This document shows, piece by piece, positions 1 through 64,000 of a DNA stretch of 64,000 bases. Below the pieces are notes generated by a model. It worked only from the letters and a program-made list of their open reading frames with translations, did no database searches and had not been told where the DNA came from. This DNA is from a virus. The position numbers and the translations under genes were made by a program. Position 1 is the stretch's first letter; the number at the start of each line of letters is the position of its first letter. The DNA is taken from the IMG/VR virus record IMGVR_UViG_3300042731_008413, positions 19,421 through 83,420 of that record; one strand, given 5' to 3'.

Positions 1-1
1 C

Positions 2-151
2 AAGGGGCACGTCAATATGTTCAACGTTGAGCAATTGCAAGAGTTGATGGAAAAGGCCGGGTTTGAAACGGTTGAGTGTTACCATGACCAACGGGTGGAT
101 GGCTACGAAACGCAGCATAATTGTGTGACGGGGTTATTCAAGAAGGGGTAG
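2..151 (+). CDS. C-terminal fragment of a probable class I SAM-dependent methyltransferase (5' end outside window)
   Basis: Frame 2 reads KGHVNMFNVEQLQELMEKAGFETVECY...KKG*. HxxxFxxxxLxxLxxxAGF is a typical C-terminus of class I methyltransferases in glycan loci. Confidence 0.55.
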   Translation, partial: KGHVNMFNVEQLQELMEKAGFETVECYHDQRVDGYETQHNCVTGLFKKG

Positions 152-153
152 GG

Positions 154-1113
154 ATGAACATTCTTTGTGTCAGTACCGCAGCCATTACCACGCCCCCCGC
201 CCAGGATGGCTACGGGGGAATGGAACGGGAAATGGCCTGGCTCATTCGGGGTCTGAAGGAGTTAGGTCATCACGCTGGTCTGGTGGGCAAGCCGGAATCT
301 AAGGCGGAAGTCGATATGCTTTACGCTTCCGATGACGAAAAGAAATATCCCCAATTGGTTAGTGAAGCTATCAAAGACTACGATATCATCATCGACTTTA
401 GCCACGATAAGACTATTGGGCGTGAGTGGCCTGACAAACCCCAGATCAACACCTATCAAGTGATGACTATTTCTCACCGGGTCAATCCGGTTTTTATTAG
501 CTATGGCCAGCGGCGGCACATTGGCATTGATGGCCCGGTTATCTATTATGGCATCGATTTGAATGTTTACCCCTGCTACGATGGCCCTCGGGATGATTAT
601 CTACTTTACGTAGGGTCCCTGATTATCGAGAAGCGACCTCATTGGGTAGCTGAGTTAGCTCAATTGACTGGTCACAAGGCTGTTATTGCTGGCCCGCGCT
701 GGCAACAGGAATATTGGCCGACTATCGACCAGTTCAGCCAGTTAGATCACGTTACGGTGTTGGATGAAGTGGCCGGCCAGGAGAAGCTGGAGCTTATTCA
801 GCGGGCCAAGGCTCTGGTTCATCCGGTAGGGGGCAAGGGTTGGGTTGAAGCCGGGGCTATTATCGTCCTGGAAGCCCTGGCTTGCGGCACCCCGGTTATC
901 TGCACTTCCAACGGCTGTCTGCCGGAATACATTTCTCATAACCTCAATGGTTTTATGGGGGCCAATGTCCCGGAGATGATGATTGGGGTCAATTCGTTGT
1001 GGTCCATTCAACCGGGTCGTTGCCGGCTGAGTGTTAAGCATTTTAATTATCAAAGGATGGTCAGGGATTACGAGTCGCTGGCTACAGAAGTGATTGGAGG
1101 CAAACGATGGTAA
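154..1113 (+). CDS. Glycosyltransferase family 4 (GT-B)
   Basis: N-terminal PP..GYGGMER, EKRP and EALACGTPVI motifs. ATG 154 follows the upstream stop. Confidence 0.9.
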   Translation: MNILCVSTAAITTPPAQDGYGGMEREMAWLIRGLKELGHHAGLVGKPESKAEVDMLYASDDEKKYPQLVSEAIKDYDIIIDFSHDKTIGREWPDKPQINTYQVMTISHRVNPVFISYGQRRHIGIDGPVIYYGIDLNVYPCYDGPRDDYLLYVGSLIIEKRPHWVAELAQLTGHKAVIAGPRWQQEYWPTIDQFSQLDHVTVLDEVAGQEKLELIQRAKALVHPVGGKGWVEAGAIIVLEALACGTPVICTSNGCLPEYISHNLNGFMGANVPEMMIGVNSLWSIQPGRCRLSVKHFNYQRMVRDYESLATEVIGGKRW

Positions 1114-1439
1114 GTGACAAAGATTTGCAAAAGAACGAAGTTGAAGAGATGGTGGAATTGCCGGACATTCCCGATCCCAAGCCAGGGCCAAAGACTACTG
1201 AGTTTTATCTGACCCTGCTTTCCTACGTTCTGGCGGCGCTGGTGTTGTATGGAGTGGTCACAGCGGCGGAGGCTCAGGCCATTCTGGACAACCTCAACAC
1301 CTTTATCGGAGCAACAACAGGGCTGATTGTGGCCCTGGGACCGGTGGCTTCAACGGTGATGTATATCTACTCCCGGACTAAAGTCAAGTCCGGCACTACC
1401 GAGGCCAAGGCCAAGCTGTTTGATTCGATGCTTAAATGA
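1107..1439 (+). CDS. Small membrane protein, holin-like
   Basis: KPGPKTTEFYLTLL motif (KTTEFW-like small phage membrane proteins), two hydrophobic helices, basic C-terminus. Confidence 0.55.
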   Translation: MVSDKDLQKNEVEEMVELPDIPDPKPGPKTTEFYLTLLSYVLAALVLYGVVTAAEAQAILDNLNTFIGATTGLIVALGPVASTVMYIYSRTKVKSGTTEAKAKLFDSMLK

Positions 1440-2134
1440 TCGTTATCGTCCCATCCTACAATGACCGCCCCTTTATGGAGCGGTTGTTGGAGTCGCTTTA
1501 CACTGAACCTCCAGGAGCTTCGTTTCGAGTCCTGGTGGTCAGCGACTTTTCCAACGATGGCACCGAGGAATGGCTTTCTAGCCTGAAGGGTGTCGATGTT
1601 ATTCGCCCCGACCAGAAAGCCTACTTCACCCGCGCCTGTAACTTGGGGCTAGAGTGGGGGTTGCGCTACACCGACGAGGAGTGGTTATTCCTGCTTAATT
1701 CGGACACCATCGTTACCCCGGATTGGTGTGGGGCGTTACAGGCTACCGGCAAAAAACTAAAAGCGGGCATTGTGGGGGCTACCCTGTTGAATATGGATGG
1801 CACTATTCAACATCTGGGGGCTTATGGGGTGGGGTACCATTTCAACATTAATAAGCATTGGGTGCGCTACCGACAAGACAGGCTGGTACCGTGGGTGACC
1901 GGGGCGGCGATGTGTATAAACCGAAGCGTTCTTAAAAGAACTGGGACTTTACCCCCCTATGCTTACAAGCAATATGACGATTCTGATCGGCGGTTTTGTT
2001 GGGAAGCTAGAATTAAGTATGGAGTGGAAGTTGCAGTTTCGGTGGGGTGTCAGATTTATCACGATACTCATGAGGCCCGATCCATCAGAATGAGTCGAGG
2101 GGATTACACCCGGAGGGATATAGCCGATGGCTAA
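1436..2134 (+). CDS. Glycosyltransferase family 2 (GT-A)
   Basis: VIVPSYN, VVSDFSNDGT, LLNSDT, WVTGAAM motifs. Confidence 0.9.
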   Translation: MIVIVPSYNDRPFMERLLESLYTEPPGASFRVLVVSDFSNDGTEEWLSSLKGVDVIRPDQKAYFTRACNLGLEWGLRYTDEEWLFLLNSDTIVTPDWCGALQATGKKLKAGIVGATLLNMDGTIQHLGAYGVGYHFNINKHWVRYRQDRLVPWVTGAAMCINRSVLKRTGTLPPYAYKQYDDSDRRFCWEARIKYGVEVAVSVGCQIYHDTHEARSIRMSRGDYTRRDIADG

Positions 2135-2618
2135 TATAGATTTGGTGCCGGAGTTTTGGAAAGAGGCGTCTGTGTCTACCAGGATAATGGCTTCAAAAAA
2201 AGGGGCTGTAGCAGCCTTTGCTGAGTGGCTTGACAAAACCCCCCCTCAGCAAAATCGTCTGACTCCCAGAACAACCAATTTGTCATACTTGTTTTCTCGC
2301 TATGGACATATTCTTACTTACGAAGGTATTTCCAGGGTGGGTGACAACGGGTTGCACCATTTCAAGATTGTTATTGATGCCCGACCTTGGGACGAAAGCG
2401 ATAAATCCGGCTTGGGATTAGATTCCGTATTTATTGCGAATCAGTTCGGGTTAGCCGGGCTACATATCAACGATATATCTTTTTCAAAAGGGCGACATGA
2501 CTTTGAATTGGATTTGCGATGTTATGGCGAGTTCAAAGGGATCAATTGCCCTAAGCCAGAAATATTACTTGACGAATGTGGTTGGGCGCAAGTTGGGCCA
2601 ACAATAGCGATCTTATGA
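2127..2618 (+). CDS. Hypothetical protein
   Basis: 163-aa ORF overlapping both neighbours in the operon. Confidence 0.6.
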   Translation: MANIDLVPEFWKEASVSTRIMASKKGAVAAFAEWLDKTPPQQNRLTPRTTNLSYLFSRYGHILTYEGISRVGDNGLHHFKIVIDARPWDESDKSGLGLDSVFIANQFGLAGLHINDISFSKGRHDFELDLRCYGEFKGINCPKPEILLDECGWAQVGPTIAIL

Positions 2619-3316
2619 CAGAAACAATCCTGTTTCTCCATATCCCCAAAACCGGCGGCACCAGCCTGATCCAGATTATGGAATGGCAGTACGGGCAAAT
2701 TTCCAAAAGCCCTGATGCTGACTTTTTAGACCTATCGGAGTGGCAACGGTTCAGCGGTAGATTCGATAAACAGGCCGCTGCCGGACATATCCCTTATGGC
2801 ACCCACGAAATCTTCCGGGATTGCCGGTATATCACTATCCTGAGACATCCGGTAGACAGGATCGTTAGCCTCTATCATTATATCAATCAACTGGCGGGTG
2901 GGGCTGTTGATTTCTGGAAGAATCTAGGTGTCACACAAAAGATGACTTTACTGGACTTTGTGAATTTACCGATAGCCAATTTGCGGAATGGGATGTGCCG
3001 CCAGCTAGTTGGTAAGCCATTCTATTTTGAACCAACAGACGGTTGGGGGATGACCCCTCATTATTATCGCAAGGCCAAAAGTAATTTGAAGCCAATGCAA
3101 ATCGGCATTACTGAGCAATTCCATAAAACAATTCGTAAGTTCGAGATGGAATTTGGTTGGAAAGTGGTTGATATTCCCCATCTGAATAAGGTTGATTATC
3201 CTCGTTTTGATATGTCTTCCGAAGCGATGTTTGAGGTCTACGAAGCCATCAAACGACATAATGAGTATGACATCTTATTGTACCATGCGGCTGTAGATTG
3301 GAGTGGCTTGCGATGA
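2615..3316 (+). CDS. Sulfotransferase family 2-like protein
   Basis: FLHIPKTGGTS (5'-PAPS binding loop) and LRHPVDRIVSLY (3'-phosphate binding). ATG 2615 overlaps the upstream stop. Confidence 0.85.
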   Translation: MTETILFLHIPKTGGTSLIQIMEWQYGQISKSPDADFLDLSEWQRFSGRFDKQAAAGHIPYGTHEIFRDCRYITILRHPVDRIVSLYHYINQLAGGAVDFWKNLGVTQKMTLLDFVNLPIANLRNGMCRQLVGKPFYFEPTDGWGMTPHYYRKAKSNLKPMQIGITEQFHKTIRKFEMEFGWKVVDIPHLNKVDYPRFDMSSEAMFEVYEAIKRHNEYDILLYHAAVDWSGLR

Positions 3317-4332
3317 CCAGATTAGCAATGGTGCGCGATCAACATCTCAACGTCTGGGACATTGGCAACTATTACGGTGTAATAAACCACGGCATCGAGC
3401 TTCTGGTTTGTGGTATGTCTCAGGCCGATTGGGATAGCATTATGGAATATTATCCCCAGGCCAAGTTCCTGAATTACAGCCATATCTCCGAGGTATTCGA
3501 GCAAGAGCCGGATGTAATCGATGTCCCAGATCCTTTCTATCCCTTCTCTCAATACTTTACCGAACGGTTTAAGCGAACGGTAGTAGTTGGTTGGGAGAAT
3601 CTACCGGGCAAGACGTTGTTTAGCCGGGGAGCGCAACGATGCCTGGAACAAGCCTGGAAATGCACCGCTCGCAGCCCGATGGCTCGCCACGAATTGAAAT
3701 TCAACGGGGTGCCGAATAGCAAGATAAAGGTCATCCCAGGGGCAGTAGATACCGATTTCTTTAAGCCTGACATACCGGTTGAGAAACGCCGGCGAGCAGT
3801 GTTGTTTGTGGGGCGAGTGACCCAGGAAAAGGGCTTTCTGGACATCTTATGGGCATTGCACCAATCTGGTATCCCTCTGTGGGTAGCCGGAGCATCTGAA
3901 CCACCTTTGCAGTACCAAAAATGGTTAGAGCAACTTGATGTTGAAATCGAATGGCTTGGTTTCCTGAATCGCACCGAATTACGAGACCTCTACCAACGAG
4001 CGGGGGTGTTGTGTGTTCCATCGATTCCGTTGGTCAACGACACCGACCCGTTTGCTCAATGGTCCGAACAGTTCGGACAGGTCTTTATCGAGGCAATGGC
4101 TTGTGGTTGTCCCATTGTTTCGACCAATAGCGGGGCTATTCCCTGGGTGGTCAAGGGAAGCAACCATTTGGTCGATCCCAGGGATTGGCCAATGCTTCTG
4201 GGGGAGATCAAGGCGTTGCTGGATAACCCGGATTTACGAATGTCGGCTTCGATTCTGGGGCGGCAATTCGCGGTTGAGTTTTACGATCAGAAAGTGATAG
4301 GCCAACGGATTAAGGAGTGGTACGAACTGTGA
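3313..4332 (+). CDS. Glycosyltransferase family 4
   Basis: LFVGRVTQEKG and EQFGQVFIEAMACGCPIV motifs. Confidence 0.9.
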   Translation: MTRLAMVRDQHLNVWDIGNYYGVINHGIELLVCGMSQADWDSIMEYYPQAKFLNYSHISEVFEQEPDVIDVPDPFYPFSQYFTERFKRTVVVGWENLPGKTLFSRGAQRCLEQAWKCTARSPMARHELKFNGVPNSKIKVIPGAVDTDFFKPDIPVEKRRRAVLFVGRVTQEKGFLDILWALHQSGIPLWVAGASEPPLQYQKWLEQLDVEIEWLGFLNRTELRDLYQRAGVLCVPSIPLVNDTDPFAQWSEQFGQVFIEAMACGCPIVSTNSGAIPWVVKGSNHLVDPRDWPMLLGEIKALLDNPDLRMSASILGRQFAVEFYDQKVIGQRIKEWYEL

Positions 4333-4598
4333 AGGACGCAGATGGAAAAAGCATTGATAATAATTGGATTGTTGATGCCATCTTAACCCATAGGCTTGTC
4401 GTCAGGCCATCGCTTTTGGGTCGCCAATGGATTGTAGGGCAATTCAAAGGTGTTACCGGAGATGGCAAGGTTTATTGTGTCCTGGAAACAGTTTGTGAGG
4501 GCATTTCTTTGTGGGATGCCGTTTATTTATCTGTAACAAAAATCAAAGAATTGCAGGAAAAGAATGAAAATATGTTGCTCGATGATTTGTCTCAATGA
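4329..4598 (+). CDS. Hypothetical protein
   Basis: Short ORF coupled to its neighbours (GTGA overlap). Confidence 0.45.
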   Translation: MKDADGKSIDNNWIVDAILTHRLVVRPSLLGRQWIVGQFKGVTGDGKVYCVLETVCEGISLWDAVYLSVTKIKELQEKNENMLLDDLSQ

Positions 4599-5280
4599 AG
4601 AAGATTACATTCAGGGGGCTATCGCTTCCATTGCCCCCTTTACCGACAAACTGGTAATAGTCGATGGGGGATCGACCGACAACACCCAACGGGCTATTGC
4701 CGAAGTTTGCAAAGACCTCGATCTGGATTATCGATTAGACCAACACAAGTGGACCAACGATTTTGCCAAGCAGCGGCAATATGCGTTGGATTTGGTGCCG
4801 GAGCATTTCGACTGGTGGTTTCGGATCGACGCCGATGAACAATGGGGACAACTCATTCGAGACAATTTCAAAGACATCCTGGCCTGCCTCCCAGAAGAAT
4901 GTCAGGCGATCAAGATCAAGCAGGTCAACCTGGTGGATGTAGACCAGGCAGAGCAACGATTCCTGTATTCCGCTTCCAGGGGTGGGTGGGAATCACACCC
5001 GAGAATTTTTAGAAATATCAGACTCCCGGACGGTAACCCAGCCTGGCGCTGGCAGGGGCAGGTTCACGAATATTGTCAACTGCTTACCCGGCAGGGGTTG
5101 CAGTGGCCTGACCCTATTGCTTGCTGGAACGTCAATTCGGTTCACTTTGGCTGGTTGGTCAACAGCCGGCGAGAAGACCGGGAAGAACTTTACGAGCAAA
5201 TACCGGGGTCAGGGTTCGTCAAGGGTAGTCTGACAGAACGCACTCATGTAGTCAGAGAAATGTGGCAGGGGCTTATCTAA
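4564..5280 (+). CDS. Glycosyltransferase family 2
   Basis: NEEDYI, VDGGSTDNT, DFAKQRQ, IDADE, WQGQVHE motifs. Confidence 0.9.
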   Translation: MKICCSMICLNEEDYIQGAIASIAPFTDKLVIVDGGSTDNTQRAIAEVCKDLDLDYRLDQHKWTNDFAKQRQYALDLVPEHFDWWFRIDADEQWGQLIRDNFKDILACLPEECQAIKIKQVNLVDVDQAEQRFLYSASRGGWESHPRIFRNIRLPDGNPAWRWQGQVHEYCQLLTRQGLQWPDPIACWNVNSVHFGWLVNSRREDREELYEQIPGSGFVKGSLTERTHVVREMWQGLI

Positions 5281-8200
5281 ATGGACATTGCTGTTTTTGC
5301 ACATCACGTTGGGTCTCAGGGTCTTAAGCCATCAGGACAGTATGGCGGTGGGGAACTTTTGACGTTTGGTTGGCTGTCGGCCTTGCAAAAGTATTACAAT
5401 GTAATGACCGTAGTGCCGAATGGGGTCTACCCAGCTTTCGATTCGGCCTACGAATACGGCATTGACCTGTCAGGTATCGACTGGCGACCAGTGGGGGATA
5501 CAGCCGACTGGATTCGGAAATATGATTGCCTGATAAACATCAGCCACAGTAGCTATATGCCCCCTATCTGCCAGCGCAATATTATGGTGACGATGTTCCC
5601 CCAACAGCCGGATTGGGATACGTCCGGCTACGATACTATTTGCGCTATCAGTCAATTTTCGGCGGACTGGATCAAGCGATATTGGGGTCGTGAAGCCAAA
5701 GTGGTTTATCCCCTTCTACCGGTGCAAGATACCATCGACAGAATCGAGCAAGCCGGCTACGAGAAGCAAAACAACATTGTAGCCATTGGCCGATTCTTTA
5801 ACGTGCCGTGGGGTAATAACAAGAGTCACAGTACGTTGATCTCGGCTTTTCAGGGGATGTATAAAGGTGATTGGGCCTTGACGTTTGTAGGGTCGGTCCA
5901 GGATCAGAAATATCTTCAAGAAGTCAAGCAAGCGGCCAATGGTGACCAGCGCATAAAGTTTTTTCGCGATCTCAAGCGGGAGCAATATCTGGAACTGTTG
6001 GGTAAGTCCAGGTTTTTGTGGCACGCGGCAGGATATGAAGCCACCAAACCATCTTCAATGGAGCATTTCGGGATTATTGCGGTAGAAGCTCAAGCCGCGG
6101 GCACCCAGCCATTTGTATTCAATGGAGGTGGTATTGTTGAGATACCTGGGGTTATTCCCTGGGACACTCCGGCCCAACTGAGTGAATACACCGTGGTTGA
6201 AATCGAAAAGCCAACCCCCAACCCGATGCAAGAAAATGCCCTGACTTTTGACATCGAACGTAATACCGAACGGCTTTTGGAAATTATCGAGGACCCTCAA
6301 GTGGTTGTTGTTCCCAAACCTGAGCAAGCCAAGATTTATGTGGGTGACCCCCATCCCAATGACATCAAAGTAGGGGTGATTTCAGATGATCCCAACATCA
6401 CCACTGGCTTTGGGGCGGTTAGTCGAGCAGTTGTTAAGGGACTGATTAAGCGGGGTTTTCGGGTGGCTGCAATGGGTATCCAGAACCCCATCGTCGGCAA
6501 GACCAAATTGGTACCAGAAGACATCAGACGAATCTTCGGAGAAGTAGTCAATAATCCCCAACTCCCCACAGCCAAAATGATGACTCGGGTGTTCGAGGAG
6601 AAGTTATCTGAACTGGAATTGTGTACCACCTGGCGGGGCTGTTCCCACGATCCCTCCGGGTTTGATATGATCGAGCAGTTCCTTAAAATCGAGAAGCCGG
6701 ACGTGCTTTATATCAATTACGACCCCGGCAACATTCGTAACATCCTGAATGGTATCCAGGATGCCCATGTTGACATCCCTATCGTGGCTTATGTCCCCAT
6801 CGAGGGTAGCCCGGTCATCCCCCAATACATCGAGATGTTACGAACCATTAAGGTGATGAATGGGGAGCCGATTGTCTATACCTATGCCGGGCAGAGGGCG
6901 GTAATGGAGGCTGGTGGACCAAAATGCAGGGTAGCTCATCACGGTTGTTTTTCTGGTGATACACTAATTACTTTAAGTGATGGATCGAAAAAACGCATAG
7001 ATCGCATTGTGGCAGATAAAGATCATAGTGTTTTGGGGACACATAATGGCAACCCGGTTATTTCTTGTGTTTATGATTGGATGACTATCCCAATGATGGA
7101 TAGTCATATATTAAAAATAACTTTTGACACCGGCGATACATTAAGAGTTACGCGAGATAACCTAGTTTTTACCCAAGATGGATGGATTAAAGCAAATGAT
7201 TTGGTGGTCGGTAGTAGGTGTGGTATAATCAATACTAGTACACCACACGCAAATGGAGACTATGATGCCAAATCAAAAAATATGGACCAAAGACGAGGAG
7301 AGTTGGTTGAAGGCCAATTATCCTACAATGACTCAAACCGATTTGAAAAAGTCATTGGGGAGAACTTGGCCCTCAATAAAAAGAAAGGCGCAAAGACTGG
7401 GCTTATACAGGGAAATAAAAAATCATCACAGAAGATGGACCAAAAAAGACTTGGATTGGCTCAAGTGGAATTACCCTTATCTGGATCAAGAAAAGATAGA
7501 ATCTCACTTAGGGCGAAAATGGAGAGCAATTCAAATAGCAGCCAGGAAAATGGGGGTAGCCAGAACAAACTCCGCCGTGTATCAAAAGTCAATAGATCAA
7601 AGGCCAAAACTAACATCGGAAGATTGGGCTTATTTGGCTGGAATAATCGATGGAGAAGGTCATTTGACGTTATCAAAAAGCAATCGAAAAAGTGGTTTTG
7701 TTTTGTCTCCAAAGATAGGGGTGGCAAATCAAAGCAAGGCTTTGATGGATTGGATAGTTTTGTCTCTTCCTGTTTATGTTCATTGCGACAATGGTGTAGA
7801 ATCTGGGTGGGGGTGGTGTTACCGAGCGCAGATAATTGGGTTCAAGGTAATTCATGTATTAAATGGTATTCTTCCATATATGAAAATAAAAAAAGAAAGA
7901 TGCAAGATTCTGATTTCTTTTTGCGAAAGAAGAATGGCTTTGGGGAATCAGGAACCGTATTCAGAACAAGATTTAGAGGATTACCAGAAGATGAAAAAAC
8001 TAAACTCAAAAAAGGCTTTTCGGTCTCTTGGGGAGTGATAACAAATATCGAATTGGATCACGAATCGATAGTCTACGATCTGAAAACTAGTACAAGTAAT
8101 TTTGTTGCAAATAATATTGTTGTTCACAATTGCGATCACGCCCCGTTCAGGATGCTTGACCCGGAAACCCGCAAGCAGTTAAAAATCGCTTGTGGGTGGG

Positions 8201-8922
8201 GCAATAAAAAGGTAATGATGTTTGTGGGGCGCAATAAGCGTACCAAGGGTTTTGGAACACTCCTTAAAACGGCCAGAATCCTCAAGGATATGGGCCGGGA
8301 TGACATCGTGTGGTATCTCCATACCTGGGTCTGGGACCAGATGCCCAACTCCTCGATGCCCCTGGATCAATGGGCAAAGCAGTATGGGATAGCTGATCGA
8401 GTAATGTTTCCCGAAATTCAACACCAGGTCTACGGCATCCCCTATGATGAGCCAGCCACCCACCCCCACATCGATGAGAACGAATTGGCCCAGATGAGTG
8501 AGCAAGACGCGGCCAGGAAACTGGCCAGGATTGCCTTTAACTCTCTGTCGCTTATCGAGCGATATGGTATAGCTACCGCGTTTATCAACGCTTCTGAAGT
8601 TGAGGGGCATGGCTTGACATACTTGGAAGCAATGGGTTGCGGGGTGCCGGTAATCAGCGTCGATGACCAGGGAGTTCAGCAGGAGGTCATCGGGGACGCG
8701 GCCCTGTATGTTCCGGTCAAACATTGGGATGATTTTCATACCGGAGCAAGATTGGCTCAGGGTGATCCCCAGGACTTTGCCAGGGCTATCATCGACCTGG
8801 TTGATAACCAGGATTTGTATAACGAAATGCAACAGAAGGCTCTGGAACGGTATCAACAGTTTAAGTGGGATAAGACGATTGATATTATCGCCAAAGCTAT
8901 CATTGAAAGGTACGTGGTATGA
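5281..8922 (+). CDS. Tandem GT4-GT4 glycosyltransferase interrupted by an intein
   Basis: Two GT4 signatures (EHFGIIAVEAQAAG; EGHGLTYLEAMGCGVPV). Intein between HHG|C and HN|C. Confidence 0.9.
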   Translation: MDIAVFAHHVGSQGLKPSGQYGGGELLTFGWLSALQKYYNVMTVVPNGVYPAFDSAYEYGIDLSGIDWRPVGDTADWIRKYDCLINISHSSYMPPICQRNIMVTMFPQQPDWDTSGYDTICAISQFSADWIKRYWGREAKVVYPLLPVQDTIDRIEQAGYEKQNNIVAIGRFFNVPWGNNKSHSTLISAFQGMYKGDWALTFVGSVQDQKYLQEVKQAANGDQRIKFFRDLKREQYLELLGKSRFLWHAAGYEATKPSSMEHFGIIAVEAQAAGTQPFVFNGGGIVEIPGVIPWDTPAQLSEYTVVEIEKPTPNPMQENALTFDIERNTERLLEIIEDPQVVVVPKPEQAKIYVGDPHPNDIKVGVISDDPNITTGFGAVSRAVVKGLIKRGFRVAAMGIQNPIVGKTKLVPEDIRRIFGEVVNNPQLPTAKMMTRVFEEKLSELELCTTWRGCSHDPSGFDMIEQFLKIEKPDVLYINYDPGNIRNILNGIQDAHVDIPIVAYVPIEGSPVIPQYIEMLRTIKVMNGEPIVYTYAGQRAVMEAGGPKCRVAHHGCFSGDTLITLSDGSKKRIDRIVADKDHSVLGTHNGNPVISCVYDWMTIPMMDSHILKITFDTGDTLRVTRDNLVFTQDGWIKANDLVVGSRCGIINTSTPHANGDYDAKSKNMDQRRGELVEGQLSYNDSNRFEKVIGENLALNKKKGAKTGLIQGNKKSSQKMDQKRLGLAQVELPLSGSRKDRISLRAKMESNSNSSQENGGSQNKLRRVSKVNRSKAKTNIGRLGLFGWNNRWRRSFDVIKKQSKKWFCFVSKDRGGKSKQGFDGLDSFVSSCLCSLRQWCRIWVGVVLPSADNWVQGNSCIKWYSSIYENKKRKMQDSDFFLRKKNGFGESGTVFRTRFRGLPEDEKTKLKKGFSVSWGVITNIELDHESIVYDLKTSTSNFVANNIVVHNCDHAPFRMLDPETRKQLKIACGWGNKKVMMFVGRNKRTKGFGTLLKTARILKDMGRDDIVWYLHTWVWDQMPNSSMPLDQWAKQYGIADRVMFPEIQHQVYGIPYDEPATHPHIDENELAQMSEQDAARKLARIAFNSLSLIERYGIATAFINASEVEGHGLTYLEAMGCGVPVISVDDQGVQQEVIGDAALYVPVKHWDDFHTGARLAQGDPQDFARAIIDLVDNQDLYNEMQQKALERYQQFKWDKTIDIIAKAIIERYVV
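7219..7258 (+). promoter_or_regulatory. Extended -10 promoter and RBS inside the intein, driving the nested endonuclease
   Basis: TGTGGTATAAT at 7219-7229 (perfect TRTGnTATAAT). GGAG at 7255-7258 before ATGs at 7262/7265. Confidence 0.7.
7262..8038 (+). CDS. LAGLIDADG homing endonuclease with N-terminal Myb-like repeats, nested in the +1 frame of the intein
   Basis: WAYLAGIIDGEGHLTL motif and ILPYMKIKKER. Two WTxxExxxLxxxYP repeats. The ORF track starts at 7253; the RBS favours 7262/7265. Confidence 0.88.
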   Translation: MMPNQKIWTKDEESWLKANYPTMTQTDLKKSLGRTWPSIKRKAQRLGLYREIKNHHRRWTKKDLDWLKWNYPYLDQEKIESHLGRKWRAIQIAARKMGVARTNSAVYQKSIDQRPKLTSEDWAYLAGIIDGEGHLTLSKSNRKSGFVLSPKIGVANQSKALMDWIVLSLPVYVHCDNGVESGWGWCYRAQIIGFKVIHVLNGILPYMKIKKERCKILISFCERRMALGNQEPYSEQDLEDYQKMKKLNSKKAFRSLGE

Positions 8923-9326
8923 GGCGCAGCGCACCGGTAGAGACCAAACCTTACGTCAAGCCCGAAGTCAAACATCGAGACCCACCCAACGGCACTTTCT
9001 GGAAATGTGCGGGCTGTGGGTCTGACAACTTCGGCAAGTTCATCGATGGTGAGCTTCATATCAAGTATCGGGAGCGGGTAATGGTAGTCGGGGGGATGGT
9101 TGAGGTTCATTGTCGTTTTTGCGGTACTCGTAATCAAATCGATTTGGCTGTGTACCCTTATAAGGTGCAGGTTCACTTCAATGCCCCGGAATTTGATGTA
9201 GAAATCACTGAGGCGGCCTTGCGCCTCGCTCAAGAGAACGGGTTGAATATCAGGCGACTTCAGGGGTCGGGTAAGGACGGGAAGATCGTGGTGGGGGATG
9301 TGAAGGGGGCTTTGGGGTTGAAATAG
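8919..9326 (+). CDS. Com-like zinc-ribbon protein fused to an E3-binding (PSBD-like) domain
   Basis: WKCAGC...VHCRFCGTRN (Mu Com-like). ITEAALRLAQENGLNIRRLQGSGKDGKIVVGDV matches the peripheral subunit-binding domain pattern. Confidence 0.7.
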   Translation: MRRSAPVETKPYVKPEVKHRDPPNGTFWKCAGCGSDNFGKFIDGELHIKYRERVMVVGGMVEVHCRFCGTRNQIDLAVYPYKVQVHFNAPEFDVEITEAALRLAQENGLNIRRLQGSGKDGKIVVGDVKGALGLK

Positions 9327-9329
9327 GGG

Positions 9330-9358
9330 TTGACAAATTTTCTATCTTATGGTATTAT
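9330..9358 (+). promoter_or_regulatory. Sigma70-type promoter
   Basis: TTGACA-17-TATTAT with TG extension. The 19 bp GGGTTGACAAATTTTCTAT is identical to the promoter at 56909. Confidence 0.8.
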
Positions 9359-9364
9359 CTTTTC

Positions 9365-9503
9365 AGTGTAGATTATCTCATTTTATCCTCCTTTGTTAGT
9401 TGTCTGCTTCATCTGACCAATGGGGCAGACCTGGACTTATAATAGACGCTAAATAATATAAGTGATTAGAAAGAGGGCGTCCTAGGCGCCCTCTTTCGCT
9501 TTC
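9365..9503 (+). ncRNA. Putative ~135-nt small RNA with anti-SD/anti-start sequence
   Basis: Lies between promoter 9330 and terminator 9469, with no ORF in the track. Contains CUCAUUUUAUCCUCCU (9377-9392). Confidence 0.55.
9469..9503 (+). terminator. Intrinsic terminator, possibly bidirectional
   Basis: GAAAGAGGGCGTC-CTA-GGCGCCCTCTTTC hairpin followed by GCTTTC. Confidence 0.75.
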
Positions 9504-9533
9504 TCGATGGACATCCCCATACCTATAAAAATG

Positions 9534-9566
9534 TAATACGTTCTGACTGTGGAAACGGTCGGGGCG
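9534..9566 (+). repeat. 33-bp hairpin direct repeat, copy 1 (copy 2 at 11502-11534)
   Basis: TAATACGTTCTGACTGTGGAAACGGTCGGGGCG vs TAACACGCTCTGACTGTGGAATCAGTCGGGGTG, 28/33 identical. Abuts the CRISPR repeat. Confidence 0.8.
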
Positions 9567-9719
9567 CGGACCACCCCCACACCTGTGGGGAAATGTTATC
9601 CCGGAGGGTTAGCAGTTCTTCCAGATCACGGACCACCCCCACACCTGTGGGGAAATGGTTTCGCCACTGTCTATTCCCTCACTCAGATCACGGACCACCC
9701 CCACGCCTGTGGGGAAATG
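9567..9719 (-). CRISPR. CRISPR mini-array, 3 type I-E-like repeats and 2 spacers
   Basis: 29-nt repeat CATTTCCCCACAGGYGTGGGGGTGGTCCG (minus) at 9567-9595, 9629-9657, 9691-9719. 33-nt spacers, period 62. The CCCCAC/GTGGGG hairpin is typical of I-E repeats. Confidence 0.92.
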
Positions 9720-9915
9720 ACTTAAATGGCCTATGAGATAGAGTAAATTCCCCAAATGAATCTTATTAGGTTGTGAGGTTGACAATCCAACAACCTCTCT
9801 GTAGCCCTCACCGATCTGGGTCCAAGCGACGAATCTCCCCACCGATTCAGTTACGACATCTACAGCCTCAGTTGTGTTCATAGTCAATCGCAGACGATTC
9901 AGCCTAACGGCCAAA
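9720..9915 (-). ncRNA. Putative omega-RNA/tracr-like scaffold of TnpB
   Basis: Lies directly 3' of tnpB. Nested complementary segments (TTGAC/GTCAA, CTGTAG/CTACAG, TGAATC/GATTCA). GAGGCTGTAGATGTCGTAAC...GAGGGCTACAGAGAG resembles, from recall, 3' scaffolds of QRDLYSAFLA-type TnpBs. Confidence 0.6.
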
Positions 9916-11301
9916 TTAGAGACCAAAACTGGTCGGTCCATTTTGGTCTATATCGTCCAATGCCGCCTGCAAGAGCGGTCCCACCCTCGGCCATTGCTCA
10001 TTGGCAACGACTGCATTGAACGTTCCATCTTCGATACAGGTTGCTAAAAATGCGCTATATAAATCTCTTTGAACCACCTCCCCATCATCGAATTTATGCC
10101 ATCTTTGCGACAAAGACTTCTTTTTGAATTCGCCGGTTTTGTGGTCTAGCTGGCTCAGTTTTGTGCTATAGGTAGAGAACTCTTCAACTAGACCGTCATA
10201 ATCATCCATCTTTTGCTTCAGCCGGGCTACAAACATCCCCGGAGCACGCATGCCAACGGATTTTCCGAACATCTTTTGAAATGCAACGTAAGACAACTTT
10301 TCCAAACGGATTACGTTACCCATTTGGAGAATCTGGTTGATTAGTTGTCCGTGTAGCGACTTGCGGTATTCTGCTTGTTTCCTTTTTAATTCGCTTAATT
10401 TTATTTCGGTCTTTAGTTGCCTATTTGATTTTACCCATCGTTTGAGTTGCGAACGTGGTTTAACGGTTCCATCTGTGTTGTAATTGTCAGGGTTGTTAGC
10501 GCGCCGTTGTCGGTCTACCTTACGTTGTAATAGTCGTATATCTCGTTGAATATCCTCTAGTTCCGCGCAGAATTGTTTTAGAAACGCCATATCTTGAGAA
10601 ACAACAGCGACAGTTGAGGGGCCGATGTCCAACCCAACAACACCTTTCCCAAGAGAATGTCTTTTGTATGGTTTGCCTACATTGACGAGTTGAGCAAAGA
10701 ACCTGGTTTTTCCATTGAGTTCACGACGAATCAACCGGACAAATTTTATTTCAGAATTCAGGCCATGAGACATTATCGGGTCATCGTAATCTATAATAGC
10801 CTCAAGTTTGATCTTCTTCCCGTTGCGCCCGGAATTCCACACAACACAGTCATCTCTCCAAATAATGCCTTGTAAATTCGTTACTCCCTCAACCGAATTT
10901 AACTGCCCAAACCTTTTGAATTTTGGCCTCCCCCTTTTTGGGTCAAACAAATATTCGCTCACCCAGGTAAAAGCCCTGGATGCCAGTTTTTTAATGGTCT
11001 GACTGTCTAAATGATAACCTAACCAGGAGTAACCAAATTGTTTAGCGAAGAAATGAATGTCGTATTCCCTAAACCCAAATTCTTTGTTGAGCCTGACAAA
11101 TTCAGCGGTTCTTTCTTTGCCTTTTGGGAGTAGTCGAGCCTTTTGCCAATCCTTTGATTCCCTCATCAACTTCAAGCGGCGAAGGGATTCGCCCAAGCAA
11201 GCATTATAGACCTGCCTGGCCGCCTCAAAACGCTTATTGAGTACAGACTCCTGAGTGGGGGTTGCTTTTAGGGGGATTTCGGTAATAAATCTATCAGACA
11301 T
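9916..11301 (-). CDS. tnpB: TnpB/Cas12-like RNA-guided endonuclease (461 aa), RuvC D-E-D intact, zinc-finger cysteines absent
   Basis: N-terminal helix ARQVYNACL. RuvC-I VGLDIGPS, RuvC-II IRLEKLSY, RuvC-III QRDLYSAFLA. No tnpA adjacent. Confidence 0.9.
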   Translation of the reverse strand: MSDRFITEIPLKATPTQESVLNKRFEAARQVYNACLGESLRRLKLMRESKDWQKARLLPKGKERTAEFVRLNKEFGFREYDIHFFAKQFGYSWLGYHLDSQTIKKLASRAFTWVSEYLFDPKRGRPKFKRFGQLNSVEGVTNLQGIIWRDDCVVWNSGRNGKKIKLEAIIDYDDPIMSHGLNSEIKFVRLIRRELNGKTRFFAQLVNVGKPYKRHSLGKGVVGLDIGPSTVAVVSQDMAFLKQFCAELEDIQRDIRLLQRKVDRQRRANNPDNYNTDGTVKPRSQLKRWVKSNRQLKTEIKLSELKRKQAEYRKSLHGQLINQILQMGNVIRLEKLSYVAFQKMFGKSVGMRAPGMFVARLKQKMDDYDGLVEEFSTYSTKLSQLDHKTGEFKKKSLSQRWHKFDDGEVVQRDLYSAFLATCIEDGTFNAVVANEQWPRVGPLLQAALDDIDQNGPTSFGL

Positions 11302-11430
11302 TTTTTAGATAGTTATCGATGGCTCGCCTGACATGCTCGGCCATTGATAAGCCGGTATCACGAACGAGTTGCTTTAATCTATTGTATTGAAGAGTAGTCA
11401 AATAAATGTTTATGCGTTTCATATACATCT

Positions 11431-11459
11431 AATATACATCAAATGGGCGTTATTGTCAA
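11431..11459 (-). promoter_or_regulatory. Sigma70 promoter of tnpB
   Basis: Minus strand TTGACA-17-TATATT. ATATACATC direct repeats overlap it. Confidence 0.7.
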
Positions 11460-11467
11460 ATTGGGGA

Positions 11468-11496
11468 TTGACTTTTTTGGTATTACAGTATAATAT
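11468..11496 (+). promoter_or_regulatory. Head-operon promoter overlapped by palindromic operator
   Basis: TTGACT-17-TAATAT. Operator TATTACAGTATAATA at 11481-11495. Confidence 0.7.
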
Positions 11497-11501
11497 ACTT
11501 A

Positions 11502-11560
11502 TAACACGCTCTGACTGTGGAATCAGTCGGGGTGTTTTCTTTTGCCCCGAGAAGGGGCAA
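11502..11560 (+). promoter_or_regulatory. Leader with terminator-like hairpin (direct repeat copy 2) and RBS-occluding hairpin
   Basis: Hairpin 11506-11535 followed by TTTCTTTT. TTGCCCC-GAGAA-GGGGCAA (11542-11560) covers the SD of ATG 11564. Confidence 0.65.
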
Positions 11561-11563
11561 TCG

Positions 11564-13081
11564 ATGAAGGGCATCAAATACCAACGAATCATTCAAGCGG
11601 CCATCGAAATACCGTGGGCTATCCTGCCCACCAAGTTAGCCCTTATTCAGAACTTGATTACGTTCCGGGCTTCCGGGGGGCATCTGACAGAGGATGAAAT
11701 CAGGGCCAGGATTGGAGACTCGGAATCCCACGAACCCATCATCAAGGTTCACTACTCTGCCCAGAATGGTTCTGCCAGCAACGGCAGTCGCCCCCAGACA
11801 GCCGCAGTTCTCCCCCTCGTAGGCACCATTATTCCCCGAATGGATATGTTCGCCGAATCCAGCGGAGCCATTTCCATCCAACGTTTCCAAAATATGTTTC
11901 GCCAGGCATTGGCCGATGGCGAGATCGACAACATCATCATCGACATCGATTCTCCCGGTGGGCAGGTTTCTGGGGTGCAAGAAATGGCCGATGAGATTTT
12001 TGACTCTCGCGGCCAAAAACCCATTACCGCAGTAGCCAACACCCTGGCCGCCAGTGCCGCCTACTGGATAGCCACGGCTGCTGATGAGGTTGTAGTAACC
12101 CCCAGTAGCGAAGTGGGTAGCATTGGCGTGTTTGCCATTCACGAAGACCTCTCCAAAATGCTGGATCAGGTTGGGGTCAAAATGTCGTTGATCTCAGCCG
12201 GCAAGTACAAGACCGAAGGCAACCCCTTTGAACCTTTGGGGGATGAAGCCCGAGAAGCCATCCAACAGCGGGTGCTGGAATATTTTGATGCTTTTACCGC
12301 AGGAGTGGCCCGTAATCGAGATGTCAGTCAATTTAAAGTGAATGATGGTTTTGGGCAGGGGCGAGTAGTGGGGGCCGAAGAAGCGGTAAAAGAGGGGATG
12401 GCCGATAGAGTAGCCACCCTGGATGAAACGATCAATTACGTTTTATCCCAACCAAACGAAATTAGCGCCAACGGAAACAGCAAGTTGTATTCTTTCCAGG
12501 AGCTTACGCAAGAGTTCTTTGGAAGTAATTCTATAAGCGTTATTCCCGGTGGCGATAATGATAAAGTAATCATTGGCGCAGATACAGGAGGCGATCTTAT
12601 GCCAAACACTAAAGATCAGCCAACGAAGTCCGAAGAAGTCCAGGCATTGGAATTACCGGATGGCACCAAGCTGACTGCGGAGCAGGTTCAGATTTTGCTG
12701 GCCGAGAACAAAGAAGCCCGTCAAGAGGCTAAGGCCATCAAAGTCGAGGCGATGATCGACAAGGCTCGCCAACGCGGGGTGGCCCCGGCTACCTTGCAGG
12801 TGGTCGAGGCGATGTTGACCAAAGCCGAACCGGATGCTCCCCCGGTGCTGTCGTTGGGTGACGAGCAGTACAATATGTTCGGTGGCCTGGGCTATCTTCT
12901 GGAAGTCATTCCGGGCCGGCAAATGGCGGAATTGACCCGAGACGAACCGGGCGAAAAGCCGCCGATGGAGACCATGAAAGCCAACCCTGGCCCTCAGACC
13001 CTGGAAGAAGCTGAGGAGCAGGCCAAGAAGCGGCGGGCGGAACTGGGCATCAAGCCGGTGACGCAGGCTGAGTTGGCGTAG
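11564..13081 (+). CDS. S49 (SppA/lambda gpC-like) prohead protease with C-terminal scaffold
   Basis: IDIDSPGG, AASAAYWIA, VGSIGV, AGKYKTEG motifs. Start moved from 11387 to ATG 11564. Confidence 0.9.
   Translation: MKGIKYQRIIQAAIEIPWAILPTKLALIQNLITFRASGGHLTEDEIRARIGDSESHEPIIKVHYSAQNGSASNGSRPQTAAVLPLVGTIIPRMDMFAESSGAISIQRFQNMFRQALADGEIDNIIIDIDSPGGQVSGVQEMADEIFDSRGQKPITAVANTLAASAAYWIATAADEVVVTPSSEVGSIGVFAIHEDLSKMLDQVGVKMSLISAGKYKTEGNPFEPLGDEAREAIQQRVLEYFDAFTAGVARNRDVSQFKVNDGFGQGRVVGAEEAVKEGMADRVATLDETINYVLSQPNEISANGNSKLYSFQELTQEFFGSNSISVIPGGDNDKVIIGADTGGDLMPNTKDQPTKSEEVQALELPDGTKLTAEQVQILLAENKEARQEAKAIKVEAMIDKARQRGVAPATLQVVEAMLTKAEPDAPPVLSLGDEQYNMFGGLGYLLEVIPGRQMAELTRDEPGEKPPMETMKANPGPQTLEEAEEQAKKRRAELGIKPVTQAELA
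12599..13081 (+). CDS. Scaffold protein from an in-frame internal start (lambda Nu3-like)
   Basis: AGGAGG at 12586-12591, 7 nt before in-frame ATG 12599 (MPNTKDQ...). Charged helical sequence. Confidence 0.7.
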   Translation: MPNTKDQPTKSEEVQALELPDGTKLTAEQVQILLAENKEARQEAKAIKVEAMIDKARQRGVAPATLQVVEAMLTKAEPDAPPVLSLGDEQYNMFGGLGYLLEVIPGRQMAELTRDEPGEKPPMETMKANPGPQTLEEAEEQAKKRRAELGIKPVTQAELA

Positions 13082-13092
13082 GGAGGTAAACA

Positions 13093-13500
13093 ATGCCAGT
13101 TTCTTCGAGTATTACCAGTTATGAAGGGGTAAAGGGCAATCTAATCGCCGGTGGTGAACCGGTGGTGGCCTCCTACACGGTGGATTACCAGTATGTGACC
13201 GAGATCACTTTGCCGGGGTCCGGGGATAGCCGCAAGGTCGTCCAGGAGGGGCAGGTGATGTCGCTTGACCCGTCTAGCCGAAAGGTGGTGCCAAACTATT
13301 CCGCTTACGGCTTTACCGCTGTCGGGGTCAACATTCAGGACGTTGATGTGACCGATGGTGATGAAGCCCTGGGGGTGGTCTGGGATGGTGTTCTGGCCGA
13401 GCCGGTCTGTATCGACAACGGTACTCTGGGAACGGTTCTGGCGGCCACCAAGACAGCCCTGGCCGACCGGATTCAGTTCACCCGGACCAGCCGGGTTTAG
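13093..13500 (+). CDS. Head decoration protein
   Basis: 135 aa, beta-rich, between protease and capsid (lambda D position). Confidence 0.7.
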   Translation: MPVSSSITSYEGVKGNLIAGGEPVVASYTVDYQYVTEITLPGSGDSRKVVQEGQVMSLDPSSRKVVPNYSAYGFTAVGVNIQDVDVTDGDEALGVVWDGVLAEPVCIDNGTLGTVLAATKTALADRIQFTRTSRV

Positions 13501-13510
13501 GAGGTAAGAG

Positions 13511-14581
13511 ATGCCAACGACAATTCCCAGTTTTTTGAGAAATCCGCAAATCACCGGCTACGTTCGGACCACCGACGTTCCCAAGAATTATTTGTATGAA
13601 CGCTGGTGCCCGACCGAAGGGGTGGAAGCGGACGAGTTCGAGGGCCTGATTGTGCTGGACCAGGTGCAAATGGCTCCCTTTGTGGCGGTTGATGCCGAGT
13701 CGCCCAAGATTCATGGCGATTTGATGTCTAGCTACAAATGGCAGGTGGCTTTTATGCGCCACAAGGCCCGGTTCAAGGAATCGGACCTGCGCGTGTTCTG
13801 GGAACCGGGGGTGGATGATCCCAACACCCTGGCTTTTGCTTCAGCCCGTGCCCGCGAACGGAAGATCATGCGAACGATGGATGCCCTCAGTATCGGGGTA
13901 GATGCCCGAAAGGAGTGGGTGTTCTGGAACGCAATGGCTGGCTCCGTGGCCTATGATGATGAAAACGTGAATTACACCATCACGTTTGATGGGGCTTACA
14001 ACGGCTCGACCAATCGCAAGACTCCGACCACGCTCTGGTCCGCGGACAGCCCAACACCCATCACCGACCTATCCCAATGGATTCAAGAGATTTCCGACGA
14101 ATCCGGGGTGGATGAGTGGGTGATGGTGACCACTCCTAAAGTCCTGGGGCTGATGTCTCGGAGTGAGCAAGTGCGCCAGATGTGGTCAGTGTCCGATTCC
14201 AACCCCGCTCCTAACGCACCGCTTAGTTTGAACCCGGTTACTCCAGTTCAGGTCTCGGCGGCAATGGAACAAATCGGGATCGTTGAAGCCATCAAATATA
14301 CCGCTAAGTACACCGACATCACCTTTGCGGTAGACAAGACGGCAACCCGGACCAAGACCCGCTTCATCAACGACAATGATCTGTTCCTTCTACCGGCTAA
14401 TATGGAATTGGGGCGTTACGCCTCGGCCCCAGCAATGGCCAACAACTGGCGAACCGGCAAGTTCGGTTGGTCCGAGGAAAAACAGGACCCGTGGGTACTT
14501 GAAGTCGGTGCTGGTGAGTATGCTTGGATCGACTTCCCGGCTCCGATGCACAATAGTGTGTTGCAGGCCAGAGTAGCTTAG
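13511..14581 (+). CDS. Major capsid protein (lambda gpE-like)
   Basis: 356 aa with MAPFVAVDAESP, ARKEW and WSADSPTPITDL features; position in the head module. Confidence 0.85.
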   Translation: MPTTIPSFLRNPQITGYVRTTDVPKNYLYERWCPTEGVEADEFEGLIVLDQVQMAPFVAVDAESPKIHGDLMSSYKWQVAFMRHKARFKESDLRVFWEPGVDDPNTLAFASARARERKIMRTMDALSIGVDARKEWVFWNAMAGSVAYDDENVNYTITFDGAYNGSTNRKTPTTLWSADSPTPITDLSQWIQEISDESGVDEWVMVTTPKVLGLMSRSEQVRQMWSVSDSNPAPNAPLSLNPVTPVQVSAAMEQIGIVEAIKYTAKYTDITFAVDKTATRTKTRFINDNDLFLLPANMELGRYASAPAMANNWRTGKFGWSEEKQDPWVLEVGAGEYAWIDFPAPMHNSVLQARVA

Positions 14582-14602
14582 ATAGTCATCTAACAGGTAG
14601 AC

Positions 14603-15142
14603 ATGGCTAATAACGGCAATATTACCGTCACAGAGATAGAAAGTTTTATCGAGTTTGGGGCATCGTTTCCTGAATCGAGCGACTCGACGCTAACCCAGAG
14701 CGATGTCAACGACATCTGTGACGGTATTAATGCCGAAGTCAATCTAATTCTCAGCCGGCTGGGGTTCCAGATGCCGGTAACGGCAACTAACTCGGTAGAG
14801 TGGCTGGAGCTAACCAAGAAGTTTGGGGCGGGGTCCCTGGTCATCGATGGCCTGGGGGCGCAATCGTCCGAAGAAGAGAACACCAGGGCAGATCGCTACT
14901 GGAATCGCTATATGGAGCGAATCCAGGAGCTACTTAACTCCGGTGGGGCAATCCTGGATGACGCTGAGTTACAAACCGACCCTCTGCCCAGTCGGGTGCC
15001 GGTGGCCTACAGCGACCGGCTGTCTCGAAGTCGCAAGCGACGACTCCGGTTCCCGCAGCGGGCGGCGGCTGACCAGTACGAGGACGAGTCGGCTATTGCC
15101 GCCACCCGCGCTCCCTGGACCAGGGCTATTGGGGGCTGGTAG
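14603..15142 (+). CDS. Head-tail adaptor (putative)
   Basis: Position after the capsid gene; LGFQMPV and helical pattern like gp36/adaptor proteins. Confidence 0.55.
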   Translation: MANNGNITVTEIESFIEFGASFPESSDSTLTQSDVNDICDGINAEVNLILSRLGFQMPVTATNSVEWLELTKKFGAGSLVIDGLGAQSSEEENTRADRYWNRYMERIQELLNSGGAILDDAELQTDPLPSRVPVAYSDRLSRSRKRRLRFPQRAAADQYEDESAIAATRAPWTRAIGGW

Positions 15143-15654
15143 TGACCCTGCGAACCCCTGAATCGATTCTACGCCAGATCATCTCTGTCTACGAGGACAA
15201 CTATGCTACTTGTCTGGCTACTGTGGAATCGAATTGGGAATTGATTGATCCAATCAACCTGGACGACTTTATAACCAGAGAGATCACGACCGACCCCACG
15301 GCCCTGGACAAGCAATGGCTATTGCCGGCAATGTCGGTAGCCATCGGTCCTATCAGGGAGACCGTGACTGAAGGGTGGCAACAAGATAAGACTAGTTACG
15401 ATATGCAAACGATGGTGACATACTACTTACAGCATAATGACGTGACCATTCTAGCCAAGATCATCGCCCGGCATATCGAAGCTACCCTGGACCTGTTTCG
15501 GCAATACCCGGCTTTTGGCTGGCGAGGGGCGACCAACAAGATTGTACCAGGGTCGGTCCAGTTCATCCCAAGCCAGACATCGACCAGAGGCAATGCTTAC
15601 GTCAAGGGGTTGATGGTTCAGTTCGATTACAGGTTTTTGAACTATGCAGCTTGA
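15142..15654 (+). CDS. Neck/tail terminator protein (putative)
   Basis: Synteny, size, LPAMSV motif. Confidence 0.5.
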   Translation: MTLRTPESILRQIISVYEDNYATCLATVESNWELIDPINLDDFITREITTDPTALDKQWLLPAMSVAIGPIRETVTEGWQQDKTSYDMQTMVTYYLQHNDVTILAKIIARHIEATLDLFRQYPAFGWRGATNKIVPGSVQFIPSQTSTRGNAYVKGLMVQFDYRFLNYAA

Positions 15655-16138
15655 TGTTAGTTTTCAAGTAACCGGAACCACCGATGTCATTGCCCAATTG
15701 GGTCTTTTGCCGGAATTGTGGAAAATTCGCACCCGGCAGGTGATGCTGGAATGGGGAGCGGACATCGGCGCCAGGGCCAGGGTTCTTAGTCCCGAGGACA
15801 AGATCAGGTTCTATGACTCTCGAAGGCGACCCAAGACTCAGGCGTTCAAGGCCGGTTGGAGGATGCAGGTTCGAGAGACCGGCGCCGACATTGCCCTGGA
15901 AATCGGCAACGTCGATCCCAAGATGCCGGTCATTGTCGGTCCATCCCCGGCCAAGTCTAACGTAACGGCCAAGAATAAGGATTACCTGGTCTTTTACTGG
16001 GAGCGATTGGGGCGTTGGGTTATTGCCAAGTCGATTGATAAACCGGCTACACCGGGCCAGCCCGTACACGAATGGGCTATCAAAGATTTCGATGTAGATC
16101 GCCACCTGCCTGATATGGCAAGCAGATTGGTGGCTTAA
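15644..16138 (+). CDS. Tail completion/neck protein (HK97 gp10-like, putative)
   Basis: Basic; AKNKDYLVFYW...KPATPGQP pattern; synteny. Confidence 0.5.
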   Translation: MQLDVSFQVTGTTDVIAQLGLLPELWKIRTRQVMLEWGADIGARARVLSPEDKIRFYDSRRRPKTQAFKAGWRMQVRETGADIALEIGNVDPKMPVIVGPSPAKSNVTAKNKDYLVFYWERLGRWVIAKSIDKPATPGQPVHEWAIKDFDVDRHLPDMASRLVA

Positions 16139-16148
16139 GGAGGCACTT

Positions 16149-16763
16149 ATGGCAACTACTGCCGATTTTTGGAGCCAGGGCGTAAATAAGGACAACATTG
16201 TTGGTGGCCCGGCACGTATTTTGGTGGCCGATAAAGCAACGGTCGCTTACCCTAATCTGATCCGGGATGTCGTCAACCTGGAAACCTATGAAGCCCAAAC
16301 CGGCTGGTTTGACGTGGGTCATACCTCGGAGTCGTTTGTTAATACCGAGGGCTTTGACACCACCGAATGGAAATCACAGCAAGCTGGCATCATCAACCTT
16401 CAGGTAGGCGATTGGAACCGGTCGATCTCTTTCACCTTGATGGAGAGTCGCAGGGACAAGGTGGCCGATCTGGTTCATGAAGCCACCGGTCGAACGACCA
16501 ACGCCGATGGCGACGAGTTGGAATACTTCTATGACAAATCGAACGTCTCTGAATGGCGAGTAGTCGCCATTAACTTGATGGAAGACGAAGCTGCTGGCCA
16601 GAACTTGACGATGGATGTATTTCCCAGATGCAAGCGCTCCGGGGCGGATAGCGAAATGAGTTGGTCCCGATCTGAACCTCAGACCCACACGCTGGAAATG
16701 CGACCCTTCCCGGATACCGATGTCCCCAACGACGCCAGTTGGTATCGAATTAGCGAGACTTAA
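16149..16763 (+). CDS. Major tail tube protein
   Basis: IVGGPARIL, WFDVGHT, ISFTLME; directly upstream of chaperone and tape measure genes. Confidence 0.75.
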   Translation: MATTADFWSQGVNKDNIVGGPARILVADKATVAYPNLIRDVVNLETYEAQTGWFDVGHTSESFVNTEGFDTTEWKSQQAGIINLQVGDWNRSISFTLMESRRDKVADLVHEATGRTTNADGDELEYFYDKSNVSEWRVVAINLMEDEAAGQNLTMDVFPRCKRSGADSEMSWSRSEPQTHTLEMRPFPDTDVPNDASWYRISET

Positions 16764-16783
16764 AATCCGCAGACGGAGTAACA

Positions 16784-17335
16784 ATGGCTAAAAAAATACG
16801 GCGCGTTTTTGACCCTGACGTTTTTGTGGTGACTTTTGGGGGAATCGAGTACGACATCTCCGCCCAACCCATCGAGCGTATTATCGAGTTCGAGCGAGTC
16901 ATCGAGGATTTGTCTGGTAGCCTGGACGACCTTGACTCCAAATATTATGTGTCAAAAAATGGTTCCGGCAAAGAAGTCCCCTACGACTCTCTGGAACAGG
17001 CCCAGGCTAACCAGGACGAGGGTGACGAGATTATCACCGAGCGACCCGGTATCAAGGTGTTTTTGGACAAGATTGTTAGCTCCCCTTACCACGCCTTTCG
17101 GGTGATGGTGCCGGAGTTGCACGAAGAGGATGCTCGCAAAGCCACCTTCCCGGAACTCAAGAACGCGCTGGATGTGGTGGTCGAGGCCAACGGTATCGGC
17201 TGGATGGAAGATTTTCTAAAAAAAACAATCAGTCCGATTCTGCCGGAACTAGTAAGAGTGGTAGTAGACTCAACCAAAGAGGCTTTGACCGATACTACCA
17301 GGACCGAAGCGGAGCCATCTGGGGAGACGCCATAG
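16784..17335 (+). CDS. Tail assembly chaperone (gpG-like)
   Basis: Between tail tube and tape measure genes; contains a slippery site. Confidence 0.75.
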   Translation: MAKKIRRVFDPDVFVVTFGGIEYDISAQPIERIIEFERVIEDLSGSLDDLDSKYYVSKNGSGKEVPYDSLEQAQANQDEGDEIITERPGIKVFLDKIVSSPYHAFRVMVPELHEEDARKATFPELKNALDVVVEANGIGWMEDFLKKTISPILPELVRVVVDSTKEALTDTTRTEAEPSGETP

Positions 17336-17637
17336 ATGAGATAATCATCTCGTTGGCCGGAAAGCCATACCATATCCCGCCCGCGGTGCTAATGCGAGAA
17401 TGGACGATCCCCCAGGCGTTATTCGCCTATTTTCACCAGATGGAAGAACAAGCAGCCGATGCGCGCCAACAGTTCCTTTTGACAATGGCCGCCATCGGCT
17501 CTGTTTTTTCTAAGGATGGCGAGAAGGTAGCCAAGCGGGTGTTGGATAGTTTTGATGGTCCACCCCTGAAACTTGAAGACGTAAAAGAAACGTTGTCTGA
17601 ATCCCAGAAAGCCGTGTTGTTTGGCAGGAAGCCGTAA
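17218..17637 (+). CDS. Frameshift extension of tail chaperone (gpGT-like, -1 programmed frameshift)
   Basis: A AAA AAA at 17218-17224. The -1 frame was checked and is open from 17221 to the stop at 17637. Confidence 0.8.
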   Translation, partial: KKNNQSDSAGTSKSGSRLNQRGFDRYYQDRSGAIWGDAIDEIIISLAGKPYHIPPAVLMREWTIPQALFAYFHQMEEQAADARQQFLLTMAAIGSVFSKDGEKVAKRVLDSFDGPPLKLEDVKETLSESQKAVLFGRKP

Positions 17638-20600
17638 TGGAACCGAAACAAATTTTAATCAGGGTTCTAACTAAATTCGAGGATGCCGGGGTTCAAGCTG
17701 CTAAAAAAGTGGTGGCCGATACCGCTAATCAGATCAACCGGGCCGGCAAAGCGGCGGCCAAATCTTCGGTTGATTTCAAGCGGTTGGGAGCATCTATCAG
17801 GGGGGTTGTTTCTGGCTTTAAAGGTTTGGGTGGGGGTATCCTCGGTGCATTAAACCCACTCCGCTTGTTCGATAATATCTTTGGCCGGGTCACCATTGGT
17901 TTGGCTACCTGGGAAGCATGGCGGAGAGTTAAGGCCGGATTCGAGGCTATAGCCGATGCCACGGTCAACGCCAATGCCAAGATGCAGGTGGCTTTTGGGG
18001 CTTTTACCGCTTTCTCTGGGGGGAGTGAGGAATCGGCCAACCAATTCATTGGTATCCTCAAACAATTATCCATCGAAACCGGGGTGGCTTTTGATACCCT
18101 TCTGGATAACGCCAAAGCCCTGCCTACCAAAGTCGGTCAGAACTTTCAGGCATTTGAAGAGATAGCCAAGACCGCTATTGCCCTGGGTTTTCTGGACCCT
18201 GCTCAGGGGGTTGAGGGGGCGTTCTTTGCTTTGCGTAATGCCCTGGAAGGTGGGGCGCAAGGTCTCCGGTCCTTAATTCAACGATTCGAGATTGGAACAG
18301 TCAGGGAATTCAACGCGGCCCTGGATGAAACCGGGGATGTGTTATCGGCCTTACAATTAATGCTGAAACGTACCGGCCTGGACGTTGACACCTTCATCGA
18401 AAGCCAGCGCAATACCTACCCGGTCGTTATTCAGAGCATCCAGAGCATCCTCAAAGAACTTCTCAGGATTTCTACCTCGCAAGTGTTCCAATTGATTACC
18501 GATGATTTGGTTCGGATGAGAAATTGGCTTCAGGACAACCAGGCTGCCCTGGAAGCGGTTGCTAGGGTGGTCAGCGAAAAGATGGTGGTGGCCTTTGGGA
18601 TGCTCAAGCAATTCATTCGAGACATTATCCTGGGTGGCCGACAACTGACCGCGGGTAATGTTTTTCAGGCCATTATCGATGGCATCAATGGTATTATTGA
18701 GGTCATCGAGAAAGCGGTTAAGGGCCTCATTCAATTCTTTACCTTGTTGGCCAATCTGGTATCCGGGTTGTTGGGTGGCGGACAGATCGAAACCGCGGTT
18801 TCTGAGAGCGTCACCCAGACTGGAACCGCTACAGCTAAAGCTATTGAATCCTCTACCAAAAAAGTCAAAGCTGCCGGCAAGGAATTAAAAGACACCGTTG
18901 AGGATGTGGTTGAGACCATCATCGAGGTGCCGGCAATGTCTACAGCCAAGATTACCTCTGCCTTGACCGCGGTGACCGAAGGTGGCAAGGAGACTATCAA
19001 ACGATATGTCAGTGGATTGGTGGAGGGGTTGGACGCCGCGGGGGTCGAGAAGGTCAGAGACGCTATTCTTAACAACATCATTGATCTCGAACGGCAACAA
19101 CTTGACCAGGAAAAATCAGTCAAGCGGATTGAGGATTGGGTCGATGCCGCGGCCAAAGAGGTTGAAAAGGCTAGAGACCGGCTGAAGTTGTTTGATCTCA
19201 ATACGGCTGACATCCCAGAGAGATTCACTAGAGCCAGACGGCGGCAACTTGAACTGGAAATCATGCGAGCCGAACAAGAGGAGAAACGGCGCAAGGCGGC
19301 TCTGGATGCAGCCAAAGAACAATTGGCCGTTACCAAAGATATTCTTAAGGCCCAACGCCAGGTTCTTAGTGAACTCGAAAGTTCTCTAAAAGATACTGAG
19401 GGGGCTGGTGGGGGTATCTTTACCGGGTTTGTTCCGCCTACCACTGACTTAGAGGGCTATCAGGCTCAAGTCGAGTCCCTGATTGGGTCGTTTAGGGATC
19501 GGTTACAGCCTACGTTCACTCGACTTAGGGAAGATTTCGAGAAGCTGGGGCAACTGTTGCGGGGGTTGTTTGGGGCGGAATCTACAGGGCGTCTGACTGA
19601 ATTCTTCGAGGCCGGGCAAAAGATACGGCAGGCTGTAGCCGATATCTCGTCGTTTTTAGGGGGGCTAATCGAGAAGACTGATGCCTTGTTTAGCAGTTTG
19701 TTCTCTGGGTGGGATAGCCTCGATCCGGGATTAAGGAAATTCCTGTTGGTTATTTTGGGAATTACGGCCATAAAGAATATTGGTTCGATTGCCGCGGCTA
19801 TTAAGTTGGTTTGGTCATTCGGCGGGGTGTTAGCTCAGTTGGGTGGGGCAACGGCAACAGGGTTGATCGCAGCCCTATTTGGAACCGGTGGGGCGTCGGT
19901 AGCTGCCCTGGTGTTGCCAGTTACCATTCTTCTAGCCGAAATCTACCTGGGGCGACACGAACTAAGTAAATGGTTTACTGGTGAGCGACCCCAACAGTTG
20001 ATTGTTAGTCTAAAAGTTATTGGGGCTGAAATACTTAATGAAATCCTGGCTCTGTTTGGGCAGGAACCGATATCAATTGAGGTTGATGGACAAGAGGTAA
20101 CTCCCCAACGCGGCCTCGGTAATGTGCTATCAGGTATCAGCGAGGCCGTAGGGGGGACTTTAGCTGATTTGGCCGAAAGTTTGGGTGTTGATAGCGTTAT
20201 CGAGAAATTGACGGGGGCAGAACCGGAAATTCGTCAAGCGGCTAAAGATGGCATGGCTACCCCTATCATCCAAACCGCCGAAGATGTCAATCGGGAACTG
20301 GTAGGCAACTCTATCTTCCCAGATATGATCTCCAGAATCATCTATCTGTTTACTACCTTGCCAGGCAGACTCCAACCTCAACTACAATCATTGCGACTGT
20401 TGGTAATCGGTGAAATGGCCTTACTTCGCAACCAGTGGATAATGGATTGGCAGGCAATGGCCCAGGCTACGGTCGATGCCGTCAACCAGATCAATGCCGC
20501 CCAGATGCAAATTCAGACTACGGCAGCTAACTCTACCGCGTCCAGTGCGTCTGCCCCGGCAACCCCATTAACCCCCATCGAGCGAATCAGGCTAGAACTC

Positions 20601-20699
20601 AATGCTCAGGAGACTCGTAGGCTGATGGAAGAGGGGGTGGCTGATGGGATGGCAGAGGTTGCCAGGTATGTCAAGAAGTCCAGCCCGAAACGGAAATAG
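17637..20699 (+). CDS. Tape measure protein
   Basis: 1020 aa, Ala/Gly-rich, coiled-coil and hydrophobic stretches; LVGNSIFPDM C-terminal motif. Confidence 0.9.
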   Translation: MEPKQILIRVLTKFEDAGVQAAKKVVADTANQINRAGKAAAKSSVDFKRLGASIRGVVSGFKGLGGGILGALNPLRLFDNIFGRVTIGLATWEAWRRVKAGFEAIADATVNANAKMQVAFGAFTAFSGGSEESANQFIGILKQLSIETGVAFDTLLDNAKALPTKVGQNFQAFEEIAKTAIALGFLDPAQGVEGAFFALRNALEGGAQGLRSLIQRFEIGTVREFNAALDETGDVLSALQLMLKRTGLDVDTFIESQRNTYPVVIQSIQSILKELLRISTSQVFQLITDDLVRMRNWLQDNQAALEAVARVVSEKMVVAFGMLKQFIRDIILGGRQLTAGNVFQAIIDGINGIIEVIEKAVKGLIQFFTLLANLVSGLLGGGQIETAVSESVTQTGTATAKAIESSTKKVKAAGKELKDTVEDVVETIIEVPAMSTAKITSALTAVTEGGKETIKRYVSGLVEGLDAAGVEKVRDAILNNIIDLERQQLDQEKSVKRIEDWVDAAAKEVEKARDRLKLFDLNTADIPERFTRARRRQLELEIMRAEQEEKRRKAALDAAKEQLAVTKDILKAQRQVLSELESSLKDTEGAGGGIFTGFVPPTTDLEGYQAQVESLIGSFRDRLQPTFTRLREDFEKLGQLLRGLFGAESTGRLTEFFEAGQKIRQAVADISSFLGGLIEKTDALFSSLFSGWDSLDPGLRKFLLVILGITAIKNIGSIAAAIKLVWSFGGVLAQLGGATATGLIAALFGTGGASVAALVLPVTILLAEIYLGRHELSKWFTGERPQQLIVSLKVIGAEILNEILALFGQEPISIEVDGQEVTPQRGLGNVLSGISEAVGGTLADLAESLGVDSVIEKLTGAEPEIRQAAKDGMATPIIQTAEDVNRELVGNSIFPDMISRIIYLFTTLPGRLQPQLQSLRLLVIGEMALLRNQWIMDWQAMAQATVDAVNQINAAQMQIQTTAANSTASSASAPATPLTPIERIRLELNAQETRRLMEEGVADGMAEVARYVKKSSPKRK

Positions 20700-20701
20700 C
20701 C

Positions 20702-21118
20702 ATGCCAACTAATCTAGGGCGACCAACCAGCACTCAGATAGGCTTGACTTATGATGCACTAGCCGATGTCAAGGTGGAGCCGTTTGTGGAGTTCATGACC
20801 GGCTCTAATCCCGAGCGAACTGTATGTGGGGGTAGCCGGTGGCAGGGGTCTCCGAAGTGCAGGTGGACGTTTCCGAATATGCGTTTGACCGGCGAGGAGT
20901 TCTACCAGTTTGCCGGGCTGGTTGGGGATAATCCATCGGTCAGTGTTTATATCACTACTTCTACTCAGAAGATGAATTTGGAAACGTATACTCCGCTTTA
21001 CGTCACCTATCAAGGGATTCTGATCTGGCCCGAATCTGATGTGGTGATGACAAAGTATAATGAATGGGAGTTCCCTGATGAGGGGCTGCTGTTTACGAAT
21101 TTGACAGGCGTCGATTGA
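20702..21118 (+). CDS. Distal tail protein (putative)
   Basis: Synteny after the tape measure gene. Confidence 0.5.
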   Translation: MPTNLGRPTSTQIGLTYDALADVKVEPFVEFMTGSNPERTVCGGSRWQGSPKCRWTFPNMRLTGEEFYQFAGLVGDNPSVSVYITTSTQKMNLETYTPLYVTYQGILIWPESDVVMTKYNEWEFPDEGLLFTNLTGVD

Positions 21119-21129
21119 AAGAATGATTT

Positions 21130-23859
21130 ATGCCCGAAGTGTCAACCACAAATTGGAATCGATTACGCTCCAAAGCCCAATGGTCCCGATGTGGGATGCT
21201 GGTATTTCAGGCTCCTATCATTGCCACGGCTACGGTTTCAGGTTCCCCGGCAACCGGAGCTACCACCATCAGCCTCTCAGGTTATTCCGAAGATGAAACC
21301 CCGGACGCTTATTACACTGTAATAGTCGGTTCGTCTGCCGGTAACGATGATGGGGGCAAGGTTAGACTCCGCTCCGTCAATGACGGTGGCTCATCTATCA
21401 AAGTGGCCGTCAATAATATCGAGTGGCCAGATTACCCCTACGTTTCTATCCTTAAGGAAATTTTGCCCTGGTCGATTTTGCCTGACCTGGGCAACGACAG
21501 GATGGACGCTGACATTGCCTACGATGACGAAAACGAGAATTGGCGACCCCTGGCCCGGATAGGTCCACCCTCCTGGGGCTATGTCGATGTAGCCACCAGG
21601 TTCCATTCCAAAAGTCTGGCCTGGGATGGTTCGGCCAAGGTATTCAATAGCAATAACGTCGCCAGCCATAGTTGGGCCTTCCCGAGTGGTAGCCCCTCGT
21701 CCAGTTCATCGGAAGGCACCGTAGCCAGCCCTATTGAAGTCACCTGGAACACCAAGACAGGCCACAATCCCAAGTATATCAAATACACCGTGACCGACGC
21801 TAGTGGCTTTACCCACACCCGCTACAATCCTCATTGGGTTATCGAGGATTTTACCACGGACTGTTATTGCGATATCGAGATTGAGAGTTGTAGCGGCGAC
21901 TACAGCGCTGGCACCTGGGATGCCAGGATCAAAGTGCGCTCCAATGCTACCAGTTCAGACTTTCCCTCGGACGCAATGATCGTTATCATCGCTGAGGATT
22001 ATTACAACGGCGAAAAGGTCAGTATTGGCGGCAATTGGGAATTTAGGGAAGATGTGGTGTTTATGGGCTGGATTGTGCGCGGTACCACCTTTCAGGATGC
22101 CGAGACCGGGTACGTTACCTTCGATGTGTCCGGCACTATCGGCAAGGCGGCTCAGCTAACCGACTGGCCGGCCAACCTGGAATATAAATCAAATCCTTCG
22201 GCCTGGAACCAACTCAAGAATATGACCTGCGACTTGGCTGCCATCCACATTCTAACCCAACGCACTACCCTGGATCACATCGTAGATATTACCCCAATGC
22301 AAGATAGTAAAATCCTGCGATATGTCGATATCCCCGAGACAGACGTAGCCACACAGTTAGATGACTATTGTCTGTCTCCCCGAGGGGGCAAGGCGTTGTC
22401 TGATCGGCAGGGACAAATTTACTTCAGCCGAAATCCTAACCTCAGACCATTGTCTGAACGAACTTCGATCACGGAGATCGGTGAATTCGATTTGGATGAT
22501 CTGCGCTCTGACCCCGGCCTGGAACTGGCCATCGAAGAGCAGGAACCCCAGGTGGCTCAGGTGGATTTCATTGGTTTTACTTATGACGGTAATGACGTGA
22601 CTCCTCTGTACTCCCTGGCCCCTGAATGGCAATTCCATACAGGTCGAGTAGAGAAAGTGGATGGAGTTCGGGCGGACAGCCAATCGGAGGCCAATACTCT
22701 GGCCGGGATGTATCTGGCCAATTTCAACAACATCTGGACCCAGGTCAGATGCCCCTTCTTCAATTATCGCATATTCGATATTGCCCCAGAGCATTATGCT
22801 ACGTTGTCTCTGGCGGCGACTGATACCGAACGAGGTATCGTTTGGAGTTCACAAAAGCTGCTGGCCCGGTCAGTAGACATCACGTATAGTTCCGAGGATG
22901 AATCCATCGAAGTCGAGGTCATTTTTGAAAAAGACAGCTTTGGTCCTCCGGGAGTGGGGGGCGGCTATTCCAAGGAGCCACCACGCCGGTCGTCATCCCC
23001 TGCCCCTGCCCCGGAAATCGAGGCTCCGGCTTTGGCCACCTGGTCCAGCTTTTACATTCGTAAGGGTGGGGATGCACAATGGAATGAGCGGGGTGATAGG
23101 GGGGTGTTTAACGGCGGTTGTGTGGACCCCTGGTGGTTCACCGACAGCAAGGCTAATTCGACCGATCCTGACAAAGCTATCGTTTATGGGTGTGGGGATG
23201 ATGGAGTATTGCAACGTAGCACTAATGCCGGCCAGACCTGGAGTGACGTTACCTTAATCGCCCCCCCTGATACCTGGACCGATACTCCGGCTCCTACTAT
23301 TGATGACATCGATTTGGTGTGGGTCGAAGGTGATTATTTCCAGAACGGTCGATTCTACGTATTGGCCTCCTGGCAAAACGACAGCGATCAGTGGCGAGGG
23401 TGGATTTGCATCACCGATGATGACTTTCAGAGCTATACATGGTATGCTTTATATGATGACGGGGGGGCTTTACCGGATGAGGTCCGCCCGTTAGGGGTTG
23501 AGGCCAACAAAGAGAACGTGTTGGTTACAGTCTGGACCGATGATATTTTGCAGTTGCAATTGTGGGACCCCCTGCCATTCGCTTATGGGGGCGAGCATGA
23601 CCTGGGGAGTGCTTTGACAGCCGAAGTACCCGGTACTTACACGGCCTATCCCAAGATTGTATTGGATGATCCCCAGGTATGGTTTGTGTTTGGTCGGATG
23701 CAGGGACCACAGGGACTAAGTGATCCCAGTCATATTATCAAGTATAATGGCAGTTGGTCCGAGGTGGAGTCGAGTTGGACTACATCTATTTGCGGATCGT
23801 TTGATACGGTTAAGCTCGATGACGGGCGAAGGGAGTATTATGCAGTCAGAAACATTTAA
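21130..23859 (+). CDS. Tail tip/hub protein with PKD-like and BNR-like regions
   Basis: 909 aa acidic; SHSWAFPSGSPSSS (PKD-like), RSTNAGQTWS (Asp-box). Confidence 0.7.
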   Translation: MPEVSTTNWNRLRSKAQWSRCGMLVFQAPIIATATVSGSPATGATTISLSGYSEDETPDAYYTVIVGSSAGNDDGGKVRLRSVNDGGSSIKVAVNNIEWPDYPYVSILKEILPWSILPDLGNDRMDADIAYDDENENWRPLARIGPPSWGYVDVATRFHSKSLAWDGSAKVFNSNNVASHSWAFPSGSPSSSSSEGTVASPIEVTWNTKTGHNPKYIKYTVTDASGFTHTRYNPHWVIEDFTTDCYCDIEIESCSGDYSAGTWDARIKVRSNATSSDFPSDAMIVIIAEDYYNGEKVSIGGNWEFREDVVFMGWIVRGTTFQDAETGYVTFDVSGTIGKAAQLTDWPANLEYKSNPSAWNQLKNMTCDLAAIHILTQRTTLDHIVDITPMQDSKILRYVDIPETDVATQLDDYCLSPRGGKALSDRQGQIYFSRNPNLRPLSERTSITEIGEFDLDDLRSDPGLELAIEEQEPQVAQVDFIGFTYDGNDVTPLYSLAPEWQFHTGRVEKVDGVRADSQSEANTLAGMYLANFNNIWTQVRCPFFNYRIFDIAPEHYATLSLAATDTERGIVWSSQKLLARSVDITYSSEDESIEVEVIFEKDSFGPPGVGGGYSKEPPRRSSSPAPAPEIEAPALATWSSFYIRKGGDAQWNERGDRGVFNGGCVDPWWFTDSKANSTDPDKAIVYGCGDDGVLQRSTNAGQTWSDVTLIAPPDTWTDTPAPTIDDIDLVWVEGDYFQNGRFYVLASWQNDSDQWRGWICITDDDFQSYTWYALYDDGGALPDEVRPLGVEANKENVLVTVWTDDILQLQLWDPLPFAYGGEHDLGSALTAEVPGTYTAYPKIVLDDPQVWFVFGRMQGPQGLSDPSHIIKYNGSWSEVESSWTTSICGSFDTVKLDDGRREYYAVRNI

Positions 23860-24550
23860 GGGCCAGTCGTTGGTGGAGATGGCTATCGTTACCCCTCTTT
23901 TAATTTTTTTGTTCTTGGGGGTGTTTGAGGTTGGATATGTGATCCGATCTTATATGATACTGGATAACGCGGTCAGGGAGGCAGCCAGGTTTGCCAGCAA
24001 ACCATCCAATACCAATATTGATGGATTGACCGTGGAGGAAATTGGATATCATAGTGTAATAAGCCATACGCTGGCCACAATGTCGGATCAGATTCCGGTG
24101 GATTTTGAGGAAAATGGTGTTATTGTCATCTCGTTTTATGATGTGCCGGCTCAATTTCCTTGTGATCCAGAATTACGAGGTGAACCAATTGGAAATGACA
24201 TGTGGCCTAACTGTGATTGTAATTTAGCTGTGCTCAATCCCTATAAACCAATTATGGTCGATCACCCAGGGTATTCTTCCAGACTGACATTCTCGAAGCC
24301 GTTATCTGTAGCTGGCCGAATCGATACATTTGATATGGCTGAACGATTGGGGCGCGAACAGTTAAAACAAATGTGTGCTTTGGGGAAAAGCGACGAACAA
24401 GCTGCGCTAACGATTCATCAGATAGTAATAGTTGAGGTCTGGTATGACCATTATCAATTATTTGGTTTTCCATTGCTTTCCAATCCGTTTACCGATCCAA
24501 TTGAGTTGTATAGCCGGGCGGTAATGCGATATATTAAGGATAGAGAATAA
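23840..24550 (+). CDS. TadE-like pseudopilin
   Basis: KGQSLVEMAIVTPLLIFLFLGVFEVG...LDNAVREAARFAS: prepilin G|QxxxE site plus TadE motif. RBS GGGAG before ATG 23840. Confidence 0.85.
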   Translation: MQSETFKGQSLVEMAIVTPLLIFLFLGVFEVGYVIRSYMILDNAVREAARFASKPSNTNIDGLTVEEIGYHSVISHTLATMSDQIPVDFEENGVIVISFYDVPAQFPCDPELRGEPIGNDMWPNCDCNLAVLNPYKPIMVDHPGYSSRLTFSKPLSVAGRIDTFDMAERLGREQLKQMCALGKSDEQAALTIHQIVIVEVWYDHYQLFGFPLLSNPFTDPIELYSRAVMRYIKDRE

Positions 24551-26016
24551 TGACTTTATCCGTGTTAGACACAGATTCGGACGGTTTTGGCCCGGCAGCC
24601 AGATGTGCCGGCCCTGAATACGGGTCTGATTATTTTATCTGTTATACCAGTGGCAATGCTCGTATCGCTCAAGTTGACACCGAGGCCGAGACGATCACGA
24701 TGTTGGGGGCCGGAAATACCGATGTGGTTAGCGAAACCATCTCTGAGGACGGCGGGGTATCGCTAATACCTGGCACAGATTATGGTTTGATTGCATACGA
24801 GGTTGATGGCCTTCCTTGTTGCGATACCGATTGTACTATTTATGCCAAGATTATAGAGCCTGCCACTAGCGGCACGACAGTTCAGGCTCACACGGCTGAT
24901 TCTGAAGATTTCTCATATTACGATGGGGGTGGACAAACAGCTTTTGCCAATGCTCCTTCTTCTTCAATTGTTGAAATATTTGTGCAAGCCCTGAGCGACA
25001 CTCTGGGCTTGATCGTATGGAGTATTACAAGCACGCCACCATCAGAAAAATATGGAATGTATGCCGTGGTGGACATATCCGGCACCACAGTTACGGTCAA
25101 CACGCCCGGTTACATTGTTGAATTGAGTGAATTTGAAGATACTCATACTTGGGGCTACGTACCATTGGCCATGAAAAGGATTTCTGACACAGAAGCATTA
25201 TTAATATATCGGATGAGTCCAGATGATAATGATGATGAGGTATGGATTGCCAAGATAACCGTGTCAGGTAGTACTGTGTCATTAAGCAATCAGACCTTGA
25301 TTCATCAAGAGCCGGATGTATCAACGGCTGGACTTGATGCGTTTACCTGTCAGGATAGCTGTATTGGGGTTAATCCCAACGCCGGTGAGTATCTGGCCGC
25401 TATTTATAACACGGCTGGTTATGGCGAATCTTGGTGGTTTAGGACTGATGATGATGCCTCAGTAGGGGCTTTAACCCATAAAGATGAATATCCTTATCCT
25501 TGCCCAAGCGCGCCAATGGCTGACAATCAGTTTCTTACTGCTACTAAAGATGAAAACGGTACAAATGATCTTGAAGTTCAAGTAGCCACAATCGAAAGTG
25601 ACGATTCTATCACCTTGGAATCTAGTCCCAGCCCTATCACTTTAACTGGTGTATCAACCATTCCAAGGGATGTTTATGTTGTCGGGGCTGGCTATTCTGT
25701 GGTTTTTGGCAATACTGAGGCGTTCTTAATAGGGGGGGTGGAGATCACAGAGGCACCAGATATAGAGCCATCCGTAGATTATGATGAGTTTTATTACGGC
25801 ATTGAATCTCTTGATAAAATGTGTGATTTGTCCTTCGGGGTCAAGCCCAAAGGAATGGCCATCAACCCAGACACCAAGGATGTGGTAGTAGTTTCCGACA
25901 CAGCCCAGGCCACGATGTCAGAACGTATGCTCAAGGATGAGAGTTACGCCACGGCCAATGATTTTAGTGATGGATTGGGAATCGATGAGGATATAGACGC
26001 GGTGGAGTATATCTGA
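24550..26016 (+). CDS. Tail-associated beta-propeller-like protein
   Basis: 488 aa acidic; repeated VDISGTTVT / ITVSGSTVS motifs. Confidence 0.55.
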   Translation: MTLSVLDTDSDGFGPAARCAGPEYGSDYFICYTSGNARIAQVDTEAETITMLGAGNTDVVSETISEDGGVSLIPGTDYGLIAYEVDGLPCCDTDCTIYAKIIEPATSGTTVQAHTADSEDFSYYDGGGQTAFANAPSSSIVEIFVQALSDTLGLIVWSITSTPPSEKYGMYAVVDISGTTVTVNTPGYIVELSEFEDTHTWGYVPLAMKRISDTEALLIYRMSPDDNDDEVWIAKITVSGSTVSLSNQTLIHQEPDVSTAGLDAFTCQDSCIGVNPNAGEYLAAIYNTAGYGESWWFRTDDDASVGALTHKDEYPYPCPSAPMADNQFLTATKDENGTNDLEVQVATIESDDSITLESSPSPITLTGVSTIPRDVYVVGAGYSVVFGNTEAFLIGGVEITEAPDIEPSVDYDEFYYGIESLDKMCDLSFGVKPKGMAINPDTKDVVVVSDTAQATMSERMLKDESYATANDFSDGLGIDEDIDAVEYI

Positions 26017-26017
26017 T

Positions 26018-28276
26018 ATGGCTCGTCAATCACCCAAGATGAAGCAAGCCATCCGGTTATGGCAATCGCTTCAGGATGAGAAGCAAAACAGAATTCAGCG
26101 CCAAAGAGGTATTCTGGGCAATGGGACCGGTATTGTTCGAGTGCCTGATCGTCCCGATCTGGTCTATATGCGTCTCAATGCGGATTCTACCCGCGTCTGG
26201 AAGGTGGTCAACGATCAGGTGGCTGACACTGATGGCCTCCCGGTCATTGCCGAAAAACATCCTGACACCGACTTCTGGGAAGTCATCGATGTAGACAAAG
26301 AGGCATTAATTTCTTCCGGCACCGGCTTTACCGGCATTCCCTACCGAAAAACCCACGGCGAAACCCACGAATGGCCGGATGGATCACCTGGCATCGACGC
26401 GGTGAATGTCTATCGCCGGTCGCTGGTCGATCTTCGCACCGAGCCGGTCTACGAAAATTATTCCCTGAACGTCTACGTCAGGCCATTGGTTTACTCATAT
26501 CAGGGTACAATCAAGCGCTACAAAGGTACTCAGCCCTATCTTAGCCTGTCTTCTTACGTCCCCCAGACAGGCATCCGATCCATTCTGACCTATCTGGATA
26601 TTCGGACCAATTATTTTTGGGCTTCTCCCGGACCACCGACCTCATATTACGTTGGCAACACCCCTACTGAGCCGAATGTGCCCTGGTATGCCAAACCATC
26701 GGCTCTGGTGACATTGCGGGAATCCCAGAATATCATCACCGAGGCGGACATTGAGGATATTCGAGATGTCATTGATGATGAGGGTATCCATCATAATCTG
26801 ACAGCCAGCCGTGCCCCGACAATAAATGATGATGCCTTGAGCGGGTATTCAGAAGGGTCGTTTTGGTTGTTTGGGACTACGCTGTACGCGTGTTCTAATC
26901 CGGCGATTGGGGCGGCGGTGTGGGGGCAGGTAAATGGGGGTGGTAATGCCTGGCCTCTTGACGATCAACTACTTGATGAAGATGCTACAGAGTATGCAAA
27001 TATCTTAGCATTGATAACTGCCTTGAATACGGGCGGGAAGAGTAACGGCTACCTGGGGCCAGGCTTTTTTACGTATTCTTCAGCAGACATTTCCTGGTTT
27101 AACGGAAATACGGCTCTTGTTGGGGTAACGAGACGCCGAAGCCGGATTGAGTTCGATGCCGGCCATAGTCTGCTACTTGGCGCGGGCGTAGAAATAAAGG
27201 CGTTGGGGATATCCTCAACTGGAGGGAGTGGGGATACCGGATGTATAGAGATTGGCAACAATGTAAGCTCTGTTTTTCTCAAATTATTGTATTTAACTAC
27301 CACGGCTCCATCGGGAAACGATGCCTATGCTCTCAAGGTGGGCACAAATAACATCGGGCATCATTTTATCGATCTCGAATGTCTTGCCAGTGCGTCCGGC
27401 GGTGGTACTGCATATGCCTTATATATAGACACAGGATGTTCCGCTATTATTGTGGAGGGTGGATATTATCAGGGAGATGTTACTATCGCCGGGGCCAGTG
27501 GCGTCAGTCTTTTGGGTCCGATAATTACTGGGACGGTTTCTTTTTCATCTGCTACAAATGGATGGTATATCGATTCGAGTGATGACCTTCATTTTGTAAA
27601 AGGTGGGTCAGACATCGCTGTTATTGATAGCGATGGGATAACACTGCCTGAGAGCGGCGATGACATTTATATCGCCGGTGATGAGGCAGGAGTAAAAGAG
27701 CGCAATACTGATTTTGGCGTAACTAGCATTACAGACCACTTTGATAATGACTCTTTCTCCGGGTGGTCGTGGTCAAATTATGGTGGTATGATTACGCCCG
27801 ACAACATTTCAATGACGGCCTATCCTTCTATGGTCCGCATATACAATAGCTCCGGGGGGAAATGGTTTGCCTATCAGTCATATTCATCGGCAGTTCCAAA
27901 GGTAAGGCTCACAGCAGGTGAGCAAACTTATATTGGGTTGCGGATAGATGATGGTACGGACAGTAACTACGTGGAAATTTCAATTCTGCTTAGCGGTGGA
28001 GTATATAACATCTACACAACCAAGTCAGTTAGCGGCGTTGTGACCGGCCCAACATTGAGAGCCACTGGTGTACCGGCAGGATTTTATATATTAGGCTTTT
28101 CCAGAAGCGGTGACAACGTGCAGTCGCTCTATACTCTTAATAGTCTTGCGTTGACCAGATTAGCTGGGGAGACCGTAACATCATTTTCACCAGCGAACAC
28201 TGGGTTTTTTGGCAGCCATAATTCCGGTTCACCAAACGTGGCACACGCTGGTGTGTTTGATTGGATTTTTAAGTGA
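26018..28276 (+). CDS. Tail fibre/receptor-binding protein
   Basis: 752 aa; APTINDD..GYSEGSFW..GAAVW motif, beta-helix-like middle, lectin-like C-terminus. Confidence 0.7.
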   Translation: MARQSPKMKQAIRLWQSLQDEKQNRIQRQRGILGNGTGIVRVPDRPDLVYMRLNADSTRVWKVVNDQVADTDGLPVIAEKHPDTDFWEVIDVDKEALISSGTGFTGIPYRKTHGETHEWPDGSPGIDAVNVYRRSLVDLRTEPVYENYSLNVYVRPLVYSYQGTIKRYKGTQPYLSLSSYVPQTGIRSILTYLDIRTNYFWASPGPPTSYYVGNTPTEPNVPWYAKPSALVTLRESQNIITEADIEDIRDVIDDEGIHHNLTASRAPTINDDALSGYSEGSFWLFGTTLYACSNPAIGAAVWGQVNGGGNAWPLDDQLLDEDATEYANILALITALNTGGKSNGYLGPGFFTYSSADISWFNGNTALVGVTRRRSRIEFDAGHSLLLGAGVEIKALGISSTGGSGDTGCIEIGNNVSSVFLKLLYLTTTAPSGNDAYALKVGTNNIGHHFIDLECLASASGGGTAYALYIDTGCSAIIVEGGYYQGDVTIAGASGVSLLGPIITGTVSFSSATNGWYIDSSDDLHFVKGGSDIAVIDSDGITLPESGDDIYIAGDEAGVKERNTDFGVTSITDHFDNDSFSGWSWSNYGGMITPDNISMTAYPSMVRIYNSSGGKWFAYQSYSSAVPKVRLTAGEQTYIGLRIDDGTDSNYVEISILLSGGVYNIYTTKSVSGVVTGPTLRATGVPAGFYILGFSRSGDNVQSLYTLNSLALTRLAGETVTSFSPANTGFFGSHNSGSPNVAHAGVFDWIFK

Positions 28277-28738
28277 GGGAAAATAAAAATGATAAGGATT
28301 TGGCGCCTCGATATGAGGATGCCAATATCGCCAACACGATTAATTCTGTGGCCGCGAGCTATTATATGGCGCAAAATTGTTACGTTGGGGCTTCGATATT
28401 TACGAGAATTGATTCGATAAGCGACATTAATATCGGTTGTGTGGTCATGAATTATAAATATTTGTTTAACAAGTGAATGAACAAAGAGAAGAAGTCAGAA
28501 AAATTTATCAATCACTACATTGATACTTTCTACCCGGCAATCGCCGGGTGCATGAGTATCCAACGAAGCCAGGCTACGCCATATATGGACTCTAAGCGGA
28601 CGCTGGTCAAAGGCCAGCAGTCTACCGATACGGACCGGACCGCTGCTGCTGCTTAAGGCGCTGGTGTTTACGGCAAGATATCTTAATGAGTTAATCCAGT
28701 AGAGTGTGGCTACTCAGGGGGGTTAGATTTTTTAACAA

Positions 28739-29221
28739 GTGAATAATCAACGAGAAGAAATCCGTCAAATCTACCAGTCCTTACGAGACCTGCAAGCCAG
28801 AGTTGATGTCCTGGCCTGGATTGCCAGTCGATTCGATAAGGCAGTAGATTTAATTGAGGACTTCGCCAGGGTTGATGACGTTATTCGGGAACTTAATGAG
28901 TATCTGATCGAAGAGTTCGAGCAAGTCAACCAGGCTTTACTGGCCTTGCTGGATTATCTGGAGTGCCAACCGGGTAGTACAAAGATACAGACGGGGGAAT
29001 TAAAGACAAATATTGTGGAATCCAGGTTGGCTTCATTGCGGAGACAATTGACCAGGCACGTATCCAATATCAATTATCTGGAAGAAGAATCTGCCCATTA
29101 TGGACCTTCGGTGCCACTCAGTATTACCAATGACCTTATTCGGGAGAGGGATATAGTCAGGGATATCGAGGCAAAAATTAAGGAATTCGAGGCTATCAAA
29201 TTGAGTTACGAGGAGGAATAA
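28739..29221 (+). CDS. Hypothetical coiled-coil protein
   Basis: 160-aa ORF with GTG start after GGGGG. Confidence 0.6.
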   Translation: MNNQREEIRQIYQSLRDLQARVDVLAWIASRFDKAVDLIEDFARVDDVIRELNEYLIEEFEQVNQALLALLDYLECQPGSTKIQTGELKTNIVESRLASLRRQLTRHVSNINYLEEESAHYGPSVPLSITNDLIRERDIVRDIEAKIKEFEAIKLSYEEE

Positions 29222-29265
29222 GCTATGCTATTAAAAGTTATCGAGCAGGGGGCGTTGGGCACCTG

Positions 29266-29493
29266 ATGGAAGAACAAGCCACGATGGACGAGGCCGTTCA
29301 AGACCTCGCCCAATTGACTACGGTGGCCCAACTGCCGGCCATTGCCTTGAAAGCCGATTCCTAGACCATTGCCGAGGTCCTGGAAAATGTAGAGATGCCG
29401 GCTTTCGAGGAGGCGGTTCAGGAGGTTAGCCACGACCGTCTTATATTTATGTTGGGGGCGATTGAGAGGGTGGTGGGGAGGAAGCGGGCCTAA
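29266..29493 (+). pseudogene. Short ORF interrupted by an in-frame TAG
   Basis: MEEQATMDEAVQ...ADS*TIAEVLENV...RKRA*. Confidence 0.35.
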
Positions 29494-30448
29494 TCTTCCA
29501 GCCCATTCGCCCGGCCAGCCAGATAATAGCTTTGTCAACGTCGGGGTCTTTGTCCATCAAGGGCAAATCCCCGATTTTTTCTTTGTTAAAATACAAGTCA
29601 TTCCCATGCAAGATAACGTTATTGAGATACAGGTACCCAAAGGTAGCTCCAACTCGATTAAAAAATATGTAACGTATTGAATATGGAACGTGAAATTCAA
29701 ACTGAATGACAATTTTTTCTTCCTCCCCCACCTTAATTTTTAGCTGATGAGGTAATGGAAGATACCATTTGTACCCTCGCTCCTCCTGTTTTTCTCTCTT
29801 GATGTCTTCCCGAATCAAGGTCGATAAGGCCAGACCGCTATCAACCAATTCTTCCAGTTGAAGTTGGGCCAACCGCTCGGGGGTATAGGGGTTATGCTCT
29901 GTGTTTCTGGCCCTGATTGCGGCCAGATTACGATTATCGAAATGGGTGGTCCAGGACACGTCCTCGATTCGCTTGGAGGTCGGATAGGTATGGCTGGTGA
30001 TATAATACGACCATAGAGTTTTGCCATTCAGTCGGGCCGATAGCATTTTCGATAGATGTCCCAGGTAATCGTCGAAGCGCTTGTCTGTTTGGAACCCCCC
30101 ACCGGTTTTTTGCCAGATCATCACCCGGTTATCATCGTATAACACTATAATATCCTCGAAAGTAAGGCGTTGCCAGTGTAAAATCTCGTCCTTGACCCCT
30201 TGCTCGATTCGGAAGTGGCGTTGGTCCAGAAAGCCTAACAACTCCGCCGGCCAGATTTCACCCTCGGGGATGCCGAACTCGGCCAGGGGCGCGTGTTCAG
30301 CCCGGAAGCGTAGGAATACTAAGATGTCACCGATCATCCATTGTTTTTGGTTGATGTCGTCCAGGATAGTCTGGATGACTTCGGAGACGGTTTGGATGGA
30401 TTGGTCTTCGTTGATAACAGCCAGGGCGCTATTGCCAATAATCTCCAT
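29447..30448 (-). CDS. Hypothetical protein
   Basis: Likely start MEIIGNS at 30448. The longer ORF-track start overlaps prim-pol. Confidence 0.65.
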   Translation of the reverse strand: MEIIGNSALAVINEDQSIQTVSEVIQTILDDINQKQWMIGDILVFLRFRAEHAPLAEFGIPEGEIWPAELLGFLDQRHFRIEQGVKDEILHWQRLTFEDIIVLYDDNRVMIWQKTGGGFQTDKRFDDYLGHLSKMLSARLNGKTLWSYYITSHTYPTSKRIEDVSWTTHFDNRNLAAIRARNTEHNPYTPERLAQLQLEELVDSGLALSTLIREDIKREKQEERGYKWYLPLPHQLKIKVGEEEKIVIQFEFHVPYSIRYIFFNRVGATFGYLYLNNVILHGNDLYFNKEKIGDLPLMDKDPDVDKAIIWLAGRMGWKIRPASSPPPSQSPPT

Positions 30449-31487
30449 AAGCCTCTTCCCAATGAAATTTCGCGGTTGTAATTTGCGGCACCAATTTCTC
30501 ATCTCCGGTGCGATAGAATTGAGCGATGTCGATCCCGGCCTCGATTGCCATTTCCAAAAGTATCTGCCGGAAGTATAGTTTCTTGGCCACCACCCGCCCA
30601 AAGCGACAGTAAGCCCAGGCTTCGATAGGTCCTCCCCCCTCCTCGTCTTCAAAACAGTACCAGGAATCTTTTTCCAGGTTAATGAGCAAGCCCCCGTTAC
30701 CCAACACCCGTAGCTCTTCACCTTTGTCCTGCTTCAAATTGGCCTGACTTGCTACCCCCAAGTGTTGGAAGACACTCAGGCTGCCCCAGAAGGCCAGGAC
30801 GCTGGACAGGAGCGTTTCTTTTCCGTTTTTGGTGCCACGGGCCGTATTCTGGCTACGTTGCCTGGAGGCGATTGTGGTGCGTTCTGGGGCTAACTGGTCC
30901 AACCAGCCAATCAGGTCGTCCAGGTTGTCGATTCGGGTGATTTTGCCTCGTTGCAGAAAGGTGTAAGGGTTGCCTGACGGATGAATCGAGGGAGGGGCTA
31001 CCGTCTGGCAAAACCTGGCCCGGATATTGACGTTACCGAGTCTGGTTTTCCAGGTCTGGTTGCCCTTGGGTTGGGATTTGGTGTCATCGTGGCCGAAATC
31101 GGGCAATCGATTCAGAAAGAGTGGGATGTGATACCCTTCCTGGCTACCTGACTGTTCGATCATCCCCCCGGTCAGTTGGGGGTGAATGGCTTTGATGGCC
31201 TCGAAGATGCCCTGATCGTGGTCGATGTCGATAGAGGCGAAATTGTTGGAGACTTCGCCGTGAACCAGGCCGATGTTAAAGACCCGGTTAAAGCCGTTGT
31301 TCCACCAGTGGTCGAGTTCTTGGGGGGTTACCCGGCGCTGCTGCAAGTGTTTCCACCTGTGAGTTTTTGGGTCTATCACATCCTCAGCGGGCTTTTTGTC
31401 GTTGGGTTCGACTGGGATGGTGTTGATGCCCTGATTGTACCACCATTGGGCGGCTCGGTATGCGGTTGCCTTGTCCAGTTGCGTCAT
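30429..31487 (-). CDS. Bifunctional DNA primase/polymerase N-terminal domain protein
   Basis: IPVEPNDKKP, NIGL, IDID, GYH, VAPPSIHPSGNPY motifs. Confidence 0.85.
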   Translation of the reverse strand: MTQLDKATAYRAAQWWYNQGINTIPVEPNDKKPAEDVIDPKTHRWKHLQQRRVTPQELDHWWNNGFNRVFNIGLVHGEVSNNFASIDIDHDQGIFEAIKAIHPQLTGGMIEQSGSQEGYHIPLFLNRLPDFGHDDTKSQPKGNQTWKTRLGNVNIRARFCQTVAPPSIHPSGNPYTFLQRGKITRIDNLDDLIGWLDQLAPERTTIASRQRSQNTARGTKNGKETLLSSVLAFWGSLSVFQHLGVASQANLKQDKGEELRVLGNGGLLINLEKDSWYCFEDEEGGGPIEAWAYCRFGRVVAKKLYFRQILLEMAIEAGIDIAQFYRTGDEKLVPQITTAKFHWEEAYGDYWQ

Positions 31488-31511
31488 TACGGTATCCTCC
31501 TGAGTATTACA

Positions 31512-32486
31512 CTATAATAGTCTTAGTTGTTCTTTTGGTACTTTTTTGTAATGTTGCCGACCATTGTTGGAATATTCTTCCCAAGGTATTATTTTATAAT
31601 ATCTACCCACCACCCAACGCTGGAACCGCTTTAGGTCTTTATCTTTGTTGTTGTAGACCATCGGATATGGCAAGATGCCCCGCTCATTCATCTTATGAAA
31701 ACGGTACAAAATACGTTCCCAAGTTTCAGTTGGGTCAAAACCAATCAACATATAGACCATTAAATGATATGGTGGTATGCCGGCCTGCTCCAATCGGTCT
31801 ACTCCCCTGAAAAATATATCCTCATCTTTCAGATTGTCCCAGGCAGTATACAAACGTCGGTTCTTGAATTGGTCATCATAATATTTGATGCTGGCCAGGG
31901 CTTGGGCAGCCTTGTCATCTACCAGCCGGATATTGATACCCTGATTAAATGACACCTTGAAATCACCAGACCTTATTTCCTCTATTCTGTCCTGCCATTG
32001 CTCACGCGGCTGCCCAAAGAAATCGTTATCTAGTAATACGATCTTTCGCTCAGTATCAGGTCGCCAAATATCATAGATGGTATTGACTGAGCGAGGTCGG
32101 CCCTCTTTTTGAGGCACGACGCAAAACTTACAATTAAGGCGACAGCCTCGTTGGGTGAAGCCTAATGACCATCTGTAATCTGGACAAACGGAATAGTCAT
32201 AATGCTCATAGTCGCCTATTATTTGTTCAATCGTTGCTCCTGGACTGTTTGTTCCAGTTCCACCAACAATCGCGTTGGGAAAATTAGCCAGCAACCTCTT
32301 GATCTTTTTCTGGCTTTTGGTAAAAATGGCAGAACCGTAAACGAGATCATAGTCAGGCTCAAATAGGCCGTACTCCACGCTGCGGGTTAGATAGATAGTA
32401 TCGCCGTTTGACTTGTGCCAGTGTGACAGTTTCATTAAAGCTAAATTTGGTAGCTTGCCATCTATATGTGTTAGTCTTATATTCAA
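31512..32486 (-). CDS. Radical SAM protein
   Basis: TQRGCRLNCKFCVVPQKEG (CxxxCxxC), PNLALMKLS, YMLIGF; C-terminal QLRLL. Confidence 0.88.
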   Translation of the reverse strand: MNIRLTHIDGKLPNLALMKLSHWHKSNGDTIYLTRSVEYGLFEPDYDLVYGSAIFTKSQKKIKRLLANFPNAIVGGTGTNSPGATIEQIIGDYEHYDYSVCPDYRWSLGFTQRGCRLNCKFCVVPQKEGRPRSVNTIYDIWRPDTERKIVLLDNDFFGQPREQWQDRIEEIRSGDFKVSFNQGINIRLVDDKAAQALASIKYYDDQFKNRRLYTAWDNLKDEDIFFRGVDRLEQAGIPPYHLMVYMLIGFDPTETWERILYRFHKMNERGILPYPMVYNNKDKDLKRFQRWVVGRYYKIIPWEEYSNNGRQHYKKVPKEQLRLL

Positions 32487-32516
32487 TTTATCCTCCTCTG
32501 TCTGTTAGATGACTAT

Positions 32517-33824
32517 TTACTCCAAATAGTTATCAACAATCAACCCCGAAGCCGCCACGTAATGGGTATGCTCCTTACTCCCGGCAAACCGTCTCCCAAG
32601 TTTAGCTTTGAGGTACATCACCCCCGGCATTTCCGGGTCAACCCGAGAGACAAAAATACCATCTGCCGCGGCGGGGGCATCCCCACCCCCCTTGATGCCG
32701 GGCGAGTGGCTTTTGTTATAGCCTTTGACCGTCTCTTCGTTTTGCTGGCCGATAAGCCCCAGGGCCACTTCGTTTTTGGCCTCGATCTCCATAATGGCCC
32801 TGGATAGTTCAGCCCCCCGTTCGACCACGTTATCGGAATCGCCAAACAACTGGCTGTAGTCCAGCCAGACCAGTTGCGCTCCATGCTCAAGTTTGGCTTT
32901 ACGGACGGTGTGTTTGAGGGTGGCTATTCCGGTGATGTTGTCCCCGGAATCGTAGACATAAATCGGTAGCCCTTTGAACGTTTCCCGACCATACTCGATG
33001 GCATCCCATTCGACGTTGGTTAGTCCCTGCCGGCCTGACATTGCCCGCAGGACTTTGAGGCTATCCAGGTCAACGTTTTGGTAATGTTGTCCATTCAGAA
33101 TCAGGTACTCGGTAGCCAGCATTACCTGGCAATCCAGAACGAACATCGTCCGTTCCCCCTCGGCGGCCAAGAAGACAACCGGGTAGTCACTTTTGCTAGC
33201 GTGAAGGCTAATGTTTCGGGCAATCGACGTTTTGTAGGATTTGTATGGGGCCACGAACCAGAAGTTCATCGTGGGCCACAGGCCACCAATGGAATCATCG
33301 ATCCACTTGATGCCGGTCGGGACCGGTTGCCAGGGATTCTCTTTGAGACGTTTCCATAGTTCGGCGTCGATGCCCGCCGCGTCGTGACGGACGGTTGAGC
33401 GTTGGGCAGTCAGGTTGCCGATCTCATTGATGGTTGTCTGGGTAAGTTCTTCCAGGTTCGAGGGAGTGACTTGGGTAAGTTCCTGCCCGTATTGCCGAAC
33501 CAACATCGTCCGCCCAATCAAGGCCAGGTTCTTTAGATTCTCTTCCAGACGAACGTTGTCGATGTCGTTGAACTGACCAGCGATGACCCTGGCATAGCCT
33601 GAGTTGCCGTTGAGACGAACCGATACCGCGTCTACCAGGGGTGGTTGGTTCTCGGAAAAACATTGCTTGACCGCGGCCCAGATAGGCCGGTCCTTGGGGG
33701 GAAACATATAGCCCTGGTCGCCAATGTTCTCAAAGACCTTGACCGCGGCCCCCTTGTCGGACATTACCGAGGCCAAGATTTTGTGACTGAGGAGTTGCCA
33801 GTCGGCTTGGAGAGTGTCAGGCAT
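32517..33824 (-). CDS. DnaB-like replicative helicase
   Basis: VPTGIKWIDDSIGG, variant Walker A APYKSYKT, Walker B WLDYSQL. Confidence 0.8.
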   Translation of the reverse strand: MPDTLQADWQLLSHKILASVMSDKGAAVKVFENIGDQGYMFPPKDRPIWAAVKQCFSENQPPLVDAVSVRLNGNSGYARVIAGQFNDIDNVRLEENLKNLALIGRTMLVRQYGQELTQVTPSNLEELTQTTINEIGNLTAQRSTVRHDAAGIDAELWKRLKENPWQPVPTGIKWIDDSIGGLWPTMNFWFVAPYKSYKTSIARNISLHASKSDYPVVFLAAEGERTMFVLDCQVMLATEYLILNGQHYQNVDLDSLKVLRAMSGRQGLTNVEWDAIEYGRETFKGLPIYVYDSGDNITGIATLKHTVRKAKLEHGAQLVWLDYSQLFGDSDNVVERGAELSRAIMEIEAKNEVALGLIGQQNEETVKGYNKSHSPGIKGGGDAPAAADGIFVSRVDPEMPGVMYLKAKLGRRFAGSKEHTHYVAASGLIVDNYLE

Positions 33825-34095
33825 TGGATGGCTCCTGACAATACTGTTCCAACATCCTCGAAACCCGAGATTTCGGAACCGTGTCTCTGATTACCAGCAA
33901 GTCAATTGGGGTAAGCTCGCTATTGGCTTTGGTTCTGAGTTCCTGGGGATGATATTTGCTCCAATAACGACAAAAGGCGTTGCGTCCCCGAACGGAAGTC
34001 ACGAATCCGGGTTCGCAGTCCTGGTGCCGTATATCGCCGTTGGCGTGGGTTGGAACGTAAATTATTTGGGTGCCTCGTTGTATAGGTTCTGTCAT
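33817..34095 (-). CDS. Hypothetical protein
   Basis: RBS AGGAGG; coupled to the helicase gene. Confidence 0.65.
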   Translation of the reverse strand: MTEPIQRGTQIIYVPTHANGDIRHQDCEPGFVTSVRGRNAFCRYWSKYHPQELRTKANSELTPIDLLVIRDTVPKSRVSRMLEQYCQEPSNA

Positions 34096-34120
34096 TCTAT
34101 CCTCCTGTAATTACCAGCTA

Positions 34121-35044
34121 TTATCGCCAACGATTATCACCAACAGGTAATGGCTGTTCTTCTTGAAATTCTGATTGATTTTGATTGTGGATACCCCACA
34201 TCGTTTTTGTTAGTGTCCAAGGCCCCGAAATGGCAATTCCATCCTTTTGTAATTTTATGGCCGATAATCCGTATAGATTGAATAGTTCTGATGTCTTCCA
34301 ATTAGCTTTGTGGTCCTTGAATGTTTTTAACCATGCTCCCCTGGTTGATGTATCGGATGGTATGGCTATGTTGGTGGCCGCGACAAAAGCAGCAGCCGTA
34401 TGCCTAAATGTTGGCTGATTTATAACCCACCCAGATTGTTGTATTTCATCCTCCGCCATAGCAATGGCAGTTTCGCCTTGATATCGTCCCCACTTAAGGA
34501 AGTCATTAGCCGTGGTTGGCGGGCGGGTTCTTTTAGAAGAGTCATTATGACTTTCAAAAACTGTAGCTAGAGATGGCTGTGTTTTTACAGCACTAACTTC
34601 TTCTGGCGTAGCCCCAGATGATTCAGTATTTACTGATTCAGTATTTACTGATTCAGTTTTTTCTATATCTCGCGGTGAACCATCTGTGGGTGAACCATCT
34701 GTGGGTGAACCATCTGTGGATAATCGCGGTATGGTTTGTGGCTCTTCGTGAATCGTTGTCACCCAATAAAACTGACCAGATTTGTTTTGGTGCCTTTCCC
34801 TGGTCATATAGCCGCACTCTTGAAGTTCGCTTAAAATCCGGCGAATTTTGAATTCGCCAGCATCACCTTGTTTTTCCAGGTCGTGGTTGCGACAAATCCA
34901 ACCATCTGGCTTGCTAAGTAGGTAGCCCATGATGCCTCTTGCTTCCCAAGACAGCCTATTGTCATTAAATGGGGCATTGTTGGCTACAAAATACTTTTCA
35001 GTTTTTTTAGTCCTGATTATACCACCTGCGGAATTATCATTCAT
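34121..35044 (-). CDS. Replication initiator (winged-helix, lambda O-like position)
   Basis: LSWEARGIMGYLLSKPDGW...LSELQECGY; internal tandem repeats; upstream of the helicase. Confidence 0.8.
   Translation of the reverse strand: MNDNSAGGIIRTKKTEKYFVANNAPFNDNRLSWEARGIMGYLLSKPDGWICRNHDLEKQGDAGEFKIRRILSELQECGYMTRERHQNKSGQFYWVTTIHEEPQTIPRLSTDGSPTDGSPTDGSPRDIEKTESVNTESVNTESSGATPEEVSAVKTQPSLATVFESHNDSSKRTRPPTTANDFLKWGRYQGETAIAMAEDEIQQSGWVINQPTFRHTAAAFVAATNIAIPSDTSTRGAWLKTFKDHKANWKTSELFNLYGLSAIKLQKDGIAISGPWTLTKTMWGIHNQNQSEFQEEQPLPVGDNRWR
34619..34723. repeat. Iteron-like 15-bp tandem repeats plus DnaA box (probable origin)
   Basis: TGATTCAGTATTTAC x2.6 (34619-34657); GGTGAACCATCTGTG x3 (34674-34718); TGTGGATAA at 34715-34723. 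Confidence 0.7.
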
Positions 35045-35394
35045 ATCCTTGCGCCTTTTCTGCTATTACACACTCGACAAAGAACCTGAAGATTATTTAG
35101 AGTCGCCTTACCCCCGACTTTTTCTGGAACAATGTGGTCTATGGTTAGATCATTGACGGCACCACAAGATTGACACGAATGGCTATCGCGTTCCAGAACT
35201 TTTAATCGCAATTTTTTGGGTATTGGTTTTTTCTTGTACGTTTGATTATCCGCCTCCCGATAACCCAAAATCACACTTTTTTCTGGCATAGGCCCATATA
35301 ACGCTATCATCTCTTGACAATGCAGACACTCATTCCTGCTTTGCGGGTGATAAGCGTCCGTGTGCCTATCTCTCCATTGAGCTATTGTTGCCAT
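35041..35394 (-). CDS. HNH endonuclease
   Basis: CQSCG...DHIVP..GG...NLQVLCRVCNSRK. Confidence 0.9.
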   Translation of the reverse strand: MATIAQWRDRHTDAYHPQSRNECLHCQEMIALYGPMPEKSVILGYREADNQTYKKKPIPKKLRLKVLERDSHSCQSCGAVNDLTIDHIVPEKVGGKATLNNLQVLCRVCNSRKGARI

Positions 35395-35396
35395 AA

Positions 35397-35599
35397 CAAA
35401 AACTCCCGTCCTTTCGGCACCGCTGGCCTGGCCTGTTACTCAACCCCAGGTTTGCCCGATTGAGCAACCAACCAGCGGTCCCGAAAATACGGGAGCTTTC
35501 AAACCTGGGAGACGGCACCACCCCGGCCAAAGGGTGCGACTTATTTTTATTCGTCCCGATCTCTCCATCCATCTTATCACGATTCGTCACTGGAGTCAA
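35397..35599 (-). promoter_or_regulatory. Promoter plus structured attenuator-like leader of the replication operon
   Basis: TTGACT-17-TAAGAT (35599-35571). Long hairpin CTCCCGT...ACGGGAG-TTTTT whose loop pairs with upstream CCCAGGTTTG. Confidence 0.6.
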
Positions 35600-36002
35600 C
35601 CCTTTGTTTGTTCAGCACATAATCACCTATTATAGTGTAATAGTTGGCGTCTGTGCAGATAAATGGTTTCCATATTTGGGCCAATTTCTCTCCTACGTAT
35701 TCTCCACAATAACTACATTCATAATTGCTATGAACAATTTGCCCCCAAATTCCACAGGCTTCACAACTAGCCGGGCTATCAACTAGGTGTGGAGTACCAT
35801 CCGTCAGTTTTTTTTGATTGGACAACAAATGTATATGGGGTCGTTTAAGCCACTTAACCGCCACATCCAGCCAATCCTCGTAGTCGATTGGCCCCTTGTC
35901 CCAGGCCATCTTCCTGGCTTCCTTGGCGGTATGGTGGAAGACCAGGACAGCGCCCTCCCAGGAGCCGGCGTTACGGGAGTAGGCCATGTATGCTCGTAAC
36001 AT
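35577..36002 (-). CDS. Hypothetical protein with CxxC pairs
   Basis: CEAC and CSYC; operon context. Confidence 0.6.
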   Translation of the reverse strand: MLRAYMAYSRNAGSWEGAVLVFHHTAKEARKMAWDKGPIDYEDWLDVAVKWLKRPHIHLLSNQKKLTDGTPHLVDSPASCEACGIWGQIVHSNYECSYCGEYVGEKLAQIWKPFICTDANYYTIIGDYVLNKQRVDSSDES

Positions 36003-36200
36003 TCAAACCTCCGGTGTGTTAGCGTTCATAACCTCATCCAGATATTCATTTTCCTCCCTGAGCCTTTTATTTTCTTCAAGGAGTTCCTTGTAGGCATCTA
36101 GTAGAATCCAAAACTCATTAGGTGTGTATTCACCTAAAGCAGATGTGTACCCAGACCCCTTCCATCGTTTCCATTCACAAATTTGTTCTTCAGTTATCAT
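36003..36200 (-). CDS. Hypothetical protein
   Basis: Coupled small ORF. Confidence 0.55.
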   Translation of the reverse strand: MITEEQICEWKRWKGSGYTSALGEYTPNEFWILLDAYKELLEENKRLREENEYLDEVMNANTPEV

Positions 36201-36412
36201 ATCTCCAACCCCGGCAATTCCATCTGCCCCATCATCCTCATGCGCTCATCCTCGGCCAGTTCATCAAACACAAAGTCACCATACAGCCCCCATTTCAGCC
36301 AATCATCGTAGGTAAAGATGGTGGCTTTGCTTTTTTCCGGGGTCATCTCTTCCCCCATTTTATCAGCTACCCACTCTTTGAGTTCCGAGTCCCAAAATCT
36401 ACCTTTTCTCAT
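36197..36412 (-). CDS. Hypothetical protein
   Basis: Coupled small ORF, ends GQMELPGLEI. Confidence 0.55.
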   Translation of the reverse strand: MRKGRFWDSELKEWVADKMGEEMTPEKSKATIFTYDDWLKWGLYGDFVFDELAEDERMRMMGQMELPGLEI

Positions 36413-36648
36413 TTTGCTCTCCTGAATGGCTTTCTGTATCGATTGCAGATGGTATAGAAATAATTCAAGTCACCATTATCGAATGTCAACGCTGTATCGG
36501 TGCCGTCATCGTTTGGTCTGGTGCAGCAAGACCAACCATTGTCAAAATGAAAATAATGACAGGTCGCACAGCATCGTGGTTGTATCGCCCTGATTTTGCT
36601 TGCTGGACTGAGTTTTGGGTTGAAAGGACCATTGCCAACGTCTTTCAT
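36409..36648 (-). CDS. Cys-rich hypothetical protein
   Basis: CATCHY...C...C pattern; coupled ORF. Confidence 0.55.
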   Translation of the reverse strand: MKDVGNGPFNPKLSPASKIRAIQPRCCATCHYFHFDNGWSCCTRPNDDGTDTALTFDNGDLNYFYTICNRYRKPFRRAK

Positions 36649-37517
36649 TTCACCCTCACCTGATAATCCTTCTCTACGGCTCCATCCTGCTTGCTACCCA
36701 CCACAGTCGGACCGAAGTAATAGATGCCCTTGTGTCGCCCAAACAGCCCATTTTCACGATAATCCCGGAAAGCCCCTCGCCTGACGTGCATTGCCTTATG
36801 ACCACCGGTGCCGGCCCCGTTGCCACCCCGAGACCGCATTGGCTTGACGACCAGGGTGTGATACCTGGTTTCGACGGTTCTGGTTTGTACCTTGCGATTC
36901 TTACGGCGTTTCAATGTGCGCTTTTGGGTGTTTTCCTGGGTAGAGACGTTGCGGCAGTTCAATAACATCAGGCTGTAAAGGTATGGCAGAAACAAATCCA
37001 TCGGGAAGGGGCTGATGGGGTGTTCGTTCTTGACAAAGATGCCTCTGGCTCCCTTGGAGAAACCGGTGGGCCGTTCCAGCCAGCCGATGTCTCCCCGTTC
37101 ATCCAGGGTCAATCTCAAGACGAACTCGCCCTCGACAAAAATCTTGTTACCGGCTGCGGCATACAGCCCCATCTGAATGTCCCATCGCAGGTCCGGCACA
37201 TCCTCGACATCCTGCAAGACACACAAGGCCCCAAAACGCATATCCTGGGGTGATAGGTCCTTATGAAGCAAAGTTCGGTACAAAGCCACATCCTCATCGT
37301 TCCAGATAGATTCGGGGTAGCTATATTCCAGCCAGGTGACCGGGAATGGCGGGGTCAACGCCTGAAAGTCATCGGCCTTACTAAACGAATCATCCTTTCT
37401 GAAGAAGTCATTGACTACCGAGGTAATGTCGAATAGTCTGGCTTCTTTCCAGGCCCACATTGCGTCGGGTGGGGCTTTCTTTTTGCATTGGTGGAACAGT
37501 TTAATTGGAGATTCCAT
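36645..37517 (-). CDS. Conserved phage hypothetical protein
   Basis: C-terminal HVRRGAFRDY..GLFG motif common in phage proteins. Confidence 0.7.
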   Translation of the reverse strand: MESPIKLFHQCKKKAPPDAMWAWKEARLFDITSVVNDFFRKDDSFSKADDFQALTPPFPVTWLEYSYPESIWNDEDVALYRTLLHKDLSPQDMRFGALCVLQDVEDVPDLRWDIQMGLYAAAGNKIFVEGEFVLRLTLDERGDIGWLERPTGFSKGARGIFVKNEHPISPFPMDLFLPYLYSLMLLNCRNVSTQENTQKRTLKRRKNRKVQTRTVETRYHTLVVKPMRSRGGNGAGTGGHKAMHVRRGAFRDYRENGLFGRHKGIYYFGPTVVGSKQDGAVEKDYQVRVK

Positions 37518-37731
37518 TGTCCCATCCAGGGGCTATAGCATCCAATACCTTGCCCAACTTCTCCATTTCATCACCATGCCACTCGAATTCCTCTAACTTA
37601 CTCCGGGACAGTCCTTCATTTAGATGGCCATCACCAAGCAAATCGTAGTATTGAATAGCGTGAAAATTATATTCCTGGATCATTCGCTTAACCGGGGGGA
37701 TAATCGATGATCCTGTCACTCGGTCTATCAT
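37501..37731 (-). CDS. Hypothetical protein
   Basis: RBS GGAGG and ATG 37731 downstream of a structured leader. Confidence 0.55.
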   Translation of the reverse strand: MIDRVTGSSIIPPVKRMIQEYNFHAIQYYDLLGDGHLNEGLSRSKLEEFEWHGDEMEKLGKVLDAIAPGWDNGISN

Positions 37732-37749
37732 TTTACCCTCCAGAGAAAT

Positions 37750-37977
37750 AAAAAAATACCCAATCACCACGGCACCCCCTTGACACAAAAGGACGAGAAA
37801 ATGTCTTAGGGCCGGCAACCCCACGAAGTTATGAGGGGATGCCGCTGTGATTGGGTATTTTGGATATACCTATTTGGTTAGTAAGGCCAACCATTTCCTC
37901 GTCCATTCTTTTGATTGTGTCAATTGAGTTGCCGGCTCAACTAAGAAAATTATACCATAGAACAAAAATCCTGTCAA
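37750..37977 (-). promoter_or_regulatory. Promoter plus antisense/attenuator-type leader
   Basis: TTGACA-17-TATAAT (37977-37949). Terminator hairpin 37751-37861 whose loop segments are complementary to 5' leader segments. Confidence 0.7.
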
Positions 37978-38192
37978 CCCTTATTTTCTAACTGTTCTAT
38001 AATTTTTTGCCACGTCTTAGGGCTAACCTTACTCCAATACCGTCGATGCCCAATGTGGTAGATATTATGTCCACATTTTTTGCATTGGTATACCCACAAC
38101 GACCCAGGCGCGGCTTTACCCGAGCGATACAGACTTCTCCGGGCGGCGCAAGCCTGTTGTTCGGTCATTGGTTTTTTCTTACAGGCCATCAA
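37974..38192 (-). CDS. Small zinc-finger protein
   Basis: C...YQCKKC..YHIGH. Confidence 0.6.
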   Translation of the reverse strand: MMACKKKPMTEQQACAARRSLYRSGKAAPGSLWVYQCKKCGHNIYHIGHRRYWSKVSPKTWQKIIEQLENKG

Positions 38193-38815
38193 AACATCTC
38201 CAACTGTTCAGCTTTGGCCTTGGGTTTCGGCTTGTTTTCTTCTTTGATCTCAAAATCTCTAGCTCTAACGGCCTCGTAAATCAACTTGTTCTTATTTTCA
38301 AAGATACCCCAGGTAAACCAGGCCACTGGAAACTGCGCTCCGCCCCCGTCCCATCCCTTGTTGGGCATCTTGAAGTTTATTCGTTTGTTTAACAGGATGA
38401 CTTCGATGCTATATTCTCGGAACATTTTTTGGGCTGTAGCTGCCCCCAATGTTTCGACTGGCAACAGGAGGGCAAATGGTTTGCCTAATTCATAGGACCG
38501 TTTCAGCCACTTGTACTTAATACTGTATGGGGGATTAGTTACCTGGCAATCCCAGGATTTAGGTTCGTAACTAAAGAAGTTCTGACCATTCAGGATTTCA
38601 GATTCGATGATATTTGTGAGGCCGTGGTATTTTAGTCCATCTATCAAGTAGCCATCTCCTCTGGCCGGCTCCCAAATTTTCCAGGATGATCTCAAGTAAG
38701 GAGCCAGTGGGTCAATGGCATACGGAGGACTCTGGCAAGCATCATACCCTTTGGGGGTGTAGACATCACCTTTTTTATTAGATTTTTGATCTCGTTTGTA
38801 GTTGTATCCTATCAC
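38189..38815 (-). CDS. Adenine-type DNA methyltransferase-like protein
   Basis: IWEPARGDG (motif I variant), VTNPPY (motif IV); C-terminal QLEMF. Confidence 0.8.
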   Translation of the reverse strand: MIGYNYKRDQKSNKKGDVYTPKGYDACQSPPYAIDPLAPYLRSSWKIWEPARGDGYLIDGLKYHGLTNIIESEILNGQNFFSYEPKSWDCQVTNPPYSIKYKWLKRSYELGKPFALLLPVETLGAATAQKMFREYSIEVILLNKRINFKMPNKGWDGGGAQFPVAWFTWGIFENKNKLIYEAVRARDFEIKEENKPKPKAKAEQLEMF

Positions 38816-38858
38816 AGAATCCTCCGATCCAAATTTTGAAAATTTTTCCGTGGGGGCT

Positions 38859-39143
38859 TTACTTGTCCCTGTATTCCTTCAAAGCCTCTTCAAATTGCTC
38901 TTTTGACCAGTCCCCTGATTGCCACCATTCAGCCGCTTTCCAAACTGGCGGCAATCTATCCAGATAGGCATTGAGTCTCTCTTCTGTTTTTTCTATGAGC
39001 GACAACATTGCCAGGGTTTCTACCTGAGCATCAATTGCTCTCACAGAGCGCAAAAACTCCGCCATATCCCGAATGTCTTGCTGATGAACTAACAACTCAT
39101 CTGGTTCTCTATGACACAAATAATTAAATGCCCCGCCTGACAT
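38859..39143 (-). CDS. Hypothetical protein
   Basis: MSGGAFNYL start common in phage small proteins; RBS AGGAGG. Confidence 0.65.
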   Translation of the reverse strand: MSGGAFNYLCHREPDELLVHQQDIRDMAEFLRSVRAIDAQVETLAMLSLIEKTEERLNAYLDRLPPVWKAAEWWQSGDWSKEQFEEALKEYRDK

Positions 39144-39152
39144 ATCTACCTC

Positions 39153-39506
39153 CTACACCATCACCTTCGGTGGCAACGGCAATTTAATCCCAATCGGCTT
39201 CCACAGATGCAACACGTTGGGGTGCCGGTTGACGTAATTCGACCTGGCCGGGTGGTACTGAATGACTACTTCTTCGTCATCCCAGAAATCGCCTTTGACT
39301 TCACACATCTCTTCCCAGGTCGGGGTGCCGGCCCCCTTAAAAGGGCTTACCGAAACGTGTTCCCAACCCAACTTGTCTGAAACGATGACGTTCATAATTC
39401 GCCCCGAAGTGCAATGCACCCGAAAAGCTCCGTTCATCCCATCGGCTTCGATTGAGGCCATTTTGCCTTTTGTCACCCGAACTGCACTCAACGGCTTGTC
39501 TCTCAT
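39153..39506 (-). CDS. Conserved phage protein (WEHVSVS family)
   Basis: GWEHVSVS..PTWEEMCEVK..FW..EVVIQYHP...LHLW. Start 39506 is coupled to the upstream gene. Confidence 0.75.
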   Translation of the reverse strand: MRDKPLSAVRVTKGKMASIEADGMNGAFRVHCTSGRIMNVIVSDKLGWEHVSVSPFKGAGTPTWEEMCEVKGDFWDDEEVVIQYHPARSNYVNRHPNVLHLWKPIGIKLPLPPKVMV

Positions 39507-40063
39507 AAGTTCATCCTCAACTGCACCGAATTCCTTTTGGCCATCGGCTGTATCGTCTTCATTTGCCTTGTCCGGGGGTTGATTCGCAAGTAAGGCCGCC
39601 CCCGAGAGATGGCATACTTGATACAATTGTCGGTGCCGCCCCCGGAGCCGTCGTGAACGGCAACCAAGAGGTCGCTGTAGTCTACCAGGTATTTATTCCG
39701 GGCGTCCAGCTTCCAGACCTCATGAAACCCCTGATTGACGTAATGGACCAGATCGGCCTGTTCCAGCAACCATTCCAGGTGCTTCCAGGCTTGCCAGGGC
39801 CAGTTATCTCCAAAGGAAGGGTAGGGCATCACCATCGTCAACCTGATATTCATTCCCTCCCGACGCAACAGCCACGCCTCAAACGCGGCAATCTGGTCCG
39901 TTCCCTGAGCGCAGCCCGACATTACCTCCAGCCCCTCTTTTTCGAGGCATAGGCCGCGCAATTGGTCTGAAATGACGTTTTGGAGCCAGGTTTTGGTGGG
40001 GGTGTGGCCATAACCACCCAGTTTTGGGGGGCGGTGACCGGTAAAAGCTACTTTGTAGGTCAT
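39503..40063 (-). CDS. SLOG-superfamily (YspA/DUF1273-like) protein
   Basis: AFTGHRP, SGCAQGTD, RNKYLVD, GSGGGT motifs. Confidence 0.85.
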   Translation of the reverse strand: MTYKVAFTGHRPPKLGGYGHTPTKTWLQNVISDQLRGLCLEKEGLEVMSGCAQGTDQIAAFEAWLLRREGMNIRLTMVMPYPSFGDNWPWQAWKHLEWLLEQADLVHYVNQGFHEVWKLDARNKYLVDYSDLLVAVHDGSGGGTDNCIKYAISRGRPYLRINPRTRQMKTIQPMAKRNSVQLRMNL

Positions 40064-40141
40064 AAAGTTCTCCTTCGATAAAATCAGGACGTATCCTTGT
40101 GGGGCTATTACACTGTAATAGAATAATAGCCCCAGGCTATC

Positions 40142-41242
40142 TCAAAACGGAATCTCGTCTTCATCATATCCGGGATGGTCATCAACCCCATCATCCGGCA
40201 TTTCAGGTTCCGTGGGGTCCGGATTCTCCGCCAACCACCTGGCCGCCTCCTGCCTGGCCATCGGGTCAACGTCGGTCTTGAACCATTCCTTGGGTCCCCC
40301 AACCTTGTCCAGAGGCTTGCCCAATAGCCACCCCGCAAAAGCCAGCCCCTCGTATTGCTTGAGGGCGTTGGCTGAAATGGTGACTTCACCCGATTCTTCA
40401 TCGGTCTGCCGGGCCACAAAGACCCAATCCAGGAGGCGATGATACCGCTCGCGGGCCAATTCGTGTGTTTCACCGGCCTCTTCTGCTTTATCAGTATCGG
40501 GCACAAAGAACAACAGTGGTCCCTGGGACCCGATCAGACTGGCCACCTTTTCGTGAATGGGGGCGTCGGTTTTGTCGTTCTTCTTGAAGCCCGCCGATTT
40601 TTGGAGAGCGTCTTGCAAGGTCGCCGGGTCCCATGGTCGCTTATTGCCTACCTTGGCTTTGGTGGCTTGTTGAGGCTGCCCCTTGGCTACTCGCACTCCA
40701 ATTTTGCTGATTTGCTGCCTTTTATGCTGCTTCTGGTAAACAAACAGTTCAACCTGTTTGCCAACCCAATCGGCATATTTTGGACCAAACAAAGCAATCA
40801 ACTGTTGTTCATCCTCTTTGCCCCGCAGGAGGACTCTTTGTTCCGGCAAGGTATTGAATAACGGATTCGGCGCTTTGAAGACAAGAGCTAACGTCTTTGT
40901 TTTTTCTTGTTGGAATGGATTCCAGCGCATTTGCCCCAGGACATCCTTGATTTCCACTTGCCATGCCTGGCCCTGTAAATCTTCTGCATCCAGGTAATCC
41001 CGGCCCCAAAATTCATCGGCGCTTTTGCCAACTAAACTTTCGCTCATTTCAATCTCCCATATATCCTTAATAGATTTTTTACCAACAATTTGCTCATCCA
41101 CCTGCCCGATGACGTAAGCCCACATCTCTTCCGGGCTTTTGCCTTTCATTTCGGGCTGTTCCAGGCTGATCTGGACCGAGGCATATTCCTCGTTGCCCGG
41201 AAATTTCATTCCGTAGAAATAAACCGCCTTGTCTGTTGTCAT
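40142..41242 (-). CDS. Hypothetical protein, possible ssDNA-binding/recombination function
   Basis: YLDAEDL...WVGKQVEL fold-like region; acidic tail DEDEIPF. Confidence 0.6.
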   Translation of the reverse strand: MTTDKAVYFYGMKFPGNEEYASVQISLEQPEMKGKSPEEMWAYVIGQVDEQIVGKKSIKDIWEIEMSESLVGKSADEFWGRDYLDAEDLQGQAWQVEIKDVLGQMRWNPFQQEKTKTLALVFKAPNPLFNTLPEQRVLLRGKEDEQQLIALFGPKYADWVGKQVELFVYQKQHKRQQISKIGVRVAKGQPQQATKAKVGNKRPWDPATLQDALQKSAGFKKNDKTDAPIHEKVASLIGSQGPLLFFVPDTDKAEEAGETHELARERYHRLLDWVFVARQTDEESGEVTISANALKQYEGLAFAGWLLGKPLDKVGGPKEWFKTDVDPMARQEAARWLAENPDPTEPEMPDDGVDDHPGYDEDEIPF

Positions 41243-41466
41243 TCACTCCTCTCCAAAAACCTGGTAATGGTGTCTTGGGGGAAGGCCAGGCGGTACTCTT
41301 CCGGTCCAAATTCTTGCAAAAAGGCCAACCTAAACCCGGCGCTGACCCGACGCTTCCCATTTCGATACAGACTGATAGTGCTTTGGTCGAAGTTCAGCTT
41401 TCCAGCCAACTCGTAGCCTGACATCTCTTTGGCTTTCATCCATCGACTCAGTTCGTTTTCGCTCAT
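41239..41466 (-). CDS. XRE-family helix-turn-helix protein
   Basis: MSGYELAGKLNFDQSTISLYRNGKR. Confidence 0.8.
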   Translation of the reverse strand: MSENELSRWMKAKEMSGYELAGKLNFDQSTISLYRNGKRRVSAGFRLAFLQEFGPEEYRLAFPQDTITRFLERSE

Positions 41467-41563
41467 TGCATCACCACCCAGACCATCGTGGCGGCCAGGA
41501 CTATCAGATAAACCACGGCCACCACGATAATAATCTTGTCGATGTTATCAGTATACCACTTTT

Positions 41564-42280
41564 TCATAAGGCTTTGACCTCCACCACCAGCCCACCCCAC
41601 TCCACCTGAATCGTCTCCCCACCGTTCAACCGCGGCCAGGTGTCCCCGTTCAGGACCAAAGGTGGCTGGTACTCTTCTTCCAGGCCGATTGGTAACGCTG
41701 GCAAGTCATCTAAAGAAAACGACTGGCTGTCGAACTGGTTTCGTAGCTCTCGGGCCAGCTTGATGGTTGGCTTTTCGTCCGTAGCCAAAACCATCTGCAT
41801 CTCTTCCGGGAGGGGTGGTTGGTCTCGGGTGCCGGCGGCTATCAGCCCGGCGTTTTTGGGGCAATCGCCGGTCAAAAGTCGCTCTTGAAGTTCCGGTATC
41901 AGGCTATTTAATTTGTGTAGCTGGCTGATCTCTGGCTGGCTGACCCCAACCATTTTGGCGATCTCTATCTGGGGTAGTCCTTCGATCTCGATCAGATACC
42001 GAATGTCCAGGGCCTTTTTCATCGGGTTATCTCTGACACCCATATTAGCGGCCAGGCTTTGCAGGTGAAAATCGAGGTCGTCCATCTCTTCCACCTGGCA
42101 CCAAATTTCGTCCTCACCTTTTGTCCTGGCCACATCGATTCTGCCGTGGCCATCCACGACCTCAAACGTTCCATCCGGGAGCGGCCTGACCTTGGCCGGG
42201 TGAATCTGGTCCAGGTCCATCTTCTTGGGGGGAGACGGAACGTATTTTATCTGGCCGATGGGTATGGGTTGAAATTTCAT
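41564..42280 (-). CDS. ParB/Spo0J-like protein
   Basis: VRP..FEVVDGHGR (ParB N-domain) plus HTH QIEIAKMVGVSQPEIS. Confidence 0.8.
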   Translation of the reverse strand: MKFQPIPIGQIKYVPSPPKKMDLDQIHPAKVRPLPDGTFEVVDGHGRIDVARTKGEDEIWCQVEEMDDLDFHLQSLAANMGVRDNPMKKALDIRYLIEIEGLPQIEIAKMVGVSQPEISQLHKLNSLIPELQERLLTGDCPKNAGLIAAGTRDQPPLPEEMQMVLATDEKPTIKLARELRNQFDSQSFSLDDLPALPIGLEEEYQPPLVLNGDTWPRLNGGETIQVEWGGLVVEVKAL

Positions 42281-42600
42281 TATTCCCCCCTCAATCGGAG
42301 TGCCATTTCCATATCGGCAATGGCTCTGGCTAGATTCGAGATAGCCGCTTCAAAATAGCCATCCCGGTCTTTGTGTGGGTATGGCAACGGCTTGAAATAA
42401 AGCGGCTGGTATTTGGTCCGATCTAACAAAATGCACTGAATCGGCCTATCGCCATCCGGGTCCGGCTCCCACTTCAGCCGAGCTATATTGATGATGATGT
42501 CTGATAGCTCCCGGATATCCCCCGGCTTTACAGGTGCCCATCCCCCATCTGACACTCGCTTTTCCATCAAAAACACTTTGATTTGTTCATTGATGCTCAT
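42280..42600 (-). CDS. Hypothetical protein
   Basis: AGGAGGATAAAATG start at 42600. Confidence 0.6.
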   Translation of the reverse strand: MSINEQIKVFLMEKRVSDGGWAPVKPGDIRELSDIIINIARLKWEPDPDGDRPIQCILLDRTKYQPLYFKPLPYPHKDRDGYFEAAISNLARAIADMEMALRLRGE

Positions 42601-42908
42601 TTTATCCTCCTGTCTCATTACCCCTCGATTTTACTCGGGGTGTACCCCTGACCACCACCTGCCGGGGTTGCGTCGGCCTTGTGCCGATCTCTCCTGTTGT
42701 GAATACTGTTGCGTTTAGCAAAATTAGCAGCGTTGGCTTTTCCCCGCTATTTCACCCCCACCTGCGGCAATGTTGGCACCCTTCGATAAACTCAGGATGT
42801 AACCATCCAGCAAGGCTCTTTTGGGGGGATTCGAGGCCGGTCGTTTCCGGCAATCCGCTTTCTCATCGGATGAGGGACCCGTACTTTTAGTCGCCTGGGT
42901 GGGCGATC

Positions 42909-43766
42909 TTACCACTCCGTCACCACCGGTTCATAGCCTGCCTGGGCCACTTTGCCGGCAATATTGTGAACATCGGCCTTGGGTATCTCGAAGTGCAACG
43001 GCAACGACAAGAAAGCGGCTGATGCCCATTGGATGCCATAGCCTTCTACGACGGGTTCGATATCATATCCTGGCACATTTCCGGTCCAGAGGGATGATCC
43101 TGATTTTACTTGAAAGCGCACCCAATCATACTGAATTGGTTCGAGTAACTCCACGTCTTCATTCAAAGTGTGATTTAGCATCGATAGGTCCCGAAGAGCC
43201 AGGGTGCAGGGTTCCGGGTACAAATCGTAGTTACCGATCAACTCCATTGTTTTGGGGTGATGGCCTGATATGCCCTCTTCTCCCAAATTGGTATGCCACC
43301 AATCCTGGTTTTCAGCAAAGTGATTAAATAGTTTGCATCCTACCAACGGTCTATTTTGCCTTGCCAGCCCAAACCCAAACAACGGCAAAGCCCTGGGATG
43401 AACCAGGACTTGCCTACTAACACCAGACGTTAATTTGTAAAAGTTGGGATCGCTTAAGATTACGCGGGACAATTTTCTGGATGTTCCCCAATTTCGGCCT
43501 TCTTCCACAAAACTCCAGGCCGAGGGGTAACCCGGTCCACCTTTGCCCCCATCGATGCCAATATAGATAACCAGGTGGTAGACACCGTTACTGTCAACCA
43601 TAATCTGATACCCCCGCTGCCGGGGCTTGGGTCTTACGGGGTCCAACAAAAAGTGTTCGATGGACATCCCGGAGGCCCCGACGCCACAACAGGCGTACAA
43701 GCCCCCTTTGTCCCTCTTGTCTCCGCACCCCCGCCCGTTGGGGGGATTGATTGTTAGTTCCATCAT
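42909..43766 (-). CDS. Hypothetical protein
   Basis: Real start [15 protein letters not shown]. The upstream PQRGG extension is a shadow of the pentapeptide gene. Confidence 0.65.
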
Positions 43767-44254
43767 AATCCCCTTGTTAATTCGTTTTTTACTACATCTC
43801 TGAGGTCCGCCCATCTGAGGTTTGCCCCGCTGAGGTTCGCCTCTCTGAGGTCTGCCTCGCTGAGGTTCGCCCCCCTGAGGTCCGCCCATCTGAGGTTCGC
43901 CTCTCTGAGGTCTGCCCCGCTGAGGTTCGCCTCTCTGAGGTCTGCCTCGCTGAGGTTCGCCCCGCTGAGGTCCGCCCATCTGAGGTCCGCCCCGCTGAGG
44001 TCCGCCCCGCTGAGGTCCGCCCCGCTGAGGTTCGCCTGGATTTTGGACGGAATTAACCCATAATAAATAGCCCACCCGATCATTTTCTTGAGATCGGTTT
44101 TTACCACATTCTGCCAGAAAGACTCTGACTCTTCTTTTGTTCCCCATAGGGGGCTAATGTCCAGTCCTTTGGGGTACATCACCAAGAATCTACTGGTTAG
44201 AGGGCAAGTCATATCAATACCCTTGTTTTTCAATACTTCTTCTGTTATCTTCAT
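43763..44254 (-). CDS. Pentapeptide repeat protein
   Basis: About 16 A(D/N)L(S/R)x repeats, 15-bp tandem DNA repeats at 43797-44037. Confidence 0.9.
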
Positions 44255-44255
44255 T

Positions 44256-44450
44256 TCATCTCTCCTTTTGGTGCTGGTGCGACTTGACAAAGGCGGTCAC
44301 TTTTTGATTCCACTCTTGCCCGGTTTCATTGTTGTAGAAAATGGTCTTGTTGCAAAGATGGCATTCTACGTTGTAGACAGAATTTGCGGGACCTATTGTC
44401 AAAACCGTGATGTGGGTGGGCCACCCCTCGACTGTGCGCTGATTCGTCAT
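44256..44450 (-). CDS. Small zinc-finger-like protein
   Basis: CHLC...HQH; RBS AGGAG. Confidence 0.5.
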
Positions 44451-44680
44451 TTCATCTCTCCTTTGTTGTTTTTACGCCCCCAGGTCGCCAGCCTTGAGTT
44501 GATTTGCATATTGACTTTAGAATATTCATCCCCAACACCCAAGTTGGTTGATAGAAATTTTTGCTATCTATTGGCGAAACCCTCCTCTCGTTTAAGGCTA
44601 TTATTAGCACCTCAACATCATTATAACCGATTTCTTGACAAATGTCAAGTATCAAATTTGTTAATGTACGCCCAAACCTA

Positions 44681-44779
44681 TTGACATCTCTCCCAAAATG
44701 TGTTAAGGTACTCTTGCAGATCAACTAGGTTTCTCGGGTAGAGGCCAGAGGTCCTACGCGGTCATCCCGGTTGATCTGC
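44681..44779 (+). promoter_or_regulatory. parM promoter and structured 5' leader
   Basis: TTGACA-17-TAAGGT with TG. GCAGATCAAC...GTTGATCTGC stem at 44716-44779. Confidence 0.6.
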
Positions 44780-44819
44780 TAAATAGTCAAGGTACTGTTA
44801 GATTACAAAAGGAGGATGT

Positions 44820-45827
44820 ATGGCTAAAGCAAAAGTGCAGTACAATGTAGTCTCCATCGATGTGGGATATGGTTTTGTTAAAGCCCTCAAGTCATTGGAA
44901 GAGAAGCCGGTTGTGTTCCACAGCCTGATTGCGCCGGTTCGAGAGGGGTTCGATTCCGGGTTCGGCAAAAAGCGAACGGCTATCGAGATTGACGGCCAAC
45001 CCTATTACGTGGGGTGGGATGCCAGCTTCAGCAAGCTGGCCCGCCAGACCATCGACCGGGACCGGATCAAAACCGATGAGTTCAAGGTCTTGTTCCTGTC
45101 TGCCCTCAACCGGTTGTACCCTTCCGGGGCCTCCGGTCTTTTGGTGGCCACCGGTTTACCAGGTGGCTGGATGGGCGACTCGGAAGCCCTCTCCAAAGCC
45201 TTGGCCGGCAAGTTCAACGTCAAGGTTGGCAGTCGCACCGTAGGCTACGAAATCGCTCAGGTTGTACCTTGCCCCCAGGTTTTCGGTAGCTGGATGCGAG
45301 AGGCTTTTACTATCAACGGCAACGGCAAGCCGACCGTAACCGACGCCCAGATAGCCAACGAACCGACCTTCCTGGTCGATTTCGGCAACGGTACTACCGG
45401 TTACGCTTTTATGAACGGGGCCTACATTGCCGACTACAGTGGTTCCGTTGACGTGGGAATGTCCAACGTCATCAGCGGTCTTTCCCAGGCTTGTAGCCGG
45501 GAGTTCGCTTACGAACCCCCCTACACCGAGTTGGTCAAGGCTCTCATCACCGGCAAGCTCAACGTCTACAACAAGGCCGAGAACGTGTCCGCTCTCTTTG
45601 CCCCCTACAAGGCCGAGGTCATTGACAAGGTGTTGGCCGACGTCCGCTCGGCCTGGAAGGACGTTATCAAGCAGGGGCGGACGCTGTTATTGACCGGAGG
45701 CGGGGCCTCGGTCTTGGGTGACGATTTCCGCCGCCAGTTCGGTCACCCCAACACCGTGATCTTGCCAGACTCTCAGATAGCCAACGCTCAGGGACTCTTG
45801 ATCTATGGCCGATACCGAGCAAACTAA
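44820..45827 (+). CDS. parM: ParM/StbA-family actin-like segregation ATPase
   Basis: IDVGYGFVK (phosphate 1), VATGLP, VDFGNGTT (phosphate 2), LLTGGGA, ANAQG. Confidence 0.9.
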   Translation: MAKAKVQYNVVSIDVGYGFVKALKSLEEKPVVFHSLIAPVREGFDSGFGKKRTAIEIDGQPYYVGWDASFSKLARQTIDRDRIKTDEFKVLFLSALNRLYPSGASGLLVATGLPGGWMGDSEALSKALAGKFNVKVGSRTVGYEIAQVVPCPQVFGSWMREAFTINGNGKPTVTDAQIANEPTFLVDFGNGTTGYAFMNGAYIADYSGSVDVGMSNVISGLSQACSREFAYEPPYTELVKALITGKLNVYNKAENVSALFAPYKAEVIDKVLADVRSAWKDVIKQGRTLLLTGGGASVLGDDFRRQFGHPNTVILPDSQIANAQGLLIYGRYRAN

Positions 45828-46101
45828 GACCAGTCTCTATATCAGCCGGCGGCACAGGCAGACCTGGATTCGCTTCTGTCAGGAAGTTGACCGCCATGAC
45901 CGCTCAGACTGGGTAATGCGGGCCATTGGGGAAAAATTGGATCGTGACTCTGGCCGGCAAATCACCCAGACCGATCTTCGCCAGGCTCTCCGGGAGGAGT
46001 TACAAGCGGCCTTGCGAAACGTTCAGGCCATCGAACAACCATCGTCGGACCAGGAGTATGACAACCTGGCCGACAAAATCTTAGGAGGCATAGACTTTTG
46101 A
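45805..46101 (+). CDS. ParR-like ribbon-helix-helix adaptor
   Basis: Overlaps the parM end; KTSLYI...RSDWVMRAI; acidic-hydrophobic tail ILGGIDF. Confidence 0.7.
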   Translation: MADTEQTKTSLYISRRHRQTWIRFCQEVDRHDRSDWVMRAIGEKLDRDSGRQITQTDLRQALREELQAALRNVQAIEQPSSDQEYDNLADKILGGIDF

Positions 46102-46907
46102 ACCAAAAATTTAACTCTTTCGATATCGAGCAAGCCGATTCTTTCCCGGATTCCGGGGTCATCGAGGATTACGCGGCCCTGGGCATCACCTGCGCCGCCT
46201 GTGTGCGCTCCGATGATCTCCTGGATTCAATCAATAACCCCGGTAGGCCGAATTTAACCCCGCCTTTGACCTACTACGCCGGGATGTACCAAAACCAGGT
46301 TCAGCCCCGAATGGATTCTCTGGAACTCGGGGAGCTTATCGAATATCTTCTGGAAGAAGCCCGGCAGGGGTATGCCCCGTTGACCTGGAACGGAGCCAGC
46401 TACGATTTTCGGATGCTGGCCGAAGCCTTGCCTGAGTACCGCGACCAGATTCGGGACAATCTTGTTTTTCCCGGTTACGATATGATGTTCCATTTCTTTA
46501 GTTGTAGCGGCCATTTCCTGGGCCTGGACACAGCCTGCAAGGGGCAGGGTATTTCCGGTAAGAATCTCGATCCGATTCTTAAAGACGGCTCTTCGATGAA
46601 CGGCCAGAAGGCGGTAGGCTATTGGCCCGAGCATTACGAAGCGGTCCTGGAATATGTCTCCAATGACGTGGTAGTGCCGGTCTTGTTAGCCCAAAAGGTC
46701 ACTGAGCAAAAAGGTCTCCTGTCCTGGACCGCTCGCTCCGGGCGTTTGACCTCGCTCTCCTTGAACCAGGTCAAAGGCCATTTCTCTCCGTTTCAACAGG
46801 AGTTCCGCTGGCTAACCGTAGCCGAGTGTTTGGCCTTGCCCTCCCCGGACCAATCCTGGATGTCCGATCCGGTCACCAAGGAAGATTTCCTGGCTTACTG
46901 GCTTTGA
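46098..46907 (+). CDS. DEDD 3'-5' exonuclease (RNase H-like)
   Basis: SFDIE, TWNGASYDF, EYVSNDV. Confidence 0.8.
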   Translation: MNQKFNSFDIEQADSFPDSGVIEDYAALGITCAACVRSDDLLDSINNPGRPNLTPPLTYYAGMYQNQVQPRMDSLELGELIEYLLEEARQGYAPLTWNGASYDFRMLAEALPEYRDQIRDNLVFPGYDMMFHFFSCSGHFLGLDTACKGQGISGKNLDPILKDGSSMNGQKAVGYWPEHYEAVLEYVSNDVVVPVLLAQKVTEQKGLLSWTARSGRLTSLSLNQVKGHFSPFQQEFRWLTVAECLALPSPDQSWMSDPVTKEDFLAYWL

Positions 46908-47449
46908 AGAGACCACCTGCCCGGATCATAACCCGAAAGCAAGCCTCGCTCTTTCTCCAGAGCGAGGCTTTTAATCGTTACGAACTTGAGGTCTTGGCCG
47001 GCTACTCTCTTTTCTGGTCCAGTCTCACTCGCCGCCAGGCTCGCCAGTTACAACTCGACCAGATAGACTTCGACCTTGGCCTGGTTTGGGTCTCCAAGGG
47101 ACCGATTCCTCTCCAGCCCGAGACGATAGCTTTTCTCCAAGACCGTTGGCTACCCCAGCGCCGCCAATATGGTCACCACAACCTACTCTTGACCAGGCCA
47201 AGCGGCAAGCCCCAGGGCATCCAGCAGCGCAATTGGACGAATGTCACCCGGCGATTCTTTGGGTGTCGTATCAGGGACCGGGATATGAGGGCCAGTCTCT
47301 TCTGCAATTTGATGAAAGAAAACCCCGGCCTTCAGGTCAGGGAGTTGGCCAGGGCTTACTATTACAAGCCGGATTCTTACTGGATGTATCGAGTCAGGCG
47401 GGAGTACCTGCCCCTCTTGGGGATACCACCCTGCTCTCAGGACAGGTAA
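46904..47449 (+). CDS. Degenerate tyrosine-recombinase-fold protein
   Basis: SLTRRQARQLQLDQIDF (GLRxxExxxL..DID-like), RDMRAS (HxLRHS-like). Catalytic residues appear altered. Confidence 0.55.
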   Translation: MKRPPARIITRKQASLFLQSEAFNRYELEVLAGYSLFWSSLTRRQARQLQLDQIDFDLGLVWVSKGPIPLQPETIAFLQDRWLPQRRQYGHHNLLLTRPSGKPQGIQQRNWTNVTRRFFGCRIRDRDMRASLFCNLMKENPGLQVRELARAYYYKPDSYWMYRVRREYLPLLGIPPCSQDR

Positions 47450-47517
47450 TATCAGAGATGTCAGAATAGACATTGTGGCTTATCGGGTAGACTTCATCAT
47501 TGTATGGGCCACCCGTT

Positions 47518-47644
47518 TTCTAACACCTGAGTTGTGGCGATTGCGGGTTGGCGCAATGCCTACAATGATTAGATACGTTGCGGCCCCAACCGGCCACAAT
47601 TAAAGCAAGGTTAGCAATTCGCTACGAACGATTTGTTATATGCC
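47518..47644 (-). mobile_element. attC-like site 2
   Basis: Minus strand GGCATATAAC (R'') overlapping the stop codon, imperfect palindrome, then GTTAGAA (R'). Confidence 0.7.
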
Positions 47645-47938
47645 ACCCGAAAAACGAGCGCCCCTATTCTCTTCTGCCATTGCCGCACGGTTTGTGATTT
47701 TCGTGTGGAAGTTTGAGTATACCGTTTTTCCGCCCTCTATTGGGCCAAAAATACCGTTTTCGGCAGGTATAGCAGTTGCAATCATTGGAGGAGGCCACCC
47801 ATCTCCCCAAGACACGTCAACATTGAACATTTCCCCAACGTGATTAAACAACGGGCTATCTGCTGGGACTGTAACATATTTCCGATACGCGATACTACCT
47901 ACGCCGCTTGCGTTTTCCGTGAATTTTACTGAATACAT
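47636..47938 (-). CDS. Integron-cassette-like hypothetical protein
   Basis: Single ORF between two attC-like sites. Cassette start GTTATATGCC is the exact complement of the end GGCATATAAC. Confidence 0.7.
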   Translation of the reverse strand: MYSVKFTENASGVGSIAYRKYVTVPADSPLFNHVGEMFNVDVSWGDGWPPPMIATAIPAENGIFGPIEGGKTVYSNFHTKITNRAAMAEENRGARFSGGI

Positions 47939-47973
47939 TTCAATTTCCTTTCTTGCCTCGATTGCAACGAGGC

Positions 47974-48068
47974 ATATAACGTGTCGCCAATCAGCGGAAG
48001 CCGTAACAGAAAGTTCAATGGCTAAAACAAACGCTGCTTAGGCTTTCCGCTGCGTTGGCTTGTTATAT
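47974..48068 (-). mobile_element. attC-like site 1
   Basis: Minus: ATATAACAAGCCAACGCAGCGGAAAGCC...GGCTTCCGCTGATTGGCGACACGTTATAT. Confidence 0.8.
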
Positions 48069-48229
48069 TGCGTAAAGTCAACCTTTATGTGAGATTCTAT
48101 CCAGTCGGCCATAGATATGTCTCGAACCTTACAAATTTGTCTCAACATATCGTGGTAATTTGGTTTGATACGGACGTGCAAATCCGACGACCTACCGCCC
48201 TTGTGCGGATTGATTTTACGCTTAGACAT
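48038..48229 (-). CDS. Small ribbon-helix-helix protein ending inside attC
   Basis: LHVRIKP...SMADWIE; C-terminus YNKPTQRKA typical of ORFs reading into attC. Confidence 0.6.
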   Translation of the reverse strand: MSKRKINPHKGGRSSDLHVRIKPNYHDMLRQICKVRDISMADWIESHIKVDFTQYNKPTQRKA

Positions 48230-48322
48230 AAAAAAGCCCTCACTCTGCTTGCAAGTGAGAGCTTCTCGCCTACTTGTTATCCTCCTTTTTTGGCCTCTCG
48301 CCAAAAAAGTACTTTGAACCAA

Positions 48323-48826
48323 TTAAAAGTTTGCTTCGGCCTGAACTTCCTCAAGAGCCTTCCGTTGGGCCGCTACAATCAATGTGACCCAATTAAATTC
48401 TCTTGAAGGCTTGAAGATTGTAACTCTAAAGTTCGGCTGACTGTAATGGCTTTCAATGTTGTAACCGTACTCGTGGCTGACGATGTACTTCAAAGTATCG
48501 GTAACGCTATGCCGGTCAATGGCCTCAAGGACAGTTTCACCATCTTTATACTCATTGTCCCGGTGAGCCTCATTATGAGTTACGGAGAGTTCGCTCTGCA
48601 CTGCGTCCTCAATAATCGTACCGTCGTTCAGGATAAAACTAACATCCTCATCATCATTGATACCCACTAATGAACCAGTGGCTCCTCTGTAATAGGGCTT
48701 ATGACCCATCAGCTCTTTAGTTGCCCTTTTGATTTTTATACTATCACAGTCAATTGGGCTATCTGGAATCAATTCTGATAAAAACGGAAATTCTTCTACA
48801 AAAGCGTTAAACTTAAAGCGGTTCAT
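48323..48826 (-). CDS. Hypothetical acidic protein
   Basis: RBS AAGGAG, ATG 48826. Confidence 0.65.
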   Translation of the reverse strand: MNRFKFNAFVEEFPFLSELIPDSPIDCDSIKIKRATKELMGHKPYYRGATGSLVGINDDEDVSFILNDGTIIEDAVQSELSVTHNEAHRDNEYKDGETVLEAIDRHSVTDTLKYIVSHEYGYNIESHYSQPNFRVTIFKPSREFNWVTLIVAAQRKALEEVQAEANF

Positions 48827-49167
48827 AATTGGTCTCCTTTCTGAACCTAATGGGCTGCATCTCACAGCAAATTAATTAGATGTCACTATCTTAGCAAATT
48901 GTGTACACAAAGTCAAGGGTTTTTACACGACTTTCAGTTAAGTTTTTTGAAATTGGTAACTTTTTTAAGGTTCACTCAGTAAACCTAAAGTGGCCCTTGT
49001 TGCCAATTACGTTGAATTCATATAACTCAGGTGAATCCGGGAAGTTGTACCCCACCACCGGAACAAAGGTTTTTTTGGTTGGATGAAAAACTGTTCCTAC
49101 CACGAATTTTTCACTCATTTGAATCCTCTCTTTATTACACTATAATAACCTCTCAGGAGGTCTTGTT

Positions 49168-49314
49168 ATGCCAATTCAACGTTGTACTCGCAAAGGCAAA
49201 TCAGGTTACCGCTGGGGCAAGTCCGGCAAGTGTTACCTTGGCCGGGGTGCCAGACGGAAAGCCTTGCGCCAGGCCAGGGCCATTAGAGCCAGCCAACGAA
49301 GGCGCAAGAACTAA
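49168..49314 (+). CDS. 48-aa highly basic peptide (missing from ORF track)
   Basis: MPIQRCTRKGKSGYRWGKSGKCYLGRGARRKALRQARAIRASQRRRKN; AGGAGG RBS; TATAAT and operator upstream. Confidence 0.75.
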   Translation: MPIQRCTRKGKSGYRWGKSGKCYLGRGARRKALRQARAIRASQRRRKN

Positions 49315-49520
49315 AGCCTTACCGTATTCTCAGGCGGATAACTCCGATTTGCCCATTTCCAAACCACCTGACAATCAACGATTCGCCCGATCTGCCAGCG
49401 CCCTTCTTTCTTGCGCCACAACTCGACCTCTTCATCGACTACCCGGAAGCTATAAGCGCCGGTGGCGTGGGCGATCTGGCGAAAGCTCTCCTCGAATTTA
49501 GCCCACAGGTCCTGGTTCAT
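49311..49520 (-). CDS. Hypothetical protein
   Basis: RBS AGGAGAG. Confidence 0.55.
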   Translation of the reverse strand: MNQDLWAKFEESFRQIAHATGAYSFRVVDEEVELWRKKEGRWQIGRIVDCQVVWKWANRSYPPENTVRL

Positions 49521-49648
49521 TTTTTATCTCTCCTTATCTGTCTGTTAGATGACTATTTACGCAAACAATCCCATAATCCAGCCTACCAGGGCCTCGATCA
49601 AGCCCTCTTGGTACCGCCAAAATTCGATCTTGTCTTGATAAGATTCTG

Positions 49649-50164
49649 TCATTTTGTCTCCTCCACCCATTTCAAATAATCCACCTGGCTAATCAAAACC
49701 CATTTCCCATTTCGCCCGGAGACCGATTCTACATCCAGCCCCCACCAGGCGAATCTAACGCTCTTGATTCCCGCATTGACGATCACTAGCCGAATCTCCT
49801 CTTTGGCCTTATCTCTCTTGAGAAAGGCTTTCTTGCTCCCCTTCTCCCACAAGACGACCTCCTGGCCGGGTATCAGGCCATTGCCAACGGCCTTAATTGC
49901 CCGGTTGTAGAGGTTATCTTGTTCCGAGACTTGCCAGCCGGGGTCTTGAGGATTGATCCAGGTCAGGCCCGGTTCTTTTGTGACCTTGGCTTGAGTCATC
50001 CCTCTCCAATGCTTGCCCGGCTCTCTCCAGACCAGAGTCGTCATTGTATATTTCGGCTTATCGATCTGGGCTAAATGGTCTTGCCAGGACACAATGGGCG
50101 CGGAGAAGGATTCGCCCAGGACGTTGGTAAACTTGGCGGTCAGGAATAGTCTTTTATCCATCAT
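49649..50164 (-). CDS. Hypothetical protein
   Basis: Coupled ORF in early array. Confidence 0.6.
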   Translation of the reverse strand: MMDKRLFLTAKFTNVLGESFSAPIVSWQDHLAQIDKPKYTMTTLVWREPGKHWRGMTQAKVTKEPGLTWINPQDPGWQVSEQDNLYNRAIKAVGNGLIPGQEVVLWEKGSKKAFLKRDKAKEEIRLVIVNAGIKSVRFAWWGLDVESVSGRNGKWVLISQVDYLKWVEETK

Positions 50165-50442
50165 ATTTTTCTCCCGCGCAGCCCGTCATAAAGCTCTTGG
50201 GTGGTATACATTCCCAGGTTGCCCCAAGCGTGAAAAGCGATATGGGGGTCTACGGTCCAGCCATAGACCTGAAAGGTGGTATGGATGACAAAATACTTTT
50301 GGCCGCTCTTGCTGATATGAACGGTCAATTTCATCCGAACGTCATCGGCGGTATAGCTTTCAAATCGGTCGATCTCTAGATACTCCAGGACCGTCTTAAA
50401 GCCATTGATCTTCATCTTGGGTAGACCTAATGCGCTTGTCAT
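50161..50442 (-). CDS. Hypothetical protein
   Basis: AGGAGAGATAAAATG start. Confidence 0.65.
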   Translation of the reverse strand: MTSALGLPKMKINGFKTVLEYLEIDRFESYTADDVRMKLTVHISKSGQKYFVIHTTFQVYGWTVDPHIAFHAWGNLGMYTTQELYDGLRGRKI

Positions 50443-50531
50443 TTTATCTCTCCTGTTATTACATTATAATATTTTAACCGCTCAACAAATCGCCCAAGGC
50501 CCTGGTCTTGGGCGATCTATGAATGGTCAAA

Positions 50532-50903
50532 TCACCACAGTTTCAGCCCGTTGTATCCCCACTTGGATGAAACGAACGTGGCCAAAGCTTCGGCTCTTTT
50601 CGCCAGATAATGGTCTTCATCTATCTCAACAGATTCCCCCAGGTCGATAACCAAGTCTTTCAGTTCTTCCACATAGGTTATGGCCTCATTCTTACTATCC
50701 AGCCCGGTTAGCCACAGCCTTCGAATCGCCCCTTCTCTTTCGTGGTAGACTGCAACCAGCCACTTGCCCGACCAGCCCGACAAAGCAATTTCAGCGGCCA
50801 GGTCACCCTTAACCGGGTCTCTATGGATGATCCGATAGCTCTTGTGGCTATCCTTGGGGTTAATCTCTTGGTTGTCTCTTACAATCCCTCTTGCTGTCTT
50901 CAT
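50532..50903 (-). CDS. Hypothetical protein
   Basis: AGGAGAGATAAAATG start. Confidence 0.65.
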   Translation of the reverse strand: MKTARGIVRDNQEINPKDSHKSYRIIHRDPVKGDLAAEIALSGWSGKWLVAVYHEREGAIRRLWLTGLDSKNEAITYVEELKDLVIDLGESVEIDEDHYLAKRAEALATFVSSKWGYNGLKLW

Positions 50904-51027
50904 TTTATCTCTCCTTAGTAAATATTTTACTTGATTACTTGAATTTTGTCAAGCCTTAAGTCAAAAAATATAAACTTAACCGCTTGATAGAGTAGCCAAG
51001 CTATGATCTTTGCTACTCGACAAGGGA

Positions 51028-51255
51028 TCAAATCGTATTCTTGATAGCTTGGCCGGCCTTGCAACCGCACAGAATGACCGCGTGCTTATCTTTGGGGTCT
51101 TTTCCGACGATTCCCCTATCTTGGCACCGCTCACAATCGACCGACTCTTTGGTCTCATACAAATCAGCGCAATTCTCACACCCCGGACACTGACTATAGG
51201 CTTGCCAGCCGGCCCGGATGAGTCCATACTCTTTGATGCAATTATGGCATAACAT
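51028..51255 (-). CDS. Cys-rich small protein
   Basis: Multiple CxxC motifs. Confidence 0.55.
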   Translation of the reverse strand: MLCHNCIKEYGLIRAGWQAYSQCPGCENCADLYETKESVDCERCQDRGIVGKDPKDKHAVILCGCKAGQAIKNTI

Positions 51256-51256
51256 C

Positions 51257-51604
51257 TTATTTCTCCTCTTCCATACTCATAACCGCCAGTACCAATTTCT
51301 CTTCCGGGCCATAATCATTGTATTGATCCAGCCCCAATTTAACCACAACCCGCCCGATCTTAGACCTACTGACACCGGTCTTATCGGCCATATCATCGAG
51401 AGTGCTTACCTGCTCTTCATCCAAAACAACCGTAAGCGCGCCACCGGCCTTACCTTGAACGTCTTGCAGCAGCAGTAAGGTCTCTATAGCGGTCATTGAC
51501 TTAAGGCTGCCCAGTCCGAGTCTAAAGACTTCACTGGCCTTGCCCCAGGGCAAGCCATTTACTTGCTCTGTCATTTTCTCATTTAATGGGAATCTCAATC
51601 GCAT
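51257..51604 (-). CDS. Tandem ribbon-helix-helix regulator
   Basis: LRFPL...ASEVFRLGL and LTVVL...GVSRSKIGR. Confidence 0.6.
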   Translation of the reverse strand: MRLRFPLNEKMTEQVNGLPWGKASEVFRLGLGSLKSMTAIETLLLLQDVQGKAGGALTVVLDEEQVSTLDDMADKTGVSRSKIGRVVVKLGLDQYNDYGPEEKLVLAVMSMEEEK

Positions 51605-51711
51605 AGGTCTATTCTCCTTAGATAATATTATTCTCTTGTCAAGAGACACAAGGCTTGAGTCTTGTGTCTCTTGAGAAGAGGCCAAGCCTACATTGTAGGC
51701 TTGGCTAGTTA

Positions 51712-52020
51712 TTACATAGTTGTTTCAAAGGCCGGCCAAAAGACCCAATCGATTCCATTTCTGTCTTTATTGATAAGGTCTTTAGACTGAAAGATTTTAG
51801 CCTTGGGATGACCGGATTCTTGGAGCATATCTTGCAAGGTAGCCTTAGCAAACTGGCGTAAGGTAACCTTATCGACTCTTTGTTCTGCTTCGTAGACTTG
51901 CGAGTCATATAAAGCATTGCCGGCAGTATAGAATTCAACCGGATTGTCGATGTCAGAGTCGTCAAAGATACCGACCGCGTAACCCCAACTAGGCATGACC
52001 TGATATAGACCGATAATCAT
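51712..52020 (-). CDS. Hypothetical early protein
   Basis: AGGAGGATAAAATG start after the conserved hairpin. Confidence 0.7.
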   Translation of the reverse strand: MIIGLYQVMPSWGYAVGIFDDSDIDNPVEFYTAGNALYDSQVYEAEQRVDKVTLRQFAKATLQDMLQESGHPKAKIFQSKDLINKDRNGIDWVFWPAFETTM

Positions 52021-52217
52021 TTTATCCTCCTTATGGATAACTAATAATCTTAACCGCTCAACAAGATAGCCAAGACAGACTCTTGGCTACCCTATGAAAA
52101 GTCAAGACAGGCACCACAACACAAACAAAACAATCAATAAGATTCTCCCTTCTTTGCTAGTCAGTAGGCCGACAATGAGAAGTGCCAAGAGTAGTGTTAC
52201 CAAATTATTACCCACGA

Positions 52218-52520
52218 TTACAAATCCTTCTTACGAGCAACGTCGCTCACGCTCACCACAAACTTGCCCCGATTCTCTCTCGTATCCATCAAGAATTCGT
52301 TGTAATCCTTGTCAGCCCCACTAGCCAAACTCTCTCCCGTCTTGGGATATAAGCCGGCTTCTTGCAGTAGGCTATGGGCCGTCTGAAGATATGCATCACC
52401 ATACCCATAAGTGAAGTCTACTCGGCCAATCTCTTGACCATCGACCAAAACAACGCAACTGTGGTAAGTGTTACCATAGCTCTTCTGGAACCAACGTCTT
52501 GCAATGATAGTGATCTGCAT
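52218..52520 (-). CDS. Conserved phage early protein
   Basis: RWFQKSYGNTYHS...YGYGDAY; strong RBS. Confidence 0.7.
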   Translation of the reverse strand: MQITIIARRWFQKSYGNTYHSCVVLVDGQEIGRVDFTYGYGDAYLQTAHSLLQEAGLYPKTGESLASGADKDYNEFLMDTRENRGKFVVSVSDVARKKDL

Positions 52521-52628
52521 TTCATTCTCCTTTGCTCTTGCTAATATTTAACCGCTTAATAGATCACCCAAAAGCCTTGTCTCTTGGGTGATCTATGCGC
52601 AGCACTACCAACTTGTAAAATGTCAAAT

Positions 52629-53030
52629 TTATTCAACCCAACCCTTGCGCGCCATAAGGGATTCTGCAAAGTAATTAGCTTTCTTGATTTTCTGGCAATG
52701 AACAAGGTCTGTATTGTCACCTATGCGCACCCCATGCCAGCGCTGGCCAGTGTGATCCACAAAATAGACATCATAGCGCGGCAATCCCCAGTTATGCTTG
52801 CCCTCAAAAGAGAAAGCCGGAAAACGAAGGGTACCGGGCCAATTGATAACTTCTTCCTTCTCTCGGCAAGAATGATACAACGTGATCTTGTCATGAGATT
52901 CCATATAGGCCATATCTTGTTTGGCGCAGCACTCATAACAAACCTTGTCACCATTGGGGGTAATCCCATAACCAGTACCGAGTCTATTAGGCGAAACAGT
53001 TTCTTTCCCACAAACTGAACAGATATTCAT
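52629..53030 (-). CDS. Conserved phage early protein (Zn-binding)
   Basis: CSVC..TGYG...CYECC...INWPG...WHG. Confidence 0.7.
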   Translation of the reverse strand: MNICSVCGKETVSPNRLGTGYGITPNGDKVCYECCAKQDMAYMESHDKITLYHSCREKEEVINWPGTLRFPAFSFEGKHNWGLPRYDVYFVDHTGQRWHGVRIGDNTDLVHCQKIKKANYFAESLMARKGWVE

Positions 53031-53111
53031 TCTATCCTCCTAAAGATAGCTAAAATACTTAATTACTTAACAAGCCGGCCAAACAGTTATGCTTGGCCGG
53101 CCTATAAGGAA

Positions 53112-53387
53112 TTAAACCCGGTCAATAATCATACCGTCAAAAAACTTAACCGTCTCTCCATTGGGCAATCCCACAAACCAAATATAATCCTTCTGAAAGA
53201 CTTGATAACCTAGCCCAAATTGATCCGCGGCCTGATTCATCTTCTTTTTGGTAGTGACGGTCTCATAACCGCCACTATTCAAGACGACTCGCTCATTGTC
53301 AAAAGAGACAATAACGGTTGAATGATAGGTAACATTTATCATACCATTGGAGTCTGCTGCTATGGTTGTTGCATATTTCGATAACAT
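53112..53387 (-). CDS. Conserved phage early protein
   Basis: YHST.IV...LNSGGYETVTTKKKMN. Confidence 0.7.
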   Translation of the reverse strand: MLSKYATTIAADSNGMINVTYHSTVIVSFDNERVVLNSGGYETVTTKKKMNQAADQFGLGYQVFQKDYIWFVGLPNGETVKFFDGMIIDRV

Positions 53388-53510
53388 TTGTCTATCCTCC
53401 TAAAGATAGCTACATAAAATTTTGTTTTTACCCAAGCATAGCCCATAAAGCCTAAACCTTATGGACTATGCTTGAGTGTCAATCAAACGATTGACAACCC
53501 AAGCCTGAAC

Positions 53511-53897
53511 CTAAAAATCATCTTCAGCCAACCAAAAGCCAAAGTCCGACCCATTACCCGGATGACTGCCAAAATAACACCCTTCTGGCGCTATATCGTT
53601 GAGTAAATCATACAACGTTTCATAGGCTAACCAATCGAGCTTGTCAGACTGTTCAAAGTACCAGAAACCGCGCAAGTCATCAAAACCCGCCTGCCCGTAT
53701 TCGATAATATTGCCATCTTCAGTCTCAATTTTCAGGCTGTTCAATTCCTCAACAATTGCCTCAACTTCTGTTTCAATCTTGCAATCTTTCGCAACAGATT
53801 GCAAGAACTCAACGTAAGTCGGTACAATGTCTTCATTCTTCATTGTCGCCCAACTAACAGAAACCCCAACATAGTCACTATTCAATTGCTTGCTCAT
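53511..53897 (-). CDS. Acidic phage early protein
   Basis: LNDIAPEGCYFGSHPGNGSDFGFW; highly acidic. Confidence 0.7.
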   Translation of the reverse strand: MSKQLNSDYVGVSVSWATMKNEDIVPTYVEFLQSVAKDCKIETEVEAIVEELNSLKIETEDGNIIEYGQAGFDDLRGFWYFEQSDKLDWLAYETLYDLLNDIAPEGCYFGSHPGNGSDFGFWLAEDDF

Positions 53898-53984
53898 TTT
53901 ATATCCTCCTTAAGGATAAACTAATAATCAATACCTTAATAAGACAGACAAACAATACCGCTTGTCTGTCCTATAAATTATCGA

Positions 53985-54458
53985 TTATTGAAAGCTTTCA
54001 ACATAAGCGCGCAGATCATGGTCAAATTCTTTTGCCAACCTAACGGACTCTGACCGGTCAACGTTCCAACTTTCCCAGCCTCTTTTGTCACCATTGTAAG
54101 AGTCAATGTTGACAACGGCCCAATTGGTTGGCCCATACATATCAAAAGCCGGATCATAATGGCCATAAGCCAAAAAACCTCCAATCAGAGCCATTAAGAT
54201 TGCCTCTTTGCCCATGCCGCGCAAATCTTTGGTGGTCATACCTATAGTAGACAACGCGCTCTTGATTTTTTCTTTGTCCAGTATATCAAAAACGGTTAGC
54301 CGCTCAATGATTGATAAACCCTCTGCGCCAGCGTCATTACCATCGATGACTCTGATAACTTCGACATAACCATACTGAATATCGTTGTCATCAAGGTTGG
54401 CAAAAAAACCACCATAACTGATATTAACATCGCCCATATATTGCCAATTGCTACTCAT
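53985..54458 (-). CDS. Acidic phage early protein
   Basis: WQYMGDVNISYGG; strong RBS. Confidence 0.7.
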   Translation of the reverse strand: MSSNWQYMGDVNISYGGFFANLDDNDIQYGYVEVIRVIDGNDAGAEGLSIIERLTVFDILDKEKIKSALSTIGMTTKDLRGMGKEAILMALIGGFLAYGHYDPAFDMYGPTNWAVVNIDSYNGDKRGWESWNVDRSESVRLAKEFDHDLRAYVESFQ

Positions 54459-54873
54459 TTTGTTATCCTCCTATGGATTGCTATCATTTAATACCTTGCC
54501 ACTACTCACAACAAATGTTGTAAGCAGTAATAAAGCATTAAATCGACCGGTTGTAATAAATCGCTTGCAAAATGATATCTTCGATATCGTAACTGTTGAC
54601 ACCGTTATCGGTGTTAAGCTCAATCTTCATAAGCTTGTCTAATGATGTGGCCAGCGCGCCCAGTTCTGGCTTGTCACTTTCAGCCAATTTCCAAAGCGTA
54701 TTGCGGATGAAATACCAGTTAATACTGGGCTGATCTTTTAACTCGGGTGAGTTGTCTACTTTTTCTGATAATCTCATAATGCTATTCATTTTGTTATCCT
54801 CCTATGGATTGCTATCATTTAATGCCTTGTCACTACTCACAACAAACGTTGTAAGCAGTAATAAAGCATTAAA
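54455..54873. repeat. 88-bp direct repeats (54455-54542 and 54786-54873) flanking one gene
   Basis: 3 mismatches; each copy contains a long hairpin, RBS and start codon. Confidence 0.9.
54538..54789 (-). CDS. Hypothetical early protein
   Basis: Bounded by the 88-bp repeats. Confidence 0.65.
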   Translation of the reverse strand: MNSIMRLSEKVDNSPELKDQPSINWYFIRNTLWKLAESDKPELGALATSLDKLMKIELNTDNGVNSYDIEDIILQAIYYNRSI

Positions 54874-55152
54874 CTAACACTTACTCCAATGGTCAATCCA
54901 AAAAACTGGTAAGTCTCTAAAAACTGGGCGATGTAGCCATTCTGCACAAACCTTGCGACTCGCCCATTTTGTTTCATAGACTCGACCATCGCGCAGGTAA
55001 GCCTTCATTAGGACATCCCAGTTCATACCGGTTTGCTTGCCAACTATGGGAGTAATATGGAACGAGTCAACCGATTGCCAATTGCGTAATAGCCAACCTA
55101 GATTCTTAACCTGTTTCCACGTCTGCTTTTTAGGGTTATAGTATTTTGCCAT
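54874..55152 (-). CDS. Hypothetical early protein
   Basis: VKNLGWLLRNW...WLHRPVFR; strong RBS. Confidence 0.7.
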   Translation of the reverse strand: MAKYYNPKKQTWKQVKNLGWLLRNWQSVDSFHITPIVGKQTGMNWDVLMKAYLRDGRVYETKWASRKVCAEWLHRPVFRDLPVFWIDHWSKC

Positions 55153-55338
55153 TTTGTTATCCTCCTATTATCGAAAAAACTCTATTTTATGTGCTATAAA
55201 ATGGTAGGACAATCCTACAATCCTACGTCTTAACCTGCCTCTTGTAGGCGATTCTAGGCCAAAATTGCCACTATATACTCAACAAAATGTTAGCCATTAG
55301 GTCGGCTCACAGTCTAAGACTCTGACCATTTTATCTTC

Positions 55339-55539
55339 CTACTGAACTATAACGAGTCGTCGCTTCAAGCTTGTTGGCAAGTCAGCCGATTGCCAATCTA
55401 CAGACAACAAGCCGTCAACCGTGTATCTCAACGATTGCTCTATTACCTTGCAAATCGTTTCAGAACCTTTTCTAAGACCTTTTATATCAACCACTACTGG
55501 CCCAAAAAGTTCGTTATCCTCAATATAGACTTTGACCAT
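55339..55539 (-). CDS. Hypothetical early protein
   Basis: AGGAGGATAAAATG start. Confidence 0.6.
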   Translation of the reverse strand: MVKVYIEDNELFGPVVVDIKGLRKGSETICKVIEQSLRYTVDGLLSVDWQSADLPTSLKRRLVIVQ

Positions 55540-56010
55540 TTTATCCTCCTAATTATGTTCTAATGCCAGCATACAAAGCATAGTCGATAGCTTCTAATTT
55601 TACGACGTTAAGGTAAGCCGATAGTCACTTACCGTATGCTGGCAACAGAACACAATTATCTGTTGTCACTCAACCATTCACCCTTGCTCAACCCCTACCA
55701 TCCTACATCGACCGACCAGACTTCAGCGCTTCTATGGGACGACAACCCCAGCCATTTGGCCAGACAGGTAATCAAGCGGATTATCGTACACTCACAAACT
55801 AAGTGGCCATCCTCAAAGCGCTTGCCCCAGTCAATCTCAGACAATAGGCAAGTAGCATACTCGGGAGAGTGATTTTGTTTGGGCCGTTAACGCCGGCTTG
55901 TGAAAGTTGAACTTCCTCACCTAGGGACAAGTCAACCTAGGGGTGCTAGTTCAGATTAGGGGACAAGTCAACCGCTGCCTGAACCGTATTTGTTTGTCAA
56001 ACTTGCCCTT

Positions 56011-56040
56011 ATAATATCACACAATTGGGTAAAATGTCAA
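56011..56040 (-). promoter_or_regulatory. Promoter of the leftward early-gene array
   Basis: GGGGTTGACA-18-TATTAT with TG extension. Confidence 0.65.
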
Positions 56041-56911
56041 CCCCCAAAATAGTCAAATATGGCAATTAGTACCATAATACTAATAATTGGCTAGTAAATG
56101 GGTATAATCTGGCTTAATTACTAGTATATTGTGGGGTTTTTACTTCGCTTAATGAGTTTTTAGCGACTTGTAGAAGTGAAAAGCACAGTAGATTAGGAAA
56201 GATAGATGTGAATTAAAGTGTGGCTCACCCCACAGCACCGATAATTGGCGATATAAGGCGATTATAGGCAATCGAGGATAGATTGTACCGATTGTTTCAT
56301 TATAGAGGATATAGGCCAGTATAGAGCTATAGAGTAGTATACATAATACAACGTCCTAAAATCGCCTGTAATCAATTGACCGGCAGAAACGATAGATTAT
56401 ACCTATATTGATTGTAATCGTATGCTGACCAGCACAGCACACAGCACATAGCAAACTAGCAGCATAGTCAGAGTCCTATGGTATGCTGGCGTATAATCCT
56501 ACTGTGTAGGCCAGTAGATTAAGATAGCAGCGAGTGAGTGTATAGTGTGTAGAGTGAGTGAAATTAGATTGTAGGATGTAGGTCAGTAGGATTATGATCT
56601 GTGTTGTTTGGTGGCCAGTTAGACTAGATGATTATAGGGCAGTGGGGGCGCTCGACCGGCCCAGTTTACGGGGGGGGGGTTGATTTTTTTGGGGGTTTAA
56701 TATTGTTTATGCTGTACCCCCACCCTCGTCTCCCAAAAAATTCCCGGTGCGGCCCTCGCCCCCACCGCGGTCCATCCATCCCCCAAACCCCTCAAGATAT
56801 TCCCATCTCCCCCTCCTCCCCCACCCCAGTTTCCTGGACCATCATCACCTCCCGTCCCCCGAAGATGATGGAAGAAGATGATAGGTTACAGCCTACCTAA
56901 GCCCAAAAGGG

Positions 56912-56940
56912 TTGACAAATTTTCTATTGTCGGTTATTAT
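56912..56940 (+). promoter_or_regulatory. Sigma70 promoter
   Basis: TTGACA-17-TATTAT; same family as 9330 and 63646. Confidence 0.8.
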
Positions 56941-57025
56941 AGAGGTGATTTATTATCAAGGGTCGTGGGCTACCAATGGGTCTCTGTGCAGGTAGCATCT
57001 ATCCCGGAAGGGTGGGGATGTAAGC

Positions 57026-57091
57026 CCCACCAAAGCGACTGATGAGGAGAGTAACGACTCCGAAACATAGGAATATGTATCGCGGAGTGGG
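57026..57091 (+). ncRNA. Type I hammerhead ribozyme
   Basis: Stem I GCGA/UCGC (extended CCCAC/GUGGG), CUGAUGA 57039-57045, stem II GGAG/CUCC, GAAA 57062-57065, stem III CAUA/UAUG, GUA cleavage triplet (cut after 57079). Confidence 0.9.
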
Positions 57092-57161
57092 CAAAGCCGG
57101 GGAATAACCGCCCACCAGGAGGCCCACGACCCTTGATAATAAGCAAGAAAAAGGACACACA

Positions 57162-57560
57162 ATGACCAACCTTGACAGACTTCACAAGACCATCCAACAG
57201 GCCCGTCACGATCCCAGAGATGGCCGCACTTTTGCCACCTGTCATAACGTAGCCGGGTTGCTGGAGACCACCCCATTTGGGGCCACGATTGTGTGGGTAT
57301 TGCCCCGGATGGGTTGGGCAGACCATATCAAGCCGATGTTGGCCGGGGTATTGGAAGAGCATGGCATTGTTCCCCGGCGTTGGTTGCGGTATGCGGTTGA
57401 GTTCGAGAGGGAAAGGTCGTTGCATTTCGTACCGATAGAGGATATACGGGAGTGGAGTCGGGGTAGAAAAGACCTGTTTCGGGTCGATGATTTGGGAGAG
57501 GTGGTGGATCGTATGACTGACAGGCAGTATCGGATGTTTTTGGAGTGGGTGAGCCAATGA
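57162..57560 (+). CDS. Small P-loop-like protein (degenerate terminase-ATPase-like)
   Basis: PRDGRT, IVWVLP, SRG..FRVDD resemble degenerate Walker A and B motifs. Confidence 0.45.
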   Translation: MTNLDRLHKTIQQARHDPRDGRTFATCHNVAGLLETTPFGATIVWVLPRMGWADHIKPMLAGVLEEHGIVPRRWLRYAVEFERERSLHFVPIEDIREWSRGRKDLFRVDDLGEVVDRMTDRQYRMFLEWVSQ

Positions 57561-57802
57561 AATTCTACTGGGACAACAACCCTCAAGAGTGCGCTTCGCT
57601 AAATGAGTTAAAATCCTACGCAGATAACAATCGAAATAAGATACACAACGTCCCACAGAGGTTGGCTATCCTTCGGGAGTGGTGGGGGGCTTTTGCTTAT
57701 TACCCTGATGGTAGGGCTGTGGCTTATTGGTTAGATGCTCGGGCGGAGCGGCGGTCCATTTCTCGGAAGAATCTGGCTGAAGTATTGTCAAAGGATAGAT
57801 AA
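57557..57802 (+). CDS. Hypothetical protein
   Basis: ATGA coupling. Confidence 0.5.
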   Translation: MKFYWDNNPQECASLNELKSYADNNRNKIHNVPQRLAILREWWGAFAYYPDGRAVAYWLDARAERRSISRKNLAEVLSKDR

Positions 57803-57804
57803 AG

Positions 57805-58185
57805 ATGAAATCTTATCAAATTGGTCTTGATTTTTGTGTTGATTGTAGGCACGAAACGAGTGAAAGTGGTTATAGAGAATTTAGAAAAAGACATCCAGAA
57901 ACAATCGGGGAAGATTTAATTATCAATGGGGTCAGGATACCTACTCTAAAGTCTGAGAAGGAGTGGTCTCAGGAAGCCAGGGATAGTTGGAAGGAGATTA
58001 TTGTTATTCCGTTAAATAATTTACAAAAAGTTTATTGTTGTTTATTTAGCGTTGATTACGAACAAGTCCCGGTATGCGCCAAACATGTAATGGCGGCTGC
58101 AATTGATTTAGAGAAAGAACCATTGAGGGAGGAGATTGACAGGCTATCAAAGCAGATTTATGATGATACTGGGGTTATGGTATAG
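57805..58185 (+). CDS. Hypothetical protein
   Basis: CxxC and CxxH; operon context. Confidence 0.55.
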   Translation: MKSYQIGLDFCVDCRHETSESGYREFRKRHPETIGEDLIINGVRIPTLKSEKEWSQEARDSWKEIIVIPLNNLQKVYCCLFSVDYEQVPVCAKHVMAAAIDLEKEPLREEIDRLSKQIYDDTGVMV

Positions 58186-58338
58186 ATGTGCAATCATTGT
58201 CTAGCCCATCGCGAATTTCTCGATGCTCTGGATGATCTGATGGGTGTTGATTTTCAGGTGACGCCCCATCAAAATCATCAAGCAAAACCCCGTGTTTGGC
58301 GAGGCAAAAAATAGCGTTGTAAAGGATATTTGGAAAAA

Positions 58339-58593
58339 ATGAGACAAATCTACAATGAATTACTGAGAGCGCAACAAGCCATTGGCAACAATTGCTCGAT
58401 TCGGGTTGAGTTAGGGGCCGCAATATGTCATCATCCGAACATCGTGGTAACTTGCTACTGGCCTGATGTTCCTGGCGGGCTGGCTTACCGCTTGAGTTTT
58501 ACTTACGAAGTCATCGACGAGTCCTACGGCAACTCGTTGCAGCTTTTTGTAGAGAGGGCGAAGGCTGCTTACAAGGATCACAAAAATGGCTGA
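58339..58593 (+). CDS. Hypothetical protein
   Basis: Operon context. Confidence 0.5.
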   Translation: MRQIYNELLRAQQAIGNNCSIRVELGAAICHHPNIVVTCYWPDVPGGLAYRLSFTYEVIDESYGNSLQLFVERAKAAYKDHKNG

Positions 58594-58777
58594 CATCCCC
58601 GAATCCACCAATAAAAAGTTTCAGGTCATCATCCTGACGTTGAGTGATGGCCGCAAGGTCAGGGCCACGGTGCCGGCGTTTTGTGAGGAGGGTGACAGGC
58701 TGAGTATCGTTGATTTTCAGGTAACGCCCCCGGAGGAGTTGCCGGCTGATGCCAGGTGGGGGAAGTTGTTCGACTGA
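58586..58777 (+). CDS. Hypothetical protein
   Basis: Coupled ORF with AAGGA RBS. Confidence 0.5.
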   Translation: MADIPESTNKKFQVIILTLSDGRKVRATVPAFCEEGDRLSIVDFQVTPPEELPADARWGKLFD

Positions 58778-58913
58778 TGGACTACCTGATATTGATGGCT
58801 ACCAGCTTTGTCGCGGGTGTTTTGTTGGGCTATTATCGGGGCAGGGCCAATGGGATGTTGGCCGGGCGGAAGGCGAGTGGGAGATCGTTGGTCAAGAACT
58901 TGTTGGAGGACAA

Positions 58914-59273
58914 ATGAGCTTCGAGGTCGTTAAGCAGGTTTTTAAGGGAGAATCTGGTAGTATTTCGTTTGAGTACCGGGGCCCCGGTACTGCGATCTTT
59001 ATGCTTTTTAATGACTCTGGAGGGTCCTGCTACTATCCATTGAACAAGGACAGGACTGAACGTTTGGTTGAGGGATTGATGGTTGGATTCTTCCAGGCTA
59101 ATCTTGCTCACAGGGCGATGATCCAGATTACGACCCGGTTGCCTTATATCGAGATCGAGGGGTGGGATGTCTATTACCCCGAGCAAAAGAAGAGGGCCGT
59201 GTTTTTGGTTTCGGATGTTAGGCTAGTGATCGAGACGTTACAGAATTATTTGGTTTGGCAGAGAGATGAATGA
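58914..59273 (+). CDS. Hypothetical protein
   Basis: GGAGG RBS before ATG 58914 (MSFEVVK). Confidence 0.55.
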   Translation: MSFEVVKQVFKGESGSISFEYRGPGTAIFMLFNDSGGSCYYPLNKDRTERLVEGLMVGFFQANLAHRAMIQITTRLPYIEIEGWDVYYPEQKKRAVFLVSDVRLVIETLQNYLVWQRDE

Positions 59274-59602
59274 TGCAACGAATAGGTAATCATATTATTT
59301 TTGATATAGATGATATGCCCATAAAAGTTATGGTGTGTCATCGTTGTTTGTACGAGGATGATATTAAAGTGGATATTGAGGGTTGCGGTATTTGCTTTCG
59401 TTGTGGGTGTGGTGGCTGGAACACGGACCTGCAGGCGGTAGAGCCAACAAAGATAGATTTTCGTAATCTTCTATTAGAAGCCTGGCGTTTGCAGGCCGAG
59501 AACAACAGGCTTCGTGAGGAGATCGATCCGTTTTTTATGGATGTTGAGATACCAACCTTCGAGCAAGCCAAAAGCCGGGTAGAAGGAGGAGAGATATGGT
59601 AG
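59270..59602 (+). CDS. Zn-ribbon hypothetical protein
   Basis: CHRC...CFRC. Confidence 0.55.
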   Translation: MMQRIGNHIIFDIDDMPIKVMVCHRCLYEDDIKVDIEGCGICFRCGCGGWNTDLQAVEPTKIDFRNLLLEAWRLQAENNRLREEIDPFFMDVEIPTFEQAKSRVEGGEIW

Positions 59603-59808
59603 CAAAACAGCAAAACAAGGAAGTGTCCGTACTGGACGAAAAGCCAATCCCGCTTGAGGCGTTTGGGGGGCAGCCTGGGAAGGTGACTATCTACCCTGAT
59701 GGAGACTTGAGTCGGGCGATTGTCGAGGATTTGGGGGGGATGGTGGTGGGCGTCGATCCGGGTAACCCGCGGGGGGATTGGGGGGTGATCGTTTGGATAA
59801 GATTATAA
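59596..59808 (+). CDS. Hypothetical protein
   Basis: Coupled ORF. Confidence 0.45.
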   Translation: MVAKQQNKEVSVLDEKPIPLEAFGGQPGKVTIYPDGDLSRAIVEDLGGMVVGVDPGNPRGDWGVIVWIRL

Positions 59809-59929
59809 AATCTGCCTTGTTGGGCGTGGCTGCTTTGGTGACTTTGATTGCTTTCTGGTCGAATTGGCGTTACCCTGGCGTTAGAAGAATCGTCTTTGAG
59901 GCAAATGGGGCATCTCAATGCTGATATTA

Positions 59930-60030
59930 TTGACTTTTGGTATCAAAGATGATATGATGGTGAGGACAGTGGTTTTCTCCTTTCCCTCAAGCCCCCATCG
60001 GCATTGCGGCCAACCGGTGGGGGCTTCTGC
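59930..60030 (+). ncRNA. Promoter plus putative ~65-nt anti-SD sRNA ending in a terminator
   Basis: TTGACT-17-TATGAT with TG; UUUUCUCCUUUCCCUC; hairpin AAGCCCCCATCGG/CCGGTGGGGGCTT. Confidence 0.45.
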
Positions 60031-61521
60031 TTAGAAGAGGCTGAGTTGTTCTTTGGCGACCTTTTTGGGTCGCTTTTTCTTTTTGATGTGGATGGGCTTG
60101 GGCAGGCAGAATCGGCTGGTCAGAAGCAGGTAGGCCAGGGAAGCGCAGGCTGGGACCTGGCCGTTACCTATGGCTTTTAGGCGACCAACTCGGTTGGGGA
60201 TGTCTGAGGCAACGCGGGGGATGGGGGGTTCGATGTACCACCAGGAAGCTCCCGAGAGAAGCCATTCGGCCACTCGTTCGGGAGGTAAGGGATCGAGGGA
60301 TGTCCAGCCTAAAGGCCAGTTCATTAACCATTCTACCCAGTCGGGGTTGAGTTGGCCGGAGACCTCATCTCTTTCACCATCATCGTCTATTATCCTTGTC
60401 GTCAATGATTGTTGTGTTCCTTTTTTGCCTGTGTCACGACGTTGGTAGCCAAGTCTGGGTTCATGGGAGTTGGGAGTAGGGTACGATTCGTTTTTGACAA
60501 CTTGTTCAGAGAGGGGGCGACTGTTGCGTTGGTGAGTCTCCTCGGAGGCTTTGCCAGACCGCCAGTCGCGGGAAGATGGGGTGGCCCAATCAACGGCTGT
60601 TCTGAGATTTAAGCCACCTTCTCGACCTGAGTTACCGGGGCCTCCCATCCCATCGGCTTTTGAGGGTGTAGGCCACAACCTTACCCCCAATACCTCTTCG
60701 GCTTCATCCTCTGATAATTCCCCGCCCGTGACCATCCGTTGGACCATTTCTCTGGAACCGGAGCCGCCCAGGAGGCCACGGGTTCGGGGGGAGGGCCAAT
60801 ATCTAATAAAGTCATGTAGGGTGGTGGTAACTTGGTTGCCGCTTCGTTTATCGTGGGGTTTTTTACCTGGTTGCCAGGGGTTACCATGACTATCAACTAG
60901 ATCGTCAGGGTCGGGAACATTTGATGTGAGCTTATTAGCCGTTGGCGTGGGCCACAACCCAGAGACGGTCCCTCTGGTGATTGCCGCCAATGGCCGACGC
61001 CGGTAGGCAGTCCCAGCGACAATCATACCCGCTCTGGGCCAGGTCCGCGAGTATGGTGCCATAGTACCCGACAGGGTTTTCTGCCCCGTTGTCCATTGAG
61101 CTGAGTAGGCCAGGGACGTTCTCAAGAAAGACCCAACGAGGTCTGATCTCGTTAATGAGGCGAATGGTGTGCGGCCAGCCGTTGCTGGGATCGTCCATTC
61201 CGCGGCGCTGGCCAGCGTTGGAGAAGGGCTGGCAAGGAAAACCTGCCGTAACCACCAGGCGGTTTCGATTTTTGCGGAGTTCCCGGATGAAGCGGCGGCA
61301 TTGATTATTTCGTTTCGTGAAGGATCGGATGTCGGTCCAGATCGGGGCGTCATCGAGCCAGCCGTCTTTGATCCGGGCTTTGAGGATCTGGATGGGGTAG
61401 GACTCGAACTCGACGTAACAGACCGTTCGCCAGTCGAGATGGTATTTGGTGCCGAGGACTCCGCCTCCGACCCCGGCGAACAGGGCGACTTCGTACAGAT
61501 TGGGTGGTAAATCCAACTCAT
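60031..61521 (-). CDS. C5 DNA methyltransferase C-terminal subunit (WPTP repeats, motifs IX-X), overlapping the N-terminal subunit in another frame
   Basis: Five W/YP(T/S)P-like repeats, LNPDWVEWLMNWPLGWT, RLKAIGNGQVP; ends QLSLF. Confidence 0.75.
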   Translation of the reverse strand: MSWIYHPICTKSPCSPGSEAESSAPNTISTGERSVTSSSSPTPSRSSKPGSKTAGSMTPRSGPTSDPSRNEIINAAASSGNSAKIETAWWLRQVFLASPSPTLASAAEWTIPATAGRTPFASLTRSDLVGSFLRTSLAYSAQWTTGQKTLSGTMAPYSRTWPRAGMIVAGTAYRRRPLAAITRGTVSGLWPTPTANKLTSNVPDPDDLVDSHGNPWQPGKKPHDKRSGNQVTTTLHDFIRYWPSPRTRGLLGGSGSREMVQRMVTGGELSEDEAEEVLGVRLWPTPSKADGMGGPGNSGREGGLNLRTAVDWATPSSRDWRSGKASEETHQRNSRPLSEQVVKNESYPTPNSHEPRLGYQRRDTGKKGTQQSLTTRIIDDDGERDEVSGQLNPDWVEWLMNWPLGWTSLDPLPPERVAEWLLSGASWWYIEPPIPRVASDIPNRVGRLKAIGNGQVPACASLAYLLLTSRFCLPKPIHIKKKKRPKKVAKEQLSLF

Positions 61522-61537
61522 GGTAGACTCCTGTCAT
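60935..61537 (-). CDS. C5 DNA cytosine methyltransferase N-terminal subunit (motifs I-VIII)
   Basis: LFAGVGG, AGFPCQPFS, LENVPG, HQRDRLWVVA. Confidence 0.88.
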   Translation of the reverse strand: MTGVYHELDLPPNLYEVALFAGVGGGVLGTKYHLDWRTVCYVEFESYPIQILKARIKDGWLDDAPIWTDIRSFTKRNNQCRRFIRELRKNRNRLVVTAGFPCQPFSNAGQRRGMDDPSNGWPHTIRLINEIRPRWVFLENVPGLLSSMDNGAENPVGYYGTILADLAQSGYDCRWDCLPASAIGGNHQRDRLWVVAHANG

Positions 61538-61562
61538 TTTTACCCTCTATTATACTGTAATA

Positions 61563-63119
61563 CTAGAACAGCGATAACTGCTGCTTGGCTACTTTGGTTT
61601 TCTTTTTCTTTTTGGACCTGGCCTGTTCCAAACTGGCTTCAGTCACGATGTTTTCAGCCAGGGGTGCAGCGTACCTGGAGAGGTATTCGGCTGACATATC
61701 CAGGCCGATGGCCCTGAGACCCAGGGACTTGGCGACCCGGACCGTGGTGCCGGAACCAATGAAGGGGTCAAGGACGATGCCGGGGGTCGAGGGGGCGTTG
61801 GTGCATCCTGAGCTTGTCGAAGGGCAGGCGCATTGGGGGAGACAACCGGTGGTTTCTGTTGTGCCGTCAATTCTGCCGGAGCCTGACATTCCTATTGTCC
61901 CTGATTTCTTTTCCCCTGCACCACCCTGTGCTTGATAAATGGCATCTGTTTTGGGGCAAGGCTTTGATGTGGCGGGTGTAGATTCCACTTGCCTCACCCA
62001 CGGGTCCCCACACTCACTACAAACCTTCTGAGGACACCCGGCAGCAATCAACGGGCGAATCAGGCGGTCGGGGTAGGTGGCAAAGTGACTGCCCTCGAAT
62101 TGGTTGGTCGAAGAGATGGAACCGAGGACTTTGCCGGCCTCATCGATGAGCAAGCCTTCGGAGCGACAGGCTTTCAGATGGTTTAGGTAGACTTCGTAAG
62201 TAGCGATCATATCATCCAGGGAATCGAAGAATGGGTCGGTGGTCCGATAGCGGCGGAGGGGTGGGGGTTTGCGGTTGGGGTTGGCTTCTCGTTCGGCCAG
62301 GAAGGAATGAGGGGCTTGCATTGGGGCTCCGTTAATCATCTTGTGGTCAGCAGAAAGACCCCTGGTTTCTCGGGCTATAGATTTGGGACTGGTAGGTAAC
62401 ATCGAGGCCACGTAATCCCAATAATATCGCTCCGATTTGGAACACATAATCATATATTCGTGAGAGAAGGTGGGGCGGTCTGTTGCCGAATTTGGAAGCC
62501 CGTTACTTTTGACCCACTCCCAATCCTGCCTCACCCACCAGCCATCCTCCTGGAGAGCAATGGCCAGGCGTTGAGGAATGAGGGCTTTGTCTTTGGGTTT
62601 GAGGTTTGGATGTTTCTTAACGGTCCCTCGCCCCTTGTCAGCGCGATAGCCGCCCCTGGAAGCGGATTGGGAGATGCCGGGGTTGGCGTGGTCGTGGGTG
62701 TGCGCCCCCCCAGACCCCATCCAGGTATCCCCCATATTGATGATGAGGGTTCCTTTGGGGTGCAAAACCCGCTTGACTTCTCGAAAGACTTCGACTAGAT
62801 GATCGACAAAAAGAAATGGGTCGGGTTCGTTGCCGAGTAAACCGCGCCAGGCCCCGCAATATTGGCAGAAAGCGCCGCTTTTTGCCCGGTTACCATCGGT
62901 TACAGCCGTGTTGCCAGACCACTTGGACTGGTTGACCTGACCACCTTTTTTGGGGGGTAGTTGGCTTCCCCAAACGTGCCGGCACCCCGGATCACCACCC
63001 CAAATTTCGGGGTCAAGACTGGAATAAAGCCTTAAACTCCAATAGGGAGGGCTGGTAATTGCAAAGTGAATCGAATTGTCTTTTAGGGGAATTCGTCGGG
63101 CTGAACTATGGGATAGCAT
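61563..63119 (-). CDS. N4C/N6A DNA methyltransferase (beta class) with Zn-ribbon insertions
   Basis: ITSPPY, HFATYP, VLDPFIGSGTT; ends QLSLF. Confidence 0.9.
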   Translation of the reverse strand: MLSHSSARRIPLKDNSIHFAITSPPYWSLRLYSSLDPEIWGGDPGCRHVWGSQLPPKKGGQVNQSKWSGNTAVTDGNRAKSGAFCQYCGAWRGLLGNEPDPFLFVDHLVEVFREVKRVLHPKGTLIINMGDTWMGSGGAHTHDHANPGISQSASRGGYRADKGRGTVKKHPNLKPKDKALIPQRLAIALQEDGWWVRQDWEWVKSNGLPNSATDRPTFSHEYMIMCSKSERYYWDYVASMLPTSPKSIARETRGLSADHKMINGAPMQAPHSFLAEREANPNRKPPPLRRYRTTDPFFDSLDDMIATYEVYLNHLKACRSEGLLIDEAGKVLGSISSTNQFEGSHFATYPDRLIRPLIAAGCPQKVCSECGDPWVRQVESTPATSKPCPKTDAIYQAQGGAGEKKSGTIGMSGSGRIDGTTETTGCLPQCACPSTSSGCTNAPSTPGIVLDPFIGSGTTVRVAKSLGLRAIGLDMSAEYLSRYAAPLAENIVTEASLEQARSKKKKKTKVAKQQLSLF

Positions 63120-63579
63120 TTTGAACTCCTATAACGGGAAAAGACGGTTTCTCTCCGGGTGAAGCCCGGACCATTACCGGTACCAGCTTTGTAATCAATT
63201 TTCCATTGCTCCTCAACCGGGCTATGGCCAGTTTGCCGTTGACCAGGTGAACACCCTCATTTTCACCTATGTATTCGTTGGCAATGGCAATCATCGTTTT
63301 ATGAAAACGACCTTTCAACTGGTCGGCTTCGCACAACAGGCTTTCCAGTCTCTTACTGATGCCACGAATATGTTTCTCAGCAACCGCTTTTTCGTGTCGA
63401 AGTGACCGATGCCGTGAAATTAATGCCTTGACCTCATCTTCGGTGCGAGATAGCTTGCCCTCTATAGCTTCTAACTTGGTTTTTTCATTACTTAGGTTAT
63501 TGTGGGTGGCATCGATGCTTTTGCTGAGTTTCTCCATTTGACTGATGAGTTGTTGAATTTCTAAAAATAGGTTAGACAT
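63106..63579 (-). CDS. Coiled-coil hypothetical protein
   Basis: GGAGG RBS; promoter TTGACA-17-TATACT at 63638-63610. Confidence 0.65.
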   Translation of the reverse strand: MSNLFLEIQQLISQMEKLSKSIDATHNNLSNEKTKLEAIEGKLSRTEDEVKALISRHRSLRHEKAVAEKHIRGISKRLESLLCEADQLKGRFHKTMIAIANEYIGENEGVHLVNGKLAIARLRSNGKLITKLVPVMVRASPGEKPSFPVIGVQNAIP

Positions 63580-63609
63580 TTTACCCTCCGCAAGTAAAAT
63601 ATTTACCTC

Positions 63610-63674
63610 AGTATAACCGATTAACTATAGTTTGTCAAGAGGGGGTTGACAAAATTTCTATTGTCGCTTATAAT
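63610..63674. promoter_or_regulatory. Back-to-back divergent sigma70 promoters
   Basis: Minus TTGACA-17-TATACT; plus TTGACA(63646)-17-TATAAT. Confidence 0.8.
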
Positions 63675-63704
63675 GATTGAGTAAATTATTTACTGAGGGG
63701 TGCT

Positions 63705-63980
63705 ATGAAACAAGTTAATCCGTCCTTTGGGCGAAAAGCGATTTTGCAGGAATATCAAATCAAATATGAGTGGCAGCGGCGGGAAGGATTGGGATTGCCG
63801 GTGCATTTGCTTGTTTATGAGGCTGTTATGTCTGGCAATTATCATAGTCAGGCTGAGGTAGCCGAAGCCTGCTTTTTGGACCAGAAGTATGCCGGCAAGA
63901 TTTTGAGCCAGCTTCGGGCTGCCGGGGTCATTGATAAAGTGTGGGTGGTTAAGGAGGATGAAGAGAATGTTGATCTTTGA
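63705..63980 (+). CDS. Winged helix-turn-helix protein
   Basis: SQAEVAEACFLDQKYAGKILSQLRAAGVI. Confidence 0.75.
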   Translation: MKQVNPSFGRKAILQEYQIKYEWQRREGLGLPVHLLVYEAVMSGNYHSQAEVAEACFLDQKYAGKILSQLRAAGVIDKVWVVKEDEENVDL

Positions 63981-64000
63981 TATCGAAACCGTTCCGAATA
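63967..64000 (+). CDS. N-terminus of a probable DEDD exonuclease (truncated by window end)
   Basis: MLIFDIETVPN. Confidence 0.55.
   Translation, partial: MLIFDIETVPN

Follow-up and report, generated by a model that had tools for sequence, protein, structure and literature searches.

What occupies the endonuclease position of an intein whose reading frame is open from end to end and yet encodes no endonuclease there? This question is raised by a glycosyltransferase gene of an 83-kb wetland phage, of which a stretch of 64 kb (the window, to whose numbering all positions refer) was analysed. Very probably, the gene carries a class-1-type intein at an HG/xD site of a GT4 gene (the slash marks the insertion point), and the endonuclease slot of this intein holds a separate gene overlapping in the +1 frame instead of an in-frame domain.

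Table 1 Features of the glycosyltransferase locus, its intein and the nested endonuclease gene in the window.
Feature	Position	Strand	Description	Basis
Host ORF	5281-8922	+	GT4 glycosyltransferase, 1213 aa	Single open frame, uninterrupted (ORF list)
N-extein	5281-6945	+	N-terminal GT4-like module and first half of second GT4 module, ending ...RVAHHG	Pfam, L003
Intein	6946-8130	+	395 aa, CFSGDT...VVHN, followed by C	Sequence, intein-free homologue
N-terminal splicing lobe	6946-7239	+	Intein residues 1-98, Cys1 (TGT 6946)	Pfam, AF2, structure comparison
Extended -10-like element	7221-7229	+	TGGTATAAT, perfect TGnTATAAT, 24 nt upstream of first endonuclease ATG; putative	Sequence
Host-frame spacer	7240-8028	+	Intein residues 99-361, K/S/G/R/L/N-rich, predicted disordered	AF2, composition
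Nested homing endonuclease gene	7253-8038	+	+1 frame, 261 aa from ATG 7253, stop TGA 8036-8038	ORF list, phrog_5046, AF2, Foldseek
Shine-Dalgarno-like GGAG	7255-7258	+	3 nt before ATG 7262, 6 nt before ATG 7265	Sequence
Helix-turn-helix (HTH) repeats	7289-7549	+	Two tandem three-helix (Myb/SANT-like) repeats, WTKDEESWL...RLGL and WTKKDLDWL...KMGV	AF2, PHROGs
LAGLIDADG core	7616-8035	+	alpha-beta-beta-alpha-beta-beta-alpha	Foldseek, family alignment
C-terminal splicing lobe	8029-8130	+	Blocks F and G, intein residues 362-395, ending ...NNIVVHN	AF2, phmmer
C-extein	8131-8922	+	Cys+1 (TGC 8131-8133) and second half of GT4 module	Pfam Glycos_transf_1, NCBIfam, L003

The host gene and its intein

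Pfam Glycos_transf_1 and related families match along the whole host ORF, and NCBIfam GT4 families match the C-extein. Split inteins and fractured genes have their host gene in two ORFs; here a single ORF was found. Both exteins align with an intein-free homologue (L003, 66% amino acid identity), in which the counterpart of the N-extein ends ...FAYHG and the +1 residue is Ala. L003 reads AYHG/ADHADF where the window reads AHHG/(395 aa)/CDHAPF, with neither a gap nor an extra residue in L003, and because this relative reads straight across the site, the intein borders are exact. The insertion site is a conserved HG/xD stretch between the two GT4 lobes, and the glycosyltransferase of a further relative, L005, carries an intein at the same HG/CD site.

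Pfam Intein_splicing matches the insert at 8.9e-11 (42.3 bits against a cut-off of 35.8), and phmmer matches the C-lobe to the C-terminus of the Npu DnaB intein. When the host-frame product is modelled with AF2 (pLDDT 82-94 for the N-lobe and 77-93 for the C-lobe), the two intein ends fold into a HINT domain; VIA Z scores are 20.9 to the splicing domain of the Mtu RecA intein and 20.3 to the Npu DnaB intein, the latter with an rmsd of 1.8 A over 135 aligned residues. The splicing residues Cys1, ...VVHN up to 8130 and Cys+1 are present, and C1, H394 and N395 are invariant among 15 related inteins (alignment A3). Block B reads T-R-D-N and thus departs from TxxH, its Asn being placed by phmmer opposite the His of the Ssp and Npu DnaB inteins. 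An Asn at this position is also found in L005 (TRDN) and L092 (THDN), while most nested relatives keep TxxH. The block-B His is nearly universal in inteins, and a few active inteins are known without it. Given the replacement of His by Asn, shared with L005 and L092, N-terminal activation may therefore be atypical or weak. Taken together, sequence and model identify the element as a class-1-type intein that is predicted to splice. An Rfam scan of 6500-8600 returned no intron match at E <= 1, and protein splicing is favoured over a group I or group II intron because the intein blocks are present and the host frame is open.

The initial annotation had described an open intein frame with a K/S/G/R-rich centre devoid of any endonuclease motif, and this description stands. 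AF2 assigns pLDDT values below 50 to intein residues 99-358, and no homologues of the spacer beyond the splicing blocks were found among 5.8 billion proteins, matches to the intein covering 12-24% of its length. The host-frame spacer is a by-product of the overlapping gene: the LAGLIDADG motif leaves its host-frame footprint as 'NRWRR', which is visible in the alignment of related inteins.

An I-CreI-type endonuclease gene in the +1 frame

The nested ORF fills the slot between the N-lobe, which ends around 7239, and the C-lobe, which starts around 8029. A free-standing-type endonuclease gene lodged in a mini-intein had been proposed from the outset, and the ORF indeed occupies exactly the endonuclease slot, in the +1 frame. 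That it encodes a clear single-motif LAGLIDADG protein, as also claimed initially, is borne out by PHROGs (phrog_5046, 5.6e-14), a PDB sequence search that likewise recognises it as an endonuclease, and structure prediction. In Pfam, the protein remained below thresholds, with a sub-threshold HMG_box match only, and NCBIfam gave no match. Foldseek matched the AF2 model (pLDDT 88.5) to I-CreI, I-CvuI and I-MsoI, the match to I-CreI (1bp7) having a probability of 1.00, a TM-score of 0.72 (normalised to the target) and an rmsd of 2.5 A over 145 columns. YLAGIIDGEG at 7631-7660 is the sole LAGLIDADG motif of the 261-aa ORF. In the endonuclease alignment (A1), A123-G127, D130, G131, E132, P205 and K210 are invariant and all are present in the window ORF; these residues include the conserved Lys and the Glu of DGEG, which occupies the catalytic position. 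Fifteen homologues (P0001-P0015) are 144-331 aa long and carry PF14528 or PF00961. Based on fold and motif, the nested product is identified as an I-CreI-type single-motif LAGLIDADG endonuclease, with cleavage predicted from its family.

The core is preceded by two repeats that had been called Myb-like. Two three-helix bundles are indeed predicted by AF2 (endonuclease residues 10-19/25-32/36-45 and 61-70/76-83/87-96), PHROGs recognises the repeats (phrog_323, 1.3e-12; phrog_1891, 3.2e-7) and the same repeats are found in homologues P0001, P0002 and P0004; the Myb label itself is not backed by Pfam, in which the repeats have no Myb/SANT match.

Three ATGs (7253, 7262 and 7265) are candidate starts of the nested ORF. 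Initiation at 7262 or 7265 is likely, and 7265 is favoured because of its spacing from the GGAG. The endonuclease frame has an in-frame TAA at 7226, 27 nt before the first ATG, which points to an independent start of the endonuclease. The perfect extended -10 and the GGAG reported initially ahead of the ORF are both present as sequence matches. The extended -10 pattern occurs five times on the two strands of the window, with 1.95 occurrences expected, and the putative promoter consists of one 9-mer match with a -35 matching at 3 of 6 positions. A two-hexamer promoter scan did not list the site, which was missed because of this weak -35. No common Shine-Dalgarno motif was found in the start contexts of the relatives. 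Internal initiation on the host mRNA would serve equally well as a separate promoter, and early expression of the endonuclease as opposed to late expression of the host gene is a matter of speculation.

Selection on both frames and relatives with the same layout

Over 7238-8040 neither the host frame nor the endonuclease frame contains a stop codon, while the third frame contains 27. Expectation for the host frame over the overlap is 14-17 stops. None of the 85 endonuclease codons starting with AA, AG or GA is preceded by a T-ending codon, compared with 69 of 175 elsewhere. Synonymous shuffling of the endonuclease ORF introduced host-frame stops in every one of 20,000 trials (mean 17, minimum 7), and the analytic P of finding none is 2e-8 under phage codon usage and 1e-10 under the usage of the ORF itself. 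The host frame is held open by selection (P about 1e-8 to 1e-10).

Relatives were obtained through profile scans of viral and metagenome contigs. Single-sequence scans with the intein and the endonuclease gave no close relatives in these contigs, and tblastn of the intein against GenBank phages returned nothing. All six closest IMG/VR relatives of the endonuclease (L005, L006, L008, L010, L017 and L033) are nested in the +1 frame of inteins with zero host-frame stops, and the same holds for 17 of 80 retained metagenome loci, duplicates of viral ones included. The unique nested endonuclease cores number 20 with that of the window, and all lie in the +1 frame. Pfam Intein_splicing spans the endonuclease slot in most nested relatives. 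The inteins that harbour these relatives interrupt genes for glycosyltransferases, DUF2201 metallopeptidases and an AAA ATPase, and a RadA-like gene. Avoidance of T-ending codons is complete in 6 of 6 relatives tested, and both frames are open in relatives ranging from 36 to 63% G+C. Among free-standing relatives (n=111), the corresponding frame contains 8.5 stops per 100 codons at the median, and none has zero. In the endonuclease tree, the window protein is sister to that of L005 (SH-like support 96). Stops in either frame of homologues were what the initial annotation had suggested looking for; about 20 nested relatives have none, and because these homologues share the open-open design, its reading withstands the comparison.

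Two sets of candidates were set aside. Many free-standing relatives appeared to be antisense-intein cases, their antisense frames being open, but these frames barely exceed the gene or enter the neighbouring one and lack intein blocks. The LAGLIDADG gene of Streptomyces phage Gilson (H2) adjoins thyX and lies outside any intein. As a separate observation, run X2 from another wetland study contains two small contigs identical to 7716-7890 and 7910-8060, together with extein-like pieces diverged by 8-13% (depth 2-3, 326 bases; a chance of about 8% if the same phage were present at low cover). This pattern is only a hint of recent intein transfer and was not counted as evidence.

Frame-specific selection was measured on relatives and not on this copy, because the intein has no close relative among the collections searched. 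For the same DNA of the L033/L131 pair, amino acid identity is 0.70 in the endonuclease frame versus 0.37 in the host frame. The endonuclease dN/dS is about 0.11 and the host-frame peptide drifts. Within the overlap, substitutions are most frequent at the third positions of endonuclease codons, and beyond it at those of host codons. The same direction was seen in all 10 pairs compared. Selection in this related pair acts on the amino acid sequence of the endonuclease, but on the host frame only for the absence of stops. Of the selection on both frames postulated initially, the part that stands is that both are kept open; the host-frame amino acid sequence drifts in these relatives.

It is improbable that the nested ORF is a silent or decaying remnant and that the host frame alone is functional, as a mini-intein with a long linker. 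The homing cycle does predict decay of an endonuclease once it is fixed, and the collections searched contain no close relatives of this particular intein. Yet the 261-codon ORF is intact in DNA of 39% G+C whose third frame is riddled with stops, it keeps every family-invariant residue and yields a confident model, the endonuclease frame is under strong purifying selection in the related pair, and a relative has an intein-free allele, so that targets are available. Programmed +1 ribosomal frameshifting, which would yield the endonuclease as a fusion to the N-lobe, fits a same-strand overlap with the endonuclease frame +1 to the host, and is very unlikely for this locus: TAA 7226-7228 confines a shift to 7229-7262, where no slippery heptamer was seen, three in-frame ATGs and the GGAG lie at the expected start, free-standing homologues begin at the same point of the protein, and relatives also have endonuclease-frame stops just upstream of the ATG.

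An ordinary intein, its in-frame endonuclease displaced by two compensating frameshifts (sequencing or assembly errors, or recent mutations), would agree with the in-frame LAGLIDADG domains of canonical inteins and with the origin of the record in a metagenome assembly. The initial annotation had itself proposed checking for such indels, and none is found in a 63-kb Logan contig of depth 42, which is identical to the window over 5000-9300 without any difference or indel; as it probably comes from the same sample, this contig does not constitute independent data. With no host-frame stop where about 14-17 are expected, a stop directly upstream of the endonuclease ATG, about 20 independent relatives of identical +1 layout, and a single-motif endonuclease of free-standing type that brings DNA-binding repeats of its own at the N-terminus, this explanation is scarcely credible. 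The least probable explanation, to a vanishing degree, is a chance outcome of purine-rich, T-poor composition, for although the positive AT and GC skew of the region makes stops rarer on this strand, the same DNA has its 27 third-frame stops, shuffles preserving protein and codon usage never leave the host frame open, and the property recurs in relatives across their whole G+C range.

Known systems, proposed mechanism and evolution

For the overlapping gene, the following scheme is proposed. The host gene would be translated through the overlap into a 1213-aa precursor, the overlap read in the host frame giving a disordered spacer of roughly 260 residues. The HINT lobes would then associate and excise the 395-residue insert, leaving an 818-aa transferase. 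Translation of the endonuclease would occur separately, from ATG 7262 or 7265 behind the GGAG, on the host mRNA or on a transcript from the extended -10 at 7221-7229. The enzyme, probably homodimeric by analogy with its family, would cut intein-free alleles of co-infecting relatives, and repair would copy the intein, the nested gene and the Cys+1 codon together.

The belief that no such intein had been described proved mistaken. Gosselin, Arsenault & Gogarten (bioRxiv 10.1101/2025.01.02.630785), citing Gorbalenya 1998, report non-canonical actinobacteriophage inteins with overlapping, out-of-frame endonucleases in a separate frame, specifically antisense LAGLIDADG, antisense Vsr-like and same-strand 'frame 3' endonuclease VII-like types. 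As in these, the splicing blocks of the window intein enclose an endonuclease ORF that is out of frame with the host, the host frame is stop-free and its translation lacks any recognisable structure, the endonuclease has relatives among free-standing endonuclease genes of phages, and an intein is proposed to have been invaded by such a gene. The window enzyme differs in being a same-strand, +1, I-CreI-type LAGLIDADG protein with HTH repeats, whereas LAGLIDADG enzymes are antisense only in their set and the same-strand ones are endonuclease VII-like. Their hosts are actinophage terminase, polymerase, ThyX and minor capsid genes, unlike the wetland phage glycosyltransferase described here and the DUF2201 metallopeptidase, AAA ATPase and RadA-like genes of its relatives.

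A cyanobacterial dnaX intein with an out-of-frame homing endonuclease is the subject of a further preprint (bioRxiv 10.64898/2026.09.14.751524). As cited in bioRxiv 10.1101/2025.01.02.630785, this case was first noted by Gorbalenya 1998, and the Synechocystis dnaX case is described there as antisense. Judging from the title and term counts of the 2026 preprint, the dnaX intein shares with the window a LAGLIDADG endonuclease outside the frame of the intein, and differs in host gene and lineage. Further, mycobacteriophage DNA methylase genes contain a hidden HNH endonuclease of the ShiLan type (Arsenault, Gosselin & Gogarten, Genes 2025, PMC11855218). Here too an out-of-frame endonuclease gene sits at a conserved site with the host frame open across it, and in tblastn the HTH repeats of the window endonuclease (residues 5-101) match ShiLan-type methylase/HNH loci. 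Unlike the window overlap, which is flanked by HINT lobes, the ShiLan-type insert has no splicing domain, is not an intein and carries its HNH gene in 'frame 3'. Fractured genes, in which split inteins have a free-standing endonuclease gene between their halves (Dassa et al. 2009, as cited in the 2025 preprint), resemble the window, as far as that citation describes them, in that a separately translated gene of free-standing type replaces the endonuclease domain; theirs are two ORFs joined by trans-splicing, unlike the continuous host frame of the window. Because this frame runs through, splicing in the window is predicted to occur in cis.

I-CreI, I-MsoI and I-CvuI are homodimeric single-motif LAGLIDADG endonucleases encoded in group I introns. 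The window enzyme is like them in fold, single motif, acidic residue at the catalytic position and the Lys of ...PY(L/M)xxKK..., and unlike them in its two extra N-terminal HTH repeats, its location inside an intein without an Rfam intron, and a sequence identity of only about 20%. The general design is thus already described (1998, 2025-26) and the window adds one case. A composite lineage and a code-based rule for the frame were not found in the published accounts searched, the 2026 dnaX preprint being covered by title and term counts.

The constancy of the +1 frame may follow from the genetic code. Every host-frame stop (T/AA, T/AG or T/GA, the slash here marking the endonuclease codon boundary) would be removable by a synonymous T-to-C change at an endonuclease third position, and +1 would be the one overlap that allows synonymous removal of all host-frame stops. 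Common descent of the composite element explains the constant +1 equally well. We tentatively consider, as a possibility that is less probable than its opposite, that one old lineage consisting of a mini-intein and an overprinted I-CreI-type gene has moved among unrelated hosts (several glycosyltransferase sites as well as the metallopeptidase, ATPase and RadA-like genes), keeping its +1 frame. On this view the code itself would set the frame, since NNU and NNC never differ in the amino acid encoded and host-frame stops could thus all be removed with the endonuclease unaltered, and the overlap would be adaptive in uncoupling the amount and timing of a dimeric endonuclease from those of the host protein.

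Gene callers miss nested genes of this kind, and the nested ORF is absent from the 5.8-billion-protein collection; such inteins are therefore mislabelled as decaying or as mini-inteins, and it goes unnoticed that the element is mobile. Possible marks for a search are the lack of T-ending codons before AAN, AGN and GAN codons and 'RWRG', a host-frame footprint of the LAGLIDADG motif. The disordered spacer of about 260 residues indicates the linker length tolerated by an intein predicted to splice in cis, and the endonuclease, compact and extended by HTH repeats, might serve as a meganuclease scaffold. The overlapping layout is recurrent and stable in environmental phages and not a curiosity of actinophages, it extends to non-replicative host genes such as glycosyltransferases, and it supports the model of intein origin in which the splicing domain came first and the endonuclease invaded later.

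The intein, its host gene and the nested endonuclease

The intein-bearing gene is an uninterrupted ORF of 1213 aa. Pfam assigns it GT4 glycosyltransferase domains and an Intein_splicing match, the ends of which lie 388 residues apart. The intein borders were set by comparison with L003, an intein-free phage contig that has the same gene order as the window, whose flanking gene shows 66% aa identity and which carries the gene without insert (AYHG/ADHADF in L003, AHHG/395 aa/CDHAPF in the window). The splice residues Cys1, terminal His-Asn and Cys+1 are in place. Block B is atypical (TRDN, with Asn at the position of the DnaB-intein His) and is common to the inteins of two nested relatives, L005 and L092. 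An AlphaFold model of the host-frame product, based on 15 aligned related inteins, is confident over intein residues 1-98 and 362-395 (pLDDT 77-94) and has pLDDT <50 over residues 99-358. The confident parts match the mini-inteins of Mtu RecA (Z 20.9) and Npu DnaB (Z 20.3, rmsd 1.8 Å, 135 residues). Searching 5.8 billion proteins with the intein returned only itself and weak matches to other inteins, in their splicing blocks, so that the central peptide read in the host frame is without relatives. No intron was found by Rfam at the intein region.

Features of the window discussed here
Feature	Position	Remarks
Glycosyltransferase gene run	121-8922	intein-bearing gene is last of run
Host ORF	5281-8922	GT4 glycosyltransferase
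Intein	6946-8130	starts CFSGDTLI, ends NNIVVHN, then Cys
Extended -10	7221-7229	TGGTATAAT
GGAG	7255-7258
Nested +1-frame ORF	7253-8038	ATG 7253 (more ATGs 7262, 7265), TGA 8036
HTH repeats	7265-7567	endonuclease residues 5-101
Host-frame footprint	7613-7660	GLFGWNNRWRR
LAGLIDADG motif	7631-7660	YLAGIIDGEG
TnpB-type element ORF	9916-11301	minus strand
Head maturation protease gene	11387	same strand as glycosyltransferase run, downstream
Major head protein gene	13511	same strand, downstream of glycosyltransferase run

The nested ORF matches phrog_5046 over residues 123-256 (5.6e-14) and phrog_323 in its N-terminal part (1.3e-12), and a PDB sequence search gave weak matches to I-CreI and I-CvuI that cover residues 120-227. 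In its AlphaFold model (pLDDT 88.5), two three-helix bundles precede an α-β-β-α-β-β-α core, for which Foldseek returned I-CvuI, I-CreI and I-MsoI (probability 1.00; 1bp7, TM 0.72, rmsd 2.5 Å). The protein itself was not found in the 5.8-billion-protein collection, which contains 15 relatives of 144-331 aa. Several of these carry PF14528 or PF00961, and the closest ones share an architecture in which 1-3 'WTxxE...LGRT...KAxxLGL' repeats precede AYLAGIIDGEG. Aligned relatives all have the motif's acidic residue and the PY(L/M)xxKK lysine. Profile searching of 1.8 billion representatives gave 44,174 relatives (E ≤ 1e-3); the top 150 are 159-509 aa long and thus of free-standing size. The HTH repeats gave tblastn matches (H14-H22) to mycobacteriophage loci with a DNA methylase or HNH endonuclease annotation, which are hidden-HNH inserts of the ShiLan type; different out-of-frame homing nucleases thus seem to have this DNA-binding module in common.

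The IMG/VR virus record from which the window was taken (bases 19421-83420) is 83,420 bp long and has direct terminal repeats; the sequencing runs containing the window's sequence are wetland metagenomes. The head genes are immediately preceded by five genes in a row with glycosyltransferase or sulfotransferase-like PHROG matches, a gene run that suggests glycan modification of the virion or surface. In L003 (2216-4650), the glycosyltransferase comprises two adjoining ORFs of 300 and 509 aa with a stop between them, as against the single fused ORF of the window. A TnpB-type element with repeats separates a 135-aa ORF from the head protease gene. Because the corresponding place in L003 lacks it (window 9330-11380, L003:5067-5253), it is a recent insertion into an otherwise syntenic block.

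Two open frames and the selection acting on them

Over the DNA common to both frames, stops number 0 in the host frame, 0 in the +1 frame and 27 in the third frame. The intein with a +1-frame endonuclease proposed in the initial annotation is confirmed. Relative to the nested ORF, the host frame is -1, and host stops can arise only where a T-ending nested codon precedes one starting with AA, AG or GA. Codons with such a start make up 85 of 261 and none follows a T-ending codon (0/85); in the rest of the ORF, 69 of 175 codons have a T-ending codon before them. Synonymous-codon shuffles of the nested ORF left the host frame open in 0 of 20,000 cases (mean 17 stops, minimum 7), and the analytic probability of zero host-frame stops is 2e-8 with phage codon usage and 1e-10 with the nested ORF's own usage. 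The double open frame goes beyond chance. An assembly artefact as the source of this layout is rejected, as a 63-kb Logan contig at depth 42, probably from the same sample and therefore not independent data, is identical to 5000-9300 with no difference and no indel. In X2, a sequencing run from another wetland study, two contigs are identical to parts of the intein (within 7716-8060) and the extein-matching pieces are 8-13% diverged, which may reflect a recent move of the intein from one related phage to another, coverage being too thin to tell.

Two nested relatives, L033 and L131, are close enough for a frame-by-frame substitution comparison. Inside the overlap, substitution frequency is highest (0.51) at host position 1, equivalent to endonuclease position 3, and lowest (0.15) at host position 3, equivalent to endonuclease position 2; outside it, host position 3 changes most often (0.49-0.52). 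Overlap identity is 70% for the endonuclease and 37% for the host-frame peptide, with Nei-Gojobori dN/dS of about 0.11 (dS saturated) and >2, respectively. The endonuclease is the more conserved product in 10/10 pairs (window versus L005, 0.33 vs 0.11). Across the overlap, the host frame is therefore constrained only to remain open. The sole 'conserved' host-frame motif of the spacer, G(L/I)xGxxxRWRG, results from AYLAGIIDGEG being encoded in the other frame.

Nested endonucleases in related inteins

Profile scans for endonuclease relatives yielded 80 viral and 80 metagenome loci, with stops in the other frames counted over each match. At every nested locus, the endonuclease ORF is contained in a far longer ORF shifted one base upstream, which carries intein blocks and ends (V/I/C)HN/C or HN/S. 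Nesting in the other same-strand frame was seen at none of the loci. Including the window, 20 unique endonuclease cores show the nested layout.

Related loci with a nested +1-frame endonuclease
Loci	Source	Host gene
L005, L006, L010, L033	viral	GT4 glycosyltransferases, at least 3 different sites
L008, L017	viral	DUF2201 metallopeptidase/VWA proteins
L085, L090, L095, L104	metagenome	GT4 glycosyltransferases
L097, L112, L117, L134	metagenome	DUF2201 metallopeptidase/VWA proteins
L154	metagenome	AAA ATPase
L120, L125	metagenome	Rad51/RadA-like gene with two inteins, nested ORF in each
L091, L092, L101, L131	metagenome	no family assigned; L131 close relative of L033
L087, L106, L108	metagenome	duplicates, identical to L006 and L010

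Avoidance of T-ending codons is total in 6/6 viral relatives tested, with per-locus open-frame probabilities from 4.5e-3 (63% G+C) to 8e-8 (36% G+C). The same frame of 111 free-standing relatives has a median of 8.5 stops per 100 codons and is never free of stops (0/111). In a quick FastTree of the endonuclease core (143 columns), which resolves little beyond nested clustering and the pairing of the window with L005, all nested members fall within one half and are clustered (9 changes vs 18.9 in shuffles), and they may have a single origin. The window endonuclease is sister to that of L005 (SH-like support 96), whose intein occupies the same HG/CD site.

In the Rad51/RadA-like gene, the nested ORF lies in the second intein on L120 (1-2184) and in the first on L125 (1374-2957). 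Many free-standing relatives (L013, L034, L051, L068, L071, L074 and others) have one antisense frame fully open over the gene, even at 34-40% G+C, which in L051, L068, L071 and L074 runs on into a capsid-like gene on the opposite strand; these antisense frames showed no intein blocks.

Expression, homing and known systems

The anatomy, taken with established intein and LAGLIDADG biology, suggests a course in which the host gene would be read through the overlap, the insert spliced out and the endonuclease translated separately. The endonuclease would most likely start at ATG 7265, with GGAG 6 nt before it. Both this GGAG and the extended -10 reported initially were located in the sequence. 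The latter is a plausible endonuclease promoter that is not needed, because the host mRNA already carries the nested ORF; the accompanying idea of early endonuclease and late host gene expression has no support. As the intein-free allele has Ala at +1, homing would have to co-convert the Cys codon, a point also discussed for out-of-frame inserts (PMC11855218).

The initial annotation was right in its core, a nested endonuclease gene in an intein, and wrong in taking the layout as undescribed: the element is not of a new kind. Actinophage inteins are known to carry out-of-frame endonucleases (antisense LAGLIDADG, antisense Vsr-like and same-strand endonuclease VII-like), and the same origin model has been proposed for them (10.1101/2025.01.02.630785), a preprint that cites Gorbalenya 1998 for the first such case. 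A cyanobacterial dnaX intein with an out-of-frame endonuclease is announced in a preprint title (10.64898/2026.09.14.751524), and a non-intein insert with a hidden out-of-frame HNH has also been described (PMC11855218). Whereas the actinophage LAGLIDADG endonucleases are antisense, the one in the window is same-strand +1. What the window and its relatives add is the type of endonuclease and its frame, the families of host gene, how large the lineage is and, as we infer, a rule behind the constant +1 frame, under which every host-frame stop could be removed by a synonymous T-to-C change at an endonuclease third position. The G(L/I)xGxxxRWRG footprint is present in 15/15 aligned inteins, in a spacer that is otherwise unconserved, and could serve as a handle for finding further nested cases among annotated proteins.

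Follow-up and report, generated by a model that had tools for sequence, protein, structure and literature searches.

Does a phage gene for a TnpB-family protein, followed directly by a CRISPR mini-array, amount to an RNA-guided system in which the array supplies the guides? The origin of type V systems from transposon-encoded TnpB is an active question, and this locus offers a clean natural comparison, with IS605 elements that have tnpA and no array in the sister clade, and loss of tnpA, a whole omegaRNA and a joined array in the clade of the phage. The repeat, spacer length, leader end and PAM (n = 1) of the joined array are those of class 1 type I-E. The window analysed here (64,000 nucleotides) belongs to a complete phage genome of 83,420 bp (~83 kb) from a wetland source, with direct terminal repeats.

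A TnpB gene and a mini-array in one phage cassette

The cassette (9567-11459, ~1.9 kb) comprises a ribbon-helix-helix (RHH) gene, the TnpB gene, a scaffold and the mini-array, all on the (-) strand (Table 1). The initial annotation had described a 461-aa TnpB with an intact RuvC D/E/D triad, and this description held: the open reading frame has that length, D225, E334 and D413 lie in conserved motifs of the alignment, and the predicted structure (AlphaFold, pLDDT 76) matches a TnpB/Cas12f-like fold, with ISFba1 TnpB (8iaz) and ISDra2 TnpB (8h1j) as the best PDB matches (E about 1e-13). A sequence search of the PDB with the protein returned nothing, and a profile search of the PDB gave weak matches only (9j09 at 2.4e-06, and Fanzor2). 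HTH_OrfB_IS605 was the sole Pfam profile above its cut-off, NCBIfam guided_TnpB scored 78.9 bits (under the cut-off of 100) and PHROG 506 ('transposase', phrog_506) matched at 5e-42; homologues at 55-70% identity bear PF07282 and PF01385. The CxxC...CxxC Zn-ribbon (TNB) is not kept in the alignment, its four cysteines being replaced by D, T, F and D, and the identical replacement is conserved in five homologues (P0005, P0006, P0011, P0013, P0019).

Table 1 Features of the cassette and its flanks (window coordinates)
Feature	Position	Strand	Basis
D2a, copy of 40-nt direct repeat flanking the whole cassette	9525..9564	.	repeat search
Repeat 3, terminal repeat	9567..9595	(-)	repeat search
Spacer 2, 33 nt, TGATCTGGAAGAACTGCTAACCCTCCGGGATAA	9596..9628	(-)	protospacer in source metagenome
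Repeat 2	9629..9657	(-)	repeat search
Spacer 1, 33 nt, TGATCTGAGTGAGGGAATAGACAGTGGCGAAAC	9658..9690	(-)	between repeats 1 and 2
Repeat 1, adjoining the scaffold, CATTTCCCCACAGGCGTGGGGGTGGTCCG	9691..9719	(-)	repeat search
21-nt segment at the position of the ancestral cis guide	9720..9740	(-)	sits past the end of omegaRNA homology
OmegaRNA-homologous scaffold	9720..9948	(-)	alignment with sister IS605 omegaRNAs
Degenerate ancestral terminal (right-end) omegaRNA hairpin, CCTCA-loop-TGGGG	9748..9778	(-)	alignment with sister omegaRNAs
TnpB-family RNA-guided nuclease (predicted), 461 aa	9916..11301	(-)	ORF, alignment, profiles, AlphaFold
Ribbon-helix-helix (CopG-type) DNA-binding protein (predicted), 44 aa	11294..11428	(-)	RHH_1 E 2.9e-07, RHH_3 E 3.7e-06
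Sigma-70-like promoter TTGACA-17-TATATT, upstream of the RHH-TnpB operon	11431..11459	(-)	consensus match only
D2b, second copy of 40-nt direct repeat	11493..11532	.	repeat search

The promoter previously assigned to the gene is present as a match to the sigma-70 consensus at 11/12 positions, and lies ahead of the RHH gene, whose stop codon falls in an 8-nt overlap with the TnpB start (ATGTCTGA). Relatives have another small DNA-binding gene at the RHH position, which in L165 is an XRE-type HTH (PF13443, E 1.1e-09). TnpB is single-copy in the phage genome, and the absence of tnpA and cas genes noted earlier extends to the whole 83,420-bp phage, where no Y1 tnpA, cas1 or cas6e was found. The two copies of the direct repeat that flanks the cassette are 80% alike and are the sole two in the genome; D2b forms, on the + strand, a terminator-like hairpin in the leader of an S49 protease gene. 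A search for cassette-free phage relatives via this protease returned only relatives of 46-49% identity, from which the insertion site was not definable. A repeat cluster at 43.8 kb was considered as a CRISPR and rejected, being a 15-nt coding tandem repeat.

The coordinates of the array agree with the initial annotation: three 29-nt repeats enclose two spacers, and 196 nt separate the TnpB stop codon from the first repeat. Zero such repeats are expected in shuffled sequence, and the genome holds no further copies. The CCCCAC/GTGGGG hairpin attributed to the repeat was confirmed by folding, and this GC hairpin is joined to a 3' ...CCG handle, as in cas-linked I-E repeats. At 24/29 bases, and throughout the hairpin, the repeat is identical to that of the Anaerolineae genome G001, which comes after cas3-cse1-cse2-cas7-cas5-cas6e-cas1-cas2. 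Judged by its sequence, this is an array of genuine type I-E format. Likeness to an I-E leader is confined to the last few bases before the repeat, with no full leader: the 3' end of the 21-nt segment (...TTTAAGT) resembles an I-E leader end, the repeat being preceded by TTGATTAGT in the cas-linked array of G001, by GGAAGT in L263 and by CGAAGT in L281.

A protospacer for spacer 2 was found in the source metagenome, on a 313-nt contig of run X1 that matches window positions 9595-9629 with 2 changes and has unrelated flanks. In spacer sense its 5' flank reads ...TTAAAAAG, giving AAG, of which the G equals the last base of the repeat (n = 1). AAG at this single protospacer is the canonical I-E motif and is also compatible with ARG, and an AAG-type motif is probable for the nuclease on this one case (n = 1). 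Spacer 1 had no match in the phage itself or in IMG/VR (exact 23-mer), a search of IMG/VR for exact 23-24-mers taken from both window spacers and the protospacer flank gave no outside match, and the spacers of any array had no match to the phage or to any of the fetched loci. Because the array has the I-E format and the protospacer carries AAG, adaptation by a host I-E system would be a reasonable source of the spacers.

The scaffold between gene and array

The scaffold consists of the last 33 nt of the TnpB open reading frame and the 196-nt intergenic region, and aligns end to end with the omegaRNA of the sister IS605 TnpBs. The initial annotation had called the 196 nt structured. Its single-sequence fold was no more stable than shuffles (z -0.57), but the alignment with the sister omegaRNAs revealed compensatory changes at 18/24 consensus pairs, and it is because of this covariation, not the single-sequence fold, that we call the scaffold structured. 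The alignment argues that it is a conserved structured RNA, an omegaRNA homologue overlapping the 3' end of the gene. Rfam gave no match in the window.

Two earlier statements about this region required correction. A recognisable right-end hairpin had been said to be missing; a degenerate terminal hairpin, CCTCA...TGGGG, is present at 9748-9778 and aligns with CCCC-NGGCTTTAGCCN-GGGGAG of eight sister omegaRNAs (L085, L086, L087, L169, L171, L175, L176, L013). The motif TGGGGAA (9748-9754), proposed as an anti-repeat, does occur, but as the conserved 3' strand of this ancestral hairpin. Apparent covariation of GGGGAA/TTCCCC and GGAGAA/TTCTCC was rejected on the same ground. No convincing repeat:anti-repeat pairing was found, and repeat:scaffold duplex energies were not significant; the best candidate, between the repeat handle and the stem-1 loop, occurs in the window and L165 only (2/4 loci; duplex z -1.9 and -1.1). 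The I-E-derived repeat resembles the terminal omegaRNA hairpin in outline only, as a CCCC/GGGG stem with a 9-nt linker after it. At every locus compared, a guide-sized stretch (21, 21, 17, 15-17 and 16 nt) separates the scaffold end from the first repeat, and the sequences in this guide slot are not conserved between members.

Distribution of the TnpB-array pairing

The window protein falls in a clade with L084, L164, L165 and L004 (SH-aLRT 97). The clade test covers these five loci; the close homologues P0002, P0004, P0005, P0006, P0008, P0011 and P0019 lie outside it. An array was present in 4/4 assessable members, in TnpB orientation and starting 145-215 nt past the stop codon, and near-identical loci (L165 and L166) differ in spacer content. 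The members have diverged to 50% protein identity and occupy different contexts, namely two phages, plasmid-like metagenome contigs and one Anaerolineae chromosome. In the sister clade, by comparison, an array was found at 0/10 assessable loci, Y1 tnpA lies directly upstream, and both left- and right-end hairpins are kept, whereas the window clade has no tnpA and no left end and bears an RHH or HTH gene instead. The earlier view that this TnpB lineage has departed from its transposon fits these data, the IS ends being intact in the sister clade only. Among the loci compared, the TnpB-array association holds at clade level.

The repeats of L165, L004 and L084 have drifted from the canonical hairpin, and the L165 hairpin contains G-U pairs that can form only on the TnpB-sense strand. 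In the Anaerolineae genome, 4/29 positions distinguish the TnpB-linked repeat from the cas-linked one, and the former ends in CTG, not CCG; this genome also has an IscB element whose omegaRNA abuts an I-E-like repeat. An 11-mer of the I-E repeat, CAGGCGTGGGG, recurs in both end hairpins (left and right) of the sister IS elements. A TAM for these sister elements, guessed from four left-end flanks only, was set aside.

Comparable layouts were found in other viral contigs. A 103-kb phage carries one classical TnpB and four I-E-like arrays, each preceded by a copy of one and the same omegaRNA scaffold; three of the four array units have no TnpB open reading frame, and the scaffold copies differ by 5 compensatory pairs. 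One spacer of this phage, in an exact-match search of IMG/VR, returned its own array only. In L281, a third TnpB lineage, the stop codon lies 45 nt before an I-E-like array. The TnpBs of these two phage contigs, the 103-kb phage and L281, belong to unrelated lineages and show the same design as independent parallels. Some viral contigs have I-E-like arrays but no TnpB nearby (L257/L280, L263, and L291, where the array is at a contig end).

Possible functions of the cassette and known systems

We put at about one half the probability that the cassette is a domesticated IS605-type TnpB module, acting as a miniature phage-borne type V-like system. One promoter would drive RHH and TnpB, and read-through transcription from TnpB would enter the omegaRNA scaffold and then a mini-array captured from a type I-E locus. 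The scaffold would serve as an sgRNA body or a tracr-like part, and the repeat-plus-spacer units would guide TnpB to cut the DNA of a competing element beside an AAG-type motif; host I-E Cas1-Cas2 would load new spacers at the retained leader end, and host Cascade may at the same time draw on these crRNAs. In this scheme we infer that the cassette is transcribed and its RNA processed, that TnpB is loaded with array guides and cleaves, and by which route adaptation occurs. It is favoured because of the clade linkage, the loss of tnpA, the conserved scaffold, the intact RuvC triad and the independent parallels, and also because of the strand-specific G-U pairs of L165, the precedent of the phage nuclease Cas12r (see below) and the fit of AAG to the ARG motif of the latter. 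In a second wetland study the scaffold and first repeat recur at 99% identity beside phage genes only 87-90% alike; at a depth of only 2, this difference would be weak support. Counting against the type V-like module are the I-E-like arrays in viral contigs that lack TnpB, the absence of convincing repeat:anti-repeat pairing and a PAM drawn from a single protospacer.

The array could function without TnpB, because its repeat, spacer length, leader end and AAG all suit a host I-E Cascade. It would then serve host Cascade and Cas3 alone, against a competing element, with TnpB as a linked but functionally separate passenger and the scaffold perhaps merely giving read-through. We regard this as less likely, even though much is consistent with it: the 24/29 identity to a cas-linked repeat with identical hairpin, the 33-nt spacers and the I-E-like leader-end motif, the canonical AAG whose G is common to the repeat, a phage without cas genes, the TnpB-free arrays of other viral contigs, and the documented exploitation of host CRISPR-Cas by viral mini-arrays (PMC11656645). 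What such a host-directed array leaves unexplained is the retention of the TnpB-scaffold-array layout at 50% protein identity in varied contexts, and the covarying omegaRNA scaffold at each of the three solo arrays of the 103-kb phage; the departure of the L165, L004 and L084 repeats from the canonical hairpin, and of the Anaerolineae TnpB-linked repeat from its cas-linked counterpart (4/29, CTG vs CCG), also speaks against it. Since their hairpin is exactly that of a genuine I-E repeat, the repeats might alternatively be an RNA anti-CRISPR that mimics I-E repeats and soaks up host Cas6e and Cascade subunits. This is highly improbable given the regular spacer length and one real protospacer, with a functional-type PAM, in the metagenome from which the phage comes; most known RNA anti-CRISPRs consist of one repeat unit, and the clade-level link to TnpB would go unexplained.

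Because the scaffold keeps a terminal hairpin and a guide-sized slot, TnpB may instead use a fixed cis guide only, namely the 21-nt segment. The array linkage would then reflect IS605 insertion or homing, or co-mobilisation, at I-E leader-repeat junctions, owing to the likeness of its end hairpins to I-E repeats, and the element could spread by cutting unoccupied junctions of this kind. The complete omegaRNA homologue, the guide-sized distance at all loci compared, the 11-mer common to the sister-IS end hairpins and the I-E repeat, and the IscB omegaRNA that abuts an I-E-like repeat would accord with such a history, and homing by TnpB alone has been described (review PMC13565253). We nevertheless consider it improbable: the phage has neither tnpA nor a left end and only one copy, the guide slots are not conserved and therefore have no common target, and the spacer differences between L165 and L166 point to live arrays, not inert flanks.

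The type V-like module that we prefer has known counterparts at each level. Like the IS200/IS605 OMEGA systems (ISDra2 8h1j, 8exa; ISFba1 8iaz), it has the TnpB fold, the RuvC triad and an omegaRNA over the 3' end of the gene; unlike them, it lacks tnpA, the left end and the Zn-ribbon cysteines, is single-copy, and has a right end that runs into an array. With the viral mini-arrays that exploit host CRISPR-Cas it shares one or two spacers, host-type repeats, a virus without cas genes and spacers against other elements, but those arrays stand alone, whereas the window array is fused to a nuclease guide-RNA scaffold and the pair is co-inherited across the clade. The type V-U variants V-U6 to V-U45 are TnpB clades that have an array downstream but lack further cas genes (Altae-Tran et al., PNAS 2023, PMC10691335), as is the case here; one route that the same study considers possible is for tnpB to insert close to an array already in place, and it leaves the capture of such an array open.

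TranC, the transposon-CRISPR intermediates (Jin et al., Cell 2025, as cited in PMC13565253 and bioRxiv 10.64898/2026.03.27.714800), are, like the TnpB described here, TnpB-sized effectors without a transposase and with an array downstream; they derive from IS605 or IS607 TnpB, have kept an omegaRNA-derived RNA, and some are phage-borne. The folds are similar as well (window model against LaTranC 9jfq, PDB 9jfq/9jfo, E 5e-10). TranC repeats are reported to be 32-38 bp long and are considered descendants of the 3' part of the omegaRNA that pair with a tracrRNA, whereas the 29-nt repeat of the window is of type I-E and forms a hairpin by itself, and a clear anti-repeat was not found.

The closest likeness in organisation is to Cas12r of the Thermus thermophilus Lalka phages (Lalka27a, PQ109076), a phage TnpB-like nuclease with a mini-array (bioRxiv 10.64898/2026.04.20.719267). 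The function of LalCas12r has been shown experimentally, with degenerate 29-bp I-E-like repeats, 31-33-nt spacers, a 5'-ARG PAM and no need for a tracrRNA, and a host I-E system was proposed as its route of adaptation (same source). In both cases the array lies downstream in the same orientation in a phage without adaptation genes, here with 29-nt repeats and 33-nt spacers. Cas12r spacers aim at other mobile elements, and its A-rich ARG PAM overlaps the I-E motif AAG, which the single window protospacer fits (n = 1). Cas12r has 564 aa, a 15 bp gap between gene and array and a crRNA-only guide, against 461 aa and a 196-nt omegaRNA-homologous scaffold in the window, and the window repeat is much closer to the bona fide I-E repeat (24/29) than is the Lalka repeat (15/29). 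Homology to LalCas12r was rejected (BLASTP E 0.35), and a tblastn search of the phage collection found no Thermus phage. The precedent is an analogy because the proteins are unrelated in sequence, and with no detectable similarity to Cas12r the window protein belongs to an independent TnpB lineage.

Tentatively, and at slightly under even odds, we propose that an IS605-derived TnpB with a complete omegaRNA took over the leader end of a type I-E locus together with its array and uses the spacers itself, with host I-E Cas1-Cas2 acquiring them, and that such take-over occurred in at least four unrelated phage TnpB lineages (the window clade, the 103-kb phage, L281 and Cas12r). If this is correct, type V systems would arise repeatedly by the capture of class 1 arrays as well as by duplication of parts of the omegaRNA, and one array might be used by TnpB and Cascade simultaneously; the published TranC model stresses omegaRNA splitting and duplication. 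The ~1.9-kb cassette allows a test of whether TnpB takes guidance from a class 1 array and of its need for host Cas6e, Cascade and Cas1-Cas2, and it adds a compact 461-aa candidate nuclease that lacks the Zn-ribbon and has a probable AAG-type motif. The cassette is not a first but one more, independent case of TnpB-derived nucleases with mini-arrays described recently from phages or mobile elements: TranC, V-U6 to V-U45 and above all Cas12r precede it, the last having already shown the principle experimentally.

Cassette layout and phage setting

The window spans bases 19421-83420 of an 83,420-bp IMG/VR record, which carries direct terminal repeats and therefore represents a complete phage. 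The cassette begins with a sigma-70-like promoter and continues through a ribbon-helix-helix (RHH) gene, a TnpB-family gene and a gene-free stretch into three repeats and two spacers. A TnpB without tnpA, with its own promoter and a mini-array in the same orientation, as described in the initial annotation, was found, and searches of the phage for a Y1 transposase, Cas1 and Cas6e returned none. The 29-nt repeats have no further copies in the phage (0 expected in shuffled sequence).

A 40-nt direct repeat (copies 80% alike) brackets exactly the array-TnpB-RHH cassette and is absent elsewhere in the 83-kb phage; the copy on the right forms a terminator-like hairpin within the leader of the S49 protease gene. 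This flanking duplication looks like an insertion scar, but IS200/IS605 elements are not known to make target duplications. Elsewhere in the window, a 1213-aa ORF apparently contains an intein (CFSGDT ... VVHNC), overlapped in another frame by a 261-aa ORF with a LAGLIDADG-like motif (YLAGIIDGEG). An extended tandem repeat with a 15-nt unit, CTGAGGTYCGCCCNN, in an ORF region was considered as a CRISPR and rejected, being a coding pentapeptide repeat.

Positions of features in the window and at the comparison loci
Feature	Sequence	Position	Strand	Remark
Sigma-70-like promoter	window	11459-11431	-	first element of cassette
RHH gene, 44 aa	window	11294-11428	-	RHH_1, E 2.9e-07; stop codon overlaps TnpB start codon by 8 nt
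TnpB-family ORF, 461 aa	window	9916-11301	-	
Gene-free stretch, 196 nt	window	between TnpB ORF and first repeat	-	
Degenerate terminal hairpin	window	9778-9748		CCTCA...TGGGG
21-nt slot	window	9720-9740	-	
Repeats, 3 x 29 nt	window	9719-9691, 9657-9629, 9595-9567	-	two 33-nt spacers in between
TGATCTG heptamer	window	9622-9628, 9684-9690	-	
40-nt direct repeat	window	9525-9564, 11493-11532		
1213-aa ORF	window	5281-8922		
261-aa ORF	window	7253-8038		
15-nt tandem repeat	window	about 43790-44020		
Closest array-bearing relative	L165	6271-8623		
Four mini-arrays (103-kb phage)	IMGVR_UViG_3300048060_000061	L251 11533-11765; L249 981-1496, 7200-7491; L250 5259-5675		
High-GC TnpB-family gene and array	L281, IMGVR_UViG_3300044960_000579	47-1686		
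Array past portal-like gene	L257 and L280, IMGVR_UViG_3300002334_000353, _000361	3040-3926		
Viral TnpB of other clade and array	L013, IMGVR_UViG_3300047498_000057	5355-5960		
IscB gene and array	L084, Anaerolineae OZ241372	407-2810		

The TnpB-family protein and its predicted omegaRNA

Against the NCBIfam guided_TnpB model the protein scored 78.9 bits, under the cut-off of 100; PHROG 506 'transposase' matched at 5e-42, and an N-terminal HTH_OrfB_IS605 was the sole Pfam domain to pass. Its homologues number more than 3,000, most of them with the TnpB Zn-ribbon domain. The AlphaFold model (pLDDT 76) matched ISFba1 and ISDra2 TnpB best, followed by Cas12f, Cas12p and LaTranC. By profiles and modelled fold, the protein belongs to the TnpB family, as a divergent representative. 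In the alignment D225, E334 and D413 fall within conserved RuvC motifs, confirming the intact catalytic triad originally proposed. All four Zn-ribbon cysteines are exchanged, for D, T, F and D; the identical exchange is kept in a subclade of homologues (P0005, P0006, P0011, P0013, P0019) and is therefore not decay.

The 196 nt, together with the final 33 nt of the ORF, aligned from end to end with the 3' parts of sister TnpB loci. Each of those terminates in a conserved ...CCCC-NGGCTTTAGCCN-GGGGAG-TAGTCAG, the right end of an IS, beyond which the flanking DNA is unrelated. Compensatory changes were found in 18 of the 24 consensus base pairs of the joint alignment, and the gene-free stretch is an omegaRNA homologue. 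The initial annotation had seen no right-end hairpin and had proposed TGGGGAA as an anti-repeat; neither point held, as a degenerate version of the terminal hairpin persists in the window, with TGGGGAA as its 3' strand. The end of omegaRNA homology is separated from the first repeat by 21 nt, the position of the flank-derived guide of an IS. The best candidate for pairing between repeat and scaffold joins the handle (GGUCC in the window, GGACC in L165, its closest array-bearing relative) to the loop of omegaRNA stem 1, at an identical position in both, where an A/U difference is compensated; duplex z-scores reach just -1.9 and -1.1, and this pairing is absent from two other array-bearing relatives, L004 and L084.

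Linkage to type I-E-like arrays

Sister loci with 50-60% protein identity (L085, L087, L167-L170, L176) have an IS200/IS605 Y1 tnpA immediately upstream of tnpB and the left-end hairpin GCCCCCGCC-TTCA-GGCGTGGGGA, and more distant relatives reach at least 20 copies within single genomes. The sister elements are real transposons; the window clade is not. No tnpA is present in the window, L165/L164/L166 (70%), L084 (62%, Anaerolineae chromosome) or L004 (50%, another phage), where unrelated small DNA-binding genes lie upstream, such as the RHH gene of the window and an XRE-type HTH gene overlapping the start codon in L165. We looked for spaced repeats downstream of the gene at 240 homologous loci and built a maximum likelihood tree (quick IQ-TREE search), in which the window, L084, L164, L165 and L004 form one clade (SH-aLRT 97). 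All assessable clade members carry an array oriented like the gene, its start 145-215 nt past the stop codon, with 3 repeats in the window, 16 in L084, 8 in L165 (6 in L166) and 2 in L004; in the 17-member sister clade, none of the 10 assessable loci has one. Linkage to an array holds at clade level, in a small sample of five loci. The near-identical L165 and L166 differ by two internal repeat-spacer units. A close homologue is present in only 2 of 401 Anaerolineae genomes. The L165 contig also encodes an actin-like segregation protein of ParM/ALP type and a P-loop ATPase, suggesting that it comes from a plasmid or phage-plasmid.

The type I-E character of the repeat was borne out. In the Anaerolineae genome with L084, over 70 repeats of ATATTCCCCACAGGCGTGGGGGTGAACCG lie behind a canonical cas3-cse1-cse2-cas7-cas5-cas6e-cas1-cas2 operon; the first window repeat shares 24 of their 29 bases and the same hairpin. 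Directly ahead of the first window repeat, the bases ...TTTAAGT are similar to the ends of I-E leaders (TTGATTAGT in the L084 genome; comparable in L165, L263 and L281). Among contigs of the probable source metagenome aligned to the window, one of 313 nt agrees, apart from 2 changes, with spacer 2 and one further base at either end; the flanks of the match are unrelated, and a chance match this good is not expected at the data set size. In this single case the protospacer 5' flank in spacer sense, ...TTAAAAAG, reads AAG, its G common to the repeat. AAG is the textbook I-E motif. The heptamer TGATCTG opens both spacers directly after the repeat and does not follow the terminal repeat; that of spacer 2 lies inside the matched protospacer. 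In a second wetland study, at a depth of only 2, scaffold and first repeat are 99% identical and neighbouring phage genes 87-90% alike.

Searching IMG/VR with the window repeat returned a single further contig, that of a 103-kb phage bearing four mini-arrays (repeat 26/29 identical). One lies behind a classical Zn-finger TnpB, 32% identical to that of the window over part of its length, and a TnpB ORF is absent at the other three; all four follow one shared type of omegaRNA scaffold, roughly 125 nt long, whose two helices keep pairing via five compensatory changes. At the TnpB copy, the end of the scaffold looks as if it had recombined with a repeat's 3' half, and a 17-nt segment comes next. 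A looser repeat pattern found a third TnpB-family gene, high-GC and at least 481 aa long, in L281, with a TNB-domain match and an IS607-like C-terminus, ending 45 nt ahead of an I-E-like array of GCCTCGTCCACGGGCGTGTGGGTGGACCG repeats. The same pattern found I-E-like arrays without TnpB nearby in L257/L280, L263 and L291; those of L257 and L280 (phage-borne, 10-13 repeats of GCAGTCCCCCTTCAATTGGGGGTGGTCCG, period 66) start 8 nt past a portal-like gene. L013 holds a viral TnpB from another clade (43% identity) whose omegaRNA end is intact; 16 nt beyond that end begins an array built on a different repeat, 36 nt long, GTTTTGCTCGCCCCCGATTTGTGGGGGTACGAAAAC. At every one of these loci the spacing between scaffold end and first repeat is guide-sized, 15-21 nt. 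L084 also has an IscB gene (PLMP, RuvC and HNH motifs read by eye), whose upstream omegaRNA begins one base before the end of an I-E-like repeat in a 15-repeat array, and, some 90 nt ahead of the TnpB start, a 12-mer like the repeat 3' end, GGGGGTGAACTG. Elements of the IS200/IS605 type seem to cluster at these I-E-like arrays.

Proposed mode of action and known systems

We give a probability of about 0.5 to a type V-like mode, in which TnpB with its scaffold would be guided by repeat-plus-spacer units to a competing element, the spacers coming from host I-E adaptation proteins. In its favour, the array linkage runs through the clade, transposon features are gone with the nuclease intact, the 103-kb phage has solo modules of scaffold and array, and Cas12r offers a precedent. 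On the other side, no convincing anti-repeat was found in the scaffold, and every feature of the array is also what Cascade needs. The array may instead serve host Cascade only, as known viral mini-arrays do (PMC11656645), a reading we consider the main rival and somewhat less probable; the two are not mutually exclusive. In a third and rather doubtful reading, the fixed 21-nt slot would be the sole guide of TnpB and the linkage would reflect insertion or homing at I-E leader-repeat junctions; the resemblance of IS end hairpins to the I-E repeat (common 11-mer CAGGCGTGGGG) would speak for it. An RNA anti-CRISPR role is very improbable. The observation behind the proposed TnpB-to-Cas12 intermediate was largely upheld, and its interpretation is supported in part only.

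Altae-Tran et al. 2023 (PMC10691335) described 40 TnpB-derived V-U groups with downstream arrays, excluding arrays tied to other CRISPR types and leaving array capture open as a route. TranC (Jin et al., Cell 2025) is the name given to transposon-CRISPR intermediates as a class, which includes phage-borne members. By design the nearest known system is that of the Thermus Lalka phages (bioRxiv 10.64898/2026.04.20.719267), whose Cas12r is a TnpB-like nuclease with degenerate 29-bp I-E-like repeats, 31-33-nt spacers, a 5'-ARG PAM and a crRNA of 26 nt repeat plus 18 nt spacer without tracrRNA; experiments demonstrated its interference, and the host I-E system was proposed as the route of adaptation. 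Cas12r of Lalka27a (PQ109076) has no sequence similarity to the window protein (E 0.35) or the L281 protein, and these are therefore independent lineages. This kind of system is already published; the window is a new independent variant, distinguished by a full omegaRNA kept beside a nearly canonical I-E array.
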